A stretch of 64,000 nucleotides of DNA from an archaeon (GTDB lineage: Archaea; Nanobdellota; Nanobdellia; Pacearchaeales; GW2011-AR1): the NCBI GenBank assembly GCA_043810775.1, contig JBDRNU010000003.1:1-64000 (forward strand), given 5' to 3'. Of this stretch, positions 1-64,000 are shown in pieces (the first letter of the stretch is position 1; each line of letters opens with the position of its first letter). Made by a program: the position numbers and the translations under genes. The notes under the pieces are model-generated. The model was not told the DNA's origin. It saw nothing but the letters and a program-made list of their open reading frames with translations, and did not search any database.

Positions 1-772
1 TTAATATTGCAGGAAGAATAGTTATTGAAAGACAAGCATTATATCCATCCACATAATTACTAAAATTCCACTTTTGAGATCCTACTGTTTGATTTAATAT
101 GCTTAATTCATGATGAATATCAAATCCAAAGACATACGAGCTCCTCATTGAAAACATCAACAATAAACTCACTCCAATCATCAATAAAGCCCAGGGAAAA
201 ACATTCTCATTTAACTTATCACTTAATAAAACCACTAAGAAAACATAAACAGCAATACTTCCTAGCATGATCATAGTCAAATAGTTAGGCCCAAAATTAT
301 TCAAAGTTAAAGCTCCAAGAATTGAAATAACAGGGAAAATCATTGGAACTATTATAAAGATTCTGTCGAGCCATGAAAATTTAGGAAAATTAGTTTTAAA
401 CTTTAATTTAGGATTTCTTTTTGATGCAACTGTCATTAAAACTAAAATAAATGCATCAAAACTAACGAGAACTGGAATTAATGAAAGAGGTTTATCAGTT
501 ATATTCAACCAAGGCAGAATCCAATTAATAGCTAGCCCTGCAAACATAATAAAAGCTATACTTAAACCAATTACATAAACAAGATATTCCCAGAAATTAA
601 TCTTCTGAACCTTAAATATAAGCATGATGAGCAATCCTGGAATTGTCATTAGGAAAATGAAGCTCAGGATTGCTCGAATATAAAGGTAATTAATATTGGA
701 TAAAATTAAGATATTTACAATTACCAGAAAGGAAAATATTGCAATTAATATTAGGTTTTTATTTAGTTTCAT
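1..772 (-). CDS. DUF2206-like polytopic membrane protein (3' end runs off window)
   Basis: Not in ORF track. Hand translation from CAT at 770-772: MKLNKNLILIAIFSFLVIV...FLMTIPGLLIM...YVFGFDIHHE...YNACLSITILPAIL, open to window edge; multi-TM; overlaps stop of upstream GT4. Confidence 0.75.
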   Translation of the reverse strand, partial: MKLNKNLILIAIFSFLVIVNILILSNINYLYIRAILSFIFLMTIPGLLIMLIFKVQKINFWEYLVYVIGLSIAFIMFAGLAINWILPWLNITDKPLSLIPVLVSFDAFILVLMTVASKRNPKLKFKTNFPKFSWLDRIFIIVPMIFPVISILGALTLNNFGPNYLTMIMLGSIAVYVFLVVLLSDKLNENVFPWALLMIGVSLLLMFSMRSSYVFGFDIHHELSILNQTVGSQKWNFSNYVDGYNACLSITILPAIL

Positions 773-1943
773 TTTTTGTTTCTTCCTTTATTTTTTGATT
801 ATGTTCGCTTAGAACTTCTTTGTATAATTTAATATACTTCTTTGCTATTTTATTCCAAGAATAATATTCCAAAATACTTTTTCTTCCAAGTGTACCTATT
901 CTTTTCCTTAATTTCCTGCTTTTAGATAGTCTTAATATAGCATCATATAACTGGGTTGAATTCCCTATATCTATTAAAATTCCATTCTTATCATTTTTTA
1001 TTATATTCTCCGCTTCACCAGTCTTTGATGCAATTATTGGTATCTTACATGCCATTGATTCCAATATGGGAATACCGAAACCTTCGAATAAAGAGGGAAA
1101 AATGGTGATATCACAAGCTGAATAATATTTTGGTAAATCTTTATAATCTAATTCACCGACGCATAGAATATTTTTAGATAATTTATTCTTATTTATTTTA
1201 ATTGATAATTCTTTCTCCCACCCTATCTCACGATTTGCCCCAGAAATAATACAAGTGAATTTAATATCATTCTTCTTTAATTTTTTTAATGCCTTGAGAG
1301 CCACTTCTGCGCCTTTCCTTTTTGACCTTGATCCTCCTGGAAAAAATATTAAAATATCCTCTTCAGAATTTTTAATTTTTTTGCTAATTCTTGATTTAGT
1401 GGGTTTGAATAGATTAGTGTCCACACCCTCCAAAATAACAGTCGTCTTTTCAGTTAAATTTGGATACAATTTTAATAATAATTTTTTAGTTGAAGAACTC
1501 ACTGCTATAATTTTTTTTGCTTTCTTTGTAATAATCTTTTCTATAATTAAATCAGGTAGAGAAACTAATTTTTGAAAAAAGTTAAAATTCGGAAAATCAA
1601 ATAAAACTGGGTGATGGATTGTTACTAAAAAAATACCTTTATTAATCAAAGGGAAGCCTGAATAACTATTAGAATGGATAATTGTTTTACTATCTACCTT
1701 TACTTTTTTGACCATGGAAATAAAAAATGAGGGAAGCCTGAATAAAGGTATAGAGATACAATCAAGAAATTTTATTTTGTGAATTTTTTTATTTCCTATT
1801 TTACAATCACTTGGGATAATTATCTGAATAGGTAAATTAGCCCTAACCAAGGCCTTAGATAATTCATAAGCATATACTCCTGCACCTCCACAATATTTGT
1901 CTGAAAACTCTTGCGAAATTAATTTTATATTAATTTTTTCCAT
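759..1943 (-). CDS. GT4 family glycosyltransferase
   Basis: N-terminal GGAG..AYELS, EGVDT, C-terminal PSLFEGFGIPILESMAC motif. Confidence 0.92.
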   Translation of the reverse strand: MEKINIKLISQEFSDKYCGGAGVYAYELSKALVRANLPIQIIIPSDCKIGNKKIHKIKFLDCISIPLFRLPSFFISMVKKVKVDSKTIIHSNSYSGFPLINKGIFLVTIHHPVLFDFPNFNFFQKLVSLPDLIIEKIITKKAKKIIAVSSSTKKLLLKLYPNLTEKTTVILEGVDTNLFKPTKSRISKKIKNSEEDILIFFPGGSRSKRKGAEVALKALKKLKKNDIKFTCIISGANREIGWEKELSIKINKNKLSKNILCVGELDYKDLPKYYSACDITIFPSLFEGFGIPILESMACKIPIIASKTGEAENIIKNDKNGILIDIGNSTQLYDAILRLSKSRKLRKRIGTLGRKSILEYYSWNKIAKKYIKLYKEVLSEHNQKIKEETKNETK

Positions 1944-2860
1944 TTTAGAACTCCGATTATCCTCCCAACATAGTAAGCCAGAATTAAGCTATAATTGATT
2001 ACAATTGCTAATAGAAAACTTAAGATCTTTTTTGATTCAAATTTATATCTTGATCTTATGTGCAAGAAGCTTGTAATTAAAGGGTATAACAAAAATAAAA
2101 CCAAAAATAGATGTGTTTTTAAAAAAATACCTTCAAAAATCATAATTAGTAAAAAAAATATAAAACCAAAAAAGGCCACATCTGGCAATCTTATCTTTTT
2201 ATATTTTTTTATTAATCTTGTGGATCCTTCTCCGCTTTGATATAACCATTTTAATGAGTCTGAATAATCTTTTATACAATTATGTCTAACTATTAAATCT
2301 TTGACTGATTTTAATTTAAAACCTTTATTTTTCAATCGTTCATTTAAATCAAAATCTTCCCCATTACTTAATTTTTTGTTGAAATTTATATTTTTAAAAA
2401 TTTTATTTTTAAAAATCCCATTACTACCTGTTATTTCAGTTGTATGATTAATTAATTTGGGTTTTAAATTGAATTTGTTAAATATATAGGCAACATCTCC
2501 ATCAGGAACCGCGATTCCCCCTACAGCATCATACTTCTTCAGATATCTAAAACAAACATTGAGCCAATTTTTTGGTAGAATAATATCTGCATCTACAAAA
2601 GCAATATAATTTCCTATAGCTTTTTTAACTCCAATATATCTTGCATTACCTCTCCCTTTATTAAGTTTTAAATCGATTAATTTAATATTTTTATTTTTCT
2701 TGATTAAATTTTTAACCACTTGTGAAGTGCTATCTTTTGATGCATCATTAATAACAATTACTTCATAATCTGCTAATTCATTTTGACTAAGAATCGAATT
2801 TATACAATGAGATATATTTGTCTCTTCATTATATGCAATAATTATAAAAGATATTTTCAT
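1925..2860 (-). CDS. GT2 family glycosyltransferase with C-terminal TM helices
   Basis: ISFIIIAYNEE, INDASKD, FVDAD (DxD), GED motif. Confidence 0.92.
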   Translation of the reverse strand: MKISFIIIAYNEETNISHCINSILSQNELADYEVIVINDASKDSTSQVVKNLIKKNKNIKLIDLKLNKGRGNARYIGVKKAIGNYIAFVDADIILPKNWLNVCFRYLKKYDAVGGIAVPDGDVAYIFNKFNLKPKLINHTTEITGSNGIFKNKIFKNINFNKKLSNGEDFDLNERLKNKGFKLKSVKDLIVRHNCIKDYSDSLKWLYQSGEGSTRLIKKYKKIRLPDVAFFGFIFFLLIMIFEGIFLKTHLFLVLFLLYPLITSFLHIRSRYKFESKKILSFLLAIVINYSLILAYYVGRIIGVLKWKKLI

Positions 2861-3981
2861 CCCCTATATACCTCCTCAAATTGAGAGATGATTTTACCCA
2901 AATCATATTTCTTAGCTAAATTTAAGCAATCCTGACTCATATTTCTGCTTGCTGATAGTGTTTGAATTATTTTTCTGGATATATCATTTTCATCTAAACT
3001 TGAGAGAAAACCATTTTCTCCTTGCTTTATAAGAAATCTTGAAGCATTTTCTTTAGCATCAATAGTAACTACAGGAATTCCACAAGCTAGAGCCTCTATA
3101 ACTGAAATTCCAAATCCTTCTCTTGTAGAAGGTAAGACAAAAACTTTTGAAGATTTTATTAAAGCGAGAACATCTTCATTTTTTTCTACAGCTCCTTTGA
3201 AGGTAATATTCTCCTTAATTTTCAACGCCTTTACTATATTTTCTAAATTTTCTCTTTCAGGACCATCTCCAATAATTATACATTTAATATCTGGAAATTT
3301 TTTCTTGATAATTTTTACTGCCTTGATTAAATAATTTACATTTTTGTGACTTAATAATCTGCCAGCAAAGATTATATCTGATTTTTCTTTGCTAGGTTTT
3401 ATTTTCTTGATTTTACTAAAATCAATTCCATTAGTAATAGTTATGATTTTTTTCTTATTGATTTTTAATTTTTTTATTAATTGCTGAGTAGTATTATTAG
3501 ATACAGAAATAATTTTATCTGGAAGCTTTCCTGCAAGTTTTTCAATCCAATATCCAATTATTCCTTTTCTCCCCATATATTCTAACCAATAGTCTTTACC
3601 CCAGACTTCATGCCAGGTGACTATCATTGGCTTTCTTTTAATCAAACATGCAAGCTTAACCGGAAATAGATGGAAATAAACCATATGATCTGCATCAACA
3701 ACATCAAAATCTTCTTTTAATATTTTAAATGCTGAAATCCCAAAGAATAATCCTTGTTTTATTGATCTTCTTTTACTAGTATATAATGGATAATTGTTAC
3801 AGATCCCATGAAATGTAATATTATAATTTTTTATTGTGTTATTTCCTTCCCAAAATTTCATCGTGTAAAAATGAACTTCATATCCTCTCTTTGCAAGATT
3901 GGTTGCTAATTCATAAGAACGAGTTTCCTTTCCACCTTTATTAAAAGGATAAACAGAATCTGACAAAAGAGCAATTTTCAT
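2857..3981 (-). CDS. GT4 family glycosyltransferase
   Basis: YPFNKGGKE, FAGRL, IGDGP, PSTREGFGISVIEALACG. Confidence 0.93.
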   Translation of the reverse strand: MKIALLSDSVYPFNKGGKETRSYELATNLAKRGYEVHFYTMKFWEGNNTIKNYNITFHGICNNYPLYTSKRRSIKQGLFFGISAFKILKEDFDVVDADHMVYFHLFPVKLACLIKRKPMIVTWHEVWGKDYWLEYMGRKGIIGYWIEKLAGKLPDKIISVSNNTTQQLIKKLKINKKKIITITNGIDFSKIKKIKPSKEKSDIIFAGRLLSHKNVNYLIKAVKIIKKKFPDIKCIIIGDGPERENLENIVKALKIKENITFKGAVEKNEDVLALIKSSKVFVLPSTREGFGISVIEALACGIPVVTIDAKENASRFLIKQGENGFLSSLDENDISRKIIQTLSASRNMSQDCLNLAKKYDLGKIISQFEEVYRG

Positions 3982-3982
3982 C

Positions 3983-4699
3983 CTATCGCCTCGGCTTCCA
4001 TTTAATATTTTTAAGAAGCATTGAAGTAATCTTTAAACCATCACTTATTGGAGCTATCTTTGACTCTCCCTTACGCTTATCATAAGTAATAGGAACTGAA
4101 TAAATCCTATTTCCTAACCTAGCCATTTTAGTTATCATCTCGGCTTCAATTGCAAAGCCAGGAGATTTAATATATCCGTTTAAAGTGATAAGAGATTTTC
4201 TTTTCCAGGCAAAAAAGCCAGTACAAGTATCTGTAACATTAGCTTTATAGAAATGCCTTACAATAAAAGTAAAAAACCAGTTAGCAGCTCTATGAGATAA
4301 ACTCATAGAATTTCCATTCATTCTTCCCTCTAACCTAGAGCCTATAATAACATCACAAAAATTATTATATAAAGGCTCAATCATTCTAGGAATCTCAGAA
4401 GCCTTGTAAGTATTATCTCCATCTAGCATTACAATGAAATCAGTATCCTTACTAATATTATCAAAACCAGTATGAAGAGCAGCGCCTTTTCCCTGCTTAC
4501 CCTCAAAAATTACCCTAGCTCCTTTTTTCCTAGCTATCTCACTAGTTCGATCACTAGAATTATTATCAATAACTAATACTTCAATACTATAACCTAGATA
4601 CTTAAGTTCCTTTCTAGGAATAGAATCAATTACTTTTCCTACTCCCTTTTCCTCATTATAGCATGGAATAATCACAGTTAGCTTCTTTAGTTTCTTCAT
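3983..4699 (-). CDS. GT2 polyprenol-phosphate glycosyltransferase (DPM1-like)
   Basis: IIPCYNEE, IDNNSSD, QGKG, MLDGDNTY, IGSR, R.GESK. Confidence 0.9.
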   Translation of the reverse strand: MKKLKKLTVIIPCYNEEKGVGKVIDSIPRKELKYLGYSIEVLVIDNNSSDRTSEIARKKGARVIFEGKQGKGAALHTGFDNISKDTDFIVMLDGDNTYKASEIPRMIEPLYNNFCDVIIGSRLEGRMNGNSMSLSHRAANWFFTFIVRHFYKANVTDTCTGFFAWKRKSLITLNGYIKSPGFAIEAEMITKMARLGNRIYSVPITYDKRKGESKIAPISDGLKITSMLLKNIKWKPRR

Positions 4700-4795
4700 T
4701 TTCCCTTAGTTCGTTTAAACCTAAAATCCTTGAAATTATACTGTAAGAAATGTTTATAAAGCTTACTGTTTTTGTTATTTTATAGTTACAACAAA

Positions 4796-5260
4796 ATGAA
4801 ATATATACTAATTGCAGCTGTAATAATTTTAGGAATTTTCCTATTTTTCTTAATGAAAATTCCAATTGGGATTGAGCCTTTAACTGAGCTATATTTTGAA
4901 AATCATACTAAACTGCCAGTTAATATCTTTCCAGATCAAAAATACAACTTTACATTTACAGTTCATAACCTAGAATACATGGAGATGAACTATAGCTATA
5001 AGATATATGCAGAATATGGAAATATAACTAGCCAGATAGACTATGGAAATTTGCAACTTGAAAATAATCAATCATCTACTATATATGAAGAATTTAGGCT
5101 AGATGAAGAATTTACTAGAGCTAAGATAAATATAGAACTAGAAAGACTTCAAGAAAACCCAAAGCAAAAAGATCCTAACTTAAAAAATCAGACTCTAGAT
5201 ATTCATTTCTGGGTAGATGAGATACAACCTACTAGGATAATATTTACTAACAAAAGTTAG
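4796..5260 (+). CDS. Membrane-anchored protein, DUF1616-like
   Basis: ATG at 4796 preferred over TTG 4772; N-terminal TM then EPLTELYF, V HNLE..NY and LDIHFWV motifs. Confidence 0.6.
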   Translation: MKYILIAAVIILGIFLFFLMKIPIGIEPLTELYFENHTKLPVNIFPDQKYNFTFTVHNLEYMEMNYSYKIYAEYGNITSQIDYGNLQLENNQSSTIYEEFRLDEEFTRAKINIELERLQENPKQKDPNLKNQTLDIHFWVDEIQPTRIIFTNKS

Positions 5261-5334
5261 GATAAGTCAGTAGTGAAAAAATTTATAGTTTAGAGTATAA
5301 TCTTATTTAAATACTGTTTTAGAGTGGTAAAAAA

Positions 5335-6069
5335 ATGAGACTAAGGATAATTTCATTATTAGTAATTTTAGTTTTAGGGCTATTTATGGCAAGCGCCTTA
5401 GTTAGTTCTGATACACTAGTTGGAGGAAAAATATATACTTCTGATTTTTATAATCCTACTTTAGGTGCTGATGTAAAAGTAATATGCATACATAATAATA
5501 TAGAGACTAGCCGTACTGATACTAGCTTAGGAGATGGAACTTATGCTGTTGACTTTCCAGAAAGTGAGTGTACTGAAGGAGATGATGTAAAAGTCTCAGC
5601 TAGTAAAGGAGATTATTCAGGAAGCAGTGAAGGAGTAATAATAAACTGTACTGGAGACGCTTGTGACTCTGATCATGTTGCTATTCAAAATATTGTAATG
5701 AGCTATAATCCAGCTAGTGATGATGACTCAGGAGATGATGATAGTGGTGATGATGGAAGTGGATATTATATCTTGCCTAGATGTTTAGAAGTGTGGGAGT
5801 GTGGAGACTGGTCAGAATGCATTGATAGAACTCAAACTAGAACTTGTAATGAGTTAAATAATTGCACCACTACTTTAATGAAACCAGATGAGCAAGAAAA
5901 CTGTGAAGTTAGTAATTTATTAGGAAATGTGGATCAAGAATTAAGTCCAGGAATACTAGGAGCTGTAGTAGGATTAGGTGGAAGAATAGGAAATATAGGA
6001 TTTATAATTGCTTTAATTATAGCTATTATAATTCTTTCTTTAATTGTAGCTTATATGAGAAAAAAATAA
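5335..6069 (+). CDS. Small anchored surface protein: signal peptide, carboxypeptidase-regulatory-like domain, Cys-rich W..C..WS.C repeat, GAVVGLGGRIGN-TM-basic tail
   Basis: Signal peptide; DGTYAVDF; CLEVWECGDWSEC...QTRTC; C-terminal TM plus RKK. Confidence 0.85.
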   Translation: MRLRIISLLVILVLGLFMASALVSSDTLVGGKIYTSDFYNPTLGADVKVICIHNNIETSRTDTSLGDGTYAVDFPESECTEGDDVKVSASKGDYSGSSEGVIINCTGDACDSDHVAIQNIVMSYNPASDDDSGDDDSGDDGSGYYILPRCLEVWECGDWSECIDRTQTRTCNELNNCTTTLMKPDEQENCEVSNLLGNVDQELSPGILGAVVGLGGRIGNIGFIIALIIAIIILSLIVAYMRKK

Positions 6070-6094
6070 TCTTCATCATTATTGAGTAATACTG

Positions 6095-6151
6095 AAAATT
6101 ATATTCTTTTTTACAACAATCTTTAAATAGTAAAGAGTGTTTAGTTTTCTA
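6095..6151 (+). promoter_or_regulatory. TATA-box promoter duplicated upstream of both giant surface-protein genes
   Basis: CAACAATCTTTAAATAGTAA at 6114-6133 is identical to 13848-13867; begins 38 and 37 nt upstream of the respective ATGs. Confidence 0.7.
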
Positions 6152-9100
6152 ATGAAGTTACTAAGGGACAAAAGAGCTGCGTTAAAATTTTCTATGTTAA
6201 TAGTCGGTATCTTCACTATAATTCTTGTTGGAGCTTATTCTGTGAGTGTAATTGGCCAGGATATTCCTGTAGGTGAAGCTGATACTGGTGTGATTATTCA
6301 AAGTCATGATTCCTATGCTGAATTAGAACCTGAATGGTCTGTTCCTTCTGTTGATAATGATTATACTGTTAAGATTTGTAATGATGGTCCTGATACAATT
6401 GATGAGGTAAGAGTTTACAAGAATGAATTATATGGTGGGTTTGATGATTCAAGTGCTTGTGAACCAAAAACTGGTTGGGAATTAAATTTTATTAATACTA
6501 AAAAAGCTTGTTTTTATGTTGCTGAAAGTTCTTCTTATTATATTGATGGAGGTGAATGCCAGGATTTTGAATTTCATGCTACTGCTCCTTCTGAAGATCC
6601 TGTAGAATGTTTATTACAATGGAAATTTGAAACCAGAGATATTAACGATGTTTGGCATACTATTTATGATACAACTAGTATAGATAGTCATGCTCCTGAA
6701 ACTACTAAAACTCTTGGAAATCCTTTTTATACTGATGGGACTTCTGAATGGATATCTACTTCAACTCCTGTTACTTTAACTGCAGTTGACATGTCATTAG
6801 AATGTGCAATTGGATTAGATAAGACTTGGTATATGAATGTTATTGATTTAACTGAAAATTCTTGCAAATATCCTGATAGAAGCTGCACTCCTATTACTGA
6901 ATTTGATACTGATTTTATTAAAAAATCTCCTCGTGATGAGATTAAATGTGTTGATGAAGTTCAGGAGTATTGTATAGAGGAAAAGCAGTATGAACCTAAT
7001 ACAGAAGATTGGTATGATTGTGTAGAAGAGTATGTTTATGGAAAATGTGAAGTAGATCCTTTATGGAAATTATATAGAGGAGTACAAGTTACTAAAGATG
7101 AAGAATCTTGCCATATTTTCCAGTATTTCTCAGTTGATTATTTAGGAAACGCTGAAGAATATCAAGTAAATTGTTTCTTTGTAGATGATACACCTCCTGT
7201 AGTAGATATAGAAGTTGGAGAGCCTAGTGTGGGATGTGGAGATTTAATAAGGCTAGTTGTAGATGATGATGGGCCAGAAGATTGCTATGTTAGAGATCAT
7301 GTTACACCTATAACTTTAACTTGTGAAGATCAAGGGCCTCATCCAAGTGATAATGTTAAAATTTATTATAGAATATTCCTTGATGATGTATTAGCACAAG
7401 GTTGGGCACTATATGATGAACCAATTATATTTAATGAAGATTCAGAGCATACACTAGAATATTACTGTGTAGATGCTGTTGATAATTATGATGGAACTGA
7501 AAATGATCCATATTCTGCTGAATTCAAGGTAGACAGCCAGCCACCAATAATAGAGAAAGATATGCTTGGTGAAGAGAATATTGACTGGATGGGAGACTGC
7601 CCAAGTGGAAGATATTTAGAGCATGGAGATTGTTATGTTGCTGATAATGGAAGAGGAGGAGTAAGTATTTCTGTTAAAGATGATGATGAGCAATTCCCTC
7701 AATGTGTAGTTGATAACATAAAATGTAATTACACATTATACTGGCAAGCATCAAGAGAAGAATGTGCAGAAGTTAAAGGTGTATGGGATGATTGGTGTTT
7801 AGTTGATAGCGGAGATTTTACAGATTATCAAGAAATTATTTTCCATGAAGATTCTACACATCAACTTGATATTTATTGTGAAGATGCATTAGGAAATCCT
7901 ATTGAAGACCATGAATTTTTCTTAGTTGATTCAACTCCACCTGTAACTGCAAAAGTTTATGGAGTTCCATTTTTCCCAGAAGATATAAATGATCCTGGAG
8001 CATATCCACATTTTATTACTTCAGATTCTTTAATAACTTTAAATGCAAAAGATGCAAAAGTTGGAGTAGATAAAACTTACTGGAGATATATTGTTGTGGA
8101 GGATATATGGTGCCAGAGTGAATTCAGTGGATGTATGAACTATGATGAAGATATTTTAGAGGAATTTGTTGAATACAAAACCCCTGTAACATTACCAGAA
8201 GACTCATGCCACTTAATTGAATTTTATTCTGTAGATTTATTAGGAAATGAAGAAACTTACAATAGACAGTGCGTATTTGTAGATAATAAAGCGCCTGAAA
8301 GTATTAAGAAAATTGGAGAGCCAAAGGTGCAGAGTTGCAATAATGATGAACCTTTGGTTAGAGCTGCTTCTGTAGGTGATGTAGTACATGAATTAGATGT
8401 AAGTCTACTTGATAATCCAGGTTATCCACACCATTGTAGTGTTGGATTAACTTTTGATGGAAATTCACTATATTATGATAATTGTGGAGATTCAAATATT
8501 TATGAAATTGATCCTATAAATGGAGATCTAAGAAATACATTTGATACTGGAATTAGTTATCCAAATGCAATGGCATATGATTCTAAAAGAAATGGTATTT
8601 GGTTTGGAAGTCAGAGTTGTGTTGCTGGTGAAATGCCAATATATTTTTGGGATTTTGATGATGATTCTGTAACTTTAATGTTTAATGTACCAGATGGAGA
8701 ATTATTATATTACTGCTTTACAGACGGATTGGCTTATAATGAGAATGATCCAAATACAGATGCAGATGATGAGATCTGGTTTAGTGATGATGTTGATGAT
8801 ATAATTGGGTTATTTAGACCAGATGGAACATTAGTAGATACCTATAATCCTACTACAATTGATTCATCATTAAGTAGAACTAGTGGACTTGCAGTTGGTG
8901 GTCCTAATTTATATTTAGGAAACAATGGTGGAGGAGATGTATTTAGAGCTGATATTGATTCATGGACTGCACTAGGAGAATTTGCAAGCACTTCAGACAG
9001 AGTAGAAGATATGGCTTGTGATCCAGTTACTTTTTACCCAACAGAAGTTATGTGGGTGAGGCATACTCCTCAATCAAATCCAGATGATGATATAATTACT

Positions 9101-11404
9101 GCGCATGAGATTGAACCAGGAACATGTGGATTAGGCGGACAGCCTCCCCAATGTGATGGAGAAACTTACATTACTCAAGATACTTTAATAGGCATACTTT
9201 GTACTGACCAACTACCTCATCCAGTTGGAGGAGAGGCTTTATGGTATAGATATAGATATGCAGAGGATTGTGATGATTTAGAATTAGCTCAATGGACTGA
9301 TTGGATTGACCCTGCAGGAGAACTAAAGGAATTTAAATTTCCTGAAGATTCATGTCATGAATTAGAATATTATTGTGAAGATGCTCTTGGAAATGAAGAA
9401 GAACATCAATTTGAAATTGATATTGTAGATTCTCAAGCTCCAGTAATTGAGAAAGAAATTATTGGACCTTGGTTACCTTGCGATGGTTTAGTGGGAGCTG
9501 ATGGTGATGATGATGTAGAACCATTAGACTGTTTTTATATTGATGGAATTACAGAGATTCATGTAACTGTAACTGACCCAGAACCACATCCAGTTAATAA
9601 TGTAGACTGCAACTGGGAGTATTATTTAGATGGAAGCCAAACGCCAGAAGGTGGAGAAAGTAATGTAGGAGATTCATTTATAGTACAATTTCCAGAAGAA
9701 TCTGAGCATTTATTAGTAATCAACTGTTGGGATGCTTTAGGAAATAAAGTAATTGATGAAGAAATATTCAATGTAGACAAAACACCTCCAGCAATAACTA
9801 AAACTTATGGGGATCCGTATTACAGTGGAACTTTTAGAGTATGTGATGAAAGTATCGGAGAGCTATCAGCTGCTCACGGAGGAAATAATGATTGTATAGA
9901 ATACTGGGCTGAATGGATAAATTCTGAAACTCTAATAAAGATAAATATAGATGATGCAGGAGATCATAAAACAGGAATTAAGGAAGTTAAATATAGAAGT
10001 ATAATGAAATCTAATGAATCTTGCAGATATGAACAAAGGCCAGAAAGTAGTGATTATGACTGTTCAGAAGCAGATGATGCTATTGGAGAAGAATGGGATA
10101 CTGCAGAACTAGATGATAATAATAATTTTGAATTTACTATAGATGATGATTCATGCCACTTGATTGAGATAATGGCAACTGATAATGTTGATAAATGCAA
10201 CTTGCATAAACAGTGGGTATATGTAGATAATCAATCACCTATACCAATTAAGACAGTAGATGAGCCATCTACAGAATGGCAACCAGTTGATGTAGCTAGC
10301 AATCCACTTGACCCAGATGCAACTCATTTTTACCCTGAAATAGTACCATTATGTTGGAATGGACTAGAAAACAGTATTGACTGCTGGAAAGTAACTTTAG
10401 ATACTAAAATTTCAATGGAATGTGAAGATCCTCAACCTCATCCAGTTAATCATGAAAAAATATGCTTTAAAGTTGAAATGGATGGAGAAGATATAACTAA
10501 TGGTGATGGCTGTGGAAGAATGAAATGTGGAAGGCCAGATGGATATTGTGCAGAATACGGTGGAAAATATAATAGAACAACTGGATACTGCTGTACTGAT
10601 AAGGAAATAGAAGACTTTAAGTTCCTTGAAGAATCTGAACATAACTTAGCATTTTACTGTGAAGATGCATTAGGAAATCAAGGCCCTGTAGATGATGAAA
10701 AATTCAAAGTCATAGGAAAGCAGTTTAAAATCAGATTAAATGATAAATGGAATTTAATCTCTGTACCATTCAGACTATTAAATGATGACCCAGCAGAAGT
10801 ATTTGAAGATGCAGAATCTGTACAGACTGTATGGAGTTATGATGAAAATGGTGACTGGCATGTATATAGACCTGATCAACCAGAATTAGCTGACCTTGAT
10901 CATATAGTTCCAGGAGAAGGATACTGGGTGCTATCTGACTGTGAACAATTCCAAGGACATCCATGGGACTGGAGACACGGCTGTGGAAAAGACGGAGACA
11001 AGTGTGAAATGCTTACAGTCGGTGGAAGCTTATACAACCCAGGACCTGTAGTACCTCCAAGCAAAGAATTGCCAGAAGGATGGAACCTAATAGGATATTA
11101 TGGAACTGAAGATAGATGGAAATATGAGGGCCCAAATGCCTGGTATTTCCAAGATGGTAAAGACGCTTACTGTGAATTATACTCATTAAGAAACTTAGGA
11201 GGATTAGATCCTACTAAGTGGAGTGCTTTAATAGGCTATTGGGAACCTGAGAATCCAAATGCTTGGGAAGAGTATGGTTTCTGTGATGAACTAGATCCTG
11301 GAGCAGGCTACTGGATATCAATGGACGCAGAAGGAGACTATAAACCTTCAACAGTATGTGAAGGAATGTGGAATTCATTGTGCCAGATTCCGTTTTTAAC
11401 ATAA
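6152..11404 (+). CDS. Giant (~1750 aa) secreted acidic Cys-rich protein with repeated Ig-like (YYxxDxLGNxE) units, an inserted beta-propeller and a C-terminal WNLIS/GWNLIG domain; no C-terminal TM
   Basis: ATG 6152 preferred from promoter spacing; repeats D.TPP...YCEDALGN; propeller motifs GLTFDG, AMAYDS, GLAVGG; PGEGYWV and PGAGYWI. Confidence 0.85.
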   Translation: MKLLRDKRAALKFSMLIVGIFTIILVGAYSVSVIGQDIPVGEADTGVIIQSHDSYAELEPEWSVPSVDNDYTVKICNDGPDTIDEVRVYKNELYGGFDDSSACEPKTGWELNFINTKKACFYVAESSSYYIDGGECQDFEFHATAPSEDPVECLLQWKFETRDINDVWHTIYDTTSIDSHAPETTKTLGNPFYTDGTSEWISTSTPVTLTAVDMSLECAIGLDKTWYMNVIDLTENSCKYPDRSCTPITEFDTDFIKKSPRDEIKCVDEVQEYCIEEKQYEPNTEDWYDCVEEYVYGKCEVDPLWKLYRGVQVTKDEESCHIFQYFSVDYLGNAEEYQVNCFFVDDTPPVVDIEVGEPSVGCGDLIRLVVDDDGPEDCYVRDHVTPITLTCEDQGPHPSDNVKIYYRIFLDDVLAQGWALYDEPIIFNEDSEHTLEYYCVDAVDNYDGTENDPYSAEFKVDSQPPIIEKDMLGEENIDWMGDCPSGRYLEHGDCYVADNGRGGVSISVKDDDEQFPQCVVDNIKCNYTLYWQASREECAEVKGVWDDWCLVDSGDFTDYQEIIFHEDSTHQLDIYCEDALGNPIEDHEFFLVDSTPPVTAKVYGVPFFPEDINDPGAYPHFITSDSLITLNAKDAKVGVDKTYWRYIVVEDIWCQSEFSGCMNYDEDILEEFVEYKTPVTLPEDSCHLIEFYSVDLLGNEETYNRQCVFVDNKAPESIKKIGEPKVQSCNNDEPLVRAASVGDVVHELDVSLLDNPGYPHHCSVGLTFDGNSLYYDNCGDSNIYEIDPINGDLRNTFDTGISYPNAMAYDSKRNGIWFGSQSCVAGEMPIYFWDFDDDSVTLMFNVPDGELLYYCFTDGLAYNENDPNTDADDEIWFSDDVDDIIGLFRPDGTLVDTYNPTTIDSSLSRTSGLAVGGPNLYLGNNGGGDVFRADIDSWTALGEFASTSDRVEDMACDPVTFYPTEVMWVRHTPQSNPDDDIITAHEIEPGTCGLGGQPPQCDGETYITQDTLIGILCTDQLPHPVGGEALWYRYRYAEDCDDLELAQWTDWIDPAGELKEFKFPEDSCHELEYYCEDALGNEEEHQFEIDIVDSQAPVIEKEIIGPWLPCDGLVGADGDDDVEPLDCFYIDGITEIHVTVTDPEPHPVNNVDCNWEYYLDGSQTPEGGESNVGDSFIVQFPEESEHLLVINCWDALGNKVIDEEIFNVDKTPPAITKTYGDPYYSGTFRVCDESIGELSAAHGGNNDCIEYWAEWINSETLIKINIDDAGDHKTGIKEVKYRSIMKSNESCRYEQRPESSDYDCSEADDAIGEEWDTAELDDNNNFEFTIDDDSCHLIEIMATDNVDKCNLHKQWVYVDNQSPIPIKTVDEPSTEWQPVDVASNPLDPDATHFYPEIVPLCWNGLENSIDCWKVTLDTKISMECEDPQPHPVNHEKICFKVEMDGEDITNGDGCGRMKCGRPDGYCAEYGGKYNRTTGYCCTDKEIEDFKFLEESEHNLAFYCEDALGNQGPVDDEKFKVIGKQFKIRLNDKWNLISVPFRLLNDDPAEVFEDAESVQTVWSYDENGDWHVYRPDQPELADLDHIVPGEGYWVLSDCEQFQGHPWDWRHGCGKDGDKCEMLTVGGSLYNPGPVVPPSKELPEGWNLIGYYGTEDRWKYEGPNAWYFQDGKDAYCELYSLRNLGGLDPTKWSALIGYWEPENPNAWEEYGFCDELDPGAGYWISMDAEGDYKPSTVCEGMWNSLCQIPFLT

Positions 11405-11448
11405 GAGTTAAATTCTTAAATACTAACTTATTTAAAATTTAGACTAAG

Positions 11449-12495
11449 ATGAAAGGAAAATTAGTTTTATTATTTTTAGGGGTGTTGCTTGTAGCTAGCG
11501 TTGTGTCAGCTATTCCCGGAATTCCCCACCAGTTTTACGGCCAAGTTACAGTTAATGGTCAGCCTGCTAATAATAATATACTAAAAGCTGTTTGTGAAGG
11601 TGATGAATATATAACTCTTTCTTTAGAAGGCAAGTATGGATATAATCCTAATATTTTTTATGTAGCTGATCCTGATGGAGACAGAATGGGACAGACAATT
11701 ACTTTTTATTTAGGTAGCAAGAAGGTAGGAGAAACTAAATTTGTAAATAATGAGCTTACAGAATTGAATATAGCTACTACAACTACTTGTGGTGATAGCT
11801 ACTGCTTAGGAGATGAAACATGCACAAGTTGCTCGCAAGATTGTGGAATATGTACTGATCCTCCAATAATTAATATAATTTCTCCTGAAGCTAAAGATTA
11901 TGATAGTGATAAAATTGATCTAAAAGTTACATCTGATCAAAATATACTAATCTGGATGTATTCTTTAAATGGCAAGAGCTTTGTAACTTTTACTCCTGAT
12001 ATAATTATTACGGCTGAAGAAGGAGAAAATGATCTTACTGTTATAGGATTAAACAGTGTTTTCTTAACTGGGCAGAATTCAGTTAAGTTTACAGTAACTT
12101 TAAGTTATTGCGGCAATGGTATTTGCGATGTAGATAAGGGAGAATCATGTTCAAGTTGCTCGGTAGATTGCGGAGCTTGCTCAAGTGGAGATACTGGAGG
12201 AAGTAGTAGTGGTGGAGGAAGTGGAAGTTCTGGAGGAGGCGGGGCAGGAGGAGGTATTTTGCCACCTGCTCAAAATTTAGTTCAGCAAACTGGAGATGAT
12301 GAAAGTAATGCAACAGAAGATTCGCAAGGAAACTTGCAAGAGCCAACTACTCAAGAAGCTAACCCAGGAATATTGGGCGCTGTTCTTGGGCTTGGAGGAA
12401 GAATAGGAAATCCTGGATTAATAATTGCAGGATTTGTTATAGCTATTATAATTATTTCTTTAATTGTAGCCTATATAAGGGAGAAGAGAAAATAA
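11449..12495 (+). CDS. Small anchored surface protein (IPHQFYG.V.VNG domain, CGD..C...E.C.SC..DC repeats, Gly linker, GAVLGLGGRIGN-TM-basic tail)
   Basis: Signal peptide; two Cys-rich repeats; C-terminal TM plus REKRK. Confidence 0.85.
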   Translation: MKGKLVLLFLGVLLVASVVSAIPGIPHQFYGQVTVNGQPANNNILKAVCEGDEYITLSLEGKYGYNPNIFYVADPDGDRMGQTITFYLGSKKVGETKFVNNELTELNIATTTTCGDSYCLGDETCTSCSQDCGICTDPPIINIISPEAKDYDSDKIDLKVTSDQNILIWMYSLNGKSFVTFTPDIIITAEEGENDLTVIGLNSVFLTGQNSVKFTVTLSYCGNGICDVDKGESCSSCSVDCGACSSGDTGGSSSGGGSGSSGGGGAGGGILPPAQNLVQQTGDDESNATEDSQGNLQEPTTQEANPGILGAVLGLGGRIGNPGLIIAGFVIAIIIISLIVAYIREKRK

Positions 12496-12496
12496 A

Positions 12497-12985
12497 ATGG
12501 CAGACTTACAAAGTTATCGTGAAAGTTTATTAATAGCACTTGATAAACCAAGGAGTTCTTTAGGATTAACTATTGATGAAGTTGTTGAAGAACAAACTAC
12601 AATTTTTGAACAGATGAGAGATTATGCTGAACAACATGATTTAACTGAAGATCCTTTATATGATAAGGCAAGAGAAGCTTATGATGGAGAAGTAAAAAAA
12701 GATGAATTAGCTATTAAGGAATGGTTAGACAAATCAAAAAAAGAAAAAAGAAATAATACTAATAAATGGAAAGATTTTGCTCAGTATAGGAAAAAAGGGA
12801 GAAAAGGAACTGCTCCAGAAATGGAACTTGAAAATTATGAAGTTTGGAAGATTTTACATATGAGGCAGGATTCTGAGGGTAATTTACTTTCTTCTGATGG
12901 TAATCGTAGAGTAACATTGGCTCAAATAAGAGATGGTAGTTTTAGAAATCATTATGAATATCCTGGGGAGGATCAAATAAGATGA
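12497..12985 (+). CDS. Hypothetical cytoplasmic protein coupled to kinase
   Basis: 162-aa charged ORF; starts 2 nt after upstream stop; ATGA overlap with kinase. Confidence 0.7.
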   Translation: MADLQSYRESLLIALDKPRSSLGLTIDEVVEEQTTIFEQMRDYAEQHDLTEDPLYDKAREAYDGEVKKDELAIKEWLDKSKKEKRNNTNKWKDFAQYRKKGRKGTAPEMELENYEVWKILHMRQDSEGNLLSSDGNRRVTLAQIRDGSFRNHYEYPGEDQIR

Positions 12986-13791
12986 GTTCTGAATTAATTC
13001 AACATGCAAATGAAGTAATGGATTCAGGAGATAAAAGATATAATATTACTGAAATTATTGGAGAAGGGGGTTTTGCTTGGGTATTTAAAGCAAGAGATAG
13101 AAGAGAGGGAAAAGATGTTGCAGTAAAAATAGGTAAATCCTCTTATGATTCTGAATTAAATAAATTATTTGATAAAGAGGGGTTTTTGTTAGAAAATCCT
13201 CACCCAAATTTAGTTGAAGTATATGATATAATGAATTTAAGTGGATTTCCAGTGATGGTAATGGAATTAGCAGAAAGTAATCTTCAAGTTCATAATTTAA
13301 GAAGGGTTTTTGATTTAGAAGGTGTTTGTGAAGTGATGAATCCTATTTGTAGTGCTGCTGATTTTTTGCATTCACAAGGAAAAACTCACAGAGACTTAAA
13401 GCCAAGTAATATTCTTGTTTGTAAGGGGGTATATAAAATTGCTGATTTAGGCAGTGCAGGTGCTACAGGAACTACAAGTTCAGCGCATGGAACTGATAGT
13501 TACAGAGCTATTGAGAGTTTTTGGGCAGAGGGAAAAAATCCTGAATTCTTTAAGGAGTCAGACGTATACTCTCTAGGTGTAATAACTTATTTTTTATTAA
13601 CTAAAAAAACTCCATTTTCTGTTAAGTTTAAAAGTGAAAAAAAAGATGAAAATTTTATGAGAGATATGTGTAAAAAGATTGGTGCCGAAGAAAGATTAAC
13701 TGAGACTATTGTTAGAGCCACACATCCTGATTACCATAAAAGATTTCATTCAGCAGGAGAATTATACTCAGCAATTAAATCTCTAACATAA
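12982..13791 (+). CDS. Hanks-type Ser/Thr protein kinase, soluble single domain
   Basis: GEGGFAWV, VAVK, HRDLKPSN, DLG, GT..Y.A.E, SDVYSLG. Confidence 0.92.
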   Translation: MSSELIQHANEVMDSGDKRYNITEIIGEGGFAWVFKARDRREGKDVAVKIGKSSYDSELNKLFDKEGFLLENPHPNLVEVYDIMNLSGFPVMVMELAESNLQVHNLRRVFDLEGVCEVMNPICSAADFLHSQGKTHRDLKPSNILVCKGVYKIADLGSAGATGTTSSAHGTDSYRAIESFWAEGKNPEFFKESDVYSLGVITYFLLTKKTPFSVKFKSEKKDENFMRDMCKKIGAEERLTETIVRATHPDYHKRFHSAGELYSAIKSLT

Positions 13792-13825
13792 TAAATCTGT
13801 AATTTTTCATTAGTTCTTAGTAAGA

Positions 13826-13884
13826 AAAAAATTTATATTATTTTTTGCAACAATCTTTAAATAGTAAGGCGCTGTAACTTTCTT
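13826..13884 (+). promoter_or_regulatory. Second copy of the giant-protein promoter
   Basis: AAATTTATATTATTTTTTGCAACAATCTTTAAATAGTAA aligns with 6095-6133. Confidence 0.7.
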
Positions 13885-16800
13885 ATGACTAACGGAAAAA
13901 AAATTGGTGTATTATTAATTACGCTACTAATTTTTGCAGGTATTTCTAGTTTAGTAGCTGCAGATGATGATATTTTTCCAAAAGAATTACCTATAGGCGC
14001 GTTCTGCGCTCCAAAAGATACAACTGCACCTGACTGCAATATTAATTATCTTGAGCAAAAAGATTCTCACAATGAATATGATTTTGATTCTAGCTCAATT
14101 TACCTCAGTGAAGATGGGAAATTCTATATTTACGGAGATGCAGAAGACAGCCAAAGCAGTGTAGTTAATGTGCAGTGGAATAGAACCAGCCCTGACCAGG
14201 ATTATTATCATATTTTTGAAAATGCTGTTGCTGACGACGGCGCTTTTAATGAAAAAGAGGAAGAGTGGTACAGCCAGGACTGGGAATCTACATTTGAAGA
14301 TGGCTGGCATTATATTTGCTGCAGGTCAGTAGATGCTGCAAATAATGTGGAAATTCCAGATGAAGATGACTGTGTAGCTTTCTGCATTGATAGAAATAAT
14401 CCTGGAATTGTAGAAAATGTTATTCATTCAAATCCTTCAGATTGTGTAAGCAATTATGTAAATGAAGCTCCTGAATTTTCATGGGATGAAGCTGAAGATG
14501 AGGGATGCGCAGGAATTGATTATTATGAAGTAAGGGTTTATTTTTCAAATAGTACTCTCTATTATGGCTTGGAGACACTAGATACTGAAATGAGTGTAGC
14601 AAATCCAGAAAATGGAGAAGATTATTATATTGAGGTAAGAGCTGTTGACAAAGCTGGAAATAAAGGATTATGGTCTGATAAGTCAGAAGATGTTTATTAT
14701 GATAATGAAAATCCTCAAGTTGAAATAACTGGAGAAGCCTGGGATGAATGGTATAATGATGATTTCTCTATATTTGAAGAAGATTCAGATAATCTTGCAT
14801 TATGGAAATGCCAGATAGCAATAAGCGGAGATGGCTCTGAGCCTGATGAGTATATGGATGTTGAATGTAATTCTGAATTTTCAGTTGATATTTCTGAATA
14901 CTGTCCTGAAGATGGAGAAAATGTATGCTGGATTAGAAAAAAAGTAATAGATAATGCCTGCAATGAAAATAGTGAAGGGCATAAATGGGATTTGGACAGA
15001 ACTCCCCCTACTACAATAAAAACAGTTTCAGATCCAAAATATCCTGGATTTGAGTGGATGGATTATTTAATTGACTGGTTCATTAAACCAGAAACTACAA
15101 TAACCTTCAGCTGTGAGGATGGTGATGGAAGCGGGTGTGATAATACTTATTATAGAATTAATGGTGGAGAGTGGGAAGAATATGATGGCCCATTTAGTGT
15201 AGGAGAAGATGATGGAGTCTATGAACTTGAATATTATTCTGAAGATATGATAGGAAATGAAGAAGAACCTCAAGAGGAAATTGACAAGATAGATACAGAA
15301 GCTCCAGTAACTAGCAAAACTTATGAAGGACCTCAATATTCAGCTTATAGAATTATTCCAGAATTTGATTTAAATGTATGGATGAGGTATATTTCAGGGG
15401 CAACTGAAATAGCATTAGAAGCTGAAGATTCTGAAGTTGGAGTAGATAAGACTTATGTTCAAATATTAGTTCCTGGCGGAGAGGACCATGAAGAGTGGTA
15501 TGGGCAAGAAACAGAAACCTGGTTTGAAAATGAATTAGAATGTATTGAAGATAATTGTGATCAAGAATTTGAGTGCCAGGGAGAAGTTACATTAGAGTGT
15601 ACTTACTTTGAGGATAATCTTGAATGCTCAGATGCAGGATGTGATTGGAATACTGAATATGATTGTTTAGGAAGCCCTGTAGGAGCTTGTGATGGAGATA
15701 ATCAAAATGATTGTGAAGATACAGACGGATGTTCATGGGAAGATCCTATAACTGGCGGGTGTGAAGGAGTTATTGACTGTTACGCAATTGGAGAGGATGA
15801 ACTTGCTTGTAATCAGGCAGGATGCAACTGGTGTCCTGATACTAAATGTTATGGAAGCCCACAGCAAACTTGCGCTCAATTTGTAGATGAAACACTATGT
15901 GGAAATGTAGGATGTACCTGGACTGATCCTATAGATGGAGGATGTGCAGGAAGCCCTGTAGGAGCTTGTGATGGAGATAATCAAAATGATTGTGAAGATA
16001 CAGACGGATGTTCATGGGAATCAGTAGGAGGAGATTGTAGTGGAGAAGTAGATATAGAATGTGGAGATTATGGAGAAGAAGCTTGTGAAGATGTTCCTGA
16101 TTGTGCATGGCTACCAAAGGAAGTTCAAGAGTGCCCTGAATGCATATCAACTTTATGGCAAGTAACAGATGAGTTTGAATACAACACCCCATTTACAGTA
16201 GATGAAACCTGCGATCATAAAGTATGCTACTATTCAACTGATTTATTAGGAAATGCTGAAGATGAAAAATGCCAGGTTTTCAGCGTCGATAATACTGCTC
16301 CTGAAATAATAATATTAAATCCAACTGAACAAGAAGCTGAAAATGTAGAAAAATGCATCCAGAGTGTAGTAGCTTTAGTGAGTGATGATAAGAGCGGAGT
16401 AAAGAGTGTATGGGCTGAATTATATGATGGTGATGATTTATTAAGAAATGTCAGCATGAAAAAAACAATATACGGAACTTACGAAGCTCTGATGGACAAG
16501 CAACTGCCAGCTGGAGAGTATAATTTAATAGTGAAAGCCAAGGATAATGTTGATAATATTGGAGAGGAATTAATTAGTGAAATGCTTATAGAAACAATAT
16601 TCGTAGAATATATTAGTCCTGCTCAATGCCAGATTGATCCTGAACAAGGAGGAAACTGCGACTTTACATTCCATATATGCATGAGGGGAGATAATTCAAT
16701 GCAAATGTGGATGAACAAGCTTGGAGGAGTAGTTACTCCAGATATGATGAATGCAATGATTTCATCAAATGGAGATGAAACTTTTGTAGGATTAAAGCAT

Positions 16801-16977
16801 GATGATTTTGAGAGTGATGCAGGTGTACTAATGCTAGGAAATGAGTGCGAAGAGATTAATGGAAGAACCACTTTTGATTTAAGCCTTGACCTAGATGAAG
16901 ATACTGCAGGAATGTTAGGAGCTGGAGCTCATGAACTAGAGTACTGGCTTAAATCTTCAATGACTTGTGAAGATTAA
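13885..16977 (+). CDS. Large (1030 aa) secreted acidic protein with Ig/FN3-like units and an inserted array of C.G....C......C...GC.W repeats; no C-terminal TM
   Basis: Signal peptide; VRAVDKAGN, YYSEDMIGNEE, YYSTDLLGNAE; Cys-Trp repeats. Confidence 0.85.
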   Translation: MTNGKKIGVLLITLLIFAGISSLVAADDDIFPKELPIGAFCAPKDTTAPDCNINYLEQKDSHNEYDFDSSSIYLSEDGKFYIYGDAEDSQSSVVNVQWNRTSPDQDYYHIFENAVADDGAFNEKEEEWYSQDWESTFEDGWHYICCRSVDAANNVEIPDEDDCVAFCIDRNNPGIVENVIHSNPSDCVSNYVNEAPEFSWDEAEDEGCAGIDYYEVRVYFSNSTLYYGLETLDTEMSVANPENGEDYYIEVRAVDKAGNKGLWSDKSEDVYYDNENPQVEITGEAWDEWYNDDFSIFEEDSDNLALWKCQIAISGDGSEPDEYMDVECNSEFSVDISEYCPEDGENVCWIRKKVIDNACNENSEGHKWDLDRTPPTTIKTVSDPKYPGFEWMDYLIDWFIKPETTITFSCEDGDGSGCDNTYYRINGGEWEEYDGPFSVGEDDGVYELEYYSEDMIGNEEEPQEEIDKIDTEAPVTSKTYEGPQYSAYRIIPEFDLNVWMRYISGATEIALEAEDSEVGVDKTYVQILVPGGEDHEEWYGQETETWFENELECIEDNCDQEFECQGEVTLECTYFEDNLECSDAGCDWNTEYDCLGSPVGACDGDNQNDCEDTDGCSWEDPITGGCEGVIDCYAIGEDELACNQAGCNWCPDTKCYGSPQQTCAQFVDETLCGNVGCTWTDPIDGGCAGSPVGACDGDNQNDCEDTDGCSWESVGGDCSGEVDIECGDYGEEACEDVPDCAWLPKEVQECPECISTLWQVTDEFEYNTPFTVDETCDHKVCYYSTDLLGNAEDEKCQVFSVDNTAPEIIILNPTEQEAENVEKCIQSVVALVSDDKSGVKSVWAELYDGDDLLRNVSMKKTIYGTYEALMDKQLPAGEYNLIVKAKDNVDNIGEELISEMLIETIFVEYISPAQCQIDPEQGGNCDFTFHICMRGDNSMQMWMNKLGGVVTPDMMNAMISSNGDETFVGLKHDDFESDAGVLMLGNECEEINGRTTFDLSLDLDEDTAGMLGAGAHELEYWLKSSMTCED
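15669..16020 (+). repeat. Exact 73-nt intragenic direct repeat (15669-15741 and 15948-16020)
   Basis: AGGAAGCCCTGTAGG...TTCATGGGAA twice, 279 nt apart; encodes GSPVGACDGDNQNDCEDTDGCSWE. Confidence 0.95.
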
Positions 16978-17009
16978 ATCTATTAATTTATCTAGAGAAA
17001 ATTTCAAAC

Positions 17010-17666
17010 ATGACAAAAAAGAGTTTTTTATTAATATTAGCATTTTTACTAGCTAGCACTTTTGTTCTTGGAGCAGATTATCATGGAAGCTTGAATGTTG
17101 ATGTAGGTGATGGGACAATTATTATTGGACCTCCTCAAGGCGAGACATGCACTGAAGACTGGAGCTGTTCATATTGGAACAGCTGTACAAATAATCTTCA
17201 GAGTTTCATATGTGTAGACTGTAATGCGTGCGGAACTTATGATTTAAGGCCAGCTACTTGCGGAAATACTACAAGCTGTGATGCTGGCGGAACAACAGTA
17301 ATTGGTGGAGGGGGTGGTGGAGGAAGTGGAGATGATGATGACAATGATGATGGGATATTATTAAGCAGTAAGGCCTGCACTGAATTATGGAGCTGTGGAG
17401 ACTGGTCAACATGTCAAGATGGTAAGGAAGTTAGAACCTGCTCTGATAAAAACAAGTGCGGAACTACTAGCTTAAAGCCAGTTAGTGAAAGAGAGTGCGA
17501 AGGACTTTTGACAGGAAATACAGAAGACCAAAGCGGAGGAAGCTTATTGGGCGCTGTTCTTGGGCTTGGAGGAAGAATAGGGAATATTGGATTATCCTTA
17601 TTATTTATAGTAGTTATACTGGCTGCACTAATAGTTTTAGTTCTACTTAGAAAAAAAACAGGGTGA
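17010..17666 (+). CDS. Small anchored surface protein with two Cys-rich W.C..W..C repeats and GAVLGLGGRIGN-TM-basic tail
   Basis: Signal peptide; CTEDWSCSYW, CTELWSCGDWSTC; TM plus RKK. Confidence 0.85.
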   Translation: MTKKSFLLILAFLLASTFVLGADYHGSLNVDVGDGTIIIGPPQGETCTEDWSCSYWNSCTNNLQSFICVDCNACGTYDLRPATCGNTTSCDAGGTTVIGGGGGGGSGDDDDNDDGILLSSKACTELWSCGDWSTCQDGKEVRTCSDKNKCGTTSLKPVSERECEGLLTGNTEDQSGGSLLGAVLGLGGRIGNIGLSLLFIVVILAALIVLVLLRKKTG

Positions 17667-17667
17667 A

Positions 17668-18072
17668 ATGATATCTTGGCTTGAAAGGAATAAGAGCATA
17701 TCTTGGGCTATTACTTTAATAATAGCTATAATTATTTTTTATGTTTCTTCTTTAAGCTTTAAAGCAGGTGAAGGTGGAAGCAACTTAAATGCTATTCTTT
17801 ATCATTTAGTTATATTCTTTATACTGGGTTTTTTCTTGCTAATCTCCTTGCTAGGAGGCAAGAAAAAATATCTTATACTCTGCTTGGGAATTTTGGCGGC
17901 AGTATTCTATGCCTTGCTTGATGAAATTCACCAATTTTTTGTGCCTGGAAGATACAGCAGCATTAGCGATGTTCTCGTCGACAGTTTAGGAATAATATAC
18001 GCTGCAATGATATATTTCATAATTATAAAATATAGGGAAAATAAGAATGTCTTTCCTTATTTTAAAGAATAA
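17668..18072 (+). CDS. VanZ family membrane protein
   Basis: YH...FF.LG, YALLDEIHQFFVPGR.SS..DV..D..G. Confidence 0.88.
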   Translation: MISWLERNKSISWAITLIIAIIIFYVSSLSFKAGEGGSNLNAILYHLVIFFILGFFLLISLLGGKKKYLILCLGILAAVFYALLDEIHQFFVPGRYSSISDVLVDSLGIIYAAMIYFIIIKYRENKNVFPYFKE

Positions 18073-18079
18073 TTCTTCA

Positions 18080-18343
18080 CTAATAAAATCTTCCTTTAGT
18101 TAAGGATTTTGACCTCTTCCAATTAATCCATGAAGCAATTAGAGCCAATATTCCAATTAAAGATAATACTAATGCATTGAAAGAAGAGTATATTATCGCC
18201 AGGATAACTCCAAGAACTATAAGAATTATTCCGATGATTAGAGAGCTAATAGCTCTAAATTTTAATCCTAACCCACCTACTTTATAAGCTGTTGATAAAG
18301 CTTTATCTCCAATGTTTTTTTTATCTTTTTCTTGAATTGACAT
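18080..18343 (-). CDS. Small 2-TM membrane protein
   Basis: 87 aa, two hydrophobic helices, basic C-terminus. Confidence 0.6.
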   Translation of the reverse strand: MSIQEKDKKNIGDKALSTAYKVGGLGLKFRAISSLIIGIILIVLGVILAIIYSSFNALVLSLIGILALIASWINWKRSKSLTKGRFY

Positions 18344-18572
18344 TTTTCAGATCTAAATTTTTTTGATGAATATATTGCCAATAACTTAACAAAATAAGTA
18401 ATAAGGCAACAATAGTTACAATGATTTTTACTGTTAAAGTCATCCCGACATTTTCACCTTGATTATTTGATAGTTGGCCATAACCTAACCACATACTTAT
18501 AAGTACTAAAACAATTAAAATAAATCCAATAATCATCAACCACTTAACAAAAGTTTTTTGATTTTCAGCCAT
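18321..18572 (-). CDS. Small 2-TM membrane protein
   Basis: 83 aa, two hydrophobic helices; TATA-like TTTAAA upstream. Confidence 0.6.
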   Translation of the reverse strand: MAENQKTFVKWLMIIGFILIVLVLISMWLGYGQLSNNQGENVGMTLTVKIIVTIVALLLILLSYWQYIHQKNLDLKNVNSRKR

Positions 18573-18672
18573 CTTTTCTTAATTTATTAATATTCTATGA
18601 TTTAAAAACTTACTTCTTAGCCTTATTTTAAAGAATAAAAAGCTTTTTTAAGTACAGAATAGAGAATTAAGT

Positions 18673-20823
18673 ATGAAGAATAGAGGATTAATATTATTTT
18701 TAGGATTAATATTATTGCTAGTTACGTGCGTAAATTCAGAAACTAGCATTTATATGAATGGAGAATTTATAAGAGACCTTCCTGTAAGTGCCTTTTTGCA
18801 AGATTCAGCAGGAATACTAAATGCTACATCAACCTGGGCTGTACAAATAGGGGGAATAAATATTACAGGAGCTAATGAGACTATCTGTGTTCTAGATTCT
18901 GGAGTTGATTTTACACATCCAGACCTAGTTGGAAAAAACTATACATGCAATATTAATTGTATGACTCAAGGCTGTATAGAAAACTGCTCAATACTAGATG
19001 ATAATGGGCATGGGACTCATGTAGCTGGAATCTTAGCTGGAAATGGCACTATACTTAAGGGAATTGCGCCTGACGCAATGCTAATCAGCCTGAAGGTTTT
19101 AGACAGTGCTGGAAATGGCTATTTATCTAATGTAACTTCAGCTATAAGCTGGTGCATAGAAAATGCCCCTATATATAATATAAGCGCAATAAGCATAAGC
19201 CTGGGAACTGAACCACCTTATCTTTACAGAAGCTACTGCGATAACATTGATACAGAGACAACTGCTGCAATAAATAATGCAACTGCCCATAACATATCTA
19301 TAATAGCAGCTACAGGAAATGACGGCAATACAACAGCTATAGCCCTGCCAGCCTGCATTCAGAACGTAACTGCAGTGGGAAATTCTGATAAATCCGACGG
19401 TGCAGCAAGTGATTCAAATTATAATAATATAACTGACTTATTTGCAACTGGAGTCAGCATTAATTCTACAAAATCAGGAGGAGGATATCAGATAAGAAGC
19501 GGGACTTCAATGGCAGCTCCGCACGTTACTGCTGCATTCATATTAATAAAACAGTTTTATAGGCTGCAGAGAAATGCATTAGCTTCACCACAAGATATTG
19601 AGAGTGCACTGAAAAATAATGGGGTAATAGTTACATACGGAGGATTAAACTTTAGCAGAATAGACATATATACTACAATATTATCTTTAGATTTGCCTTT
19701 AGTAATTCTATCTTCACCAAAAAATAATACTTATTTGAACATTCAGACTAATTTTACCTGCAATGCTACAACTGCCTCAAATAGAACTGAATTTTTGAAT
19801 GTAACTTTTTATTTATGGAATTCTACTTCTGATTTAATAAATGAAGAATCAAATGGAATTAATGGCACAAGCAATTATAGCCAGTTTAATTTTACACTAG
19901 GTGAAGATTCCTATAACTGGAACTGTATATTTTATGACAATGAAACATATTCCAGCATGGCTAGCTCAAATTACAGCATCACTTATGATAATACTGCCCC
20001 GGCAATTAATTTAAGCATTCCACCAAATTCTTCAAGCTACTCGTCGAACAGCGTGCAATTTTACTTTAATTTATCAGAAACTAATCCTGGCAATTGCACT
20101 TTGATAGTTAATAATCAGACTAATGCAACTAACTATATGGTTTCAGGAATTTACAATAATATTAACTCAACTTTGCAAAATGGGATTTATAACTGGAGTG
20201 TAAACTGCACTGATAAAGCTGGAAATTCTAATTTAAGTGATACCTGGCAGTTAACAGTTAACTATCAGGCGCCGAGTAGTGGAGATGATGACTCTAGTGG
20301 CGGAGGAAGTAGTGGTGGAGGTGGGGGCGGAGGAACTGATGTAGTTTATACAGTTACAGAAGAACAGCTAGCTTCAGGAGCTACGAGAAGTCTTTACAAA
20401 AGTAATAAAATTAAATTTGTTGTTTTAAACCAGACACACTATCTAACTTTAGAAAACTTGAATGAGAATACTAGTGAAATCAGGGTTGAGAGCAATATAT
20501 ATAATTTTAATCTTATAACTGGTGAAAGCAAGAAGCTCTCATTTGAAGATAATTACTATAATATAATAGTCAGGCTAAATTCAATTGAAAAAAGCCAGGC
20601 TAGCTTAACTTTAACTAAGATAAGTGAGATTATATTAAAGCCAGAAAAAGTAAGTGCATTTAATAATAGCGAGGAAGAACCAGGGGATATTGGAGATTCT
20701 GGAAAAGATACAATTACTAATAAAATACCTTATATTTTAATTATTTCTGCAGTAATTATTATTGCTGTAATTATAATTATTATCAAGAAAACTAGAAATA
20801 GAAAACCTAAAAAATATTTATGA
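18673..20823 (+). CDS. Membrane-anchored subtilisin (S8) protease with Ig-like stalk
   Basis: Catalytic triad VLDSG, HGTHVAG, GTSMAAPHV; many NxS/T; Gly linker; C-terminal TM plus basic tail. Confidence 0.93.
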   Translation: MKNRGLILFLGLILLLVTCVNSETSIYMNGEFIRDLPVSAFLQDSAGILNATSTWAVQIGGINITGANETICVLDSGVDFTHPDLVGKNYTCNINCMTQGCIENCSILDDNGHGTHVAGILAGNGTILKGIAPDAMLISLKVLDSAGNGYLSNVTSAISWCIENAPIYNISAISISLGTEPPYLYRSYCDNIDTETTAAINNATAHNISIIAATGNDGNTTAIALPACIQNVTAVGNSDKSDGAASDSNYNNITDLFATGVSINSTKSGGGYQIRSGTSMAAPHVTAAFILIKQFYRLQRNALASPQDIESALKNNGVIVTYGGLNFSRIDIYTTILSLDLPLVILSSPKNNTYLNIQTNFTCNATTASNRTEFLNVTFYLWNSTSDLINEESNGINGTSNYSQFNFTLGEDSYNWNCIFYDNETYSSMASSNYSITYDNTAPAINLSIPPNSSSYSSNSVQFYFNLSETNPGNCTLIVNNQTNATNYMVSGIYNNINSTLQNGIYNWSVNCTDKAGNSNLSDTWQLTVNYQAPSSGDDDSSGGGSSGGGGGGGTDVVYTVTEEQLASGATRSLYKSNKIKFVVLNQTHYLTLENLNENTSEIRVESNIYNFNLITGESKKLSFEDNYYNIIVRLNSIEKSQASLTLTKISEIILKPEKVSAFNNSEEEPGDIGDSGKDTITNKIPYILIISAVIIIAVIIIIIKKTRNRKPKKYL

Positions 20824-21384
20824 TATGCATTGACAGGTTCCTTCTGAACATCCTGCTATTTCTCCTTCATCACAATCTAGATAGCTGCATTGAGAGTGAG
20901 AGGTGCATCCTGCTGACCCTCCGCCTGAAGCAATACAAGTGCACTGCCCTTGGTCACAGCCGGGTATTTCACCACTATTACAGTTAAAATCACTGCAGTC
21001 AGCGTGAGTTTGGCAGGCTCCTGAAGATGAACTTGAAGAGCTGATTGAATCGCCAGAAAGTTTTTCATCCCACTGACACTTACTAGCTACACATGAACAG
21101 ACAGCATTATATTTCTCGTCGTCAAAACACTCTTTAGCTTGACATACTGTATTCCTTAACTCTTCAGATGAACTTTGGCATACTTCAGCATTACATCCTC
21201 CGCGAATACAGTCAGAGTCAGAAGTGCAAGAACCTTTAGTTGAAATTCCACAAAAATCTGAAAAATCTGCAGTTCCAAATTCTTTATCTTTGTAAACTAA
21301 GACTATTCCAAGCAGTATAAGAAATATAACTAGTAATATAATAAGGGCATAAATTATTTTCATATTGTCTAGTTTTTTTATCAT
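20818..21384 (-). CDS. N-terminally anchored Cys-rich protein with eight-cysteine-cluster domain
   Basis: FCGISTKGSCTSDSDCIRGGCNAEVCQS...C.C...C.W plus two C....DC...C...GC..G.C.C repeats. Confidence 0.8.
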   Translation of the reverse strand: MIKKLDNMKIIYALIILLVIFLILLGIVLVYKDKEFGTADFSDFCGISTKGSCTSDSDCIRGGCNAEVCQSSSEELRNTVCQAKECFDDEKYNAVCSCVASKCQWDEKLSGDSISSSSSSSGACQTHADCSDFNCNSGEIPGCDQGQCTCIASGGGSAGCTSHSQCSYLDCDEGEIAGCSEGTCQCIS

Positions 21385-21505
21385 TATAATTTATCATCTT
21401 AGTATTTTTAAATTTATCTTTTATGGAAATTCTTAGTGAATTAATTATCTAGTAAATAATAGAAATATTTATAAAGGCTAAAAATATTATTAGTTTAGAA
21501 AAAAG

Positions 21506-23173
21506 ATGGTGAATAAAACGAAGATTGGTTTGATGCTCGTATTAGTTTTTTGCGCATCTTTAACAATTGTTCTAGCTACTCATATTATTACAACTTCAAT
21601 AGGAACTACGCGTTTTAATCCAACTGAAGATGTAAGCAGTTTTTATAATATTACAGTAAATAATACTGATCCTTTAGATGTAGGAAATATTACTAGGGTG
21701 GATATTACTGTTCCTAACTCTTTTACTATTACACCAGCAACAAATGGGACAAATGCTATAGGAAATGTAAGCCTTTCAAGTAATAATTTAACTTTAACAT
21801 TTACCAATGTATCTTCTTTCTTAATTAATGGAAGCAGTGCAGCTGGAACAGGGAATTATAAATACTTCTGGTTTAATGCAACTGCCTCAACTCCAGGAAG
21901 CTTTAATATTAGTGTTATGACTTTTAATATTACTTCAAATCTTACTTCTAATATTACTATAGTTGTAAATGATACTACTGCTCCTGCAACTGTGGGATTT
22001 GTAAATGGAACAACTGAAATTGCTGGAGCTAACTTATCACAGACAACTGTAGGAATTAATGTTAGCGCCACTGATAATGGGGTTTTAGATACTATAACAA
22101 TATGGTTCCATAATGGCACTGATGATGTTATTAATACAAGCTACTCAGCAATAAGTTCTTCTTCGTTTTATGTAAATTACACTGCTTTAGGTGAAGGATA
22201 TTATAAGGTAAATGCAAGTGTAAATGATACTTATAATAATATGGCTTATACTGGATTGAGAACATTCCAGCTAGATACTACTGCTCCAAATGTAACTGTT
22301 AATACACCTTCAAATTATATTAATAGCACTGTTGTATCTTATAACTTTACATTTAATGCAACAGATGGCATTGGAGATATTAAAGGATGTATATTATATT
22401 GGAATAGTGTTAATTATCATAATATGACTCCTGTGCTTAATGCTTCAGGACCTATTGGAATGTATAATACTAGTTTGGCAGTAGGAGCATATCAGAACTG
22501 GACTGTAAACTGTACTGACATGGCTGGAAATCAAGGGGGAAGTGCAGTAAGAGTATTGACTGTTATGCAAGCAGCAGGAGATCAACCAGAAGTTCCTGAT
22601 GCAGGAACTGGCGGAGGAGGAGGCGGAGGAGGAGGAGCTACAACTTATAATCCAAGCTCATCAGAGCTTAGTTCAGGATATACTAAATCTTTAGGAACTG
22701 GAAGTATGGTGAAGTTTAGCTTAAGTGATGGAAATCATACCTTAACTATGAATAGTGTTAGTGCTTCAACTGCAACAATAAAAATAACTTCAGCTACAGT
22801 ACTTTCTACTTTAGGAATAGGGCAGGTGGGAAAATATGAGCTTACAAATGATAAATATTATGATATTTCTGTTAAACTAAATTCAATTACAGGAACTACA
22901 GCAAGTATTACAGTGACAAAGATAAGTGAAAGAATGAAAGGTTCTGATGAACCTGCACAAGTTGAAACACCAAGTGAAACTCCTAGTACACCACCAGGAC
23001 AAGCTAAGAAAGAACCACAGCTTTCACCTGAGCCTAAAGACATTGGAGCAATTGTATGGGGAATAGTATTAGTAGTTATTGCTATTGGAGCAATTATTGG
23101 AATAGGATATGCTGTAAAGATGAACAGAAATAAAAGCAAATCTGCTGCTTATTTTCCTAAGTTTAAAAAATAA
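21506..23173 (+). CDS. Anchored surface glycoprotein with Ig-like domains
   Basis: Signal peptide; very dense NxS/T sequons; DTTAP, VNCTDMAGN; poly-Gly linker; C-terminal TM. Confidence 0.85.
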   Translation: MVNKTKIGLMLVLVFCASLTIVLATHIITTSIGTTRFNPTEDVSSFYNITVNNTDPLDVGNITRVDITVPNSFTITPATNGTNAIGNVSLSSNNLTLTFTNVSSFLINGSSAAGTGNYKYFWFNATASTPGSFNISVMTFNITSNLTSNITIVVNDTTAPATVGFVNGTTEIAGANLSQTTVGINVSATDNGVLDTITIWFHNGTDDVINTSYSAISSSSFYVNYTALGEGYYKVNASVNDTYNNMAYTGLRTFQLDTTAPNVTVNTPSNYINSTVVSYNFTFNATDGIGDIKGCILYWNSVNYHNMTPVLNASGPIGMYNTSLAVGAYQNWTVNCTDMAGNQGGSAVRVLTVMQAAGDQPEVPDAGTGGGGGGGGGATTYNPSSSELSSGYTKSLGTGSMVKFSLSDGNHTLTMNSVSASTATIKITSATVLSTLGIGQVGKYELTNDKYYDISVKLNSITGTTASITVTKISERMKGSDEPAQVETPSETPSTPPGQAKKEPQLSPEPKDIGAIVWGIVLVVIAIGAIIGIGYAVKMNRNKSKSAAYFPKFKK

Positions 23174-23245
23174 ACTTATTCTTAAAAACTATATTATTTT
23201 GAAGTATATAAAAGCTTAAATAACTTATTTTATTATCGATAAAAT

Positions 23246-23884
23246 ATGAGCATAGAAAATATAATTAATTCTGGAAAAAGAATTCTAGAGATATCCTTAT
23301 TGGCAGGAATGTTGGCTATGAATCCGTTGTTAATTGGATGCGGTAGAGATGGGGAAACTCATGCACCAGGAATATCAGAAGAGCTTCAGGACCAATGGCC
23401 AATATGGAAGCCTGCTGATTTAGAGGTGAACAATTACAAAGGTCCTGCCCTTGTTTATGATAATACTCTTAATATTAAACCAGATTTCTACAAAGGCTCA
23501 ATGCCTCTGCAATATAAAAGCTCACAAACACCTGGGATGGGATTTATGACTGGAACATCTAAAATAATAAAACACGAATTTAAGGATTTTAGCAACTATT
23601 TTATTTATGAAGCAGTTTTTCTTGCAGGGGTTGTTGCAGTAGACAATAGCAATACAATGGTCGCAGAGGCAAGACTAAAGGGGTTTGAAAAGAAAGATAT
23701 GGAAAATGGAGGGTATATTCCGATTGCAGAGGTTGAAGAGTTTCATTATAGAGACGGATTTCTTGCATTCCATTGTATAAGTAGGTTTGAAACAAGCACC
23801 GGGATAAAACAGGAAGAAACTAATTGCTCTGGAAAAAAACAAAGAGATTATTTTTTTATTATTCCCCTTGGAATCTCTCCATAA
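23246..23884 (+). CDS. Hypothetical protein, possible lipoprotein
   Basis: Hydrophobic stretch ending LLIGC. Confidence 0.6.
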   Translation: MSIENIINSGKRILEISLLAGMLAMNPLLIGCGRDGETHAPGISEELQDQWPIWKPADLEVNNYKGPALVYDNTLNIKPDFYKGSMPLQYKSSQTPGMGFMTGTSKIIKHEFKDFSNYFIYEAVFLAGVVAVDNSNTMVAEARLKGFEKKDMENGGYIPIAEVEEFHYRDGFLAFHCISRFETSTGIKQEETNCSGKKQRDYFFIIPLGISP

Positions 23885-23894
23885 AGCTTAAATA
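23883..23894 (+). promoter_or_regulatory. BRE/TATA promoter of SRP RNA
   Basis: AAAGCTTAAATA about 25 nt upstream of the RNA 5' end. Confidence 0.65.
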
Positions 23895-23914
23895 TGAAGT
23901 ATTTCTAGTAAAAT

Positions 23915-24175
23915 TGCAGACTAGGCTGGCACGCTAGCCCTGTGCCATTTGCCAGTGGGCTTTAGGCAAGCTGCAAGGAGGGTGTGTGATACAGACTATA
24001 GAAAGTCTTTATTTGGACGTTGAGGTTTTGTCCTGCTCGATCTTGCTCTTGCGAAATGGGTCAGACCTTGATCGGAGCAGCCCTAAACTTGAGTTAAGGT
24101 GCTTGTAGGGTAGCAAAGCTGAGAAAGAATAAAGGTAGCTTTTTACGGTTTGTTGAGCTATCCTCCGAGTCTGCA
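23915..24175 (+). ncRNA. ffs: Signal recognition particle (SRP/7S) RNA
   Basis: Terminal helix TGCAGACT/AGTCTGCA; Alu hairpins GGCTGG-CACG-CTAGCC, UGU, TTGCC...GGCAA with complementary loops CAC/GTG; long helix 5 (GGAGGGTG/TATCCTCC, ACAGACTATAGAAAG/CTTTTTACGGTTTGT); helix 8 GGGTCAGACC-TTGATC-GGAGCAGCCC at 24058-24083; downstream T-tract. Confidence 0.88.
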
Positions 24176-24199
24176 CTTTTTGTGAGGTGATTTCTTTAA

Positions 24200-24592
24200 A
24201 TGAAAAAAAAAGATATAACTATTATGTTAGTTGATGATGATGTTGAATATGGAGAAATAGTTGTGAAGGGGATTCAAATGCATGGATATTCTGTAATTTA
24301 TTTTTCTAAAGGCAAGGAAGCTATAAATGCAATTAAGGATGGTAAAAAATATGATGCTGCTTTAATTGATTTATCCCTTGAAGATATAAGTGGAGCAGAA
24401 GTTATTAGTGCTTCAAAAGATACTAATCCTAGCATAAGAGTTTATACTTTTACAGGTTATTCTATTAGTGAAGATGATGCTAAAAGATTAAGAGCTGATT
24501 GGCATATGAACAAATCTGATTTGTCTACTAAAGAGGGGAGAAAGTCGGTTTTTGAGAATATGGATTGTTATTTTAGAATCAATGAGTCATAA
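24200..24592 (+). CDS. Stand-alone response-regulator receiver (CheY-like)
   Basis: MLVDDD, ALIDLSL (phospho-Asp), SGAEV, FTG, NK; GAGGTGA RBS upstream. Confidence 0.85.
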   Translation: MKKKDITIMLVDDDVEYGEIVVKGIQMHGYSVIYFSKGKEAINAIKDGKKYDAALIDLSLEDISGAEVISASKDTNPSIRVYTFTGYSISEDDAKRLRADWHMNKSDLSTKEGRKSVFENMDCYFRINES

Positions 24593-24627
24593 GGAAGATT
24601 TAATAATTCTATCTCTTTATTTTTATC

Positions 24628-25065
24628 ATGAAAAAAAGAATACTGCATACTTTATTATTAATATTTCTCGCAGCTATATTAGTTAGCTTATTATGGGAGC
24701 TAGGCCACTCTAAATTATATGACTGGAATAAAGAACCATTAAAAAATGATTTTAATTTCTATATTTACAGAATATTAAAATCAACAATCGGCGACGGAAT
24801 ATTTATACTGCTAATATTTTTGCTGAATTCTCTATTTAGACATAATTTTAAATGGATTTCAGAGCCCAGGAAGAGAGATTTTTTTATTTTGGCTGTATTA
24901 GGCATAGCTTTTGCAATTTTAATTGAGATACGGGCAAGAATGATGAATTTATGGAGCTATAATGAGCTAATGCCCACTATATTTGGAATTGGAGTCACTC
25001 CTTTAATTCAGCTAGCAGCTACGAGCATGATTATCTTAATAGTATTAAGAAAAGTTTTAAAATAA
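24628..25065 (+). CDS. 4-TM membrane protein
   Basis: Hydrophobic helices; LWELGH..LY and W.Y...MP.I.GIG.TP.IQ motifs. Confidence 0.7.
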   Translation: MKKRILHTLLLIFLAAILVSLLWELGHSKLYDWNKEPLKNDFNFYIYRILKSTIGDGIFILLIFLLNSLFRHNFKWISEPRKRDFFILAVLGIAFAILIEIRARMMNLWSYNELMPTIFGIGVTPLIQLAATSMIILIVLRKVLK

Positions 25066-25096
25066 ACTTTATATACTTATATCTTCTTAAATTGAC

Positions 25097-25612
25097 ATGA
25101 ATAAAAGAGGGCAATTTTATATTGTAGCTGCTGTAATAATAATTATAGCGCTAATTAGCTTGGTGAGCATTACAAATTATGTAAGAAACCAGAATAAAGA
25201 AACTAAAATTTATGATTTGAGCAAGGAGGTGGGTGATGAAACTGGAGAGGTTTATTCTTATGGAATTTACAATGAAGAGGATACCCAATTATTAATTAGG
25301 AGCTGGCTAAATGAATACGTGAATTATGCTAATAATTACGGGCCTTCTGACTGGCTATTTGTATATGGAAATTCAGATAATATTACTGCTCTAACTTTTA
25401 CTAATTATACTGTAGGAAGCATTATCTTAGATTTTGGAGGGTCTGCACAGATTTACACACTAGATGAGACTCGCAGCCAGGGGCAAAGCTTTATACCTTT
25501 TGGAGATTATGTAAATGTAACATTTTTTAATTATGCTTATGATTTTGAATTAAAGAAAGGTGAAAACTTTTACTTTGTTATAAGAAAAGAGGGAGTAGTT
25601 GAAAGAGGCTGA
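25097..25612 (+). CDS. Minor pilin-like protein (class III signal peptide)
   Basis: MNKRG/QFYIVAAVIII. Confidence 0.8.
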   Translation: MNKRGQFYIVAAVIIIIALISLVSITNYVRNQNKETKIYDLSKEVGDETGEVYSYGIYNEEDTQLLIRSWLNEYVNYANNYGPSDWLFVYGNSDNITALTFTNYTVGSIILDFGGSAQIYTLDETRSQGQSFIPFGDYVNVTFFNYAYDFELKKGENFYFVIRKEGVVERG

Positions 25613-25640
25613 TATGATAAACAAAAGAGGATTGAGTAGA

Positions 25641-25739
25641 TAACCTTTAGGAGGTTACCAACTGTCGAGACTAAATCTTACTTATGTAAGATATTATCTC
25701 AACGAATTAACTTCCTACAAGAGTTAGTTAATGATTAAA
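25641..25739 (+). other. Structured three-hairpin non-coding element, copy 1
   Basis: Homologous to 42487-42566 with compensatory changes; flanked by a 22/24-nt duplication of the pilin start. Confidence 0.8.
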
Positions 25740-26231
25740 ATGATAAATAAAAAAGGATTGAGTGAAGTTATAGCTTATGTATTGCTTATAGTAATAGCAC
25801 TTACTTTGAGTGCTGTAGTTTATACTTGGATGAAAGGATACTTATTCGTACCTAGTGAAGTCTGCCCTGAAGGAGCGTCAATAATTATTCAAGATTATGA
25901 TTGCAGTGAATTTCCTAAAATACAAGTACTACTAAATAATCATGGAAGGTATAACTTAGATGGATTTGTTATAAAAGGAAGCAATAACAGCCAGGGGCTT
26001 GTGATTAATCCTTTAGAGCCTATTCCTAACCCCAATATGTTTGAAGGAGGATTTATATTAGTTCCAGATTTCAGGCCAGGATTATCAATAAAAGAAAATT
26101 TTACATATTTTGAATTAAACAGCTTAAGCAGGATTGAAATTTCACCAATAATGTATGATGAGAAATCAGATAATTATATTATTTGCGAGGAATCAGTAAT
26201 AGTGCAACAGGTTGGAGGGTGCCCTCCATAA
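25740..26231 (+). CDS. Archaeal type IV pilin
   Basis: MINKKG/LSEVIAYVLLIVI. Confidence 0.88.
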   Translation: MINKKGLSEVIAYVLLIVIALTLSAVVYTWMKGYLFVPSEVCPEGASIIIQDYDCSEFPKIQVLLNNHGRYNLDGFVIKGSNNSQGLVINPLEPIPNPNMFEGGFILVPDFRPGLSIKENFTYFELNSLSRIEISPIMYDEKSDNYIICEESVIVQQVGGCPP

Positions 26232-26263
26232 TATTTTTAAATGAGGTATTCTATTAATAAAAG

Positions 26264-26707
26264 ATGGTGAAAAACAAAAAAGGGGTGAGTCCGGTTATTG
26301 CAACTGTTCTGCTTATTGCAATTGTAATAGTGATTGCAACTATAATTTTCTTATGGGCTAGAGGATTTATTAAAGAATCAATTATGAAGCAAGATAAGCC
26401 AGATTATCAAGCATGCAGAGAGATTAATCTAGAAACTGCAATTAATAATGATAAACTAGAAATTGTGAATAGAGGGAATATTCCCGTATATATTATTGAT
26501 ATTAATATGAGGGAAGGTGGAACAGTTTATAGGCAGACTGAAAAAATTGAACTGGGTCAAGGTGAAGCTAAAGTTATTTCTGATAGTGAAGGCCCACATG
26601 GAGACTTTAGTGCTTATTCTGAAGTTGAATTAGTTCCAGCTATACTTGGTTTAAGAGGAAGCACAAAAACAATTAAATACTGTACTGAAGATACTATTCT
26701 AGCATAA
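26264..26707 (+). CDS. Archaeal type IV pilin
   Basis: MVKNKKG/VSPVIATVLLIAIV. Confidence 0.92.
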   Translation: MVKNKKGVSPVIATVLLIAIVIVIATIIFLWARGFIKESIMKQDKPDYQACREINLETAINNDKLEIVNRGNIPVYIIDINMREGGTVYRQTEKIELGQGEAKVISDSEGPHGDFSAYSEVELVPAILGLRGSTKTIKYCTEDTILA

Positions 26708-26708
26708 G

Positions 26709-27230
26709 ATGGTAAACAAAAAAGGGGTGAGTCCGGTTATTGCATCTGTACTTTTAATACTAGTAACGATAGTTGCTGTAGCTCTGATTTCAGCTTTTAT
26801 AATACCAATGATAAAAGAGCAAATGACAGGAGGAGGAAATTGTTTTAAGGTTCTTGGAAAGATGGAAATAGATAGTGATGCAGGATATACTTGTAAAAAT
26901 ATAACTTCTGGAGAAACTATGGTGATGGTTAAGAGACAGTATATAGGTGATGAGGATATTAAAGTTACAAAAATTGTTTTTTCCCTTATTGGACAGGGCA
27001 ATTCACAAGTAATCCAGATTTTTGACAATACAATAAATGAAAATGTGAGAAAATATAGTGGAAGCTATAATCAGTCTTTAACTTTGGTGCCAGAAGGCGG
27101 AGCACTGACTTATGTGTTCAATACAGGTTCAGCTGGCTTAGGCATTAATGTAGAATCAGTTGATGTAGCTCCTGTTCTTGGTGACGGAACAACTTGTAAT
27201 CCAGTTTCTTCTAAAATGCCTGAATGTTAA
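26709..27230 (+). CDS. Archaeal type IV pilin
   Basis: MVNKKG/VSPVIASVLLILVT. Confidence 0.92.
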   Translation: MVNKKGVSPVIASVLLILVTIVAVALISAFIIPMIKEQMTGGGNCFKVLGKMEIDSDAGYTCKNITSGETMVMVKRQYIGDEDIKVTKIVFSLIGQGNSQVIQIFDNTINENVRKYSGSYNQSLTLVPEGGALTYVFNTGSAGLGINVESVDVAPVLGDGTTCNPVSSKMPEC

Positions 27231-27330
27231 CATCAAGAAAACCCTAAGTTTTATATTGGGTTTTTAGGATGCTCCAAAATTGGAAAAAAATTTAAAGAGG
27301 CCACACCTTAAAAGGGAGTGGTTTCAATTT
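27231..27330. repeat. Intergenic multi-hairpin cluster
   Basis: AAAACCC..GGGTTTT, TCCAA-AA-TTGGA, GAGGCCAC..GTGGTTTC. Confidence 0.55.
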
Positions 27331-27861
27331 ATGGACATGGAAAATAAAGGACAGGTTTGGGTGGAGACAGTAATTTATACTCTTATAGGTCTGACAATAA
27401 TTGGCATCTTGCTTACAATTGTAACCCCTAAGATAAATGAAACTCGCGATAAAGCAGTAGTTGAACAGAGTGTTGAGGTTCTTAATTTTATAGATGCAAA
27501 GATAAACGACATAAAGTATGTTGCTGGAAATTCAAGAAACCTTCAATTGAGCATAAAAAGCGGCTTGATAATTATTGACTCGCAAAATGACACAATTGAA
27601 TTTATTTTAAAAGGAAGCAACTATAAATATAGTGAGCCAGGAATAATAATTGAAGAGGGAAAGGTAAAAGTGCTTAGTGTTGAAAGCGGTAAAAAATATG
27701 ATATTTATCTGGATTTAAATTACTCAAGGAAATTTAACATAACTTATGATGGAATAGATGATATAAGGACTATTCCAAAAGCAGGTGTTTCTTATGATCT
27801 AATCTTATCTAATGAAGGTATAACTGGTGAGCTTACTGAGATAAGATTTCACTTACAATAA
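27331..27861 (+). CDS. Minor pilin-like protein
   Basis: (MD)MENKG/QVWVETVIYTLIG; ATG at 27331 or 27337 rather than TTG 27280. Confidence 0.8.
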   Translation: MDMENKGQVWVETVIYTLIGLTIIGILLTIVTPKINETRDKAVVEQSVEVLNFIDAKINDIKYVAGNSRNLQLSIKSGLIIIDSQNDTIEFILKGSNYKYSEPGIIIEEGKVKVLSVESGKKYDIYLDLNYSRKFNITYDGIDDIRTIPKAGVSYDLILSNEGITGELTEIRFHLQ

Positions 27862-27908
27862 ATTTAAATATAATGTTAGTTTTCTAAATTAAAAGAAGGT
27901 AAATTATA

Positions 27909-29459
27909 ATGGATCAAGTAATGAAAACCGAAAATGCAATTTATATAAATTTGAATCCATCAATCCCTGCTTTGCCAAGAGTCTCTGACAAGAGTAAAGT
28001 TGATGCAAGGTATGTTTTAATTTCTCCTTACGCTTATACACATATATATTGGGACCCAACCAGGAATGAAGTAGTTTATGAGGTTGAAGAGCCGCTTTTA
28101 AATGAAGAGGAAAAAGCTGTTTTAGAAAGTGTTGAAGACGGAATGAAAGAAATAATTAATATAAATGTCATGGTTGAAAAAACTACTGAAGCTATGATTG
28201 AATATATTGACAAGACTGCTAAATTATTGATTTCAGAGATTAATATGAAGATAACTGAAGAAACTTACAAGAAGATATTTTATTATTTATACCGAGATTT
28301 TATAGGACTAAATGAAATTGAAGCACTTTCACGAGATTATTTTATTGAAGATATTGAGTGCAATGGAATAAATACACCAGTTTATATTGTCCATAGGGTT
28401 TACAGGAACTTAAGGACTAATATAATGTTTACTGATGTTGATTACTTAGCTAGTTTTGTTGAAAAACTGGCCCAGAGATGCGGCAGATATATAAGTTATG
28501 CTTCTCCCTTACTAGATGGGAGTCTTCCTGATGGGAGCAGAATAAATGCTACTTATACTACAGACGTTACTAGCAAAGGTCCTACTTTTACAATAAGAAA
28601 ATTTACTAAAATACCTTGGACTCCTCCACAGTTAGTTTCACTGAATACGCTAAGCCCGGAAATGCTAGCTTATTTCTGGCTTTTAATACAGTATAAATCC
28701 AATATACTTATTACAGGAGGCACTGCTTCTGGAAAAACTACTTTATTGAATGCTATAGCTTTTTTCATACCTCCAGAAGCAAGAGTGGTATCTATAGAAG
28801 ATACGCGAGAGCTTAACTTGCCTAGAGAAAACTGGCTTCCAAGTGTTGCAAGAACTGCTATTGGAATTGGCAAAGTAGGAGAGGTAGACTTATTTAGCTT
28901 ACTTAGAAACTCTTTTAGGCAAAATCCAGATTATGTAATTGTGGGGGAGGTAAGAGGAAAAGAGGCATTTGTATTATTTCAGGGTATGGCTTCAGGGCAC
29001 TCAAGTATAAGTACAATTCATGCCGACTCCGTAGATACTGTAATAAAGAGGCTTGAGACCCCACCTATAGAATTATCACCTACACTAGTAAATACATTAG
29101 ATGCTATTGCTATAATGAGCCATGCAATTGTAAACAAGCAGGAAACAAGAAGACTTAGAGAGATAGTTGAGGTAGTTAATGTTAATCCAGATGGTGTTGC
29201 CATAACAAATACTCCTTTTATGTGGGATCCTGCTAAGGATAAATTCTTTTTTAAAAAAGACAGCAAAGTCCTGCAAAAAATATCACATAGATATGGTATT
29301 TCACAAGAAGCTTTGTCCAAGGAGTTTGGACTAAGGTCAAAATTCATATATGAGCTATTTAGAAGAAAGATATATGGTTTTGAAGATGTCCAGAAGCTTG
29401 TAAACCAGTATTATAAAGACCCTGTTGCAACACTAAGGCAGTTTGGAGTTATTAAGTGA
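27909..29459 (+). CDS. Type IV pilus/T2SS assembly ATPase (VirB11/TadA/ArlI family)
   Basis: GGTASGKTT, SIEDTRE, RQNPDYVIVGEVRG, MASGH...STIHA. Confidence 0.95.
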   Translation: MDQVMKTENAIYINLNPSIPALPRVSDKSKVDARYVLISPYAYTHIYWDPTRNEVVYEVEEPLLNEEEKAVLESVEDGMKEIININVMVEKTTEAMIEYIDKTAKLLISEINMKITEETYKKIFYYLYRDFIGLNEIEALSRDYFIEDIECNGINTPVYIVHRVYRNLRTNIMFTDVDYLASFVEKLAQRCGRYISYASPLLDGSLPDGSRINATYTTDVTSKGPTFTIRKFTKIPWTPPQLVSLNTLSPEMLAYFWLLIQYKSNILITGGTASGKTTLLNAIAFFIPPEARVVSIEDTRELNLPRENWLPSVARTAIGIGKVGEVDLFSLLRNSFRQNPDYVIVGEVRGKEAFVLFQGMASGHSSISTIHADSVDTVIKRLETPPIELSPTLVNTLDAIAIMSHAIVNKQETRRLREIVEVVNVNPDGVAITNTPFMWDPAKDKFFFKKDSKVLQKISHRYGISQEALSKEFGLRSKFIYELFRRKIYGFEDVQKLVNQYYKDPVATLRQFGVIK

Positions 29460-29489
29460 AGATTTCTTAAGATTGAATATACTTATTAA

Positions 29490-29542
29490 TATATTACTAT
29501 TAGTAATATAGTAAAGTTTATATATTATTAGTATATTACTAA
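29490..29542. promoter_or_regulatory. Promoter flanked by two palindromic operator-like sites
   Basis: TATATTACTA-T-TAGTAATATA (29490-29510), TATA AAAGTTTATATA (29513-29524), TTAGTA-TAT-TACTAA (29528-29542). Confidence 0.65.
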
Positions 29543-29545
29543 ATT

Positions 29546-29710
29546 ATGGGAAATATAACTCTTAAAGGATTTATATGCGAGAGATGCACTCATAAATGGA
29601 TTCCTAGAAATTTACAAGAGCCTAGAGTATGTCCAAAATGCAAGTCACCTTACTGGAATGTTCCCAGGAAGAAGAAAAAGAAAATGCAAAAAAAAGGAGG
29701 GTTGAAATGA
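29546..29710 (+). CDS. 54-aa Zn-ribbon microprotein with basic tail
   Basis: Not in ORF track: MGNITLKGFICERCTHKWIPRNLQEPRVCPKCKSPYWNVPRKKKKKMQKKGGLK. Confidence 0.85.
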   Translation: MGNITLKGFICERCTHKWIPRNLQEPRVCPKCKSPYWNVPRKKKKKMQKKGGLK

Positions 29711-29874
29711 TAGACTTATATAAATTGCAGGAAATTGCACAGCTTGTAGAAGCAATGAATGAAGCTGTCATGAAGCTGGAGATTGCTGAAAAAAAACAGG
29801 ATTTTGAAAAAATTAAACGTGGAAAAGATGAAATCATGAATTTTAAAAATAATATAGATAGAATTTTAAAATGA
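29707..29874 (+). CDS. 55-aa helical hypothetical protein
   Basis: ATG 29707 preceded by GGAGGG and overlapping the Zn-ribbon stop (ATGA); track start 29629 overlaps the Zn-ribbon gene. Confidence 0.7.
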   Translation: MIDLYKLQEIAQLVEAMNEAVMKLEIAEKKQDFEKIKRGKDEIMNFKNNIDRILK

Positions 29875-29920
29875 AGAAATTAAAAAATTCAGCATTTCAA
29901 ACTCCTGATGGAGATTTAAG

Positions 29921-31273
29921 ATGAACATTGAGGAACTAAAATATAATATTGAAATGGAAAAAGAAATAGTCAGAGAGCTATATTCTTTTGCAAATCAGTT
30001 TAATGAGCTATCACAGGAGACTTCAGCTGAAAAGTTAGGAAGAATAATAAAAAAACAAGAAGAGAGAGTAATGTTACAAGCTATTAATTCTTTGATAGGC
30101 CAGTTAAGGATAATAAATAACTCTATTCCAGACTTGCTTAAAGGAGTTTCAGTATATAAGCAACTACCTGGTGAAAATACAATTTCCCAGCAAAAAAAGC
30201 TTGTAAGTTTGAAGTATACTCCTGCATTTTCAAGAAAAAACATGAATGTAACTATAAAAGAAAAAGATATGAGGGACTTTATGAGTGAACTTACAATAAG
30301 CAAGAATACTATAAAAAGAATAAAAAAATATAAAGAAGGCAAAAAAGAGCATTTAGTTGAATTTAAAAAAGCCAATAAATATGGAAGATTTGCAAATAAG
30401 CTTTTTTCTAAATCATCTAAAACTTTAATTAAAGAAGGTTATTTTAGAGCTGCTATCAATGACTTAAGAAAATCCAATTTATCTGTTCTTTCAGGCACTT
30501 ATGTTTCAATGATAATACTTTCAACTATTCTGGCATTTATTGCCGGAGTATTTTTATATGTATTTTTGATTTTTTTTAAAGTTTCTCTAACCTGGCCAAT
30601 AATATCTGTTATTGACACTTCAATAGAGAGATTACTCTGGAATTTATGCATAATAATCATATTGCCTATTTTAACATTTTTAGCATTTTATTATTATCCT
30701 GCATCAGAAGCTATGTCTTTAAAGAGAAAAATCGAGCAGGAAATTCCTTTTGTAGCTATTCATATGTCTGCAATAGCTGGCTCTGGCATAGAACCTAGCC
30801 AGATATTCAAAATAATTGCATTAAGCAGCGAATATAAATATACCAGGCAAGAAATAAGAAAAGTGCTCAATCAAATTAATGTTTATGGCTATGACTTATC
30901 TAATGCCCTGAAAAATTCTGCCAGAGCTACTTCAAGCCCAAAATTGTCAGAACTTTTTAAAGGATTGGCAACTACTATAACTAGCGGGGGCAGTTTAAAT
31001 GAATTTCTTGACAAAAGATCTGAATCCTTGCTGTTAGATTATAAATTAGAAAGAGAAAAATATTCTAAGATTGCGGAAACATTTATGGATATTTACATTA
31101 GTGTAGTTATAGCAGCGCCTATGATAATGATGCTATTATTAGTATTGATTAATATAAGTGGAATTAGTATTGGCCTTAGCATGATGGGATTTACTTTAGT
31201 TATCATACTCATAGTTTTTTTAATAAATATTGTATTTTTGGTGTTTTTGCAAATAAAACAACCAGCTTATTGA
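29921..31273 (+). CDS. TadC/ArlJ-like (T2SSF) pilus platform protein with long N-terminal extension
   Basis: IEQEIPF..IHMSAIAGSG, G.DL..AL, E.F.DIY; multiple TM. Confidence 0.9.
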   Translation: MNIEELKYNIEMEKEIVRELYSFANQFNELSQETSAEKLGRIIKKQEERVMLQAINSLIGQLRIINNSIPDLLKGVSVYKQLPGENTISQQKKLVSLKYTPAFSRKNMNVTIKEKDMRDFMSELTISKNTIKRIKKYKEGKKEHLVEFKKANKYGRFANKLFSKSSKTLIKEGYFRAAINDLRKSNLSVLSGTYVSMIILSTILAFIAGVFLYVFLIFFKVSLTWPIISVIDTSIERLLWNLCIIIILPILTFLAFYYYPASEAMSLKRKIEQEIPFVAIHMSAIAGSGIEPSQIFKIIALSSEYKYTRQEIRKVLNQINVYGYDLSNALKNSARATSSPKLSELFKGLATTITSGGSLNEFLDKRSESLLLDYKLEREKYSKIAETFMDIYISVVIAAPMIMMLLLVLINISGISIGLSMMGFTLVIILIVFLINIVFLVFLQIKQPAY

Positions 31274-31279
31274 GATAAA

Positions 31280-32131
31280 ATGGAACTAGAAAAAAAACAT
31301 ATTATGGGCATAGTTTTTGCATTTATAATTTTGACAGTTAATATTATATTTTTAAGAGAAGAGGAAATATTTTACTTTATTATAGGAATTGCCCTGCTAA
31401 TTGCTGTTTTGCCTTTTGTTGCTTCTTTATCACTTGAAAGTTCAAGGGCTAAAGAAAACGATGAAATGTTCTTGGAATTTTCCAGGAATCTGGTAGAAAG
31501 TGTTAAATCTGGAACTCCTGTAAGCAAAAGCATTCTTCATGTTAGTGATAAAAACTACGGCTCTCTTTCCCCACATATAAAAAAGCTGTCTAATCAAATA
31601 GCTATTGGGATTCCTGTTAAAGAGTCTTTAGAAATATTTGCCAGAGATGTAAATAGCTCAACTGTATCCAGAGCCGTCACTTTAATAAGTGAAGCTGAAC
31701 AGGCAGGGGGAAGTATTGATATTATATTAGAATCTGTAGCTAAGTCTGTATCTACTTCTGAAAAACTGAAGAAAGAGAGGAAAGCTGCAATTTACAGCTT
31801 AATTGTACAGGGTTATATAATATTTTTTGTATTTATTGTAATAATGTTGATTATGCAGTACAAAATCCTTGCAATGACAGTTGGAATAACTAGTACTGAA
31901 GGATTTGGGACAAGCAGCAGCGTAGAACAATTAGGAATTGGGCAGCAGCAAATCTCGCCTGAACAGTTTTCAATACCTTTTTTGATGCTTTTAATAACTC
32001 AGGGTTTTTTTGCTGGAATTATTATTGGGAAGCTATCAGAAGGTACAATTAAAGCTGGGCTTAAGCACTCATTTGCGCTTGTTATAATATCTGTATTAAT
32101 CTCAACAGGAGCTAATGCATTTTTCAGCTAA
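31280..32131 (+). CDS. TadC/TadB-like (T2SSF) platform protein
   Basis: FLEFSRNLVESVKSG, YG.L, EAEQAGG, QG.F.G..IGKLSEG...AGLKH. Confidence 0.9.
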   Translation: MELEKKHIMGIVFAFIILTVNIIFLREEEIFYFIIGIALLIAVLPFVASLSLESSRAKENDEMFLEFSRNLVESVKSGTPVSKSILHVSDKNYGSLSPHIKKLSNQIAIGIPVKESLEIFARDVNSSTVSRAVTLISEAEQAGGSIDIILESVAKSVSTSEKLKKERKAAIYSLIVQGYIIFFVFIVIMLIMQYKILAMTVGITSTEGFGTSSSVEQLGIGQQQISPEQFSIPFLMLLITQGFFAGIIIGKLSEGTIKAGLKHSFALVIISVLISTGANAFFS

Positions 32132-32162
32132 AATTTATAAAGAAAGAAAAATTACTAATAAA

Positions 32163-32852
32163 ATGAATAAAAGAGGAATGAGCCATATTGAAATGATTGC
32201 TTCATTTTTAATATTTGTAGGCTTCCTGCTGTTTTTGCTGGCTTTTTTAAACCCAATTAAGGAAAGCCCTATTAATGAAAATTTACTTGATTTAGCTGAA
32301 AGGGGGATTATAGAAAGAGGAAGTGTTGAAATATTTAAAGCACAGATGTATTTAAAACAGCCATATTCCGGATGTTTTGGGTATGATTTAGATGTTAGCA
32401 GTGTTGTTGTTTTTAATGAAAAAGGAAATATTTTACAGGCTGATTATTCAGGAGGATATTTATATATAGATGCTACTTCTGGAGAGCTTTTTACAATACA
32501 CTCTTTTATGGATTTAGAAGAAAATACATTTTCACCTGGCAGCTGCAGTATTTTTGACGAAGAGAATGTCACTTTAGGGCTATCAAAGAATTCTAAGGTT
32601 ATATATTTTAATAGGCTAAGCAATTTCAGCCAGGAATATAATGATAATTATGAATCTGTAAGAAATAGTGTAAATCTACCTTCAAGAAATGATTTTGGGT
32701 TTATACTAAGAACTAGTGGGGGAAATGAGATTATAAGAGCTATGAAAAGCACGCCTTCAGGGTTAAACGCGGTAGCTAGAGAAATACCTGTAGAGGTCTT
32801 ATACAGAAATGGAACTATTTCATATGCTGTACTAAATGTTCGTATTTGGTGA
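32163..32852 (+). CDS. Minor pilin-like protein
   Basis: MNKRG/MSHIEMIASFLIF (E at +5); start 32163 preferred. Confidence 0.8.
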   Translation: MNKRGMSHIEMIASFLIFVGFLLFLLAFLNPIKESPINENLLDLAERGIIERGSVEIFKAQMYLKQPYSGCFGYDLDVSSVVVFNEKGNILQADYSGGYLYIDATSGELFTIHSFMDLEENTFSPGSCSIFDEENVTLGLSKNSKVIYFNRLSNFSQEYNDNYESVRNSVNLPSRNDFGFILRTSGGNEIIRAMKSTPSGLNAVAREIPVEVLYRNGTISYAVLNVRIW

Positions 32853-32862
32853 GAATTGAAAC

Positions 32863-33252
32863 ATGAATAAAAAAGGATGGTTACGAATTTTTGAAGCTTT
32901 TATAGCAGTAATACTAATTGCAGGTGTGCTTATAGTCTTGGTTTTAAATCAGAGAGCTGACAGGACTTTTGAAGATGATATTCATAATTTAGAAAGGTCT
33001 ATTTTAGTTGAGATTGCAGATAACCCTTCTTTAAGAAACAGCACCTTAAAAACAGATTTAGCCCCCATACTAGCTGTAGCTTCTCCAAAAATCCCACCTG
33101 GAATGAATTTTACTATGAGGGTATGCCCCATTGATGAGATATGCGGCTTGCAAGAATATAGAGAAGAGGTTTATGTTGAGGAAATTGTAATTTCCTCGAC
33201 AATTGAAGAGTATGCTCCTAAAAAACTAAGGATATTTATATGGGAAGAATGA
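32863..33252 (+). CDS. Minor pilin-like protein
   Basis: MNKKG/WLRIFEAFIAVILI. Confidence 0.8.
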   Translation: MNKKGWLRIFEAFIAVILIAGVLIVLVLNQRADRTFEDDIHNLERSILVEIADNPSLRNSTLKTDLAPILAVASPKIPPGMNFTMRVCPIDEICGLQEYREEVYVEEIVISSTIEEYAPKKLRIFIWEE

Positions 33253-33656
33253 TGGAAAAATTCAAATTCCTTGAGCATACAGCTGATATAAAATTTCAGG
33301 CTTACGGCAAGAGCATTGAAGAGGCATTTGAAAACTCGGCTTTAGCAATGTTTAACTGCATGTATGACAAGAAAGTTCAGCGCAAGATTAAGAAAAAAAT
33401 AAAAGTTAAAGGAAAAGACAATGAATCCCTGCTTTATAACTTTCTTGAGGAATTATTATTTCTACTCGATACTGAAAATTTCTTTTTATCTTCGGTAAAA
33501 GTGAAAATAAAAGGATTTGAATTGCAAGCAAGCTTGGAAGGAGATAAAGCCAAGAGTTACGAAATTCACTTAGATGTAAAGGCAGTTACTTATAATGAGA
33601 TGTTTGTCAAGAAGCAAGGGAATAAATTTATATGCCAGGTAGTTGTGGATGTTTGA
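33249..33656 (+). CDS. Archease
   Basis: FLEHTADI, VKAVTY, VVDV C-terminus; near rtcB. Confidence 0.93.
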   Translation: MMEKFKFLEHTADIKFQAYGKSIEEAFENSALAMFNCMYDKKVQRKIKKKIKVKGKDNESLLYNFLEELLFLLDTENFFLSSVKVKIKGFELQASLEGDKAKSYEIHLDVKAVTYNEMFVKKQGNKFICQVVVDV

Positions 33657-33708
33657 AAAATCAAGAGATTTTTCAAGCCACAAAAATCCCCATAAACTCG
33701 GATTTTTG
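33653..33708. repeat. Tandem REP-like palindromes between convergent genes (possible terminator)
   Basis: TTGAAAAATC-AAGA-GATTTTTCAA and CAAAAATCC-N10-GGATTTTTG. Confidence 0.7.
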
Positions 33709-33720
33709 ATATTTGAATGA

Positions 33721-34083
33721 TTAAAGGTTATCCCAAAAAGTTCCATTATTAAGCGTATTTTTTAAGTCAAGTAAATCATCGTAATCAACAGGATTTTCTC
33801 TTGTACCTAACTTTATTGAGGGACTTAATACTTTTTTAACTGTCTTTATATTTTTAGGAGTATTATCTCTTTTTTCATATAAGATCCTAGTTCCAACATT
33901 ATCCTCCATTTGATGCTCCTCTAAAGTAATTGTTCTTCCACACCCTGTACATTGAAAATAAGGAAATTCTACCTCTCCACCAGGTAGTTCAACTAATAAA
34001 GTTCCATTTCTTTGATAATTATGTTTATGCATGTCTAAAATATTCACATAAAAAATATCTCTTAATTTTTCTATTATTGACAT
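33721..34083 (-). CDS. Hypothetical protein with CxxC
   Basis: 120 aa; HKH...CTGC. Confidence 0.6.
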   Translation of the reverse strand: MSIIEKLRDIFYVNILDMHKHNYQRNGTLLVELPGGEVEFPYFQCTGCGRTITLEEHQMEDNVGTRILYEKRDNTPKNIKTVKKVLSPSIKLGTRENPVDYDDLLDLKNTLNNGTFWDNL

Positions 34084-34201
34084 TTTATTGTTGTATTTTT
34101 CTTAATTTAATAATATTATCGCCAATTTCTGTGTCTTTTTAAAGATTTCTATATTTAAATTATAAGGTAAAAATTATAAACTTGATATTATACATTTAAG
34201 T

Positions 34202-35620
34202 ATGGAAATAAAAAAAATATCTAGCTATGAATGGAAAATAGCTAAAGAAGGAAGGATGAAAGTTCCAGTAGTAATTTATGCTAGCGAGAAGCTTCTTGAA
34301 GCAATGAAACAGGATATAACTTTAGAGCAAGCCAGAAATGTAGCTTGTCTGCCAGGAATAGTTGAAAAATCAATTGTATTACCAGATGCCCATCAGGGCT
34401 ATGGTTTTAGTATTGGAGGGGTAGCCGCATTTAAACTAGACACTGGAATTATCTCACCAGGAGGAGTAGGATATGATATTAATTGTGGAGTTAGATTACT
34501 AACTAGCAACCTTAAAAAATCAGATATTGAAAGTAAAAAGAAAGAGATAATTAACCAGCTTTTTAGGGATGTTCCTAGCGGGGTGGGCAAAGGGGGAGCT
34601 ATTAAGATAACAAGAGATGATATTAAAGAAATTCTGGAAAAAGGAAGTGAGTGGGCTGTAAAGAAAGGATATGGTATAAAAGAAGATTTGGAAAGAACAG
34701 AAGATAATGGTTGCATTAAAGGAGCTAAAGCTGAAGATGTTTCTGATAGAGCTATAAAAAGAGGGTTGCCTCAACTTGGAAGCTTAGGAGCTGGAAATCA
34801 TTTTCTAGAAATACAGGAAGTAGATGAAATTTATGACAAGGAAATAGCTAGCAAATTTGAAATAAAAGAAAAAGGGCAAGTAACTGTAATGATTCATTGT
34901 GGCTCAAGAGGACTAGGGCATCAGGTAGCTAGTGATTATATCAAGCTAATGGAAGATAAGTATGGATGGAAAAACCTGCCAGATAGGGAACTAATTAATG
35001 CGCCAATTAATTCTGAACTTGGGAAAAAATACTTAAGTGCAATGGCAGCTGCAGCTAATTTTGGTTTCTGCAACAGGCAGATGATTATGCAGTGGGTAAG
35101 AGATTCTTTCAATAAAATATTTGGAAAAGTTAAGCTAGATTTAATTTATGATGTTGCCCATAATGTAGCTAAAATTGAAGAGCATAATGTCAACGGTAAA
35201 ATGACGAAATTATGCGTTCATAGGAAAGGAGCAACTAGAAGCTTTGGACCAGGAAGAAAGGAGCTTCCTGAAATTTACAGAAAAACCGGACAGCCGATTC
35301 TCCTACCTGGAAGCATGGGTACTGCTTCATACTTGCTAGTAGGAACTGAAAAAGCAGAAGAGTTGACATTTGCAAGTACTGCCCACGGAGCTGGCAGGAG
35401 CTGCAGTAGAACTTCTGCTTCAAAAAATTTAAGAGGTGAAGATATAAAACAAGAGCTTGAGAAAAAAGGTATAGAAATAAAGGCTGGAAGCTGGAAAGGA
35501 CTTGTTCAAGAAGCCCCTCAAGCTTACAAGGATATTGATGAGGTTGCCAAGGTTTCAGATGAAGTTGGTTTAGGCAAGCTAGTAGCTAGGTTAAAGCCAA
35601 TTGCAGTAATGAAGGGATAA
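34202..35620 (+). CDS. rtcB: RNA-splicing ligase RtcB
   Basis: PDAHQGYGF, GGVGYDINCG, LGAGNHFLE, HCGSRG, DVAHN, HRKGATR, HGAGR, EAPQAYK. Confidence 0.97.
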   Translation: MEIKKISSYEWKIAKEGRMKVPVVIYASEKLLEAMKQDITLEQARNVACLPGIVEKSIVLPDAHQGYGFSIGGVAAFKLDTGIISPGGVGYDINCGVRLLTSNLKKSDIESKKKEIINQLFRDVPSGVGKGGAIKITRDDIKEILEKGSEWAVKKGYGIKEDLERTEDNGCIKGAKAEDVSDRAIKRGLPQLGSLGAGNHFLEIQEVDEIYDKEIASKFEIKEKGQVTVMIHCGSRGLGHQVASDYIKLMEDKYGWKNLPDRELINAPINSELGKKYLSAMAAAANFGFCNRQMIMQWVRDSFNKIFGKVKLDLIYDVAHNVAKIEEHNVNGKMTKLCVHRKGATRSFGPGRKELPEIYRKTGQPILLPGSMGTASYLLVGTEKAEELTFASTAHGAGRSCSRTSASKNLRGEDIKQELEKKGIEIKAGSWKGLVQEAPQAYKDIDEVAKVSDEVGLGKLVARLKPIAVMKG

Positions 35621-35671
35621 ACAATTAATTTAAAGGTAGAATTTAAAAATAAAGATTTCTTATATTAATTA

Positions 35672-38170
35672 ATGAAAAGAGGACGGTTACTAATATATTT
35701 TTTATTTGTAGTTTTATTAATTGGAAGTGTTAGTGCTTGGACTGTTACTAGCAATCCAACTGGAGGGGATGATGGGGCACTATCATCAGTAAGGGATGGT
35801 GATTATTTATATGCTGGTGGATTTGATTCTCTTCAATGGAGAATTGAGAAGAGAAGTATAATTGATGGAAGTTTAGTTACAAGTTTTAGTGGTGATGGAA
35901 TTGTTACCAGTAATCCAAGTAGTTCTTCTGATGCTATATACTCTTTAGCAATTGATTCTTCGTATATATATGCTGCTGGATATGATTATTCTCCAGGTAA
36001 TAATGCTCAATGGAGAATAGAAAAAAGGGATAAAACAACAGGTGCTTTAGTTACAAGTTTTGGTGGTGATGGCGTAATTACTTTTAATCCAAGCGATACT
36101 GATCGTCTTTATGGGGCCGAAATTATTAAATCGATAGCAGTTGATGATAATTATCTATATATATTTGGAGAGGATTATACCATTACTTATAATTCTAGAT
36201 GGAGAATAGAAAAAAGGGATAAAACAACAGGTGCTTTAGTTACAAGTTTTAGTGGGGATGGAATTATAATTAGCAACCCTAGTGATTCTTATGATACTCC
36301 ATATTCTATAAAAGTTGATTCTTCTTATTTATACTTAGCAGGATCTTCTGTTGACGCTCCACATTGGAGAGTTGAAAAGAGAGATAAAACAACAGGTGCT
36401 TTAGTTACAAGTTTTGGTGGTGATGGTGTGATTGGAAGTACTGTTTCAACTGGATGGTTTTGCATTTTAGGATTACGTTCGTCAACTATTGAAGGCAATT
36501 ATTTATATCTGGCAGGAAATGAGTGCACTGATGGTGGTGGGCTTCGGATAAGAATTGAAAAAAGAGATAAAACAACAGGTGCTTTAGTTACAAGTTTTGG
36601 TGGTGATGGGATAGTACAAGGTGCATCAAGTAGCGGCATTGCAAATTCTATAACCTCTGATTCATCTTACTTATACATTGCTGGAGAAACATATTCTGGA
36701 AGCGAATCTTACTGGAGAGTTGAAAAGAGAGATATAAATACGGGTAATTTAGTTACGGCCTTTGATGGGGATGGCTTATTCACTCTCAATCCTAGTGGAG
36801 GATATGATTCTATTTACTCTGCTACAGTTGATTCACTTTCATTATATCTTGTTGGATATCAATCTAGAACCATTCCTCCTGAAAGCAGCAACGGCCGATG
36901 GAGAATCCAGAAAATAGATAAAACAACTGGGGGGCCTCCAATAGTCCAAGTTTGTGGTGATAATAACATAGATCTTGGAGAACAGTGTGATGGAACCTCA
37001 ACAGGCAGTTGTTTAGGAGCTTGTGATATGACTGATCCTGATGCCTGTACTTGTTATGAGTTTTGCGGGGATAATATTACACAAAACCCTAATGATGATG
37101 GAGAAAATGAATCATGCGATGATGGAAATCTTATTAATGATGATGGATGCAGAAACAATTGCGTACTTCCAGAAATTTGCGGTGATGGAATTGATAATGA
37201 TTTTGATGGTTTTACTGATTGCAGTGACAGTGATTGTATAGGTAGTCCGTTATGTTTTGGCATATCAGAAGCAAACTGGACTAATATGGAAGGAATTAAA
37301 ATATTTAATGCTGACTTAAATGACAGAGTTAAATTATTTGCAACTGGAACAGCTTTTACAGGAGAGAACTTGACTTTTGAAATCTGGAAAGATATAAAAT
37401 GGTGGTTTGACAGCAAGATAGCAAGTCTTGCTGGATTTGAATCAGTAAGCTGGAAAGCTAGTGAGCAAGGAAAATACTATTTCAAGGTTGCTGAAGAGGG
37501 TGGAACCCCTATTAAATCGGATAATTTAACTGTCAGCAGTTTTGAAAATAATAGCGCGCCAATTGCAGGCATTGTTAATCCAATTAATAAAAGAATATAT
37601 TATAAAAATGTAGCTGTGAATTTTATCCAAAATAGCTCTGATATCGACGATAATATTACTATTTTATGGGATTTTGGTGATGGAAGCACATCAACTAATT
37701 ATAATGACACCCATATTTACACTAGCACTGGGCAAAAGAGTATTAAACTTAAAGTTACAGATGAGAGAGGTTTATTTGATGAAGACCAGGTTAGTATACT
37801 AATTGTTGATCCTAATGCTGCTGATGGGAAATATTTATTTACTTACATTAGTGAGCCAAAATTTGGACAGATTTTTGACCAGCAGGAAGTTAGATTTAAT
37901 GCAAGCAGTACATATGCTATACATATTAATGTATCTTCAGGAGGCAATATATACTGTGTAGCTGGTTATTGCCCAGCTAGCACAGAATTAGGAGATCCAA
38001 TAATTGATATAAGCCCTGGATTTAGCCCTTTGAAATTCTTTTGGGTATTTGATAAAGATAAATCTGGAAATAAGTTGAACTGGTCTTATCAGGGAATTTA
38101 TGGGTCTGAATTTAAATGGACTTTTTCAGATACAGGAAGACATACCGCATTGCTTACTGTTGAATATTAA
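35672..38170 (+). CDS. Secreted adhesin-like protein: repeat beta-propeller, Cys-rich CGD..E.CDDGN repeats, PKD domain
   Basis: About 7 WR(I/V)EKRD..TG.LV..F.GDG blades; ESCDDGN...DDGC; WDFGDG. Confidence 0.85.
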   Translation: MKRGRLLIYFLFVVLLIGSVSAWTVTSNPTGGDDGALSSVRDGDYLYAGGFDSLQWRIEKRSIIDGSLVTSFSGDGIVTSNPSSSSDAIYSLAIDSSYIYAAGYDYSPGNNAQWRIEKRDKTTGALVTSFGGDGVITFNPSDTDRLYGAEIIKSIAVDDNYLYIFGEDYTITYNSRWRIEKRDKTTGALVTSFSGDGIIISNPSDSYDTPYSIKVDSSYLYLAGSSVDAPHWRVEKRDKTTGALVTSFGGDGVIGSTVSTGWFCILGLRSSTIEGNYLYLAGNECTDGGGLRIRIEKRDKTTGALVTSFGGDGIVQGASSSGIANSITSDSSYLYIAGETYSGSESYWRVEKRDINTGNLVTAFDGDGLFTLNPSGGYDSIYSATVDSLSLYLVGYQSRTIPPESSNGRWRIQKIDKTTGGPPIVQVCGDNNIDLGEQCDGTSTGSCLGACDMTDPDACTCYEFCGDNITQNPNDDGENESCDDGNLINDDGCRNNCVLPEICGDGIDNDFDGFTDCSDSDCIGSPLCFGISEANWTNMEGIKIFNADLNDRVKLFATGTAFTGENLTFEIWKDIKWWFDSKIASLAGFESVSWKASEQGKYYFKVAEEGGTPIKSDNLTVSSFENNSAPIAGIVNPINKRIYYKNVAVNFIQNSSDIDDNITILWDFGDGSTSTNYNDTHIYTSTGQKSIKLKVTDERGLFDEDQVSILIVDPNAADGKYLFTYISEPKFGQIFDQQEVRFNASSTYAIHINVSSGGNIYCVAGYCPASTELGDPIIDISPGFSPLKFFWVFDKDKSGNKLNWSYQGIYGSEFKWTFSDTGRHTALLTVEY
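36029..36598 (+). repeat. Four identical 33-nt intragenic repeats
   Basis: GATAAAACAACAGGTGCTTTAGTTACAAGTTTT at 36029, 36218, 36383, 36566. Confidence 0.9.
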
Positions 38171-38227
38171 CAATTATATCGACACAATAATGGTTAGATT
38201 TATAAATAAAATTTAACTTAAGAGAAT

Positions 38228-39061
38228 ATGGAAAAAAGAGGAATAATAGTAGTATTGTTAGTTATATTTTTAGCTGGACTTGCAATCGCTGCTGAGGGAA
38301 ATGCAACTACTGAATTTGAAACTCAATTTGGCAGCTGTTCTGCTGATGGATTGCACTGGATTGATGAATTAGGTGTATCTCATGCAACTACATTTGATCC
38401 TAGTACTTATGATTTGATAGAAGATTCAACTTACTGCACTTTGGAGCCAGGAGGATGCTGCCCAAGCGGATTTACCTGTGTTCCATGTAGCCCTCCTGCA
38501 GGACCTGGCTGTGGATGCCAAGGATATACTTCTGAGTATTGCTCAAACGGAAGCACTAGTGGAGGGCAGATAGTATATTGTGCAGATTATCCTGACCAAG
38601 CAAACTGCACAATTGATTCTTGCGGGGCTGTAACTTGGGAGTGTTTATTAGATGAAAACAATTGTGAGGGATATATCTGGAATGGAACAATGTGGTGGGC
38701 TTCTGTAAATGAAAGCTGCAAGTGGAACAGCACTGGCAATGCATGTTATTTTCATATGAGGTGGGTTCCAACAATATGCTTTAATGGGTGTGATGATTCT
38801 GGATATTATTATTGTGATAGAACTACCACTAAGGGTAATTGCCAGGGAGGAAAGATGCTTGTAAGCTGGGGTGAAATATTATATCATTCTATTAGTGGAG
38901 AGGTTTTTGATGCAAATTTAGAAACTTTATATGGCTGTCAAGATGGCTCAAGATATTATAACTGTGGATTTAGTGAACAGCTAGGTTTTTTTAATATTTG
39001 GGGCATTATTCTCGCATTAATGTTAATTAGCTTATACTATGTTGTGAGAGAGAAAAGATGA
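38228..39061 (+). CDS. Cys-rich anchored surface protein
   Basis: MEKRG signal; CCPSGFTC; C-terminal QLGFF...TM plus REKR. Confidence 0.8.
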   Translation: MEKRGIIVVLLVIFLAGLAIAAEGNATTEFETQFGSCSADGLHWIDELGVSHATTFDPSTYDLIEDSTYCTLEPGGCCPSGFTCVPCSPPAGPGCGCQGYTSEYCSNGSTSGGQIVYCADYPDQANCTIDSCGAVTWECLLDENNCEGYIWNGTMWWASVNESCKWNSTGNACYFHMRWVPTICFNGCDDSGYYYCDRTTTKGNCQGGKMLVSWGEILYHSISGEVFDANLETLYGCQDGSRYYNCGFSEQLGFFNIWGIILALMLISLYYVVREKR

Positions 39062-41826
39062 GGAAATTAATTTTTTTTGTAGTATTTTCTGTTATTTTAA
39101 GTAGTTTAGTATGTGGATTTTCAGTTAGCTCAAATCAGAGCTATAGCATCAAATATGTTTATGCTCCTGGAGAGATAATTCAGGGATGGATTAATATAAG
39201 CTTGCAAAATGATGCTTCTAATTTACAGTTAGACACTAGCTTAGATGGGGATTCTATAGATTTGATTGATTTTGTGAAAAAAAATAGTTTAAATTACGAC
39301 TGCCTTCCTAAAGATTGTGAAGATAATTACAAAGTAAGAGATGAAGCAACTTTTAAACAAGCTGATTTGGCTGCAGACAGCCAAAAACTTTATGGATTTA
39401 AAATTAGCGAGCCATTTGAAAGAGTAGATGAACTTAGATTTAATATTTCAAGTAATACTTTTGATTCTTGCGCAATGCCACTTAGAATAGACTTATGCAA
39501 TGATGGCAATATTAACTGGAAATATAAGGAATTTTTTCCTGTTTTTGACTGCGGAGTTACTGATTTGAACTGCTATAATTCTGGAGCAACACTCAATGAG
39601 TATGATTTAACTGCATCTAGCTTATACTGCCAAGAGTTCCAATTAACTGAAAGACCAGCTTATGAAATAAGTGTAGATTTAATAAAAGGAGCAGATACTA
39701 ATGTAGAATTTACACTAGAAATAAGAGATCAGGGAGGGTCACCTACGGGAAAATACTGCAAATATAATGGAAATAGCTGGACCACAAAAGTAAACTGCAC
39801 AGTTATTAATACAGATGGAAGTATTGGCTCTGGAAAGTACTTTGCCTGTATAAGCGTAGATTCTTCTACTCCAACTGGCAAGCATAAAATAAAAGCTGAA
39901 ACTGAAAATCCAAAATGCGGATATGCTGGTGATTTTGGAGGAGTTTATGATGCAGATTATCCAATACAGATAAAAGGAGCAAGATATGATGCATTTGATA
40001 ATTCTTTTTTTAGCCAGGTTGCTTGGGAAGAACAAAATGGTGGAGACTTAGTAGATTATATTAATAATTATATTAATGGAAAATATCGCAAGATTTCTGG
40101 CACTAGCAATTATAATTGCAGTAGTGACTGTGTTATCCCTATAAGATTTTATGGAGGTTTGAGTCAAGCTTTGAGAGTTAGCAATATCTACTTACACTAT
40201 CAGGCTGCGGCTGGTGGAAGAGACACAAACAAAATTTATGATGTAGATCTTGAACCAGCTAAACTTACTAGCAAGTATTTTGAATTTGATTTAAGTGTGG
40301 CTAACTTTACAGCTCCTAAAAGTTATGGAAATCACACCCTTATTATTACTTTAGGTGGGACAGAAATTTTAAATGAAAAAGTAAGTGTGGCTAAAATTCC
40401 TGTAATAGGAGATGTTTATCCTAATCAGGTTCCTGCTGGAAGACCAGTTACCTTATATGTAAATGTAAGCTCACCAGCTGACAATGAGATTGTAAGTTAT
40501 AACTGGAGCTTTAGTGATGGAGTTTCGCAAGTAACTACGGAAGGGCAGGTAACTCGCACTTTTTCCAGAATACTAGGATATTCTCTTGACCTTACAGTAA
40601 AGGACTCAACTGGCCAGACAGCTATAAAAAGATTTACAATTATTGCAGGAGACCCTGAAATAGCAATAAACTCTACAATTAAAGATTATAGAAACCGTCT
40701 AGAAAACTTGAGAGCTGATCTTAGCTTTTATACTGGATGGTATAAAAATATAATTGAGGAAAAAATCGGAATAGATGAACTTGAAGAACAGATTAGAACT
40801 CAAGAAATAAAATTCATTAATTCATTTAATGATCCAGACAAGCTTGTCCCAATAATGTCTAATTTAACTGAGTTAAATATTCCTATAAAACTTATGAATA
40901 AAAATGAAGGCTCAATGCCCTTATTTATAGACCCTAGCCAGGTTAATTTTGATTATCTTGATTCAATGGGTGCTGGAAGCGCTCCGATGAATTCTAGTGG
41001 AGAGGATGCTTATGAAAAAGCTATTAGCAATTGGCTTGGGAAATATGCTACAATTGACTATGATTTCCAGATCATTGCATTATATTTTGAAGATGGGAGT
41101 TATGAGTTTCTTATGGGTGTGTTTGATTTAAATATAGATATCAGTGAAGCCAAAGATGGCAAAGAGATGTACTTGGTGATTAGCCATGATGATATTGACT
41201 TAGATAAAGAGTATAATATTGATGAGTTTGATGATGCAACCGGGATTATATTTGATTCCATATCAAACAAGAATGTGGGAATTTTAGTGGAAGAAGAAAT
41301 AGAACCTGAAAATTTAGTTGCATATCTTGCCCCACAATTTTCAGAACTGGAAATTGTTGGGTCTATTGGGCCGTGCAATTTTAATAATAAATGTGAAAAA
41401 AGTTTAGGAGAAACTTGGAAAAACTGCAGACAGGATTGCAAACCAGTAGGCTGGATGATATTCTGGATTTTTATCTTGATGATTGGGGCTTTAGCAGTAT
41501 ATATAATATTACAAGAGTGGTATAAGAGAAGATATGAAAATTATCTTTTTAATAATAGAAATGACTTGTATAATTTAGTAAATTTTGTAAAAAATGCTAA
41601 AAACCAGGGATTGGGTGACGGCGAGATAACAAAGAGATTGAAAAAATCAGGGTGGGATGGAGAGCAGATATCATATGTATTTAAAAAAGTTAAGGGCAAG
41701 AGAGTGGGAATGTTATTTGAAATTCCTATACCTAAATTATTTAAGAGATTTCCTAAGAAAAAATACAATCCTATGGCTCAAAATCTACCAGGAAACAGAA
41801 GACTTATAAATATAGGAAGATACTAA
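39058..41826 (+). CDS. Large type-I membrane protein with PKD domain and cytoplasmic helical tail domain
   Basis: Signal; YNWSFSDG; CNFNNKCE..LGE..KNCR.DC; TM; FVKNAKNQG...I...LKKSGW..EQI. Confidence 0.85.
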   Translation: MRKLIFFVVFSVILSSLVCGFSVSSNQSYSIKYVYAPGEIIQGWINISLQNDASNLQLDTSLDGDSIDLIDFVKKNSLNYDCLPKDCEDNYKVRDEATFKQADLAADSQKLYGFKISEPFERVDELRFNISSNTFDSCAMPLRIDLCNDGNINWKYKEFFPVFDCGVTDLNCYNSGATLNEYDLTASSLYCQEFQLTERPAYEISVDLIKGADTNVEFTLEIRDQGGSPTGKYCKYNGNSWTTKVNCTVINTDGSIGSGKYFACISVDSSTPTGKHKIKAETENPKCGYAGDFGGVYDADYPIQIKGARYDAFDNSFFSQVAWEEQNGGDLVDYINNYINGKYRKISGTSNYNCSSDCVIPIRFYGGLSQALRVSNIYLHYQAAAGGRDTNKIYDVDLEPAKLTSKYFEFDLSVANFTAPKSYGNHTLIITLGGTEILNEKVSVAKIPVIGDVYPNQVPAGRPVTLYVNVSSPADNEIVSYNWSFSDGVSQVTTEGQVTRTFSRILGYSLDLTVKDSTGQTAIKRFTIIAGDPEIAINSTIKDYRNRLENLRADLSFYTGWYKNIIEEKIGIDELEEQIRTQEIKFINSFNDPDKLVPIMSNLTELNIPIKLMNKNEGSMPLFIDPSQVNFDYLDSMGAGSAPMNSSGEDAYEKAISNWLGKYATIDYDFQIIALYFEDGSYEFLMGVFDLNIDISEAKDGKEMYLVISHDDIDLDKEYNIDEFDDATGIIFDSISNKNVGILVEEEIEPENLVAYLAPQFSELEIVGSIGPCNFNNKCEKSLGETWKNCRQDCKPVGWMIFWIFILMIGALAVYIILQEWYKRRYENYLFNNRNDLYNLVNFVKNAKNQGLGDGEITKRLKKSGWDGEQISYVFKKVKGKRVGMLFEIPIPKLFKRFPKKKYNPMAQNLPGNRRLINIGRY

Positions 41827-41839
41827 AAATTAATAAAAA

Positions 41840-42481
41840 ATGGTTGTGAAAATAATAAGTAATTTTTTTAACAGAATTTTTTCAAATATGTTTCATAGAC
41901 AGAAACATATTAAATTAGGCTTTTATGGGCCGCCAAATGCTGGAAAAACTTCACTGGCTAATAGAATATGCAAGGATTGGACTGGAGAGGAAATAGGAAA
42001 AGTCAGCCATATTCCTCATGAAACTAGAAATGTTCAGATAAGAGAAAAAGTAGATATTGAATATAAGGGGAATAAGCTAACACTAAAGCTAGTTGATACG
42101 CCTGGAATAGCTACTAAGATTGATTATGAAGACTTTTTAAAATATGGTATGAATAAAAAGGCTGCTCAAAAAAGGGCAAAAGAAGCTACCCAGGGAGTGG
42201 TTGAAAGCATCAAATGGCTAGATGATATGGATGCTGTGGTGGTTGTTTTAGATTCAACTCAAAATCCTTATTCGCAAGTTAATATTACTATAATAGGAAA
42301 TTTAGTTGCCAGGAAAATTCCTGTACTAGTTGTTGCTAATAAGACTGATTTAAGGAAATCAGATATTAAAAGAGTGGAGGCAGCATTTCCTGAATATGAT
42401 GTTGTTGGAATCTCAGTGAAAAAAGGAAAAAATATGGAAGAGTTTTATGAATCATTGTTCAAGCTAGCAAAAAAAACTTAA
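41840..42481 (+). CDS. oapA: Era-like small GTPase (OapA-like)
   Basis: GPPNAGKTS, PHETR, DTPG, NKTD; followed by DUF2073- and DUF2072-like genes. Confidence 0.82.
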   Translation: MVVKIISNFFNRIFSNMFHRQKHIKLGFYGPPNAGKTSLANRICKDWTGEEIGKVSHIPHETRNVQIREKVDIEYKGNKLTLKLVDTPGIATKIDYEDFLKYGMNKKAAQKRAKEATQGVVESIKWLDDMDAVVVVLDSTQNPYSQVNITIIGNLVARKIPVLVVANKTDLRKSDIKRVEAAFPEYDVVGISVKKGKNMEEFYESLFKLAKKT

Positions 42482-42486
42482 AAAAT

Positions 42487-42566
42487 AAACCTTTAGGAGG
42501 TTTCCAACTGTCGTGCTTAACAGCACAACGAATTAACTTCCTTCATAGAGTTAGTTAATATTCAAA
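42487..42566 (+). other. Structured three-hairpin non-coding element, copy 2
   Basis: AAACCTTTAGGAGGTTT-CCAACTGTC-GTGCT..AGCAC-AACGA-ATTAACTT..GAGTTAGT. Confidence 0.8.
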
Positions 42567-42585
42567 ATGATAAAAAAAGAGGAAA

Positions 42586-42963
42586 ATGAGCAAAAATAAA
42601 CTGACATTAAGTTTTATACCTTATTCAGAAATTGAAAACTTAGACAGTGTCAAGAGAGTTAAAAAAATACTAGATATTGTCCTAAAAAATAGAATAGTAA
42701 TATTACAGGGAAGGCTTGCTGCTACTGAAGAAGGCTCATTAATCCAGAGTACAATGGCTTTAGTTGGCAAGATAAAAAGTTTCAGAGGAGTTGAACTTGC
42801 AGTTATTACTGGAAATCAGGCTTCTTTTATGAGCAGATTAAGACACGGACTGGCTAAAATGCTAATAGGAGACAGTGATGCCCTCACTATAATAGGTCCA
42901 GCTTCTATAGTCAGAGAAATTAAGAGAGACCCTAGCAAGATTGATTTAATGCTTAAGAGATAA
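42586..42963 (+). CDS. oapB: DUF2073 family (OapB-like)
   Basis: RVKKILD.V...IVILQGRL...EE..LI..TM, F.GVE, LTIIGPA. Confidence 0.78.
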   Translation: MSKNKLTLSFIPYSEIENLDSVKRVKKILDIVLKNRIVILQGRLAATEEGSLIQSTMALVGKIKSFRGVELAVITGNQASFMSRLRHGLAKMLIGDSDALTIIGPASIVREIKRDPSKIDLMLKR

Positions 42964-43000
42964 ATATTTATACTTCTTATTATTTATTTTTATTATTAAA

Positions 43001-43075
43001 TAGCCAAATAATAAAATGCCAATGTCATTTTACAATTTGATATAAAATTAACATTAGCCAAATAATAAAATGCCA
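43001..43075 (+). repeat. 21-nt direct repeat including the start codon, flanking a 33-nt hairpin
   Basis: TAGCCAAATAATAAAATGCCA at 43001-43021 and 43055-43075. Confidence 0.9.
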
Positions 43076-43483
43076 CACCAATGCGTACACTGCGGAAAGA
43101 TATATCCTGATGCAAGCAAGGAGCTATTAGAAGGATGCAGCTGCAGCAGCCATTTCTTCTTTTATATTAAAAATGTACAGTTTGAATCATTAAAAGAAAA
43201 TAAGATTATAAGTGAGCTTAAAGAGGAAGATAAAGACCAGATTGAAAAAGATGTAAGGGAGATGATAGGGGTGGAGGAGGAAGACAGCCCGGTTATTCTT
43301 GATTTAGAGTCTGTTAAAATTGAGGGGCCTGGAAGGTATAAGCTGGATATAGTTAACTTATTTAGAAAAGGCAGGCCTGTAGTTTATAAGCTAGAAGAGG
43401 GGAAATATATTATTGATTTAGCTTCTACATTAAGGGTTGATATGGACAAGATTGGAGAGAAAATAAAAAAACCTGAGAAATAG
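43070..43483 (+). CDS. oapC: Zn-ribbon DUF2072 family (OapC-like)
   Basis: MPHQCVHCG...LLEGC.C...FF.Y; ESVKI..PG.Y.LD...L; EEGKY.I.L. Confidence 0.82.
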   Translation: MPHQCVHCGKIYPDASKELLEGCSCSSHFFFYIKNVQFESLKENKIISELKEEDKDQIEKDVREMIGVEEEDSPVILDLESVKIEGPGRYKLDIVNLFRKGRPVVYKLEEGKYIIDLASTLRVDMDKIGEKIKKPEK

Positions 43484-43496
43484 TAAGCTTTAAATA

Positions 43497-43943
43497 ATGG
43501 AACTTATTCTCGAAAACAAGATGGGATTAAACAGAAGTAAGATAATGGACCTTAGATTCTGGGATAGGTGGAGAGCTAGTGGAGCAGTTGGAAATATTGA
43601 AAGTGCTAAAAGCCCTAGGAAATATAATCCTGGAGATATTGTAAGGCTAACTGCCAGGGCTCCAATGGGAGGATATAATCAAGAATATGCTTATTCCCAA
43701 GGAGAGCATACAGAAGGTATGATTCTAAGACAGATTCCTAAAGGAGAGTCTTTTGCAGGATGGTACGAAATTGTTACTACTTCTTATACTCCAAGTGAAA
43801 AAGATTCATGGATATTTAGATTTCCTTTAGATACGTTAGAGGGCATTCCAGGAGATTCTAGGCTTTTAAGAGAGCAGATGAAAAAAGAATTGCTTAGGAG
43901 GGGGTATGAGCCTGCTTTAAGGAAAGCTGGATTAGCTGCATAA
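43497..43943 (+). CDS. Hypothetical protein
   Basis: 148-aa ORF; YNPGDIVRL resembles a KOW/SH3-like start; true start may be a downstream Met. Confidence 0.6.
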   Translation: MELILENKMGLNRSKIMDLRFWDRWRASGAVGNIESAKSPRKYNPGDIVRLTARAPMGGYNQEYAYSQGEHTEGMILRQIPKGESFAGWYEIVTTSYTPSEKDSWIFRFPLDTLEGIPGDSRLLREQMKKELLRRGYEPALRKAGLAA

Positions 43944-43956
43944 ATTTATTTTAAAA

Positions 43957-44799
43957 ATGACACTAAGAAAAGTAAAATTCGGGCAAATAACTTTAGAAAC
44001 TAATGGTTTTAATAGAGCTCTTTATGATGATTATTTTGATGAAAGGAATCTTCCTTTAAATGGAGAGCATCCTGAAAACTGGCATACTGGAAAGTTAAGG
44101 GAGATAGTGCAATCAGTGGGGAGACCTCTTGATGATCTTCCAAAAGCTACAATTGAAGCTATTGCAGCAGAATCAAGAACAAGATTGAGTAAAGAAGATA
44201 TTGAAAGGGCAAGCTCAGAAGCTATGCCTATTCAACTAGGAATTGATGAGGAACTTAGTTATGAAGAATCAAGGGGATTTTTTGAGGATTTTTTAAATGC
44301 TTTTAGATATGCAGATCAATTAAGAAGTGTTGGTTTTAATCCTTGGAGTAAGAGGGTGCATTCTGATTTAGTTGTAATAGGAAAAGGAGAAACTTCAATA
44401 AAATCAAAGCAGGGAAGAGAGTATGAATTAAAGCCATATATTTTTATTTCTGGAAATCATCATAATCATTCTTTTTATCTTAACTTGCAAATGCCTTTTG
44501 ATTATAGGAAAGAGGGTGAAAGTAAAAGGCTTCATGATTTTGTATTAAATAGTGAAGGATTAATAGCTACCCCCTCACATATGTTAGTTTCTCATAATGG
44601 GGGGCCTTATCAAGAAGAAGTATCCCATTATGTTTTAAGTGTAGAAGGTATAGAGGCTTTTGGAAGCATAACAAAATACCCTGAGATTTTTACAGAAATT
44701 GGCTTATTTGGAACACTAAAGTATTTTGAACCTTTTTGCCAAGCTGTTGTAGATAAACTAGATGAACATTTTGATGGACAGGAAAGGCAAAAGAATTAA
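43957..44799 (+). CDS. Hypothetical protein
   Basis: 280-aa open frame, no recognised motif. Confidence 0.65.
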   Translation: MTLRKVKFGQITLETNGFNRALYDDYFDERNLPLNGEHPENWHTGKLREIVQSVGRPLDDLPKATIEAIAAESRTRLSKEDIERASSEAMPIQLGIDEELSYEESRGFFEDFLNAFRYADQLRSVGFNPWSKRVHSDLVVIGKGETSIKSKQGREYELKPYIFISGNHHNHSFYLNLQMPFDYRKEGESKRLHDFVLNSEGLIATPSHMLVSHNGGPYQEEVSHYVLSVEGIEAFGSITKYPEIFTEIGLFGTLKYFEPFCQAVVDKLDEHFDGQERQKN

Positions 44800-44868
44800 A
44801 GTAAATGCATAAAAAATATAATAAACACAATGCGTTAGATATAAATAGCAATTTTCTTTAGTATATTT

Positions 44869-46083
44869 ATGCAAAAGCTATTGAAAGAAGAGTTAGTTAG
44901 AATAAAACTTTCTGAAAAAGAGTCTTCTAAGCTGAAAAAAAGCACTAGTGAGATAGTTGAAAAGCTAAAAAGAGCTTTGAAAAATGTTAATGCGCAAATA
45001 TTTATTGGTGGAAGCTTGGCAAAAGGGACAATTATCAGAAAAGAGGTTCCTGACGTAGATATATTCATAAGATTTTATTATATTAGGGATATTTCAAAGC
45101 TTCCTAACATAATAAGAAAGGCTAGGTTAAAAGCTGTGAAAATTCACGGAAGCAGAGATTATTTTCAAATTAAAGAAAAAAATGTTATATATGAGATAGT
45201 GCCTGTATTAAGAATAGCTAAACCAGAAGATGCTGTTAATGTTACTGATTTAAGCTATTTTCATGTTAATTACGTGATAGATGCAATTAACAAAAACCCA
45301 AAACTTGCAGATGATATTATACTTGCCAAGTCATTTACTCATGCTTCAGAATGCTATGGAGCTGAATCATATATTAAAGGATTTTCAGGATATGCGCTTG
45401 AATTACTAGTAATAAACTATGGTGGATTTATTGAGCTTGTTAAGGCTATCAGCAAGACTAAGAGCAAACTAATTTTAGATCCTGGAAAAAAATACAAAAA
45501 TAAGATTGATATTTTAAATAATTTAAATGAGTCTAAATTAGGCTCTCCTATAGTATTTATTGACCCTACTTTTGCAGAGAGAAATGCTCTGGCAGCGCTG
45601 AGTGATGAGAGTTTTTCCAAGTTCAGAGAGTATTGCACGGCATTTTTGAAAAAGCCTTCTAAAAAGTTTTTTGAGCAGACTAAGATTGATAAAAAAAAGT
45701 ATAATCTTATTGTTAAAGCTGTAACTGACAGGCAGGAAGGAGATGTTGCAGGAAGCAAGCTAATCAAATTCTATAAATTCTTGCTATCAAATCTAGGGAT
45801 ATATTTTGAGGTTAAAGATGCTATATTTTATTATAATGAAAAAAAGCATGCTGAATATTATTTTGACTTAAAAGCAAAAAAAGAGCTTATAATGGAAGGG
45901 CCACCAATTAAGATGGAAGAAAGTGTCAAGAAATTTAAGGAGGCTCATAAAAAAACTTTTGTTAAAAATGGCAAGATATGCTCTAGGGAAAAGATTAATA
46001 TAAACTATAAAAAATTCTTAGCTGAATTCAAGAAAAAATATAAAATCCAGATGAATGAGATGGGGATAACCAGGGTTAGTTAG
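44869..46083 (+). CDS. cca: Archaeal class I CCA-adding tRNA nucleotidyltransferase
   Basis: GGSLAKGT, DVDIF, YGAESYIKGFSGYALELL, DPT..RNA.AAL. Confidence 0.92.
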   Translation: MQKLLKEELVRIKLSEKESSKLKKSTSEIVEKLKRALKNVNAQIFIGGSLAKGTIIRKEVPDVDIFIRFYYIRDISKLPNIIRKARLKAVKIHGSRDYFQIKEKNVIYEIVPVLRIAKPEDAVNVTDLSYFHVNYVIDAINKNPKLADDIILAKSFTHASECYGAESYIKGFSGYALELLVINYGGFIELVKAISKTKSKLILDPGKKYKNKIDILNNLNESKLGSPIVFIDPTFAERNALAALSDESFSKFREYCTAFLKKPSKKFFEQTKIDKKKYNLIVKAVTDRQEGDVAGSKLIKFYKFLLSNLGIYFEVKDAIFYYNEKKHAEYYFDLKAKKELIMEGPPIKMEESVKKFKEAHKKTFVKNGKICSREKININYKKFLAEFKKKYKIQMNEMGITRVS

Positions 46084-46618
46084 TCCTGCTTTCTTGCTCG
46101 TGAGTATTATCAACTAAAATTATTGGATGCATTCCTAATTGCTCATCAAGAGATTCCATTTTAAACAGCATTTTCCTTATTTCTACATCATGCTGGTTCC
46201 AATTATAAGAAGATAGTGCATCTGCAACTTTTTCAGGAACATAAGCTATTCTTGTTTCTGAAACTGGGAATTTATATAAATCTCCTCTTTTTCTTGCAGA
46301 TCTTACATCTGGAGCAAGTTTTAAGGCTTTGGCTTTAATAAAATCATATGCACCTGCATTTACGTGCAGAGTAAAATCAGGCAAAATCCGGGCATCAACA
46401 TAGCAAGAATGACAAACAGCCCCATCAGGCGAACATTCAAGATTAACATCATCTAATTTCCTTATTTTAAGGTTATTTTTAGATGGATGAATTAAAGCTG
46501 ATTTAGGTTTATTTTCCCATCCTCTTTCTTTTAGATAGTAGTTAATTGTGCTGAGAATTTGCTTTTTAGTGTTTCCAAAAAATTCAAGATTTAGAGTTAG
46601 GTAATGAAAATACGTCAT
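46076..46618 (-). CDS. Hypothetical protein
   Basis: 180-aa ORF downstream of TrmB with AGAGGT RBS-like site. Confidence 0.6.
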   Translation of the reverse strand: MTYFHYLTLNLEFFGNTKKQILSTINYYLKERGWENKPKSALIHPSKNNLKIRKLDDVNLECSPDGAVCHSCYVDARILPDFTLHVNAGAYDFIKAKALKLAPDVRSARKRGDLYKFPVSETRIAYVPEKVADALSSYNWNQHDVEIRKMLFKMESLDEQLGMHPIILVDNTHEQESRTN

Positions 46619-46630
46619 TTTCTACCTCTT

Positions 46631-47410
46631 TTATTTCTTAACAGCTAAGTCAAACATTTCAGAAAGCATTCCTGCAAAAAGCTCTGAATTTAGCCAGATA
46701 CCCATTTCCTGGTCATCAATATTTGACTGGTTTAACAAAAACAAGACTTGATTTTTATCTGCAATGAAAAATCTAGCATCTACATTAATTTTTTGAGGCT
46801 TGATATTATATTTTTTCTCAACATCTTTTGCCCCATTTTCGCTTCCTGAAACTGCAAGCTTGATTTTTATATTTGCTTTTCTTAACCTGTCAAAAAGTAA
46901 ATTAAATACCCTTGATCTTTCAAGTATTTCTGAAGCTGGAATACATATTACAACTTCTTTTGAAGAATTTTCAAGCATTTCTTTTACATGTGAATAAATA
47001 TTTGACTTACCCCTGATAGCAGAAGACATTTCAGTCTGATTAATTGGCTCAATTCCAGTATTATGAAGGTCTTCAAGCTCTTCATATTCTTTTGTTTCTT
47101 TTAAGCTAGAAAGAATCTTTACTTTTTCTTCAGCGTTTCTTAGAGTATTATTCTTAAGCTTTTCAATAACCAGAGTTGGCTTTACAGCAATATACTTTAC
47201 TGGCTTTCCAATTTTAGCTATTACAAAACCCTGCTTTTCAAGAGATTCGAGAACATCATAAGTCCTACTTCTTGGAACTCCAGAAATTTCAGCTATTTCT
47301 CCAGCAGAGGCTATACCTTTGCTAATTAAAGCTAACCATACTTTGGTTTCATAAATATTAAGATCAAAATGAGTCTTAATTTTTTTTACTAATTCACTTT
47401 TTAATATCAT
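46631..47410 (-). CDS. TrmB family transcriptional regulator
   Basis: LNIYETKVW.AL, EIAEISGVPRSRTYDVLESLEKQGF; ATG at 47410. Confidence 0.92.
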   Translation of the reverse strand: MILKSELVKKIKTHFDLNIYETKVWLALISKGIASAGEIAEISGVPRSRTYDVLESLEKQGFVIAKIGKPVKYIAVKPTLVIEKLKNNTLRNAEEKVKILSSLKETKEYEELEDLHNTGIEPINQTEMSSAIRGKSNIYSHVKEMLENSSKEVVICIPASEILERSRVFNLLFDRLRKANIKIKLAVSGSENGAKDVEKKYNIKPQKINVDARFFIADKNQVLFLLNQSNIDDQEMGIWLNSELFAGMLSEMFDLAVKK

Positions 47411-47447
47411 TTTCAAAACAACCTACGGTTTTTTTGTATTTTCCCTT
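47408..47447 (-). repeat. 40-nt hairpin leader shared with fttA (38/40 identical)
   Basis: AAGGGAAAATACAAAAAAACCGTAGGTTGTTTTGAAAATG. Confidence 0.9.
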
Positions 47448-47605
47448 AGGCTGATAATTTACCTTTAATCAGTAGAGAAAAATGGCTTTATAAATCTTTC
47501 TATTTGTTACCTCTCAACAGTTACAATAAAACAAAGTTGACTTGGATTTTATAAATAATTAGAATTAAACTTAATTCTGCTTAATTTTAAAGAATTAGGG
47601 CTTAA

Positions 47606-48553
47606 TTAGAGTATACCTAATATAACAGTAATATAGGCAATGAGCATGCCTACAAATATACCTGCAGTTAGGAAAGGCATTGCAGGGTAGAATTTTCCTT
47701 TTTTTGCAAACATAAATAAGGCTAGTAGAGCAAGAGTGGCAAATAAAGTTATAGACAGTGCCTGAACAATTCCAAAAGCTCTTAAAAATACTCCTGCTGC
47801 AATTATTGGAAATACTACATCTCCTCCACCAAGAATTGCAAGATTAACTTTTACTTTTTGCTCTTTTTTTGACTTGGATTTCTTAGCTTGCTTTAGCTTC
47901 TGCCTAGTTTTCTTATCAATATAAGGGACAAAAAACCCGGCAAAGAATTTTAGTTCATTCATCTGGAAATGAGCCATTTTTTGCATAAATCCAGCGTGCC
48001 AAACTGCATATATATCATAAGCTGATATTAAAATTAAAAGTAAGATTATTGACCATAGAGTTAGGATTGGCACAAAAATTGCAGCTATTCCTGGGTAAAT
48101 TAAAAGCTCTGTGAAATTATGAACTATTATATTTCTTTTAAAAACTTTGAAAAATGCAAGGGGTAAGGAAATTACCAGGGCAATTATAGCTGAAAATTGA
48201 AAGTAATTTTGCAAAGACGCATTAAAGCTTACTCCAATTGCAATAGCTATTACAAGAAAAAACCACAATCTTAAGAAAGTTACTGCTTTTATTTTCATTA
48301 GCACAAGAATAAGGAGCACTGCAATAGTCATTCCAATAACTATACTTATTAGTGAAATTTCTGGCTCAGTTTCAGGAGGTTCAAGATTATAAGGGAGTAC
48401 AGGTCCAATAGATACATTTTGTTTTTCACCTGTAGTCTGATTCACTATTTCTGTTATTACAGGTGTATAAGCATGTATAACTGCAAGGCCTATTAGCTGT
48501 GTAACTATAAACATTGCGACTAAGATTAAAGTAACTTTTGCGTTATGCTTCAC
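47606..48553 (-). CDS. Presenilin/signal-peptide-peptidase-like GxGD intramembrane aspartyl protease
   Basis: AYDIYAV (YD), LGGGD, PAMP motif; about 9 TM. Confidence 0.9.
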   Translation of the reverse strand: MKHNAKVTLILVAMFIVTQLIGLAVIHAYTPVITEIVNQTTGEKQNVSIGPVLPYNLEPPETEPEISLISIVIGMTIAVLLILVLMKIKAVTFLRLWFFLVIAIAIGVSFNASLQNYFQFSAIIALVISLPLAFFKVFKRNIIVHNFTELLIYPGIAAIFVPILTLWSIILLLILISAYDIYAVWHAGFMQKMAHFQMNELKFFAGFFVPYIDKKTRQKLKQAKKSKSKKEQKVKVNLAILGGGDVVFPIIAAGVFLRAFGIVQALSITLFATLALLALFMFAKKGKFYPAMPFLTAGIFVGMLIAYITVILGIL

Positions 48554-48629
48554 ATTATTTTCCTCTCTTATTTTAGGTTAAAAATATAAGAAAAAGAAGG
48601 TTTATAAATCTTTAAAAAAATAAAATTTC

Positions 48630-49628
48630 CTAGTTAAGAGTATTATAATCTTGAGTTTTATTGAACTTCTGGAGCTTTTTCAAAATTTCTTGGTCTCCTT
48701 TTCTAATGAAAGAGCCGTCTTTTACTGCAAGATGCTCGTCATAAAGCCCGACAAAAATAGTTATATTTTTATTTCTTCCATATTTAACTGCTCTTAAAAC
48801 ATCTATAAGCTGGGGAGGAGTATACTTTCCTTTTCTGAATTCTTTCTCAAGCATGGTGCCTTTTGCAACATAAGTTGGATTAAGATGCATATTAATCTTA
48901 ACTTTATGTTTTTTGGCAACTTTGCTAAGATAGTCAATGCCTTTTTTTATATCTTCTACTGCCTCCTTATCACCCATACCTGGAACTGGCTTTTGCATAA
49001 AATAGCACTTTAAATTAAATTTGTAATTTGCAAGCTTTTTAACCAGGGATTCAAAAGTCCTAAGTTCAAGACCTTTTCTAAATACCTTATTCCTGATATG
49101 CCTGTCAAAAGCCTCAAATCCTATTGCAATCTCTAAATTTGTATGAGTCTCCCCTTCATTAAGGACTCTTGACAAGAATTCCAGCTCACTTAAATCAACA
49201 TATTCTGGCCTTGTTTCTAAACTAACTATTGAAAGGTTTTTGAGGTGAATATTAAGCATAGCTATTAAGTAGATAAGGGCTGTGCTTGAAAAGGTTCTTT
49301 CATCTAATACTGAACCATTATTACTTACTATAACTTTTTTTATAATTTCTTTGAATTTTTTTACTTTAGGCAGTTTAAAAATATAATCTATTTGTTTTAT
49401 AATATGCTTAAATCCAATGTAATTTTCTGACATTGCGGAAGGCAAATTACAACCAAGGCATTGAGACCACCTGCAAGTTTGAGTATAAAAAACAATGAAA
49501 AGAATTTTTCCTTCTTCTGAATCCTGAAACCATACTTCTAGTGGTTTGTCTTTATTATGAGACTCATTAAATTTATAATTCTTGTCAAATTTTTTCATAA
49601 TTCTTGCAGATTTCTTGTTTTTACCCAT
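48630..49628 (-). CDS. Radical SAM protein, RaSEA/TIGR01210-like
   Basis: CRWSQCLGC, NNGSVLD, ETRPEY, AIGFE, QKP, NPTYV.KGT.LE. Confidence 0.75.
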   Translation of the reverse strand: MGKNKKSARIMKKFDKNYKFNESHNKDKPLEVWFQDSEEGKILFIVFYTQTCRWSQCLGCNLPSAMSENYIGFKHIIKQIDYIFKLPKVKKFKEIIKKVIVSNNGSVLDERTFSSTALIYLIAMLNIHLKNLSIVSLETRPEYVDLSELEFLSRVLNEGETHTNLEIAIGFEAFDRHIRNKVFRKGLELRTFESLVKKLANYKFNLKCYFMQKPVPGMGDKEAVEDIKKGIDYLSKVAKKHKVKINMHLNPTYVAKGTMLEKEFRKGKYTPPQLIDVLRAVKYGRNKNITIFVGLYDEHLAVKDGSFIRKGDQEILKKLQKFNKTQDYNTLN

Positions 49629-49676
49629 ATTAAGATTAGTTATATAAGAAATTTAAAGGTTTGTATTTTTCCGACA

Positions 49677-50564
49677 TCAAAAAGAAATAATTCTATCTTT
49701 CCGAATTCCTGTTCTAGAATTAAACTTTATTCTGCTTATCTTTATGACTTTCCTGAAAAATATAAAATCTTTTAAAACTTTATCTGCCCCATCCAAACAC
49801 CCAATAATATTTTTATTTATGGCCTGGAATATTTCAATACTTTTTGTAAAGAAAATTTTTCTATTATTAAGGCAGAGTTTGAAACCAATTATATAACCTT
49901 CTTTTTCAAATTCATTTACTACTTTATCAAGAACTTTTATTGAAAGTATATGAATATTATTCCTGTCTCCCAAATCTTTTCTTTTAAATTTAAGCCTAAC
50001 AATTTGGGAGTTGCTTCTTTTGTCAAAACCCATACTTATTGGAAGTATTGATTCCATACCATACCTATATCTCTTGGCATACCTAGTGTAATTAGTTAAA
50101 GTTGTTGCTCTTTCTAATTTATAATTAAAATAGTTTTTGTAGAACTGCAATCTCCAATTACTTGAAATATTCACAAGAAACATTTCTAAATCCTGTCCAA
50201 GCTCCTTGCCAATTATGTATGCTGCAAAGATTGCTACAACAGAATCTATTGAAAGAAAGGCTTCTGGAGCAAACATCCAAAAAAATAGCAAAATTATAAT
50301 TCCCATAACTAACCCTAAAACTTTATTAAATGAAAGACTAATTTTAGAATAAACAGAATCTTCCCCCTCTTTAATATCTTGAACATATTCTTCAAAAGGA
50401 TTACAGAGAATATGATCTGCATTAATATTTCTACTTAAAGGATATACTAAAATATGGCTCTCAATAGAAGAAAACTTCCTAAGTTCATTTATATTTTGAA
50501 GTTCAATGTCATAAGTGCCTTTTTGAGATTTCTTTACTCTAAAATAAGGATTTAAATTTTTCAC
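49677..50564 (-). CDS. Hypothetical membrane protein
   Basis: 295 aa with two central TM; GTG start. Confidence 0.65.
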   Translation of the reverse strand: MKNLNPYFRVKKSQKGTYDIELQNINELRKFSSIESHILVYPLSRNINADHILCNPFEEYVQDIKEGEDSVYSKISLSFNKVLGLVMGIIILLFFWMFAPEAFLSIDSVVAIFAAYIIGKELGQDLEMFLVNISSNWRLQFYKNYFNYKLERATTLTNYTRYAKRYRYGMESILPISMGFDKRSNSQIVRLKFKRKDLGDRNNIHILSIKVLDKVVNEFEKEGYIIGFKLCLNNRKIFFTKSIEIFQAINKNIIGCLDGADKVLKDFIFFRKVIKISRIKFNSRTGIRKDRIISF

Positions 50565-50682
50565 AATTAGACTAAATAATTACCTATTATAAATATTTTG
50601 CCTAGCAGGATTATAACTCTTAATTTAAACATGCCTTTTTAATTATAATAATCCTTATATAACTAATATTTCTAAAATGTAA

Positions 50683-51534
50683 ATGAGCATTGAAAATCTA
50701 ACTATAATTGGTGAGAGAGCAAACAGGCAAGGCTCTAGTAAAGTTAAAATAATATTAGATGAAGAAGTTAGCAGGGGGAAATACTATAATCTTCAAGAGT
50801 TGGCAGTGAGGCAAGCAGAGCAAGGCGCAGATTATATTGATATCAACGTTGATGATTTGGGAGAACAGGTGATGAGAAATGCTATTATGGCTGTTCAAGA
50901 GGTGGTAGATATACCTCTATGCATTGACAGTGGGGATCCAATGGTGCTAGTTGCTGGTTTAGGGGTTTATGATACAGAGAAAGCTGGGGGGGAACTTCCA
51001 ATTATAAATTCAGCTGATAGAACAACTGCAGACTCAATATTAGGTTTAAGAAATCTGAAACCATTTAAGATTGTCCTATTAACTCGAGGTTATTTAGATG
51101 TAAAAGAGCTGTACTGGGGTGCAAGAAAAGCCGGATTTAAACAAGAAGATATTTATCTTGATCCTAGGATTGTGCCTATTTCAAGTGATTATGAAGGAAA
51201 TATTAAGAAAGCTCTAGGGTATTTGGATAAAATCAGCACAGATGCAGAAATGAGGGGAGTGCATACTTTACTGGGATTGACAAATGTTTCTAAAGGCAGC
51301 CCTATTAAATTAAAGGATTCTCTTGAAAATGCTGTGCTTACACTTGCCCTAGAAAAAGGACTGGATACTATAATAGGGGACCCTTCCAGAAAATATAGCT
51401 TATTGCCCGAGGAGAATAATGTATTAAATTTAGTAAAGGAATTTATAAATACTGATATTTATTCTTATGAAGGAATGAGATTATTAAGCAAATATTTTTC
51501 AAGCTTGAGGGAAGATGAAAAGCCAAGAAAATAA
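50683..51534 (+). CDS. Pterin-binding TIM-barrel protein (AcsE/MetH methyltetrahydrofolate-binding domain-like)
   Basis: IIGERAN, QAEQGADYIDIN, PLCIDS, IINS, DIYLDP, GLTNVS. Confidence 0.82.
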   Translation: MSIENLTIIGERANRQGSSKVKIILDEEVSRGKYYNLQELAVRQAEQGADYIDINVDDLGEQVMRNAIMAVQEVVDIPLCIDSGDPMVLVAGLGVYDTEKAGGELPIINSADRTTADSILGLRNLKPFKIVLLTRGYLDVKELYWGARKAGFKQEDIYLDPRIVPISSDYEGNIKKALGYLDKISTDAEMRGVHTLLGLTNVSKGSPIKLKDSLENAVLTLALEKGLDTIIGDPSRKYSLLPEENNVLNLVKEFINTDIYSYEGMRLLSKYFSSLREDEKPRK

Positions 51535-51943
51535 AAAGCATATAGTGGCTATTACTGCTTTTATAAAAAATCAAGAAGGGGACAAATTTCTAATTGTTAA
51601 GAGAAGTAAAAATGAAATTGCTTATCCTGGGAAATGGGCTTTTCCGGGAGGCAAGGTTGAAAAAGGTTATGATATACTTGCAACTTTAAAAAGAGAGGTT
51701 ATGGAAGAGGTGGGACTTGAAATTGAAAATTTTAAGGAATATTTGTATGATTTTACTTTTGAAAGACCTGACGGAAATAATGTAGTGGGTTTATGTTTTG
51801 AAGTAAAAGCTAAATCTGAAGATGTTAAGCTAAGCGAGGATTTTGAAGATTTTGCATGGATTAGACCTGAAGAGCTTGACAAGTATGAATATATTAGGGG
51901 TATGGAAAGAGAGGTGAATCTTGCGTTTAGCAAAGAAAAATAG
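51515..51943 (+). CDS. NUDIX hydrolase
   Basis: PGGKVEKG......LKREVMEEVG. Confidence 0.93.
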   Translation: MKSQENKKHIVAITAFIKNQEGDKFLIVKRSKNEIAYPGKWAFPGGKVEKGYDILATLKREVMEEVGLEIENFKEYLYDFTFERPDGNNVVGLCFEVKAKSEDVKLSEDFEDFAWIRPEELDKYEYIRGMEREVNLAFSKEK

Positions 51944-51985
51944 AGAACAATAAAACTTATAAATAGTCAAATTAGTGGTTTTATA

Positions 51986-53305
51986 ATGTCTGAATTAATT
52001 GTACTAAAGACTGGGGGAACTTCCCATATACATGGGGGAGATATTGAGAGAGATAAAAGGATTCTTAAATCTGATAGCAGAAGGAGGGTGATGTTTGTTT
52101 CTGCACCTGGAAAAATAGGAAGTAACAGAAAGGTAACTGATTTGCTTATAGACTATTATAATGCTAAAACTGTAGATTTAAAAGACACTTTTTTTAGAGC
52201 GATTATTGACAGATATAAGGGGATATTTTACGGGACAGACTTACGAGAAGCAGAAGAATCGCTAAAAGCATGCAGTACAATAGGAGAAACAAAAGCGTGG
52301 GGAGAAGATACACTTGCAAAGCTACTTTCTAGAACTATTCCAAATGCAGAATATGTTAATCCAAGAGATGTTTTTTTAGTAGAAGGAAAAGATGGAGAAG
52401 CTATTATTCTTCCTGAATCTTCTGAAATGATTAAAAGAACTATTGGAGAGGTATTGAATAGAGGAAAAATTGCAATTGTTCCTGGCTTTTTTGGTTATAA
52501 TAGAAATGGGGAGGTTATAACTCTTCCAAGAGGCTGTTCTGATGAAAGTGCGGCTTGTGCAGCCGGAGTTCTCGAAGCATTAGTATATGAAAACCGAACT
52601 GATGTAGAGGGAGTTTATGCTGCTAATAGAGATATTGTTCCTGATGCTAGATTAATTCCTGAACTTACATATAAAGAAATGAGAGCCTTGTCTGTTGGAG
52701 GCTTTCATGTGTTACATCCAAGAGCAGTAGCGCATGTTGAAAATAAAATGGTGCCCATACATATAGGAAATTCAGAAGAGATTGATGGGACTGGAACTTT
52801 AGTTGTTTTTGATAGAGTTGTAAACCCTAAAAAACCAATTGTAGGAATTGCTTACCAGCCAGGATTTTGTGTTTTTGAAATTGAAAAAACAGGATTCGAT
52901 GATATTCCAGGGGGTGTAGAAAAAATACTTGAGATATTTGGTGAGAGGAATATAAACTGGAACTACATGCCACATGGTACTGATGATATTTCAATAGCAT
53001 TGACACAAGACCAGGTTAGTGGAAGAGGAATAGTTCATGAAATCACAAGAGAAATTTACAAGGCTGTGGGTGGAGGATATGCTGAAATTGGATTCAAGCA
53101 CGATTTAGGAGTGTTAGTCGTAGCTGGCAAGGGGATGAAAGATCGTTCTGGGACTTCAGCAAAAGTAGATGAAGTATTTAGTGATAATGCGATTAATTTA
53201 ATTGGGAAAACGCAGGGTACAAAACAAAGAAACATGATTTATATAATTTCTGAAGGAGATGGAGCAAGTGCAGTTGACCAACTATATGATGAGTTCATAA
53301 GATAG
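51986..53305 (+). CDS. lysC: Aspartate kinase-like (divergent) with two ACT domains
   Basis: KTGGTS, VSAPGK, PGFFG, RGCSD, TDVEGVY, Y.EM..L...G..VLHP, V.GKGM. Confidence 0.8.
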   Translation: MSELIVLKTGGTSHIHGGDIERDKRILKSDSRRRVMFVSAPGKIGSNRKVTDLLIDYYNAKTVDLKDTFFRAIIDRYKGIFYGTDLREAEESLKACSTIGETKAWGEDTLAKLLSRTIPNAEYVNPRDVFLVEGKDGEAIILPESSEMIKRTIGEVLNRGKIAIVPGFFGYNRNGEVITLPRGCSDESAACAAGVLEALVYENRTDVEGVYAANRDIVPDARLIPELTYKEMRALSVGGFHVLHPRAVAHVENKMVPIHIGNSEEIDGTGTLVVFDRVVNPKKPIVGIAYQPGFCVFEIEKTGFDDIPGGVEKILEIFGERNINWNYMPHGTDDISIALTQDQVSGRGIVHEITREIYKAVGGGYAEIGFKHDLGVLVVAGKGMKDRSGTSAKVDEVFSDNAINLIGKTQGTKQRNMIYIISEGDGASAVDQLYDEFIR

Positions 53306-55195
53306 CTATCTTATCCTTATAGTCTCAAGATTTCTAGGAACATTAGTCTCGATTCTATTCAATTTATAGATTGAAGAAGCTAAATCAATGCACTTGCTTG
53401 ATTCGCCGTGATTAATAATTACTCGCTTAGGCTTTGGGTTGATATGGTTGATAAATGCAAGAAGCTGATTTCTACCTGAATGGCCTGAAAAACCAGGGAT
53501 AGTATGAACTTCCATTAGCACTTTTACATCTTCTTCTTTATTAGATTCAGAGTTCATCATTTTTACTTCTTTAAGCCCATCTTGAACTTGACGGCCTAAA
53601 CTTCCTGAACCCTGATAACAGACAAAAATCAGACTGTTTCTTTTATTTCCTGCGAACTCGCGAAAATACTCAACAGATGCCCCACCTACAAGCATACCTG
53701 AAGTTGCAAGAACTACACAAGGTCCTCCTTCAATGACTTTTTTCCTTTCTTGCGGTGAGCGAATTCTAGTAAAAACGTCACTTAAAAAAGGATTTTTATC
53801 TTGGAAAATCTGAGTTCTGACAACTCCTGACAAGAAATTAGGATAAGCTGTATGAATTCCATTAATATCCCAAATCATACCATTAATATAAATAGGAACT
53901 TTAGGAATTTTTCCCTGCCTCATGGCATCTTCCAAAACAAGCATTGTTTCTTGCGACCTTCCTAAACCAAGTTCTGGAATAAGAACTTTTCCTTTTCTTT
54001 CAATTGTTTTTTTAACAAGGTCTAGGAATTCGTCCTCAACATCTTTTCTCTGAGGAAGGGCATCATTTTTGCTTCCATAAGTGGATTCTACAATTAGTGT
54101 TTCAAGTCTTGGAAAATTTATAGCAGAAGCCTCTAGTAGTCTTGTTCTTCCAAATTTCATATCGCCTGTATAAATCAAATTGTGGAGACCATTTCCAATA
54201 TTTAAATGAACCATAGCACTTCCAAGAGCATGACCTGCGTTATAAAATGTTAATCTTACATCTGGAGTTACATCAGTTACCTCATTATAATCTAAACATA
54301 TTGAGTGCTTGACCATTTCCTTTATATCAGTAGAGGAGTATAAAGGAGCTGTAGCTTGCTTATAAGCTACACCAATAAAATCTAAAGCAATAAGTGAGGC
54401 TATATCTCTTGTAGGAGTAGTCATATAACAAGGCCCTCGGTAGCCCATTTTATACAAGTAAGGAAGTAATCCACAATGATCAAGATGTGCATGAGTTAAG
54501 ATAACTGCATCAATTTGATTTATATCAAATTCAGGAATATCAAAAAACGGAAACTTTTCTGAATTATGAGCTGCAATATTCACCCCACAGTCCATCAAAA
54601 TTTTTGACTCCGGAGTATGTAAAAGCAAGCATGATCGCCCAACCTGCCTTGCCCCACCTAAAAAAGTCAATCTTATCCATTCATCTAACTTTTCTGGATT
54701 CCACTCTTTGTAAATTTTTTTACCTATAGAATTTAAAAATCTTTTTCTGTAATTATTATTTAAATAAAGAACTGCCCTAATATTTTCTGTAATTTTACTA
54801 GGGATGGCCGGACTTCTTTGAACTTGTGGTATCCAAAAAGTTTTCCTCTTGATTTCCTGAAGGACACTTCCTTGTTTTCCTATTACCATTCCTGGTTTTT
54901 TTGCCTCAACTACCACTATTGACCTTTGAACATCAAAAATAATGCTAGTAACTTCAGCTTCCTTTGGAACTATTTTGCGGATTTCTTTTTCGGATTTTTC
55001 CTGGTCTTGCAGTAATTTGCTGTCTGCTCTAAGCTCAATTCTTTTTTTTATTTTATCAACTACTTTCTTTATTTCATTTTCTCCTTCTAAGAAAAAATTA
55101 GTATCATCAGTGTAAAGAACTATGTTTGCACCTTCAAAATTTGCACTAGCAATGCATTTTGGAAGTTGCTCTTGTATATTTTTAAGAATGTCCAT
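53306..55195 (-). CDS. fttA: aCPSF1/FttA beta-CASP ribonuclease (transcription termination factor)
   Basis: KH domain KPGMVIGKQG, LGGARQVGRS, THAHLDH, NAGHALG, GFSGH, HGE; adjacent to psmB. Confidence 0.95.
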   Translation of the reverse strand: MDILKNIQEQLPKCIASANFEGANIVLYTDDTNFFLEGENEIKKVVDKIKKRIELRADSKLLQDQEKSEKEIRKIVPKEAEVTSIIFDVQRSIVVVEAKKPGMVIGKQGSVLQEIKRKTFWIPQVQRSPAIPSKITENIRAVLYLNNNYRKRFLNSIGKKIYKEWNPEKLDEWIRLTFLGGARQVGRSCLLLHTPESKILMDCGVNIAAHNSEKFPFFDIPEFDINQIDAVILTHAHLDHCGLLPYLYKMGYRGPCYMTTPTRDIASLIALDFIGVAYKQATAPLYSSTDIKEMVKHSICLDYNEVTDVTPDVRLTFYNAGHALGSAMVHLNIGNGLHNLIYTGDMKFGRTRLLEASAINFPRLETLIVESTYGSKNDALPQRKDVEDEFLDLVKKTIERKGKVLIPELGLGRSQETMLVLEDAMRQGKIPKVPIYINGMIWDINGIHTAYPNFLSGVVRTQIFQDKNPFLSDVFTRIRSPQERKKVIEGGPCVVLATSGMLVGGASVEYFREFAGNKRNSLIFVCYQGSGSLGRQVQDGLKEVKMMNSESNKEEDVKVLMEVHTIPGFSGHSGRNQLLAFINHINPKPKRVIINHGESSKCIDLASSIYKLNRIETNVPRNLETIRIR

Positions 55196-55295
55196 TTTCA
55201 AAACAACCTACAATTTTTTTGTATTTTCCCTTGAGACTTTAGAAATTTTTTTAGTTTCATGTTTCTGAGAGTAATCAAAAACCTGTAGTTTTTGA
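55193..55295 (-). repeat. Second copy of 40-nt hairpin leader plus additional REP-like palindrome
   Basis: 55193-55232 matches 47408-47447; TCAAAAAC-CTGTA-GTTTTTGA at 55275-55295. Confidence 0.85.
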
Positions 55296-55311
55296 CATTG
55301 AGAATATTAAA

Positions 55312-55974
55312 TTAATTCTGGTCTTTGTAAACTGACTCCACTTCTTGCTTAATCACTTGCTTAATCCCTTCTTTTGTTATAGTATAAACGTCTACTCCAA
55401 ATCCTGAACCAACATCTCTTTGAGATGAAGCTTTAATTGCATCAATAGCCAGATTAACAGCTTGTTTTACAGTAAGATCCTTAGAGTACTGCCTTTCTAG
55501 CAATCCTAAAATAAAAGGCATTCCAGATGAGAAGTTAGCATCATAGTCTTCAACTTTTTTTACACTTCCTGCAGGTTCTATTGTATAAAGCTCAAAAGAA
55601 CCATCTTCATTATATCCTGCAACTAAACTGCCGACTATACTAGGAATTGTTGTAAATTGGCGTATATTTCTAAAAGAGAGCATCCCTATTAAATTGGCTC
55701 CTTCTTTTACTGTTGGCCTTTGCTTTGTTTTTAGTTCCTTTAACTTTAGCTCAGCTCTGACCACTTTCCTAAGCAATTCTATATCTGCAGAGATGCCAGT
55801 ACATGCTATTAATAGATAGTCATTAATATAAGCTACTTTTGGCTCATCTTTTCTTAAAACTAGTGTTCCAGCAGTGGCTTTTCTGTCACCTGCTAAAACT
55901 ATTCCATCCTTACACACTATTCCTACAATACTTGTACTTGATTTCAAGATATTATTTTTTAGTTCTTGATCCAT
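55312..55974 (-). CDS. psmB: Proteasome beta subunit
   Basis: T.IVGIVCKDGIVLAGDRKAT, K33, QRDVGSG. Confidence 0.92.
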   Translation of the reverse strand: MDQELKNNILKSSTSIVGIVCKDGIVLAGDRKATAGTLVLRKDEPKVAYINDYLLIACTGISADIELLRKVVRAELKLKELKTKQRPTVKEGANLIGMLSFRNIRQFTTIPSIVGSLVAGYNEDGSFELYTIEPAGSVKKVEDYDANFSSGMPFILGLLERQYSKDLTVKQAVNLAIDAIKASSQRDVGSGFGVDVYTITKEGIKQVIKQEVESVYKDQN

Positions 55975-56043
55975 TTTAAGAATTTGAATCGCTTTAGAAT
56001 TGCTAAATTACTTAACAAATTGTTGTTTATAAAGATTTCGCTT

Positions 56044-56607
56044 TTAGACAGACTCAAATCTCTCGCTCACAACTTCCCAGTTAATTACTTTAAAGAAATT
56101 TTCAATGTAATCTGTTTTTTTTAAGCCATAATCTGTGATAAATGAGTGCTCAAAAACATCCATAACTAATAAAGGGACAGCTGTTGCTAAATGACCAGTG
56201 TTATGCTCATTAATCCAGGTATTAAAAAGCCTCTTAGTTTCTTTGTCATAAGTTAGTATTGCCCATCCTATTCCCCTCATTGCCCCAATTGATTTAAATT
56301 GTTTTTCAAAGTTTTCAAAACTTCCAAAATCCTGTGAAATCTTTGAATAGATAGGTGTTGTTTTGTCAATTTCCTTAGATTGGGAAGACATATTTCCAAA
56401 ATATAGCTCGTGAAGCCTCATTCCATTAAACTCCCATCCAAATCTCCTAGTTAGCTCTGCAAATTCTATGCTTCCTTTGTCTTTTAGTGTTTCCAGAAGT
56501 TTCAGTGTATTTGTAACATATCCATTATACAGTGAAAAGTGATTTCTAAGAAGGATATCAGAAAATCCCCTTGTTCCAATCAAATTCTCAAAATTTTTAG
56601 GCTCCAT
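56044..56607 (-). CDS. sod: Fe/Mn superoxide dismutase family protein
   Basis: NHFSLYNGYV, NGMRLHELYF, GIGWA, MDVFEHS. Confidence 0.88.
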   Translation of the reverse strand: MEPKNFENLIGTRGFSDILLRNHFSLYNGYVTNTLKLLETLKDKGSIEFAELTRRFGWEFNGMRLHELYFGNMSSQSKEIDKTTPIYSKISQDFGSFENFEKQFKSIGAMRGIGWAILTYDKETKRLFNTWINEHNTGHLATAVPLLVMDVFEHSFITDYGLKKTDYIENFFKVINWEVVSERFESV

Positions 56608-56613
56608 TTTAAT

Positions 56614-56751
56614 TTATCCTAATTTTTGTATTTTCTCTTCAATAAGTTCCATATCTTCGCCGCAACAGACTAGAGTTCCTGCGCCTTCATGAATAACTTT
56701 CACTATGTTTCCACAGATATTGCATTTGTAAACTTGTTCTTTTTTAGTCAT
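56614..56751 (-). CDS. Desulforedoxin (stand-alone desulfoferrodoxin FeS4 domain), 45 aa
   Basis: Not in ORF track: [45 protein letters not shown]. Confidence 0.9.
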
Positions 56752-56761
56752 TTTTCAAATA

Positions 56762-57328
56762 TTAGTATTGTTCGCACTTTACTTGGTAAAAGCTGGTTTC
56801 ATGGTCGCAAGAAGGGCATTTTACAGGAGGTTGCTTGCCTTTATGCACATAGCCACACTCTCGGCATACCCACTCAATTTCTTTGTCTTTTTTGAATATT
56901 GTGCCTTTTTCAAGCTGTTCAAGTATCTTCTTATAGCGCTCTTCGTGATGTTTCTCTGAAATAGCAATTGCCCTTAAACGAGCTGCGATTTTAGGCAGAT
57001 TTTCCTTTTCTGCAGTGTCTGCAAATGAGGGATACATTTTAGTGTATTCATGGTTTTCGCCAGAAATTGCTGCTTTAAGATTTTCTATTGTTTTTCCAAT
57101 GACTAGAGGAGATGCTGCATCAACACTTATATCATTGCTATCTTTAAGCTCTTGTATATGTTCAAATATCTTTTTTGCATGCTCTTTTTCATTATCTGCT
57201 GTTATCTGAAAAATCTCTGCAATTTGCTCATATCCTTCTTTTCTTGCAATTGAGGCATAAAAAGTATATCTATTGCGTGCTTGAGACTCGCCTATAAATG
57301 ATCTCACCAGATTTTTTAGTGTTTCCAT
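56762..57328 (-). CDS. rbr: Rubrerythrin
   Basis: [33 protein letters not shown]...CPSC. Confidence 0.95.
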
Positions 57329-57390
57329 TTTTTTATTAGATTAGCTTAGTTTATATAAATTATTATGATTCAGGACAGCTGATAATATCT

Positions 57391-57582
57391 CTATTTTTCC
57401 TTTTTCTCAGCTATAATTAATAATAATCCTCCAACTAGGAAGCATGCTGCTATAATGCCATTTATACTAGAAGTTGAATTTTCCAGTATAACATAGCCTG
57501 TGAAGCCTGAAAATGAGTTTAGAGCAAAAATAATACTTATTATTATAGAAGCTAAACCCAACCATATACCTGTTTTAGCCAT
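57391..57582 (-). CDS. Small 2-TM protein with FTGYVI loop
   Basis: 63 aa; hydrophobic-FSGFTGYVIL-hydrophobic-EKKEK. Confidence 0.65.
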   Translation of the reverse strand: MAKTGIWLGLASIIISIIFALNSFSGFTGYVILENSTSSINGIIAACFLVGGLLLIIAEKKEK

Positions 57583-57673
57583 AGTTAAAGAAGGTTTTAG
57601 CAGTTAATAAAGTTTATGCTAAAATAGTTGCAAGGGAGTATAGAAATACTTAAAAATAGGGTTTTTATAGAGT

Positions 57674-57982
57674 ATGCAAGGGAAAATGAGCTTAAGAAAT
57701 ATATTGATTGGAGGAGCATTAATTTTTAGTTGCGTAGCTTGTGGTCCAGCGGCAACAGTTGAAATGAAAAAAGAAACAAACCCAGAATATGACAAGAGTG
57801 AGAGATATGATGTGCAAAGGGTGGGGGTTTTTCAAGATGATTTGGCTTATCACAATAAAAGAGGAATTTATGAGATAAGAGACAGAAAAACAGGAAATGG
57901 GTATTTTGGCATAAGTGGAATTGGAATAACTGAAGTTGGAAGCCATTCAGATGGAAACTCCTCTGTAGAAGATGAGAGATAG
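57674..57982 (+). CDS. Small lipoprotein-like protein
   Basis: Signal ending CVAC; GVFQDDLAY..KRGIY.I.D.KTG..Y.G.SGIG. Confidence 0.65.
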   Translation: MQGKMSLRNILIGGALIFSCVACGPAATVEMKKETNPEYDKSERYDVQRVGVFQDDLAYHNKRGIYEIRDRKTGNGYFGISGIGITEVGSHSDGNSSVEDER

Positions 57983-58078
57983 TTTAATTCTTAATTTTAA
58001 TAATTAGTTAAAGTTTATGTTAAGATGATTATTTTCTACACTATAAATATTTATAATACTAGACTAGCTTGAAAAATA

Positions 58079-58744
58079 ATGGCAGATAGTGAAGAAGAGA
58101 TTGAAATTATTAGCCCCTCACCAATCGGGAGGCAGTTTGAGCCTTATTTTCCAGAGTTATTTGAACAAGCACTCAGAAGTGTTCCTGCTATTCCTTATTC
58201 TTTTGTAATAAAAATGGCTGCTTATGGAATTGAGCCAGCTCACTTGTTTGATAAAAAAGAAAAGAGACTTGCAGATATAGCTAGGTACTGTGAAGAGTGC
58301 AGAGAAAATGAGGTTATGAAAAATTCTATTCAAAGATTAGTTTATGAAGACTGGTCAGGCAATATTAGAACTCCTAGAACTGGAACAGGAAGTATTGTAG
58401 ATATAGGGGATATTATGAGTGAAGATGAAAGAAAAGCAACTTTAGAAGAACTTGCAAGAACAAGAAAAATACATGTGTTTGAAATTAGTTCTGAAAATCA
58501 AGGGGATAATTCGTATATTAATTTTAGAAATAGCATCTGGCCCCAACTAGATGTAGAAGATTATGAACTATATGAAGGTGATTTACATATAGGCAGTGAG
58601 AAAAAAGCAGGTCATTTAAGCTTTAGAGCTGGAAGAGGATTAAGTTTACGATTAGATTGGAATATAGATCCAGTTTTGGGAGAAAAACTTATTTACTGGT
58701 TTAATGATTTAGCTGATAGCACAAGACAACCAAAATTATTTTAA
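58079..58744 (+). CDS. Hypothetical protein
   Basis: 221-aa ORF with TTTATAA upstream. Confidence 0.65.
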   Translation: MADSEEEIEIISPSPIGRQFEPYFPELFEQALRSVPAIPYSFVIKMAAYGIEPAHLFDKKEKRLADIARYCEECRENEVMKNSIQRLVYEDWSGNIRTPRTGTGSIVDIGDIMSEDERKATLEELARTRKIHVFEISSENQGDNSYINFRNSIWPQLDVEDYELYEGDLHIGSEKKAGHLSFRAGRGLSLRLDWNIDPVLGEKLIYWFNDLADSTRQPKLF

Positions 58745-60789
58745 ACTTCAACTTTAGTAATCCCTTCATCTTTTCTGAATTTAATAATATTTTCAACAAA
58801 ACCCTCTATTTTTTGCTCGTGGCTTACTAAAATTAGCTGTTTGGCCTTTAGTTCATCAAGAACATCACGTATCTTATCAAGCTGCTGTTCTGAAAATCCA
58901 TCTGTAGGCTCGTCTAAAATAACTAGGTCTTTAGTCTTTATTTTGCTTAGCATTGAATTTATAACCTGATTTAGTGAGAGTCTGTAAGCAAGAGCTATAG
59001 CTGTCCTTTCGCCACCAGATAGGAAGGAATAATCAAGCTGATAGTCCTGCTGTTCAACTATTGGAGTGAAGTCATCATCAAGCCTGACTGTAAAATTATC
59101 AGAAACCAGCATTGAAAACCACTGGCTAAAAAGCCTAGAAAACTCTTCTCTTAGAGTAATTAAGACATTTTTTTCAGTGAAGCTAATTAAAAATAAAAAT
59201 TTGTCAGAAAGCCATTGTTCAAGTTCAATTAGATATAGGAGTTTCTTCTTAGTTTCTTCTTTTTCTTTTATATTTTCCTCAATTTCAGATAGTGTATTTT
59301 TTAAAAGGTCAACTTCTTTTTTAATTTCAGCTAGCTTAACATGTGATTCTCTTTCAACTCTCAAAGCATTACCAAGCTCTTTTTCTTTTTCTATATAGAT
59401 ATTCTCAAATTTTTGAAGACTTGTAATAGAGTTTTTCAGCAAATCTATATGCTTTATCAACATATCAGTATCTTTTTCTATTAAAGATAGGTCCTTCTGT
59501 ATTTTAGAAAGTCTGTCTTCTTTTTCCTTTAGTCTCTCAAATTTAACTTTTAGCAACTTGTAATCATTAATACTTTTTTCTAATAAAACTAGTTTTTGCT
59601 TAGTATTCTCAATTTGTTCTAGAGCTGCTGTTTTCTTCACCTGTAATTCATTAATTTCATTTTTGCTTTGACTTATCTCAGATTCAAACTTATTTTTAAT
59701 ATTTGCCCTGTATACTGCAGCAACATCCTGAAGGCAGGTTGGACAACGGTCTAGCTTAGTAATTTGGTCTTTGGTAATTGTTTTTTCAGCTATGCTTGAG
59801 TTTATAGCATTTATTTTACTTTGAACTTCAAGATATTCTTTATTTTTGTCTTCCTTAAGCTTAGATAGATTTTCTTTTTCTATTTCACCTTCTTTAACTT
59901 TATTTTCATCAAATTCAGTTTTCTTTATTTCTGAAATTTCTAAAATAATACTTTCTTTTTCTTTTTCTAAATTAAACTTAACTTCTCTCTTACCAGTTAT
60001 GTGGATTTTAGTTTTTTCAATCTCCTGCTCAAATTTGTTTTTTTGTTTTATTTTCTCATCAATTTGCTCCATTTCTGCTTCGATTTTCTTAATCTGGGTA
60101 TGAGCTAAGTCAACTTCTCTTTGGGCGTAAGGGATATTTGCCTCAAGCTTAACAGTCTGCTCCTTTTTTTCAATTAAATTGACCTTTAAATTTTCAAGAT
60201 CAGAAATAATTCCTTCTTTATTCCTTATATTCTCCCTTAACTTAGAAGTCAGTATTGATGTATTTTCCTTTATTCTTTTGTATTTATCTATTCCAAATAT
60301 ATGCCTAAGAGTATTTAATCTAGATTCAGCATCTTCAAGAATTATTTGCTTCATTTCTTCTTGCGGTGTGTACACTGTAAATTTATATAAGAGATTTGTT
60401 TTTTTTGCGAATTCTTGAGGATAATTTAAAATATTGAGGACTTTATTTTTAATTTCAGTTACTGATGATTCTTCTTTTTCACCATTTATAGTTATTGCAG
60501 CGTAGGACTGGCTTACTGACTTTCCTCGCTTAAGATGTCTTTCTATTTCAATTTTTCTTCCATCAACTTCAATCTCTAAAAAAACCTGGCCTTCATCTGA
60601 GCCATTTCTCAACAGTGAAGCCCCTTTTTGACCTGGCTGAAGACCAAAAAGAGCAAATTCAATTGCAAGAAGAACTGAGGTCTTACCACTGCCTATGTCT
60701 CCTGATAATAGGGAAGACCCTTCTGGGAAATTAACTTCAGCGGTAATGTAGCTTCTTATATTATTTAAGATTACTTTTTTTATTATCAT
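58741..60789 (-). CDS. rad50: Rad50/SbcC-like SMC ATPase with short coiled coil
   Basis: GDIGSGKTS, Q-loop YTPQ, zinc hook CPTC, LSGGE, ILDEPT, VSH. Confidence 0.92.
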   Translation of the reverse strand: MIIKKVILNNIRSYITAEVNFPEGSSLLSGDIGSGKTSVLLAIEFALFGLQPGQKGASLLRNGSDEGQVFLEIEVDGRKIEIERHLKRGKSVSQSYAAITINGEKEESSVTEIKNKVLNILNYPQEFAKKTNLLYKFTVYTPQEEMKQIILEDAESRLNTLRHIFGIDKYKRIKENTSILTSKLRENIRNKEGIISDLENLKVNLIEKKEQTVKLEANIPYAQREVDLAHTQIKKIEAEMEQIDEKIKQKNKFEQEIEKTKIHITGKREVKFNLEKEKESIILEISEIKKTEFDENKVKEGEIEKENLSKLKEDKNKEYLEVQSKINAINSSIAEKTITKDQITKLDRCPTCLQDVAAVYRANIKNKFESEISQSKNEINELQVKKTAALEQIENTKQKLVLLEKSINDYKLLKVKFERLKEKEDRLSKIQKDLSLIEKDTDMLIKHIDLLKNSITSLQKFENIYIEKEKELGNALRVERESHVKLAEIKKEVDLLKNTLSEIEENIKEKEETKKKLLYLIELEQWLSDKFLFLISFTEKNVLITLREEFSRLFSQWFSMLVSDNFTVRLDDDFTPIVEQQDYQLDYSFLSGGERTAIALAYRLSLNQVINSMLSKIKTKDLVILDEPTDGFSEQQLDKIRDVLDELKAKQLILVSHEQKIEGFVENIIKFRKDEGITKVEV

Positions 60790-60793
60790 TGCC

Positions 60794-60886
60794 TGACAAC
60801 CTAACGGTTTTGTCAGAAATCTTTAGATTTCTGAGCACTCTCAAAATCTCTCCTAAAGATTTTGAAGTCTTGGCTAACTTTCCCTT
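60794..60886. repeat. Cluster of three REP-like palindromes between mre11 and rad50
   Basis: TGACAACC-TAAC-GGTTTTGTCA, TCAGAAATC-TTTA-GATTTCTGA, TCAAAATCT-CTCCTAA-AGATTTTGA; AAGGGAAA on minus strand upstream. Confidence 0.85.
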
Positions 60887-60913
60887 GATATAGCCTAAAT
60901 TTAATTTTTATTA

Positions 60914-62071
60914 TCATTGTATGTTAAGAATTCTATTTACTTCTGACATTAATCTATCATTAAAAATAATTGATTTTTCATCTTCTTGCTTTTCAAGGCT
61001 TAGTGAATTAATTAAAGAATCTATTAGAGAGTTAAATTGAGACGGGTTTTCTTCAGAATACTTTTTAAAGATAGTTTTTTCAAGTTCATCGACGTCATTT
61101 GTTTCAACTTCTATTTTGGTTTCTTTTGTCAATAAACCTGAGGTGCTTTTTAACAGAACATAGGCTCCTTTAGACTTTGCATAGTTTTCTATTTCTATGA
61201 AGTTTATATTACTTGTCTTGCCTTTTTTTATTTCTCCAGAAAGTCTTAGTAAAATTATTTTATCTCTTATATTTCTTTTATTTATTTCTGAGATTATATA
61301 CTCTGTAGCAATAAGAGTGTTATCAATCTGAAGTTCAATTAATTCAACTTCTTTAAGCTTTAAATCAACCTTCCAACAATTAAAAGGATTCGTCTCCACA
61401 ATATAAAATCCCCCATATTTTAATTCCTCAATTTCCTGAAAATTGTTTGGAAAAATTGGGGATGAGTAAACAATATTCTTGTTTCGATAGTTTATATGCA
61501 AGTGACCTAGTGCATAGTAATCTGCCTTAGGCAGCTTTGTTTCATCAACATATTCTATAGGAAGTCTACCTACAGCATCTTTTATTGAGGTATGAAGCAT
61601 TAAAATTTTAAAAAAACCAGGTGATTCATTTAATTTTATTTTCTTTAATTCCTGAACTTCCAAGCCTGATTTTTTTCCAGGATAGCCATAAATCGCCGCC
61701 TTGTTGTGTATTACAGGATTAAGAATTATTGAATCTTCTTTTTCTTCAGCTAAGTGGACATTTTTACAAAATCCTGCTTTTTCAAGAACATCAAGAAAGG
61801 TTTTTCCTGAAACTGAATAGTCATGACTGCCTGCAATAATAAAACAAGATATCTTGCTTTCTTTTAGTTTTTTTAGAGTGGAAAATGCTTCCTTGAGTAT
61901 ATCAATAGGGGGGTAGGCTGAATCAAATAAATCACCAGCTATTAAAACAAAGTCTACACCTTCTTTTATACATAAATCAATTGCCCTCTTGAAACTCTGT
62001 AAATTAAGCTCCTGAAGAGCCGGATAACGCCAAGAACCAAGATGGCAGTCTCCTAAATGAGCAAATTTCAT
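60914..62071 (-). CDS. mre11: Mre11 nuclease
   Basis: DCHLG, AGDLFD, GSHD, LH, ALGHLH. Confidence 0.93.
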   Translation of the reverse strand: MKFAHLGDCHLGSWRYPALQELNLQSFKRAIDLCIKEGVDFVLIAGDLFDSAYPPIDILKEAFSTLKKLKESKISCFIIAGSHDYSVSGKTFLDVLEKAGFCKNVHLAEEKEDSIILNPVIHNKAAIYGYPGKKSGLEVQELKKIKLNESPGFFKILMLHTSIKDAVGRLPIEYVDETKLPKADYYALGHLHINYRNKNIVYSSPIFPNNFQEIEELKYGGFYIVETNPFNCWKVDLKLKEVELIELQIDNTLIATEYIISEINKRNIRDKIILLRLSGEIKKGKTSNINFIEIENYAKSKGAYVLLKSTSGLLTKETKIEVETNDVDELEKTIFKKYSEENPSQFNSLIDSLINSLSLEKQEDEKSIIFNDRLMSEVNRILNIQ

Positions 62072-62178
62072 TTTTCCCTTAATTTAGACAATGAAAAATA
62101 AGAAGTATATAAATTTAGTTATAGTCAAGAAAACCATTTCCAGCATAAAGTTTATAAGTTTTAAAGATATAGATATAT

Positions 62179-62790
62179 ATGGCTAATGAGTCTTTGATAG
62201 CTAACTCAGAAATTAGTAGTAGTCTTAATTTAATGGAGTTTATATCAAAGGAATTTATTACTAATTTAATTATAGCTGTTATTTTGCTTATTTTAGGATT
62301 TATTATTGGAAAGATAGTCAAACTTATATTAAAGAAGTTTTTGGAAAGAAGTGGAATTAAGAAAGATTCAAAACACAATTTCTATTACTTATTTCTCACA
62401 ATTATAGAGTGGAGCATATATGTGCTCTTTATTAATTTCGCACTAATTCAGCTGGATATTTCTGCTTTAACTGAGTGGCTTACATCAATATTATTTGTTA
62501 TTCCTGCTATAACTGGGGCACTATTATTGATTTCAGTAGGATTTGCAATTGCTACTTATCTTAAAGACCTGATTGAAGACAGCAAAATTGAGGGATGGGA
62601 AGGCCTTTCAAAGATATTTTATTATTTTGTCCTCTATGTATTTATGGTGTTTGCATTTAAAACAGCCTTAATCTCAATAAATAGAGATATAGTCAATATA
62701 TTATTGATTGCTCTAACAATAATTGTTTCTGTGGGAATAGTTATTTCTCACTTTGTAAAAAACTCACATACTAAATTCCGCAGTAGTTGA
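62179..62790 (+). CDS. Membrane protein resembling MscS N-terminal TM helices
   Basis: NLIIAVILLILGFIIGKIV..; IPAI..A; several TM; no clear channel domain. Confidence 0.6.
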   Translation: MANESLIANSEISSSLNLMEFISKEFITNLIIAVILLILGFIIGKIVKLILKKFLERSGIKKDSKHNFYYLFLTIIEWSIYVLFINFALIQLDISALTEWLTSILFVIPAITGALLLISVGFAIATYLKDLIEDSKIEGWEGLSKIFYYFVLYVFMVFAFKTALISINRDIVNILLIALTIIVSVGIVISHFVKNSHTKFRSS

Positions 62791-62840
62791 GTTTTTTATC
62801 ACCTCGAAAATAGGGATTTTATATACTAATTTTCTTAGTT

Positions 62841-63386
62841 TTAAGAAGAAGTGAGAAGCCAAACACAAAGTTCTTCAAAAAAAAGCTTTTTCTTAGCTAA
62901 GAGCTTTTTTTTGTAATCTTGCCAGTTTATCTTACCTGAATAACTAGAAGTAAGCAAGAGAATTTTTCCTTTACTAGCTAGATGATCGCGAGCTTGATTA
63001 AGAAACTTGTTGATTGTCTCGCTTCCAAGCTTACCACCTGTTGTATCTTTTTTATTATCATATTTATCTGCAGGGAGATAAGGAGGGTTAAAAATAATTA
63101 AATCAAACTTTTCTTTTATATTTTCAAAGAGATTTGACTTAATTATCTTGGATTTTTTGAAATTAGATTTTAAATAATTTAATGATTCACTATCAATATC
63201 AGATAAGGTTATATTTTCCGGAGATATTCTTGATTTAATGCAGATTTTGGCTTGGACTCCGCTTCCTGAACCAGTATCCAGTATTTTAATATCTTTATTT
63301 TTTAATTTAGTTAAATATTTAGTTAAAATTTCTGATAGAAAATAAGAGTCTTCATCTGGAGAATACATTTTATATCTGGATATCAA
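62841..63386 (-). CDS. HemK/PrmC (Mtq2-like) methyltransferase
   Basis: Y.P.EDS, LDTGSGSG, FNPPY, GG..G; likely start is the Met at 63368. Confidence 0.9.
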   Translation of the reverse strand: MISRYKMYSPDEDSYFLSEILTKYLTKLKNKDIKILDTGSGSGVQAKICIKSRISPENITLSDIDSESLNYLKSNFKKSKIIKSNLFENIKEKFDLIIFNPPYLPADKYDNKKDTTGGKLGSETINKFLNQARDHLASKGKILLLTSSYSGKINWQDYKKKLLAKKKLFFEELCVWLLTSS

Positions 63387-63888
63387 TTCCTAAGGATTGC
63401 AAAATACTTGATATTTTTTCTGGCCAAAAAACAGTAGTTAATAAAGTCAGTAGTAATAAAGTTAAGATTATTGCTAAAGTAATTATAATTATTAAGCCTT
63501 TTTTGCCTTTTTTCTCTTTAGGCATAAAGGGTTGCTTCATCAATAACTGAGGTTGAAATTGCTGGTCAAATGGTGCTTGAGGAGCTTGCTGTGGAGGCTG
63601 CCTATTAATTGGCTGGCGAGCTTGCTGAAAATTAGGATTGGGCTGGCGTGGCTGTTGAGGGAGTTGTCTTGGAATAGATTGAGGGGGAGGAGATGATGGA
63701 GAAGATTGCTGAGGGGAAGGCTGAGATTGAATTCCCGGATAAGAAGAATATCCCAGGGCAGAAGCTGCTTCTTCTACTTCTTGTCTAGCATAACCTGAAT
63801 TAATAAAGGATTGTTTAGCTAAATCCAAAGAATAACCTCTTTCTATTGCATTTTTTAATCCTTCAACTATTTCTGGATGATAAACCAT
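63370..63888 (-). CDS. Membrane protein with N-terminal helical domain and Pro/Gln-rich linker
   Basis: LKNAIERGYSL..AKQSFINSGY...EVEEA; PQ-rich; KK then TM. Confidence 0.75.
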   Translation of the reverse strand: MVYHPEIVEGLKNAIERGYSLDLAKQSFINSGYARQEVEEAASALGYSSYPGIQSQPSPQQSSPSSPPPQSIPRQLPQQPRQPNPNFQQARQPINRQPPQQAPQAPFDQQFQPQLLMKQPFMPKEKKGKKGLIIIITLAIILTLLLLTLLTTVFWPEKISSILQSLGIDIQI

Positions 63889-63912
63889 TTTACTAAGATA
63901 GAATATTCTTAT

Positions 63913-64000
63913 TTATTTTAAATCTATGTATTGCAAATCTTCCATTATATGGCAGTCTTTTTTTAGCTTATAACCTAACTCAGATGCTAGCTCTGCCATT
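63913..64000 (-). CDS. 3' end of a gene, possibly an RNase J-like MBL hydrolase
   Basis: ...MAELASELGYKLKKDCHIMEDLQYIDLK*; resemblance to archaeal RNase J C-termini is from memory only. Confidence 0.45.
   Translation of the reverse strand, partial: MAELASELGYKLKKDCHIMEDLQYIDLK

Follow-up and report, generated by a model that had tools for sequence, protein, structure and literature searches.

A small hairpin-forming repeat, very probably mobile, with long and variable flanking duplications in a DPANN archaeon

The window analysed here is a 64-kb stretch of archaeal DNA, taken from a genome (G000) whose assembly comprises 995 kb in 26 contigs and is 80% complete. A pilin-like gene and an OapB-family gene of the window each lie 3′ of a copy of a non-coding element that is built of three pairing modules (Table 1). 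Both copies and their common blocks had been located in an earlier note on this DNA, and reading of the sequence confirms them, together with differences that preserve pairing: the first hairpin is closed by T-A in copy 1 but by A-T in copy 2, the middle stem reads GAGA/TCTC or GTGC/GCAC, and copy 1 carries a long apical insert. The third hairpin is also present, although the register in which it had been read was wrong, since the more divergent copies described below define its stem as ATTAAC/GTTAAT. A location at translation starts, which had been ascribed to both copies, holds for copy 1, whereas copy 2 ends 26 nt before the true start of the downstream gene. ARAGORN returned nothing across the 64-kb window.

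Table 1. Features at the two copies of the element in the window
Feature	Position	Strand	Remarks
Upstream ORF, 171 aa	25097-25612	+	no Pfam family; stop TGA at 25610-25612, 1 nt before the original pilin start
Left copy of target-site duplication	25614-25637	+	original pilin-like start codon and 7 codons; now a 9-codon ORF running into the element
Element copy 1	25638-25732	+	covariance model 97.4 bits, E 4.4e-19
Copy 1, hairpin A, TAACC/GGTTA	25641-25657	+	sequence read
Copy 1, linker CCAAC	25658-25662	+	sequence read
Copy 1, stem B, long form with 7-bp apical hairpin	25664-25703	+	sequence read
Copy 1, hairpin C	25706-25732	+	sequence read
Copy 1, tail GATTAAA, 7 nt	25733-25739	+	sequence read
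Right copy of target-site duplication	25740-25763	+	22/24 identical to left copy; present start of the pilin-like gene
Pilin-like gene	25740-26231	+	Pilin_N 17.5 bits, under the cut-off of 25.2
GTPase gene (MMR_HSR1), 5′ of copy 2	41840-42481	+	domain match
Element copy 2	42486-42559	+	covariance model 73.2 bits, E 2.2e-13
Copy 2, hairpin A, closing pair A-T, not T-A	42487-42503	+	sequence read
Copy 2, linker CCAAC	42504-42508	+	sequence read
Copy 2, stem B, short form GTCGTGC/GCACAAC	42510-42529	+	sequence read
Copy 2, hairpin C, same as in copy 1	42532-42559	+	sequence read
Copy 2, tail ATTCAAA	42560-42566	+	followed by a 10-codon ORF, 42567-42599
OapB-family gene (PF09846), 3′ of copy 2	42586-42963	+	domain match

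At copy 1, the beginning of the pilin-like gene occurs on both sides of the element. The 24-nt repeat noticed earlier is indeed there, and its left copy opens an ORF of 9 codons whose stop (TAA at 25641-25643) lies inside the element. The repeat could extend to 27-31 nt if TGAT (25610-25613) is included on the left, with a 4-nt indel. A further ATG in frame with the pilin-like gene is found at 25731, in the terminal bases of copy 1. A metagenome contig of 151 nt, possibly from the source sample, covers positions 25606-25756 with zero differences, indicating that the arrangement at copy 1 is not an artefact of the assembly of this MAG alone. No junction skipping copy 1 was found among the thin, fragmentary contigs from four groundwater DNA runs. 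Copy 2 showed no convincing flanking repeat.

The element had been described as present twice, which is an undercount. BLAST against G000 returned a dozen further copies, and a covariance model, the construction of which the earlier note had proposed together with a search of this genome and its relatives, gave 13 strong matches (E from 1e-20 to 1.5e-9) and 2 weak ones in G000, where 13 copies are full and 2-3 partial. The first model was built from 14 copies and the second from 23. A family-level search of 101 genomes, G000 included, with the first model yielded matches in four, namely G000, G001 (7 matches), G093 and G101 (1 match each); G001 is the only congener compared, and G093 and G101 represent two other genera. 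The second model, applied at the level of the order to 151 genomes including G000, matched only in G000 and G093. The element was not found in about 245 other relatives searched with the covariance models. All matches in G001, G093 and G101, read by eye, show the same build of hairpin A, linker, stem B and hairpin C. Over 39 nt, the A-B part of the G000:C16 copy shares 97% identity with a copy of G001, compared with 68-78% for flanking coding DNA of the two species, which points to strong constraint or recent exchange.

The opinion that the element belongs to no known family was borne out. An Rfam scan of the window gave no match at gathering thresholds, and even at E ≤ 10 the best hit, rli28, reached 21.2 bits against a threshold of 45; when a long copy was submitted, the adjoining tRNA alone passed. 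A hairpin-C pattern run on public collections returned only unrelated matches (one genome contig, in a Shewanella coding region, three viral and three metagenome contigs), two stem-B patterns gave 0 matches in viral contigs, and the introns of G000 tRNAs have no sequence in common with the element modules. In the main texts of the literature searched, which covered MITEs of DPANN archaea, SINE-like elements in archaea and duplications of long and variable length, no description of the family was found. Entries from related genomes might exist in the MITE census tables of PMC11602168.

The element is non-coding and about 75-150 nt long. Its three modules are hairpin A, which is variable, stem B, and hairpin C (RTYAAC-loop-GTTRAY), to which a short A-rich tail is joined. 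The sequence of hairpin A is wholly variable (AAGCTT..., AACC...GGTT, GCAATCTTT..., ACAAGTTCT...), while it always forms 6-11 bp; in the C4, C7 and C9 copies its loop holds two extra hairpins, which the A stem closes. Hairpin C is found as ATTAAC/GTTAAT, ATCAAC/GTTGAT and GTTAAC/GTTAAC, and GRTTAAA-like tails follow it in at least nine copies at unrelated loci. Moreover, the modules are shuffled, as the two window copies have A and C in common and different forms of B, and the G000:C16 and G001:C19:9198 copies have A and B in common and different C.

When 14 copies are aligned with MAFFT, standard pairs make up 98.7% of 233 cells, and 7 of 20 pairs are changed on both sides; none of 500 shuffles equalled the observed value, and slid partners pair at 31-47%. 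An alignment of 23 copies, which was fitted to the model and hence is biased towards it, gave 97.9% pairing cells, with 12 of 19 pairs changed on both sides. Most of the covariation signal lies in the lower part of stem B, where four of the five pairs are changed on both sides. The structure of the element is under selection. Compared with dinucleotide shuffles, the folding z-scores are -4.69 (copy 1) and -3.12 (copy 2) on the + strand, and -5.37 and -3.65, respectively, on the - strand. At one stem-B position, C stands opposite A on the + strand in 23 of 23 copies, with covarying neighbours, and the same position on the - strand is a G.U wobble. This invariant pair and the better folding of the - strand speak for the strand opposite to local transcripts as the one that would be folded; the molecule that folds may be RNA or single-stranded DNA, from either strand.

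Some further proposals on the structure did not stand. A kissing contact between the loops of the first and third hairpins, suggested in the earlier note, was rejected because the two loops are complementary only in the 6 of 13 copies with TTTAGGAGG in hairpin A and show no covariation. In the minimum-energy fold of copy 1 the 3′ arm of hairpin A pairs with the 5′ arm of hairpin C, which is not general across copies. Hairpin A was also considered as a promoter of the element itself; some are palindromic and BRE/TATA-like, whereas the AGGAGG, G001 and C16 types are not, so that the resemblance does not hold for the family in general.

The neighbours of the element are unrelated to one another, comprising the pilin-like gene, OapB, rpoL, membrane proteins, tRNA ends and convergent gene ends. 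Furthermore, five sites are filled in one of the two congeners and empty in the other (Table 2). An orthologous site with a single start copy, for which it had been proposed to look, is found at the pilin locus of G001, where only one base separates the stop of the upstream gene from a single start codon and the element is absent. It follows that the two pilin starts of the window represent a target-site duplication. The rpoL locus of G001 likewise has a single promoter copy, with the insertion point exactly 3′ of the TATA box; the 3′-end sequence to the left of the G000 repeat is missing from this diverged empty site. G001 has an unrelated spacer of about 70 nt at the locus of copy 2 and lacks a DNA-level orthologue of the C16 locus. 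At C26:52700, an element-free tandem duplication of 18 nt of promoter sequence was considered as an excision footprint; since it is conserved in G001, it is not a recent one. As judged from the sequences of filled and empty sites, the element has been active since the split of G000 and G001.

Table 2. Flanking repeats, overlap of the repeat with the 3′ end of the element, and state of orthologous sites
Copy	Flanking repeat	Overlap with 3′ end	Filled in	Empty in
C7	10 nt (doubtful)
G093	10-13 nt
C4	13 nt
C2:49000	15 nt
C26:9999	16 nt	3 nt	G000	G001
G001:C37	16 nt
C2:22789	16-25 nt
Window copy 1 (pilin locus)	24-31 nt		G000	G001
G001:C19:9198	24-27 nt		G001	G000
G001:C19:24507	25 nt
C26:7177 (rpoL promoter)	30 nt	7 nt	G000	G001
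C16	32 nt	5 nt
G001:C6	44 nt	at least 13 nt; left repeat preceded by a 5′-truncated older copy
G001:C9			G001	G000

These sites bear on whether the copies could be immobile small RNA genes or cis-regulatory leaders with a host function at translation starts. Such genes would account for a structure conserved with compensatory changes, for the sense orientation and for the position of several copies just before start codons, behind promoters or tRNAs. However, the five sites occupied in only one of the two congeners, the insertions within first codons with the start duplicated, the unrelated neighbour genes, the lack of an Rfam match and the failure to find the family in most relatives all count against them, and the empty orthologous sites refute an immobile RNA as the sole explanation, leaving it scarcely plausible. 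The cis-regulatory RNA considered in the earlier note finds no support, given the unrelated neighbours and the absence of the element at orthologous congener loci, whereas the small structured mobile element considered beside it is supported by the dispersed copies, the empty sites, the real covariation and the lack of an Rfam match. Individual copies may nevertheless have a secondary role for the host. There is little doubt in our view that the family is a lineage-restricted, non-autonomous mobile element with target duplication.

The element inserts at gene boundaries, and the direct repeats beside it are much longer and commoner than expected by chance. An exact flanking repeat of at least 10 nt is present at 9 of 13 copies, compared with 2.7% of 3000 random sites, and one of at least 13 nt at 6 of 13 copies, compared with 0.37% of the random sites. 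The flanking direct repeats are variable, ranging from 10 to 44 nt. The duplicated target is a consensus BRE/TATA promoter ending exactly at the first base of the element, a start codon with 2-8 codons, or the end of a tRNA, and the motif GAAAG[GC]TTTA[AT]A occurs at 22 sites of the genome, 7 of which are within 45 nt of an element copy. Duplicated promoters and starts may, in part, be a product of selection, because spacers between co-directional genes in G000 are short (median 30 nt), a long duplication will often take in such a signal, and only insertions that rebuild the signal would survive. The left flanks have no common fixed target motif. Of nine junctions inspected visually, four have a repeat that takes in 3 to at least 13 nt of the 3′ end of the element itself, and the comparison of exact repeats confirmed the longest ones; the G001:C19:24507 and C2:49000 insertions are without 3′ microhomology. 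Terminal inverted repeats are absent, the best 14-nt match being 6-9/14 in 14 of 14 copies, with a fraction of equally good or better shuffles of 0.08-0.92.

Among ten matches between co-directional neighbours, nine are in sense orientation, the exception being the weak, divergent C7:36885. Selection alone could account for the sense bias, since the A-runs of hairpin A are T5-T6 on the other strand. The first base of three copies lies 0-2 nt beyond the 3′ ends of tRNA-Thr, tRNA-Ile and tRNA-Lys, a solo A-like hairpin lies 3′ of tRNA-Val, and the G093 copy is located inside the first 10-13 nt of a tRNA gene. Units that lack module C are also found (C2:22845 and a second unit in G093), as are 5′-truncated units.

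A mobilising enzyme was sought in the assemblies. In domain searches, RVT_1, Cas1, rve, DDE_Tnp_1 and GIY-YIG were absent from both G000 and G001 (80-85% complete), and TnpB and Y1 domains were absent from G000 (80% complete); the Y1 profile PF01797 gave control matches in 6 of 14 genomes and none in G000. A weak RVT_1 match, considered as a reverse transcriptase, belongs to a KH/beta-CASP RNase. Each of the two genomes has two tyrosine recombinases, possibly housekeeping genes, which were rejected as movers since recombinases of this type would not produce duplications of the kind observed. Neither self-BLAST nor the covariance model found a larger element with the same ends.

A serious competitor of the explanation preferred below, although an unlikely one on this evidence, is that the element is a miniature derivative of an insertion sequence, moved by a DNA transposase that lies outside the assemblies and cuts with a long, variable stagger. 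An element that is small, non-coding and dispersed, with target duplications, would be expected of such a derivative, several of the duplicated targets are inverted repeats around a promoter, and a transposase gene could be missing from assemblies that are 80-85% complete. A precedent is given by IS1630 of Mycoplasma, with duplications of 19-26 bp according to PMC2853133, although the range of 10-44 nt observed here is wider. The absence of terminal inverted repeats in 14 of 14 copies, of rve and DDE_Tnp_1 from both genomes, and of any larger element with matching ends in the self-BLAST and model searches speaks against a transposase of this kind, from which neither the orientation bias nor starts exactly after tRNAs would be expected.

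The asymmetric ends, which lack inverted repeats and each have a hairpin close by, and the orientation bias could instead suggest a miniature single-strand-DNA (HUH/Y1) element of the IS200/IS605 or REP type, in which recognition of the hairpins would take place at the replication fork, on one of the DNA strands. Hairpins read by HUH/Y1 enzymes carry a mismatch or wobble within the stem, and the invariant mismatch or wobble in the covarying stem B would match this feature. Such elements, however, insert without target duplication, whereas the duplications here are confirmed by empty sites; the left flanks have no fixed 4-5-nt target motif, and Y1 transposase and TnpB domains are absent from G000. 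We consider this origin very improbable.

The failure to find mobility enzymes of seven families in the assemblies would also be expected if no dedicated enzyme were involved and the insertions were made by host repair, a route proposed for restriction-modification (RM) genes in PMC2853133. The RM genes are described there as having long, variable duplications without other features of mobile elements, and the homology on the 3′ side of the junctions fits annealing-driven repair. Chance repair, on the other hand, would not give at least 20 insertions with the same defined ends and module order, and the invariant non-Watson-Crick pair amid covarying neighbours suggests a specific recognition factor. 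The family is, moreover, confined to 4 of about 250 related genomes searched, whereas host repair enzymes are presumably common to all of them. A route by host repair alone is a serious competitor as well, although it appears improbable.

The best overall explanation, which we regard as fairly probable, is a mobile non-coding element that makes a long, variable duplication through target-primed copying of a single-stranded intermediate. The target-primed single-strand route by itself is a possibility that we hold with some reserve, and an RNA intermediate is decidedly less likely. At copy 1, the insertion took place 24 nt inside the pilin-like gene, and the duplication rebuilt the start and first codons 3′ of the element, leaving a stump of 9 codons on the 5′ side. 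The two target strands may be nicked 10-44 nt apart, and a single-stranded copy of the element, with the polarity of the local transcript (+), would anneal via its 3′ end to one nicked strand and then be copied in, an insertion that can be called target-primed; the second strand would be primed from the other nick. The copies adjoining tRNAs are possible sources, for which the 5′ end would be set by tRNA 3′ processing. Such a route would account for duplications of variable length and for repeats extending into the 3′ end of the element, as well as for the order [3′ end + X] - A-B-C - [3′ end + X] and the tandem stacking beside older copies.

There are also observations that count against the target-primed route. 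In six copies the TATA box abuts the first base of the element. By the geometry of archaeal promoters, a transcript from an abutting TATA box would start about 23 nt inside the element, after hairpin A, and would thus be without this hairpin. The rpoL promoter lies 23 nt from the ATG. No enzyme was found in the assemblies, and the module-C-less units, the wobble preference on the - strand and the junctions without 3′ microhomology likewise speak against the route.

Target-primed insertion is the logic of SINEs, the non-autonomous retroposons of eukaryotes. The element resembles SINEs in its lack of inverted ends, a conserved 3′ module, a link to tRNAs and some 5′-truncated copies, as well as in variable duplications that begin with sequence matching its 3′ end. 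It differs from them in that no reverse transcriptase was found in the incomplete assemblies and in that it has no internal promoter and no usual A-tail, and 3′-truncated units exist. A SINE-like retroposon in archaea was not described in the literature searched. The element might be the first one, with a tRNA-linked source RNA, a processed 5′ end, and a 3′ hairpin and tail that would anneal to the nicked target; the copying would then be carried out by a reverse-transcribing polymerase that is missed by current profiles or is supplied by the host or a virus. We consider this an improbable reading.

Comparison with the small repeats of bacteria and archaea reveals likenesses in form and differences in the footprint. 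The modular hairpin repeats of bacteria (BOX, Correia, REP/BIME) are similar mosaics of exchangeable hairpin modules that are intergenic and co-transcribed with their neighbours, although they have no sequence relation to the element. Some of them are marked by inverted ends or a TA duplication (Correia) and others are mobilised by enzymes of the Y1 type (REP), and to our knowledge none of them leaves duplications of 10-44 bp. As do MITEs, the element is small, non-coding, hairpin-forming, dispersed and intergenic, has target duplications, and depends on a function encoded elsewhere. MITEs, however, are defined in PMC11602168 by inverted repeats of at least 10-15 bp at the termini, together with duplications of 2-10 bp, whereas the element is without inverted ends and has duplications of 10-44 bp; in addition, no parent insertion sequence or transposase was found in the assemblies (80-85% complete). 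A MITE-like C/D box sRNA element of Pyrobaculum calidifontis, with about 15 copies in one species as given in PMC6009581, is also an archaeal small-RNA-like repeat, but its conserved flanking inverted repeats and C/D boxes are absent here. Long, variable duplications, of 19-26 bp and >30 bp, respectively, are common to IS1630 and the RM gene blocks (PMC2853133). IS1630 differs in being an autonomous insertion sequence with a transposase, and the RM cases are single gene blocks of kilobase size, unlike a repeated 100-nt structured family with defined ends.

The set of footprints, comprising the absence of inverted ends, duplications of 10-44 bp, 3′ homology, sense orientation and starts adjoining tRNAs, fits no described prokaryotic transposition route, which points to a novel insertion mechanism. 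This non-autonomous mobile element probably follows an unconventional insertion route, and the mechanism may be run by enzymes that the host uses in replication or repair. DPANN archaea with small genomes are generally regarded as poor in mobile elements. The covariance model allows annotators to mask the copies and to avoid false starts such as the 9-codon ORF. The element places about 100 nt of hairpins before genes such as pilin and rpoL, rebuilds the promoters and gene starts that its insertion interrupts, and leaves upstream mini-ORFs.

At the start of the pilin-like gene, where copy 1 of the non-coding, mobile hairpin element lies, a Shine-Dalgarno-like AGAGG (window 25604-25608) is found upstream of the left (stump) start copy only. 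The right, presumably functional start copy has the element tail (25733-25739) directly upstream, and an additional in-frame ATG is present at 25731, ahead of this copy.

In the single congener genome, G001, a further hairpin A of the variant found on contig C16 of the window's own genome (G000) is located at G001:C44:50053-50084, with a 94% match over 32 nt. A covariance-model search with a cut-off of E<=0.01 did not recover this copy, and the element copy number that the model gives for G001 is therefore a lower bound.

Two candidates in G000 were considered and rejected. A consensus BRE/TATA promoter is tandemly duplicated with a period of 18 upstream of a gene at C26:52700-52743, for which an excision scar could be envisaged; the duplication is kept in both species (on contig C45 of G001), so that it is an ancestral double promoter rather than such a scar. 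The sole RVT_1-like signal in G000 (15.2 bits; window 53306-55201, minus strand) belongs to an ORF of 631 aa that is KH/beta-CASP RNase-like and does not represent a reverse transcriptase.

A second, larger repeat family rich in hairpins (~150-280 nt) occurs in G000 outside the window. It comprises several perfect hairpins bounded by GGATGCTCAGAAA... and ...TTTCTGACATAATA, is frequently located at contig ends, and has one copy immediately upstream of tRNA-Trp. Identical 141-nt overlaps are common to many contig ends across all G000 contigs; these look like a feature of the assembly graph and suggest that some contigs could be joined.

Four G000 tRNA genes share a conserved downstream trailer of ~70 nt, consisting of a hairpin, ATGGGATTGA...AAATCCCAT, followed by GGAGAGAGTACTTTGAAAGTGA, and several G000 tRNAs share a conserved 5′ leader (ATCACCCCTGAGGCATACTCAAGGGA...AACCGTTAGGTG). 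The trailer may be a small RNA co-transcribed with the tRNA. As for copy 2 of the hairpin element, its surroundings may place it close to a replication origin.

Locations of repeats, tRNA trailers and neighbours of copy 2 (G000)
Feature	Location	Remark
Larger hairpin-rich repeat	C5:4581-4862	
Larger hairpin-rich repeat	C8:2976-3165	
Larger hairpin-rich repeat	C10:34135-34237	
Larger hairpin-rich repeat	C22:1-155	
Larger hairpin-rich repeat	C22:26694-26836	
Larger hairpin-rich repeat	C9:13265-13474	
tRNA trailers (sites and tRNAs each in reported order)	C2:~18935-19004, C8:~4735, C7:~54395, C25:~79580	Ser gct, Ser gga, Gly gcc, Glu ctc
Copy 2 neighbours	window 41840-42963	GTPase (MMR_HSR1) on one side, OapB-family gene (PF09846, origin-associated protein) on the other
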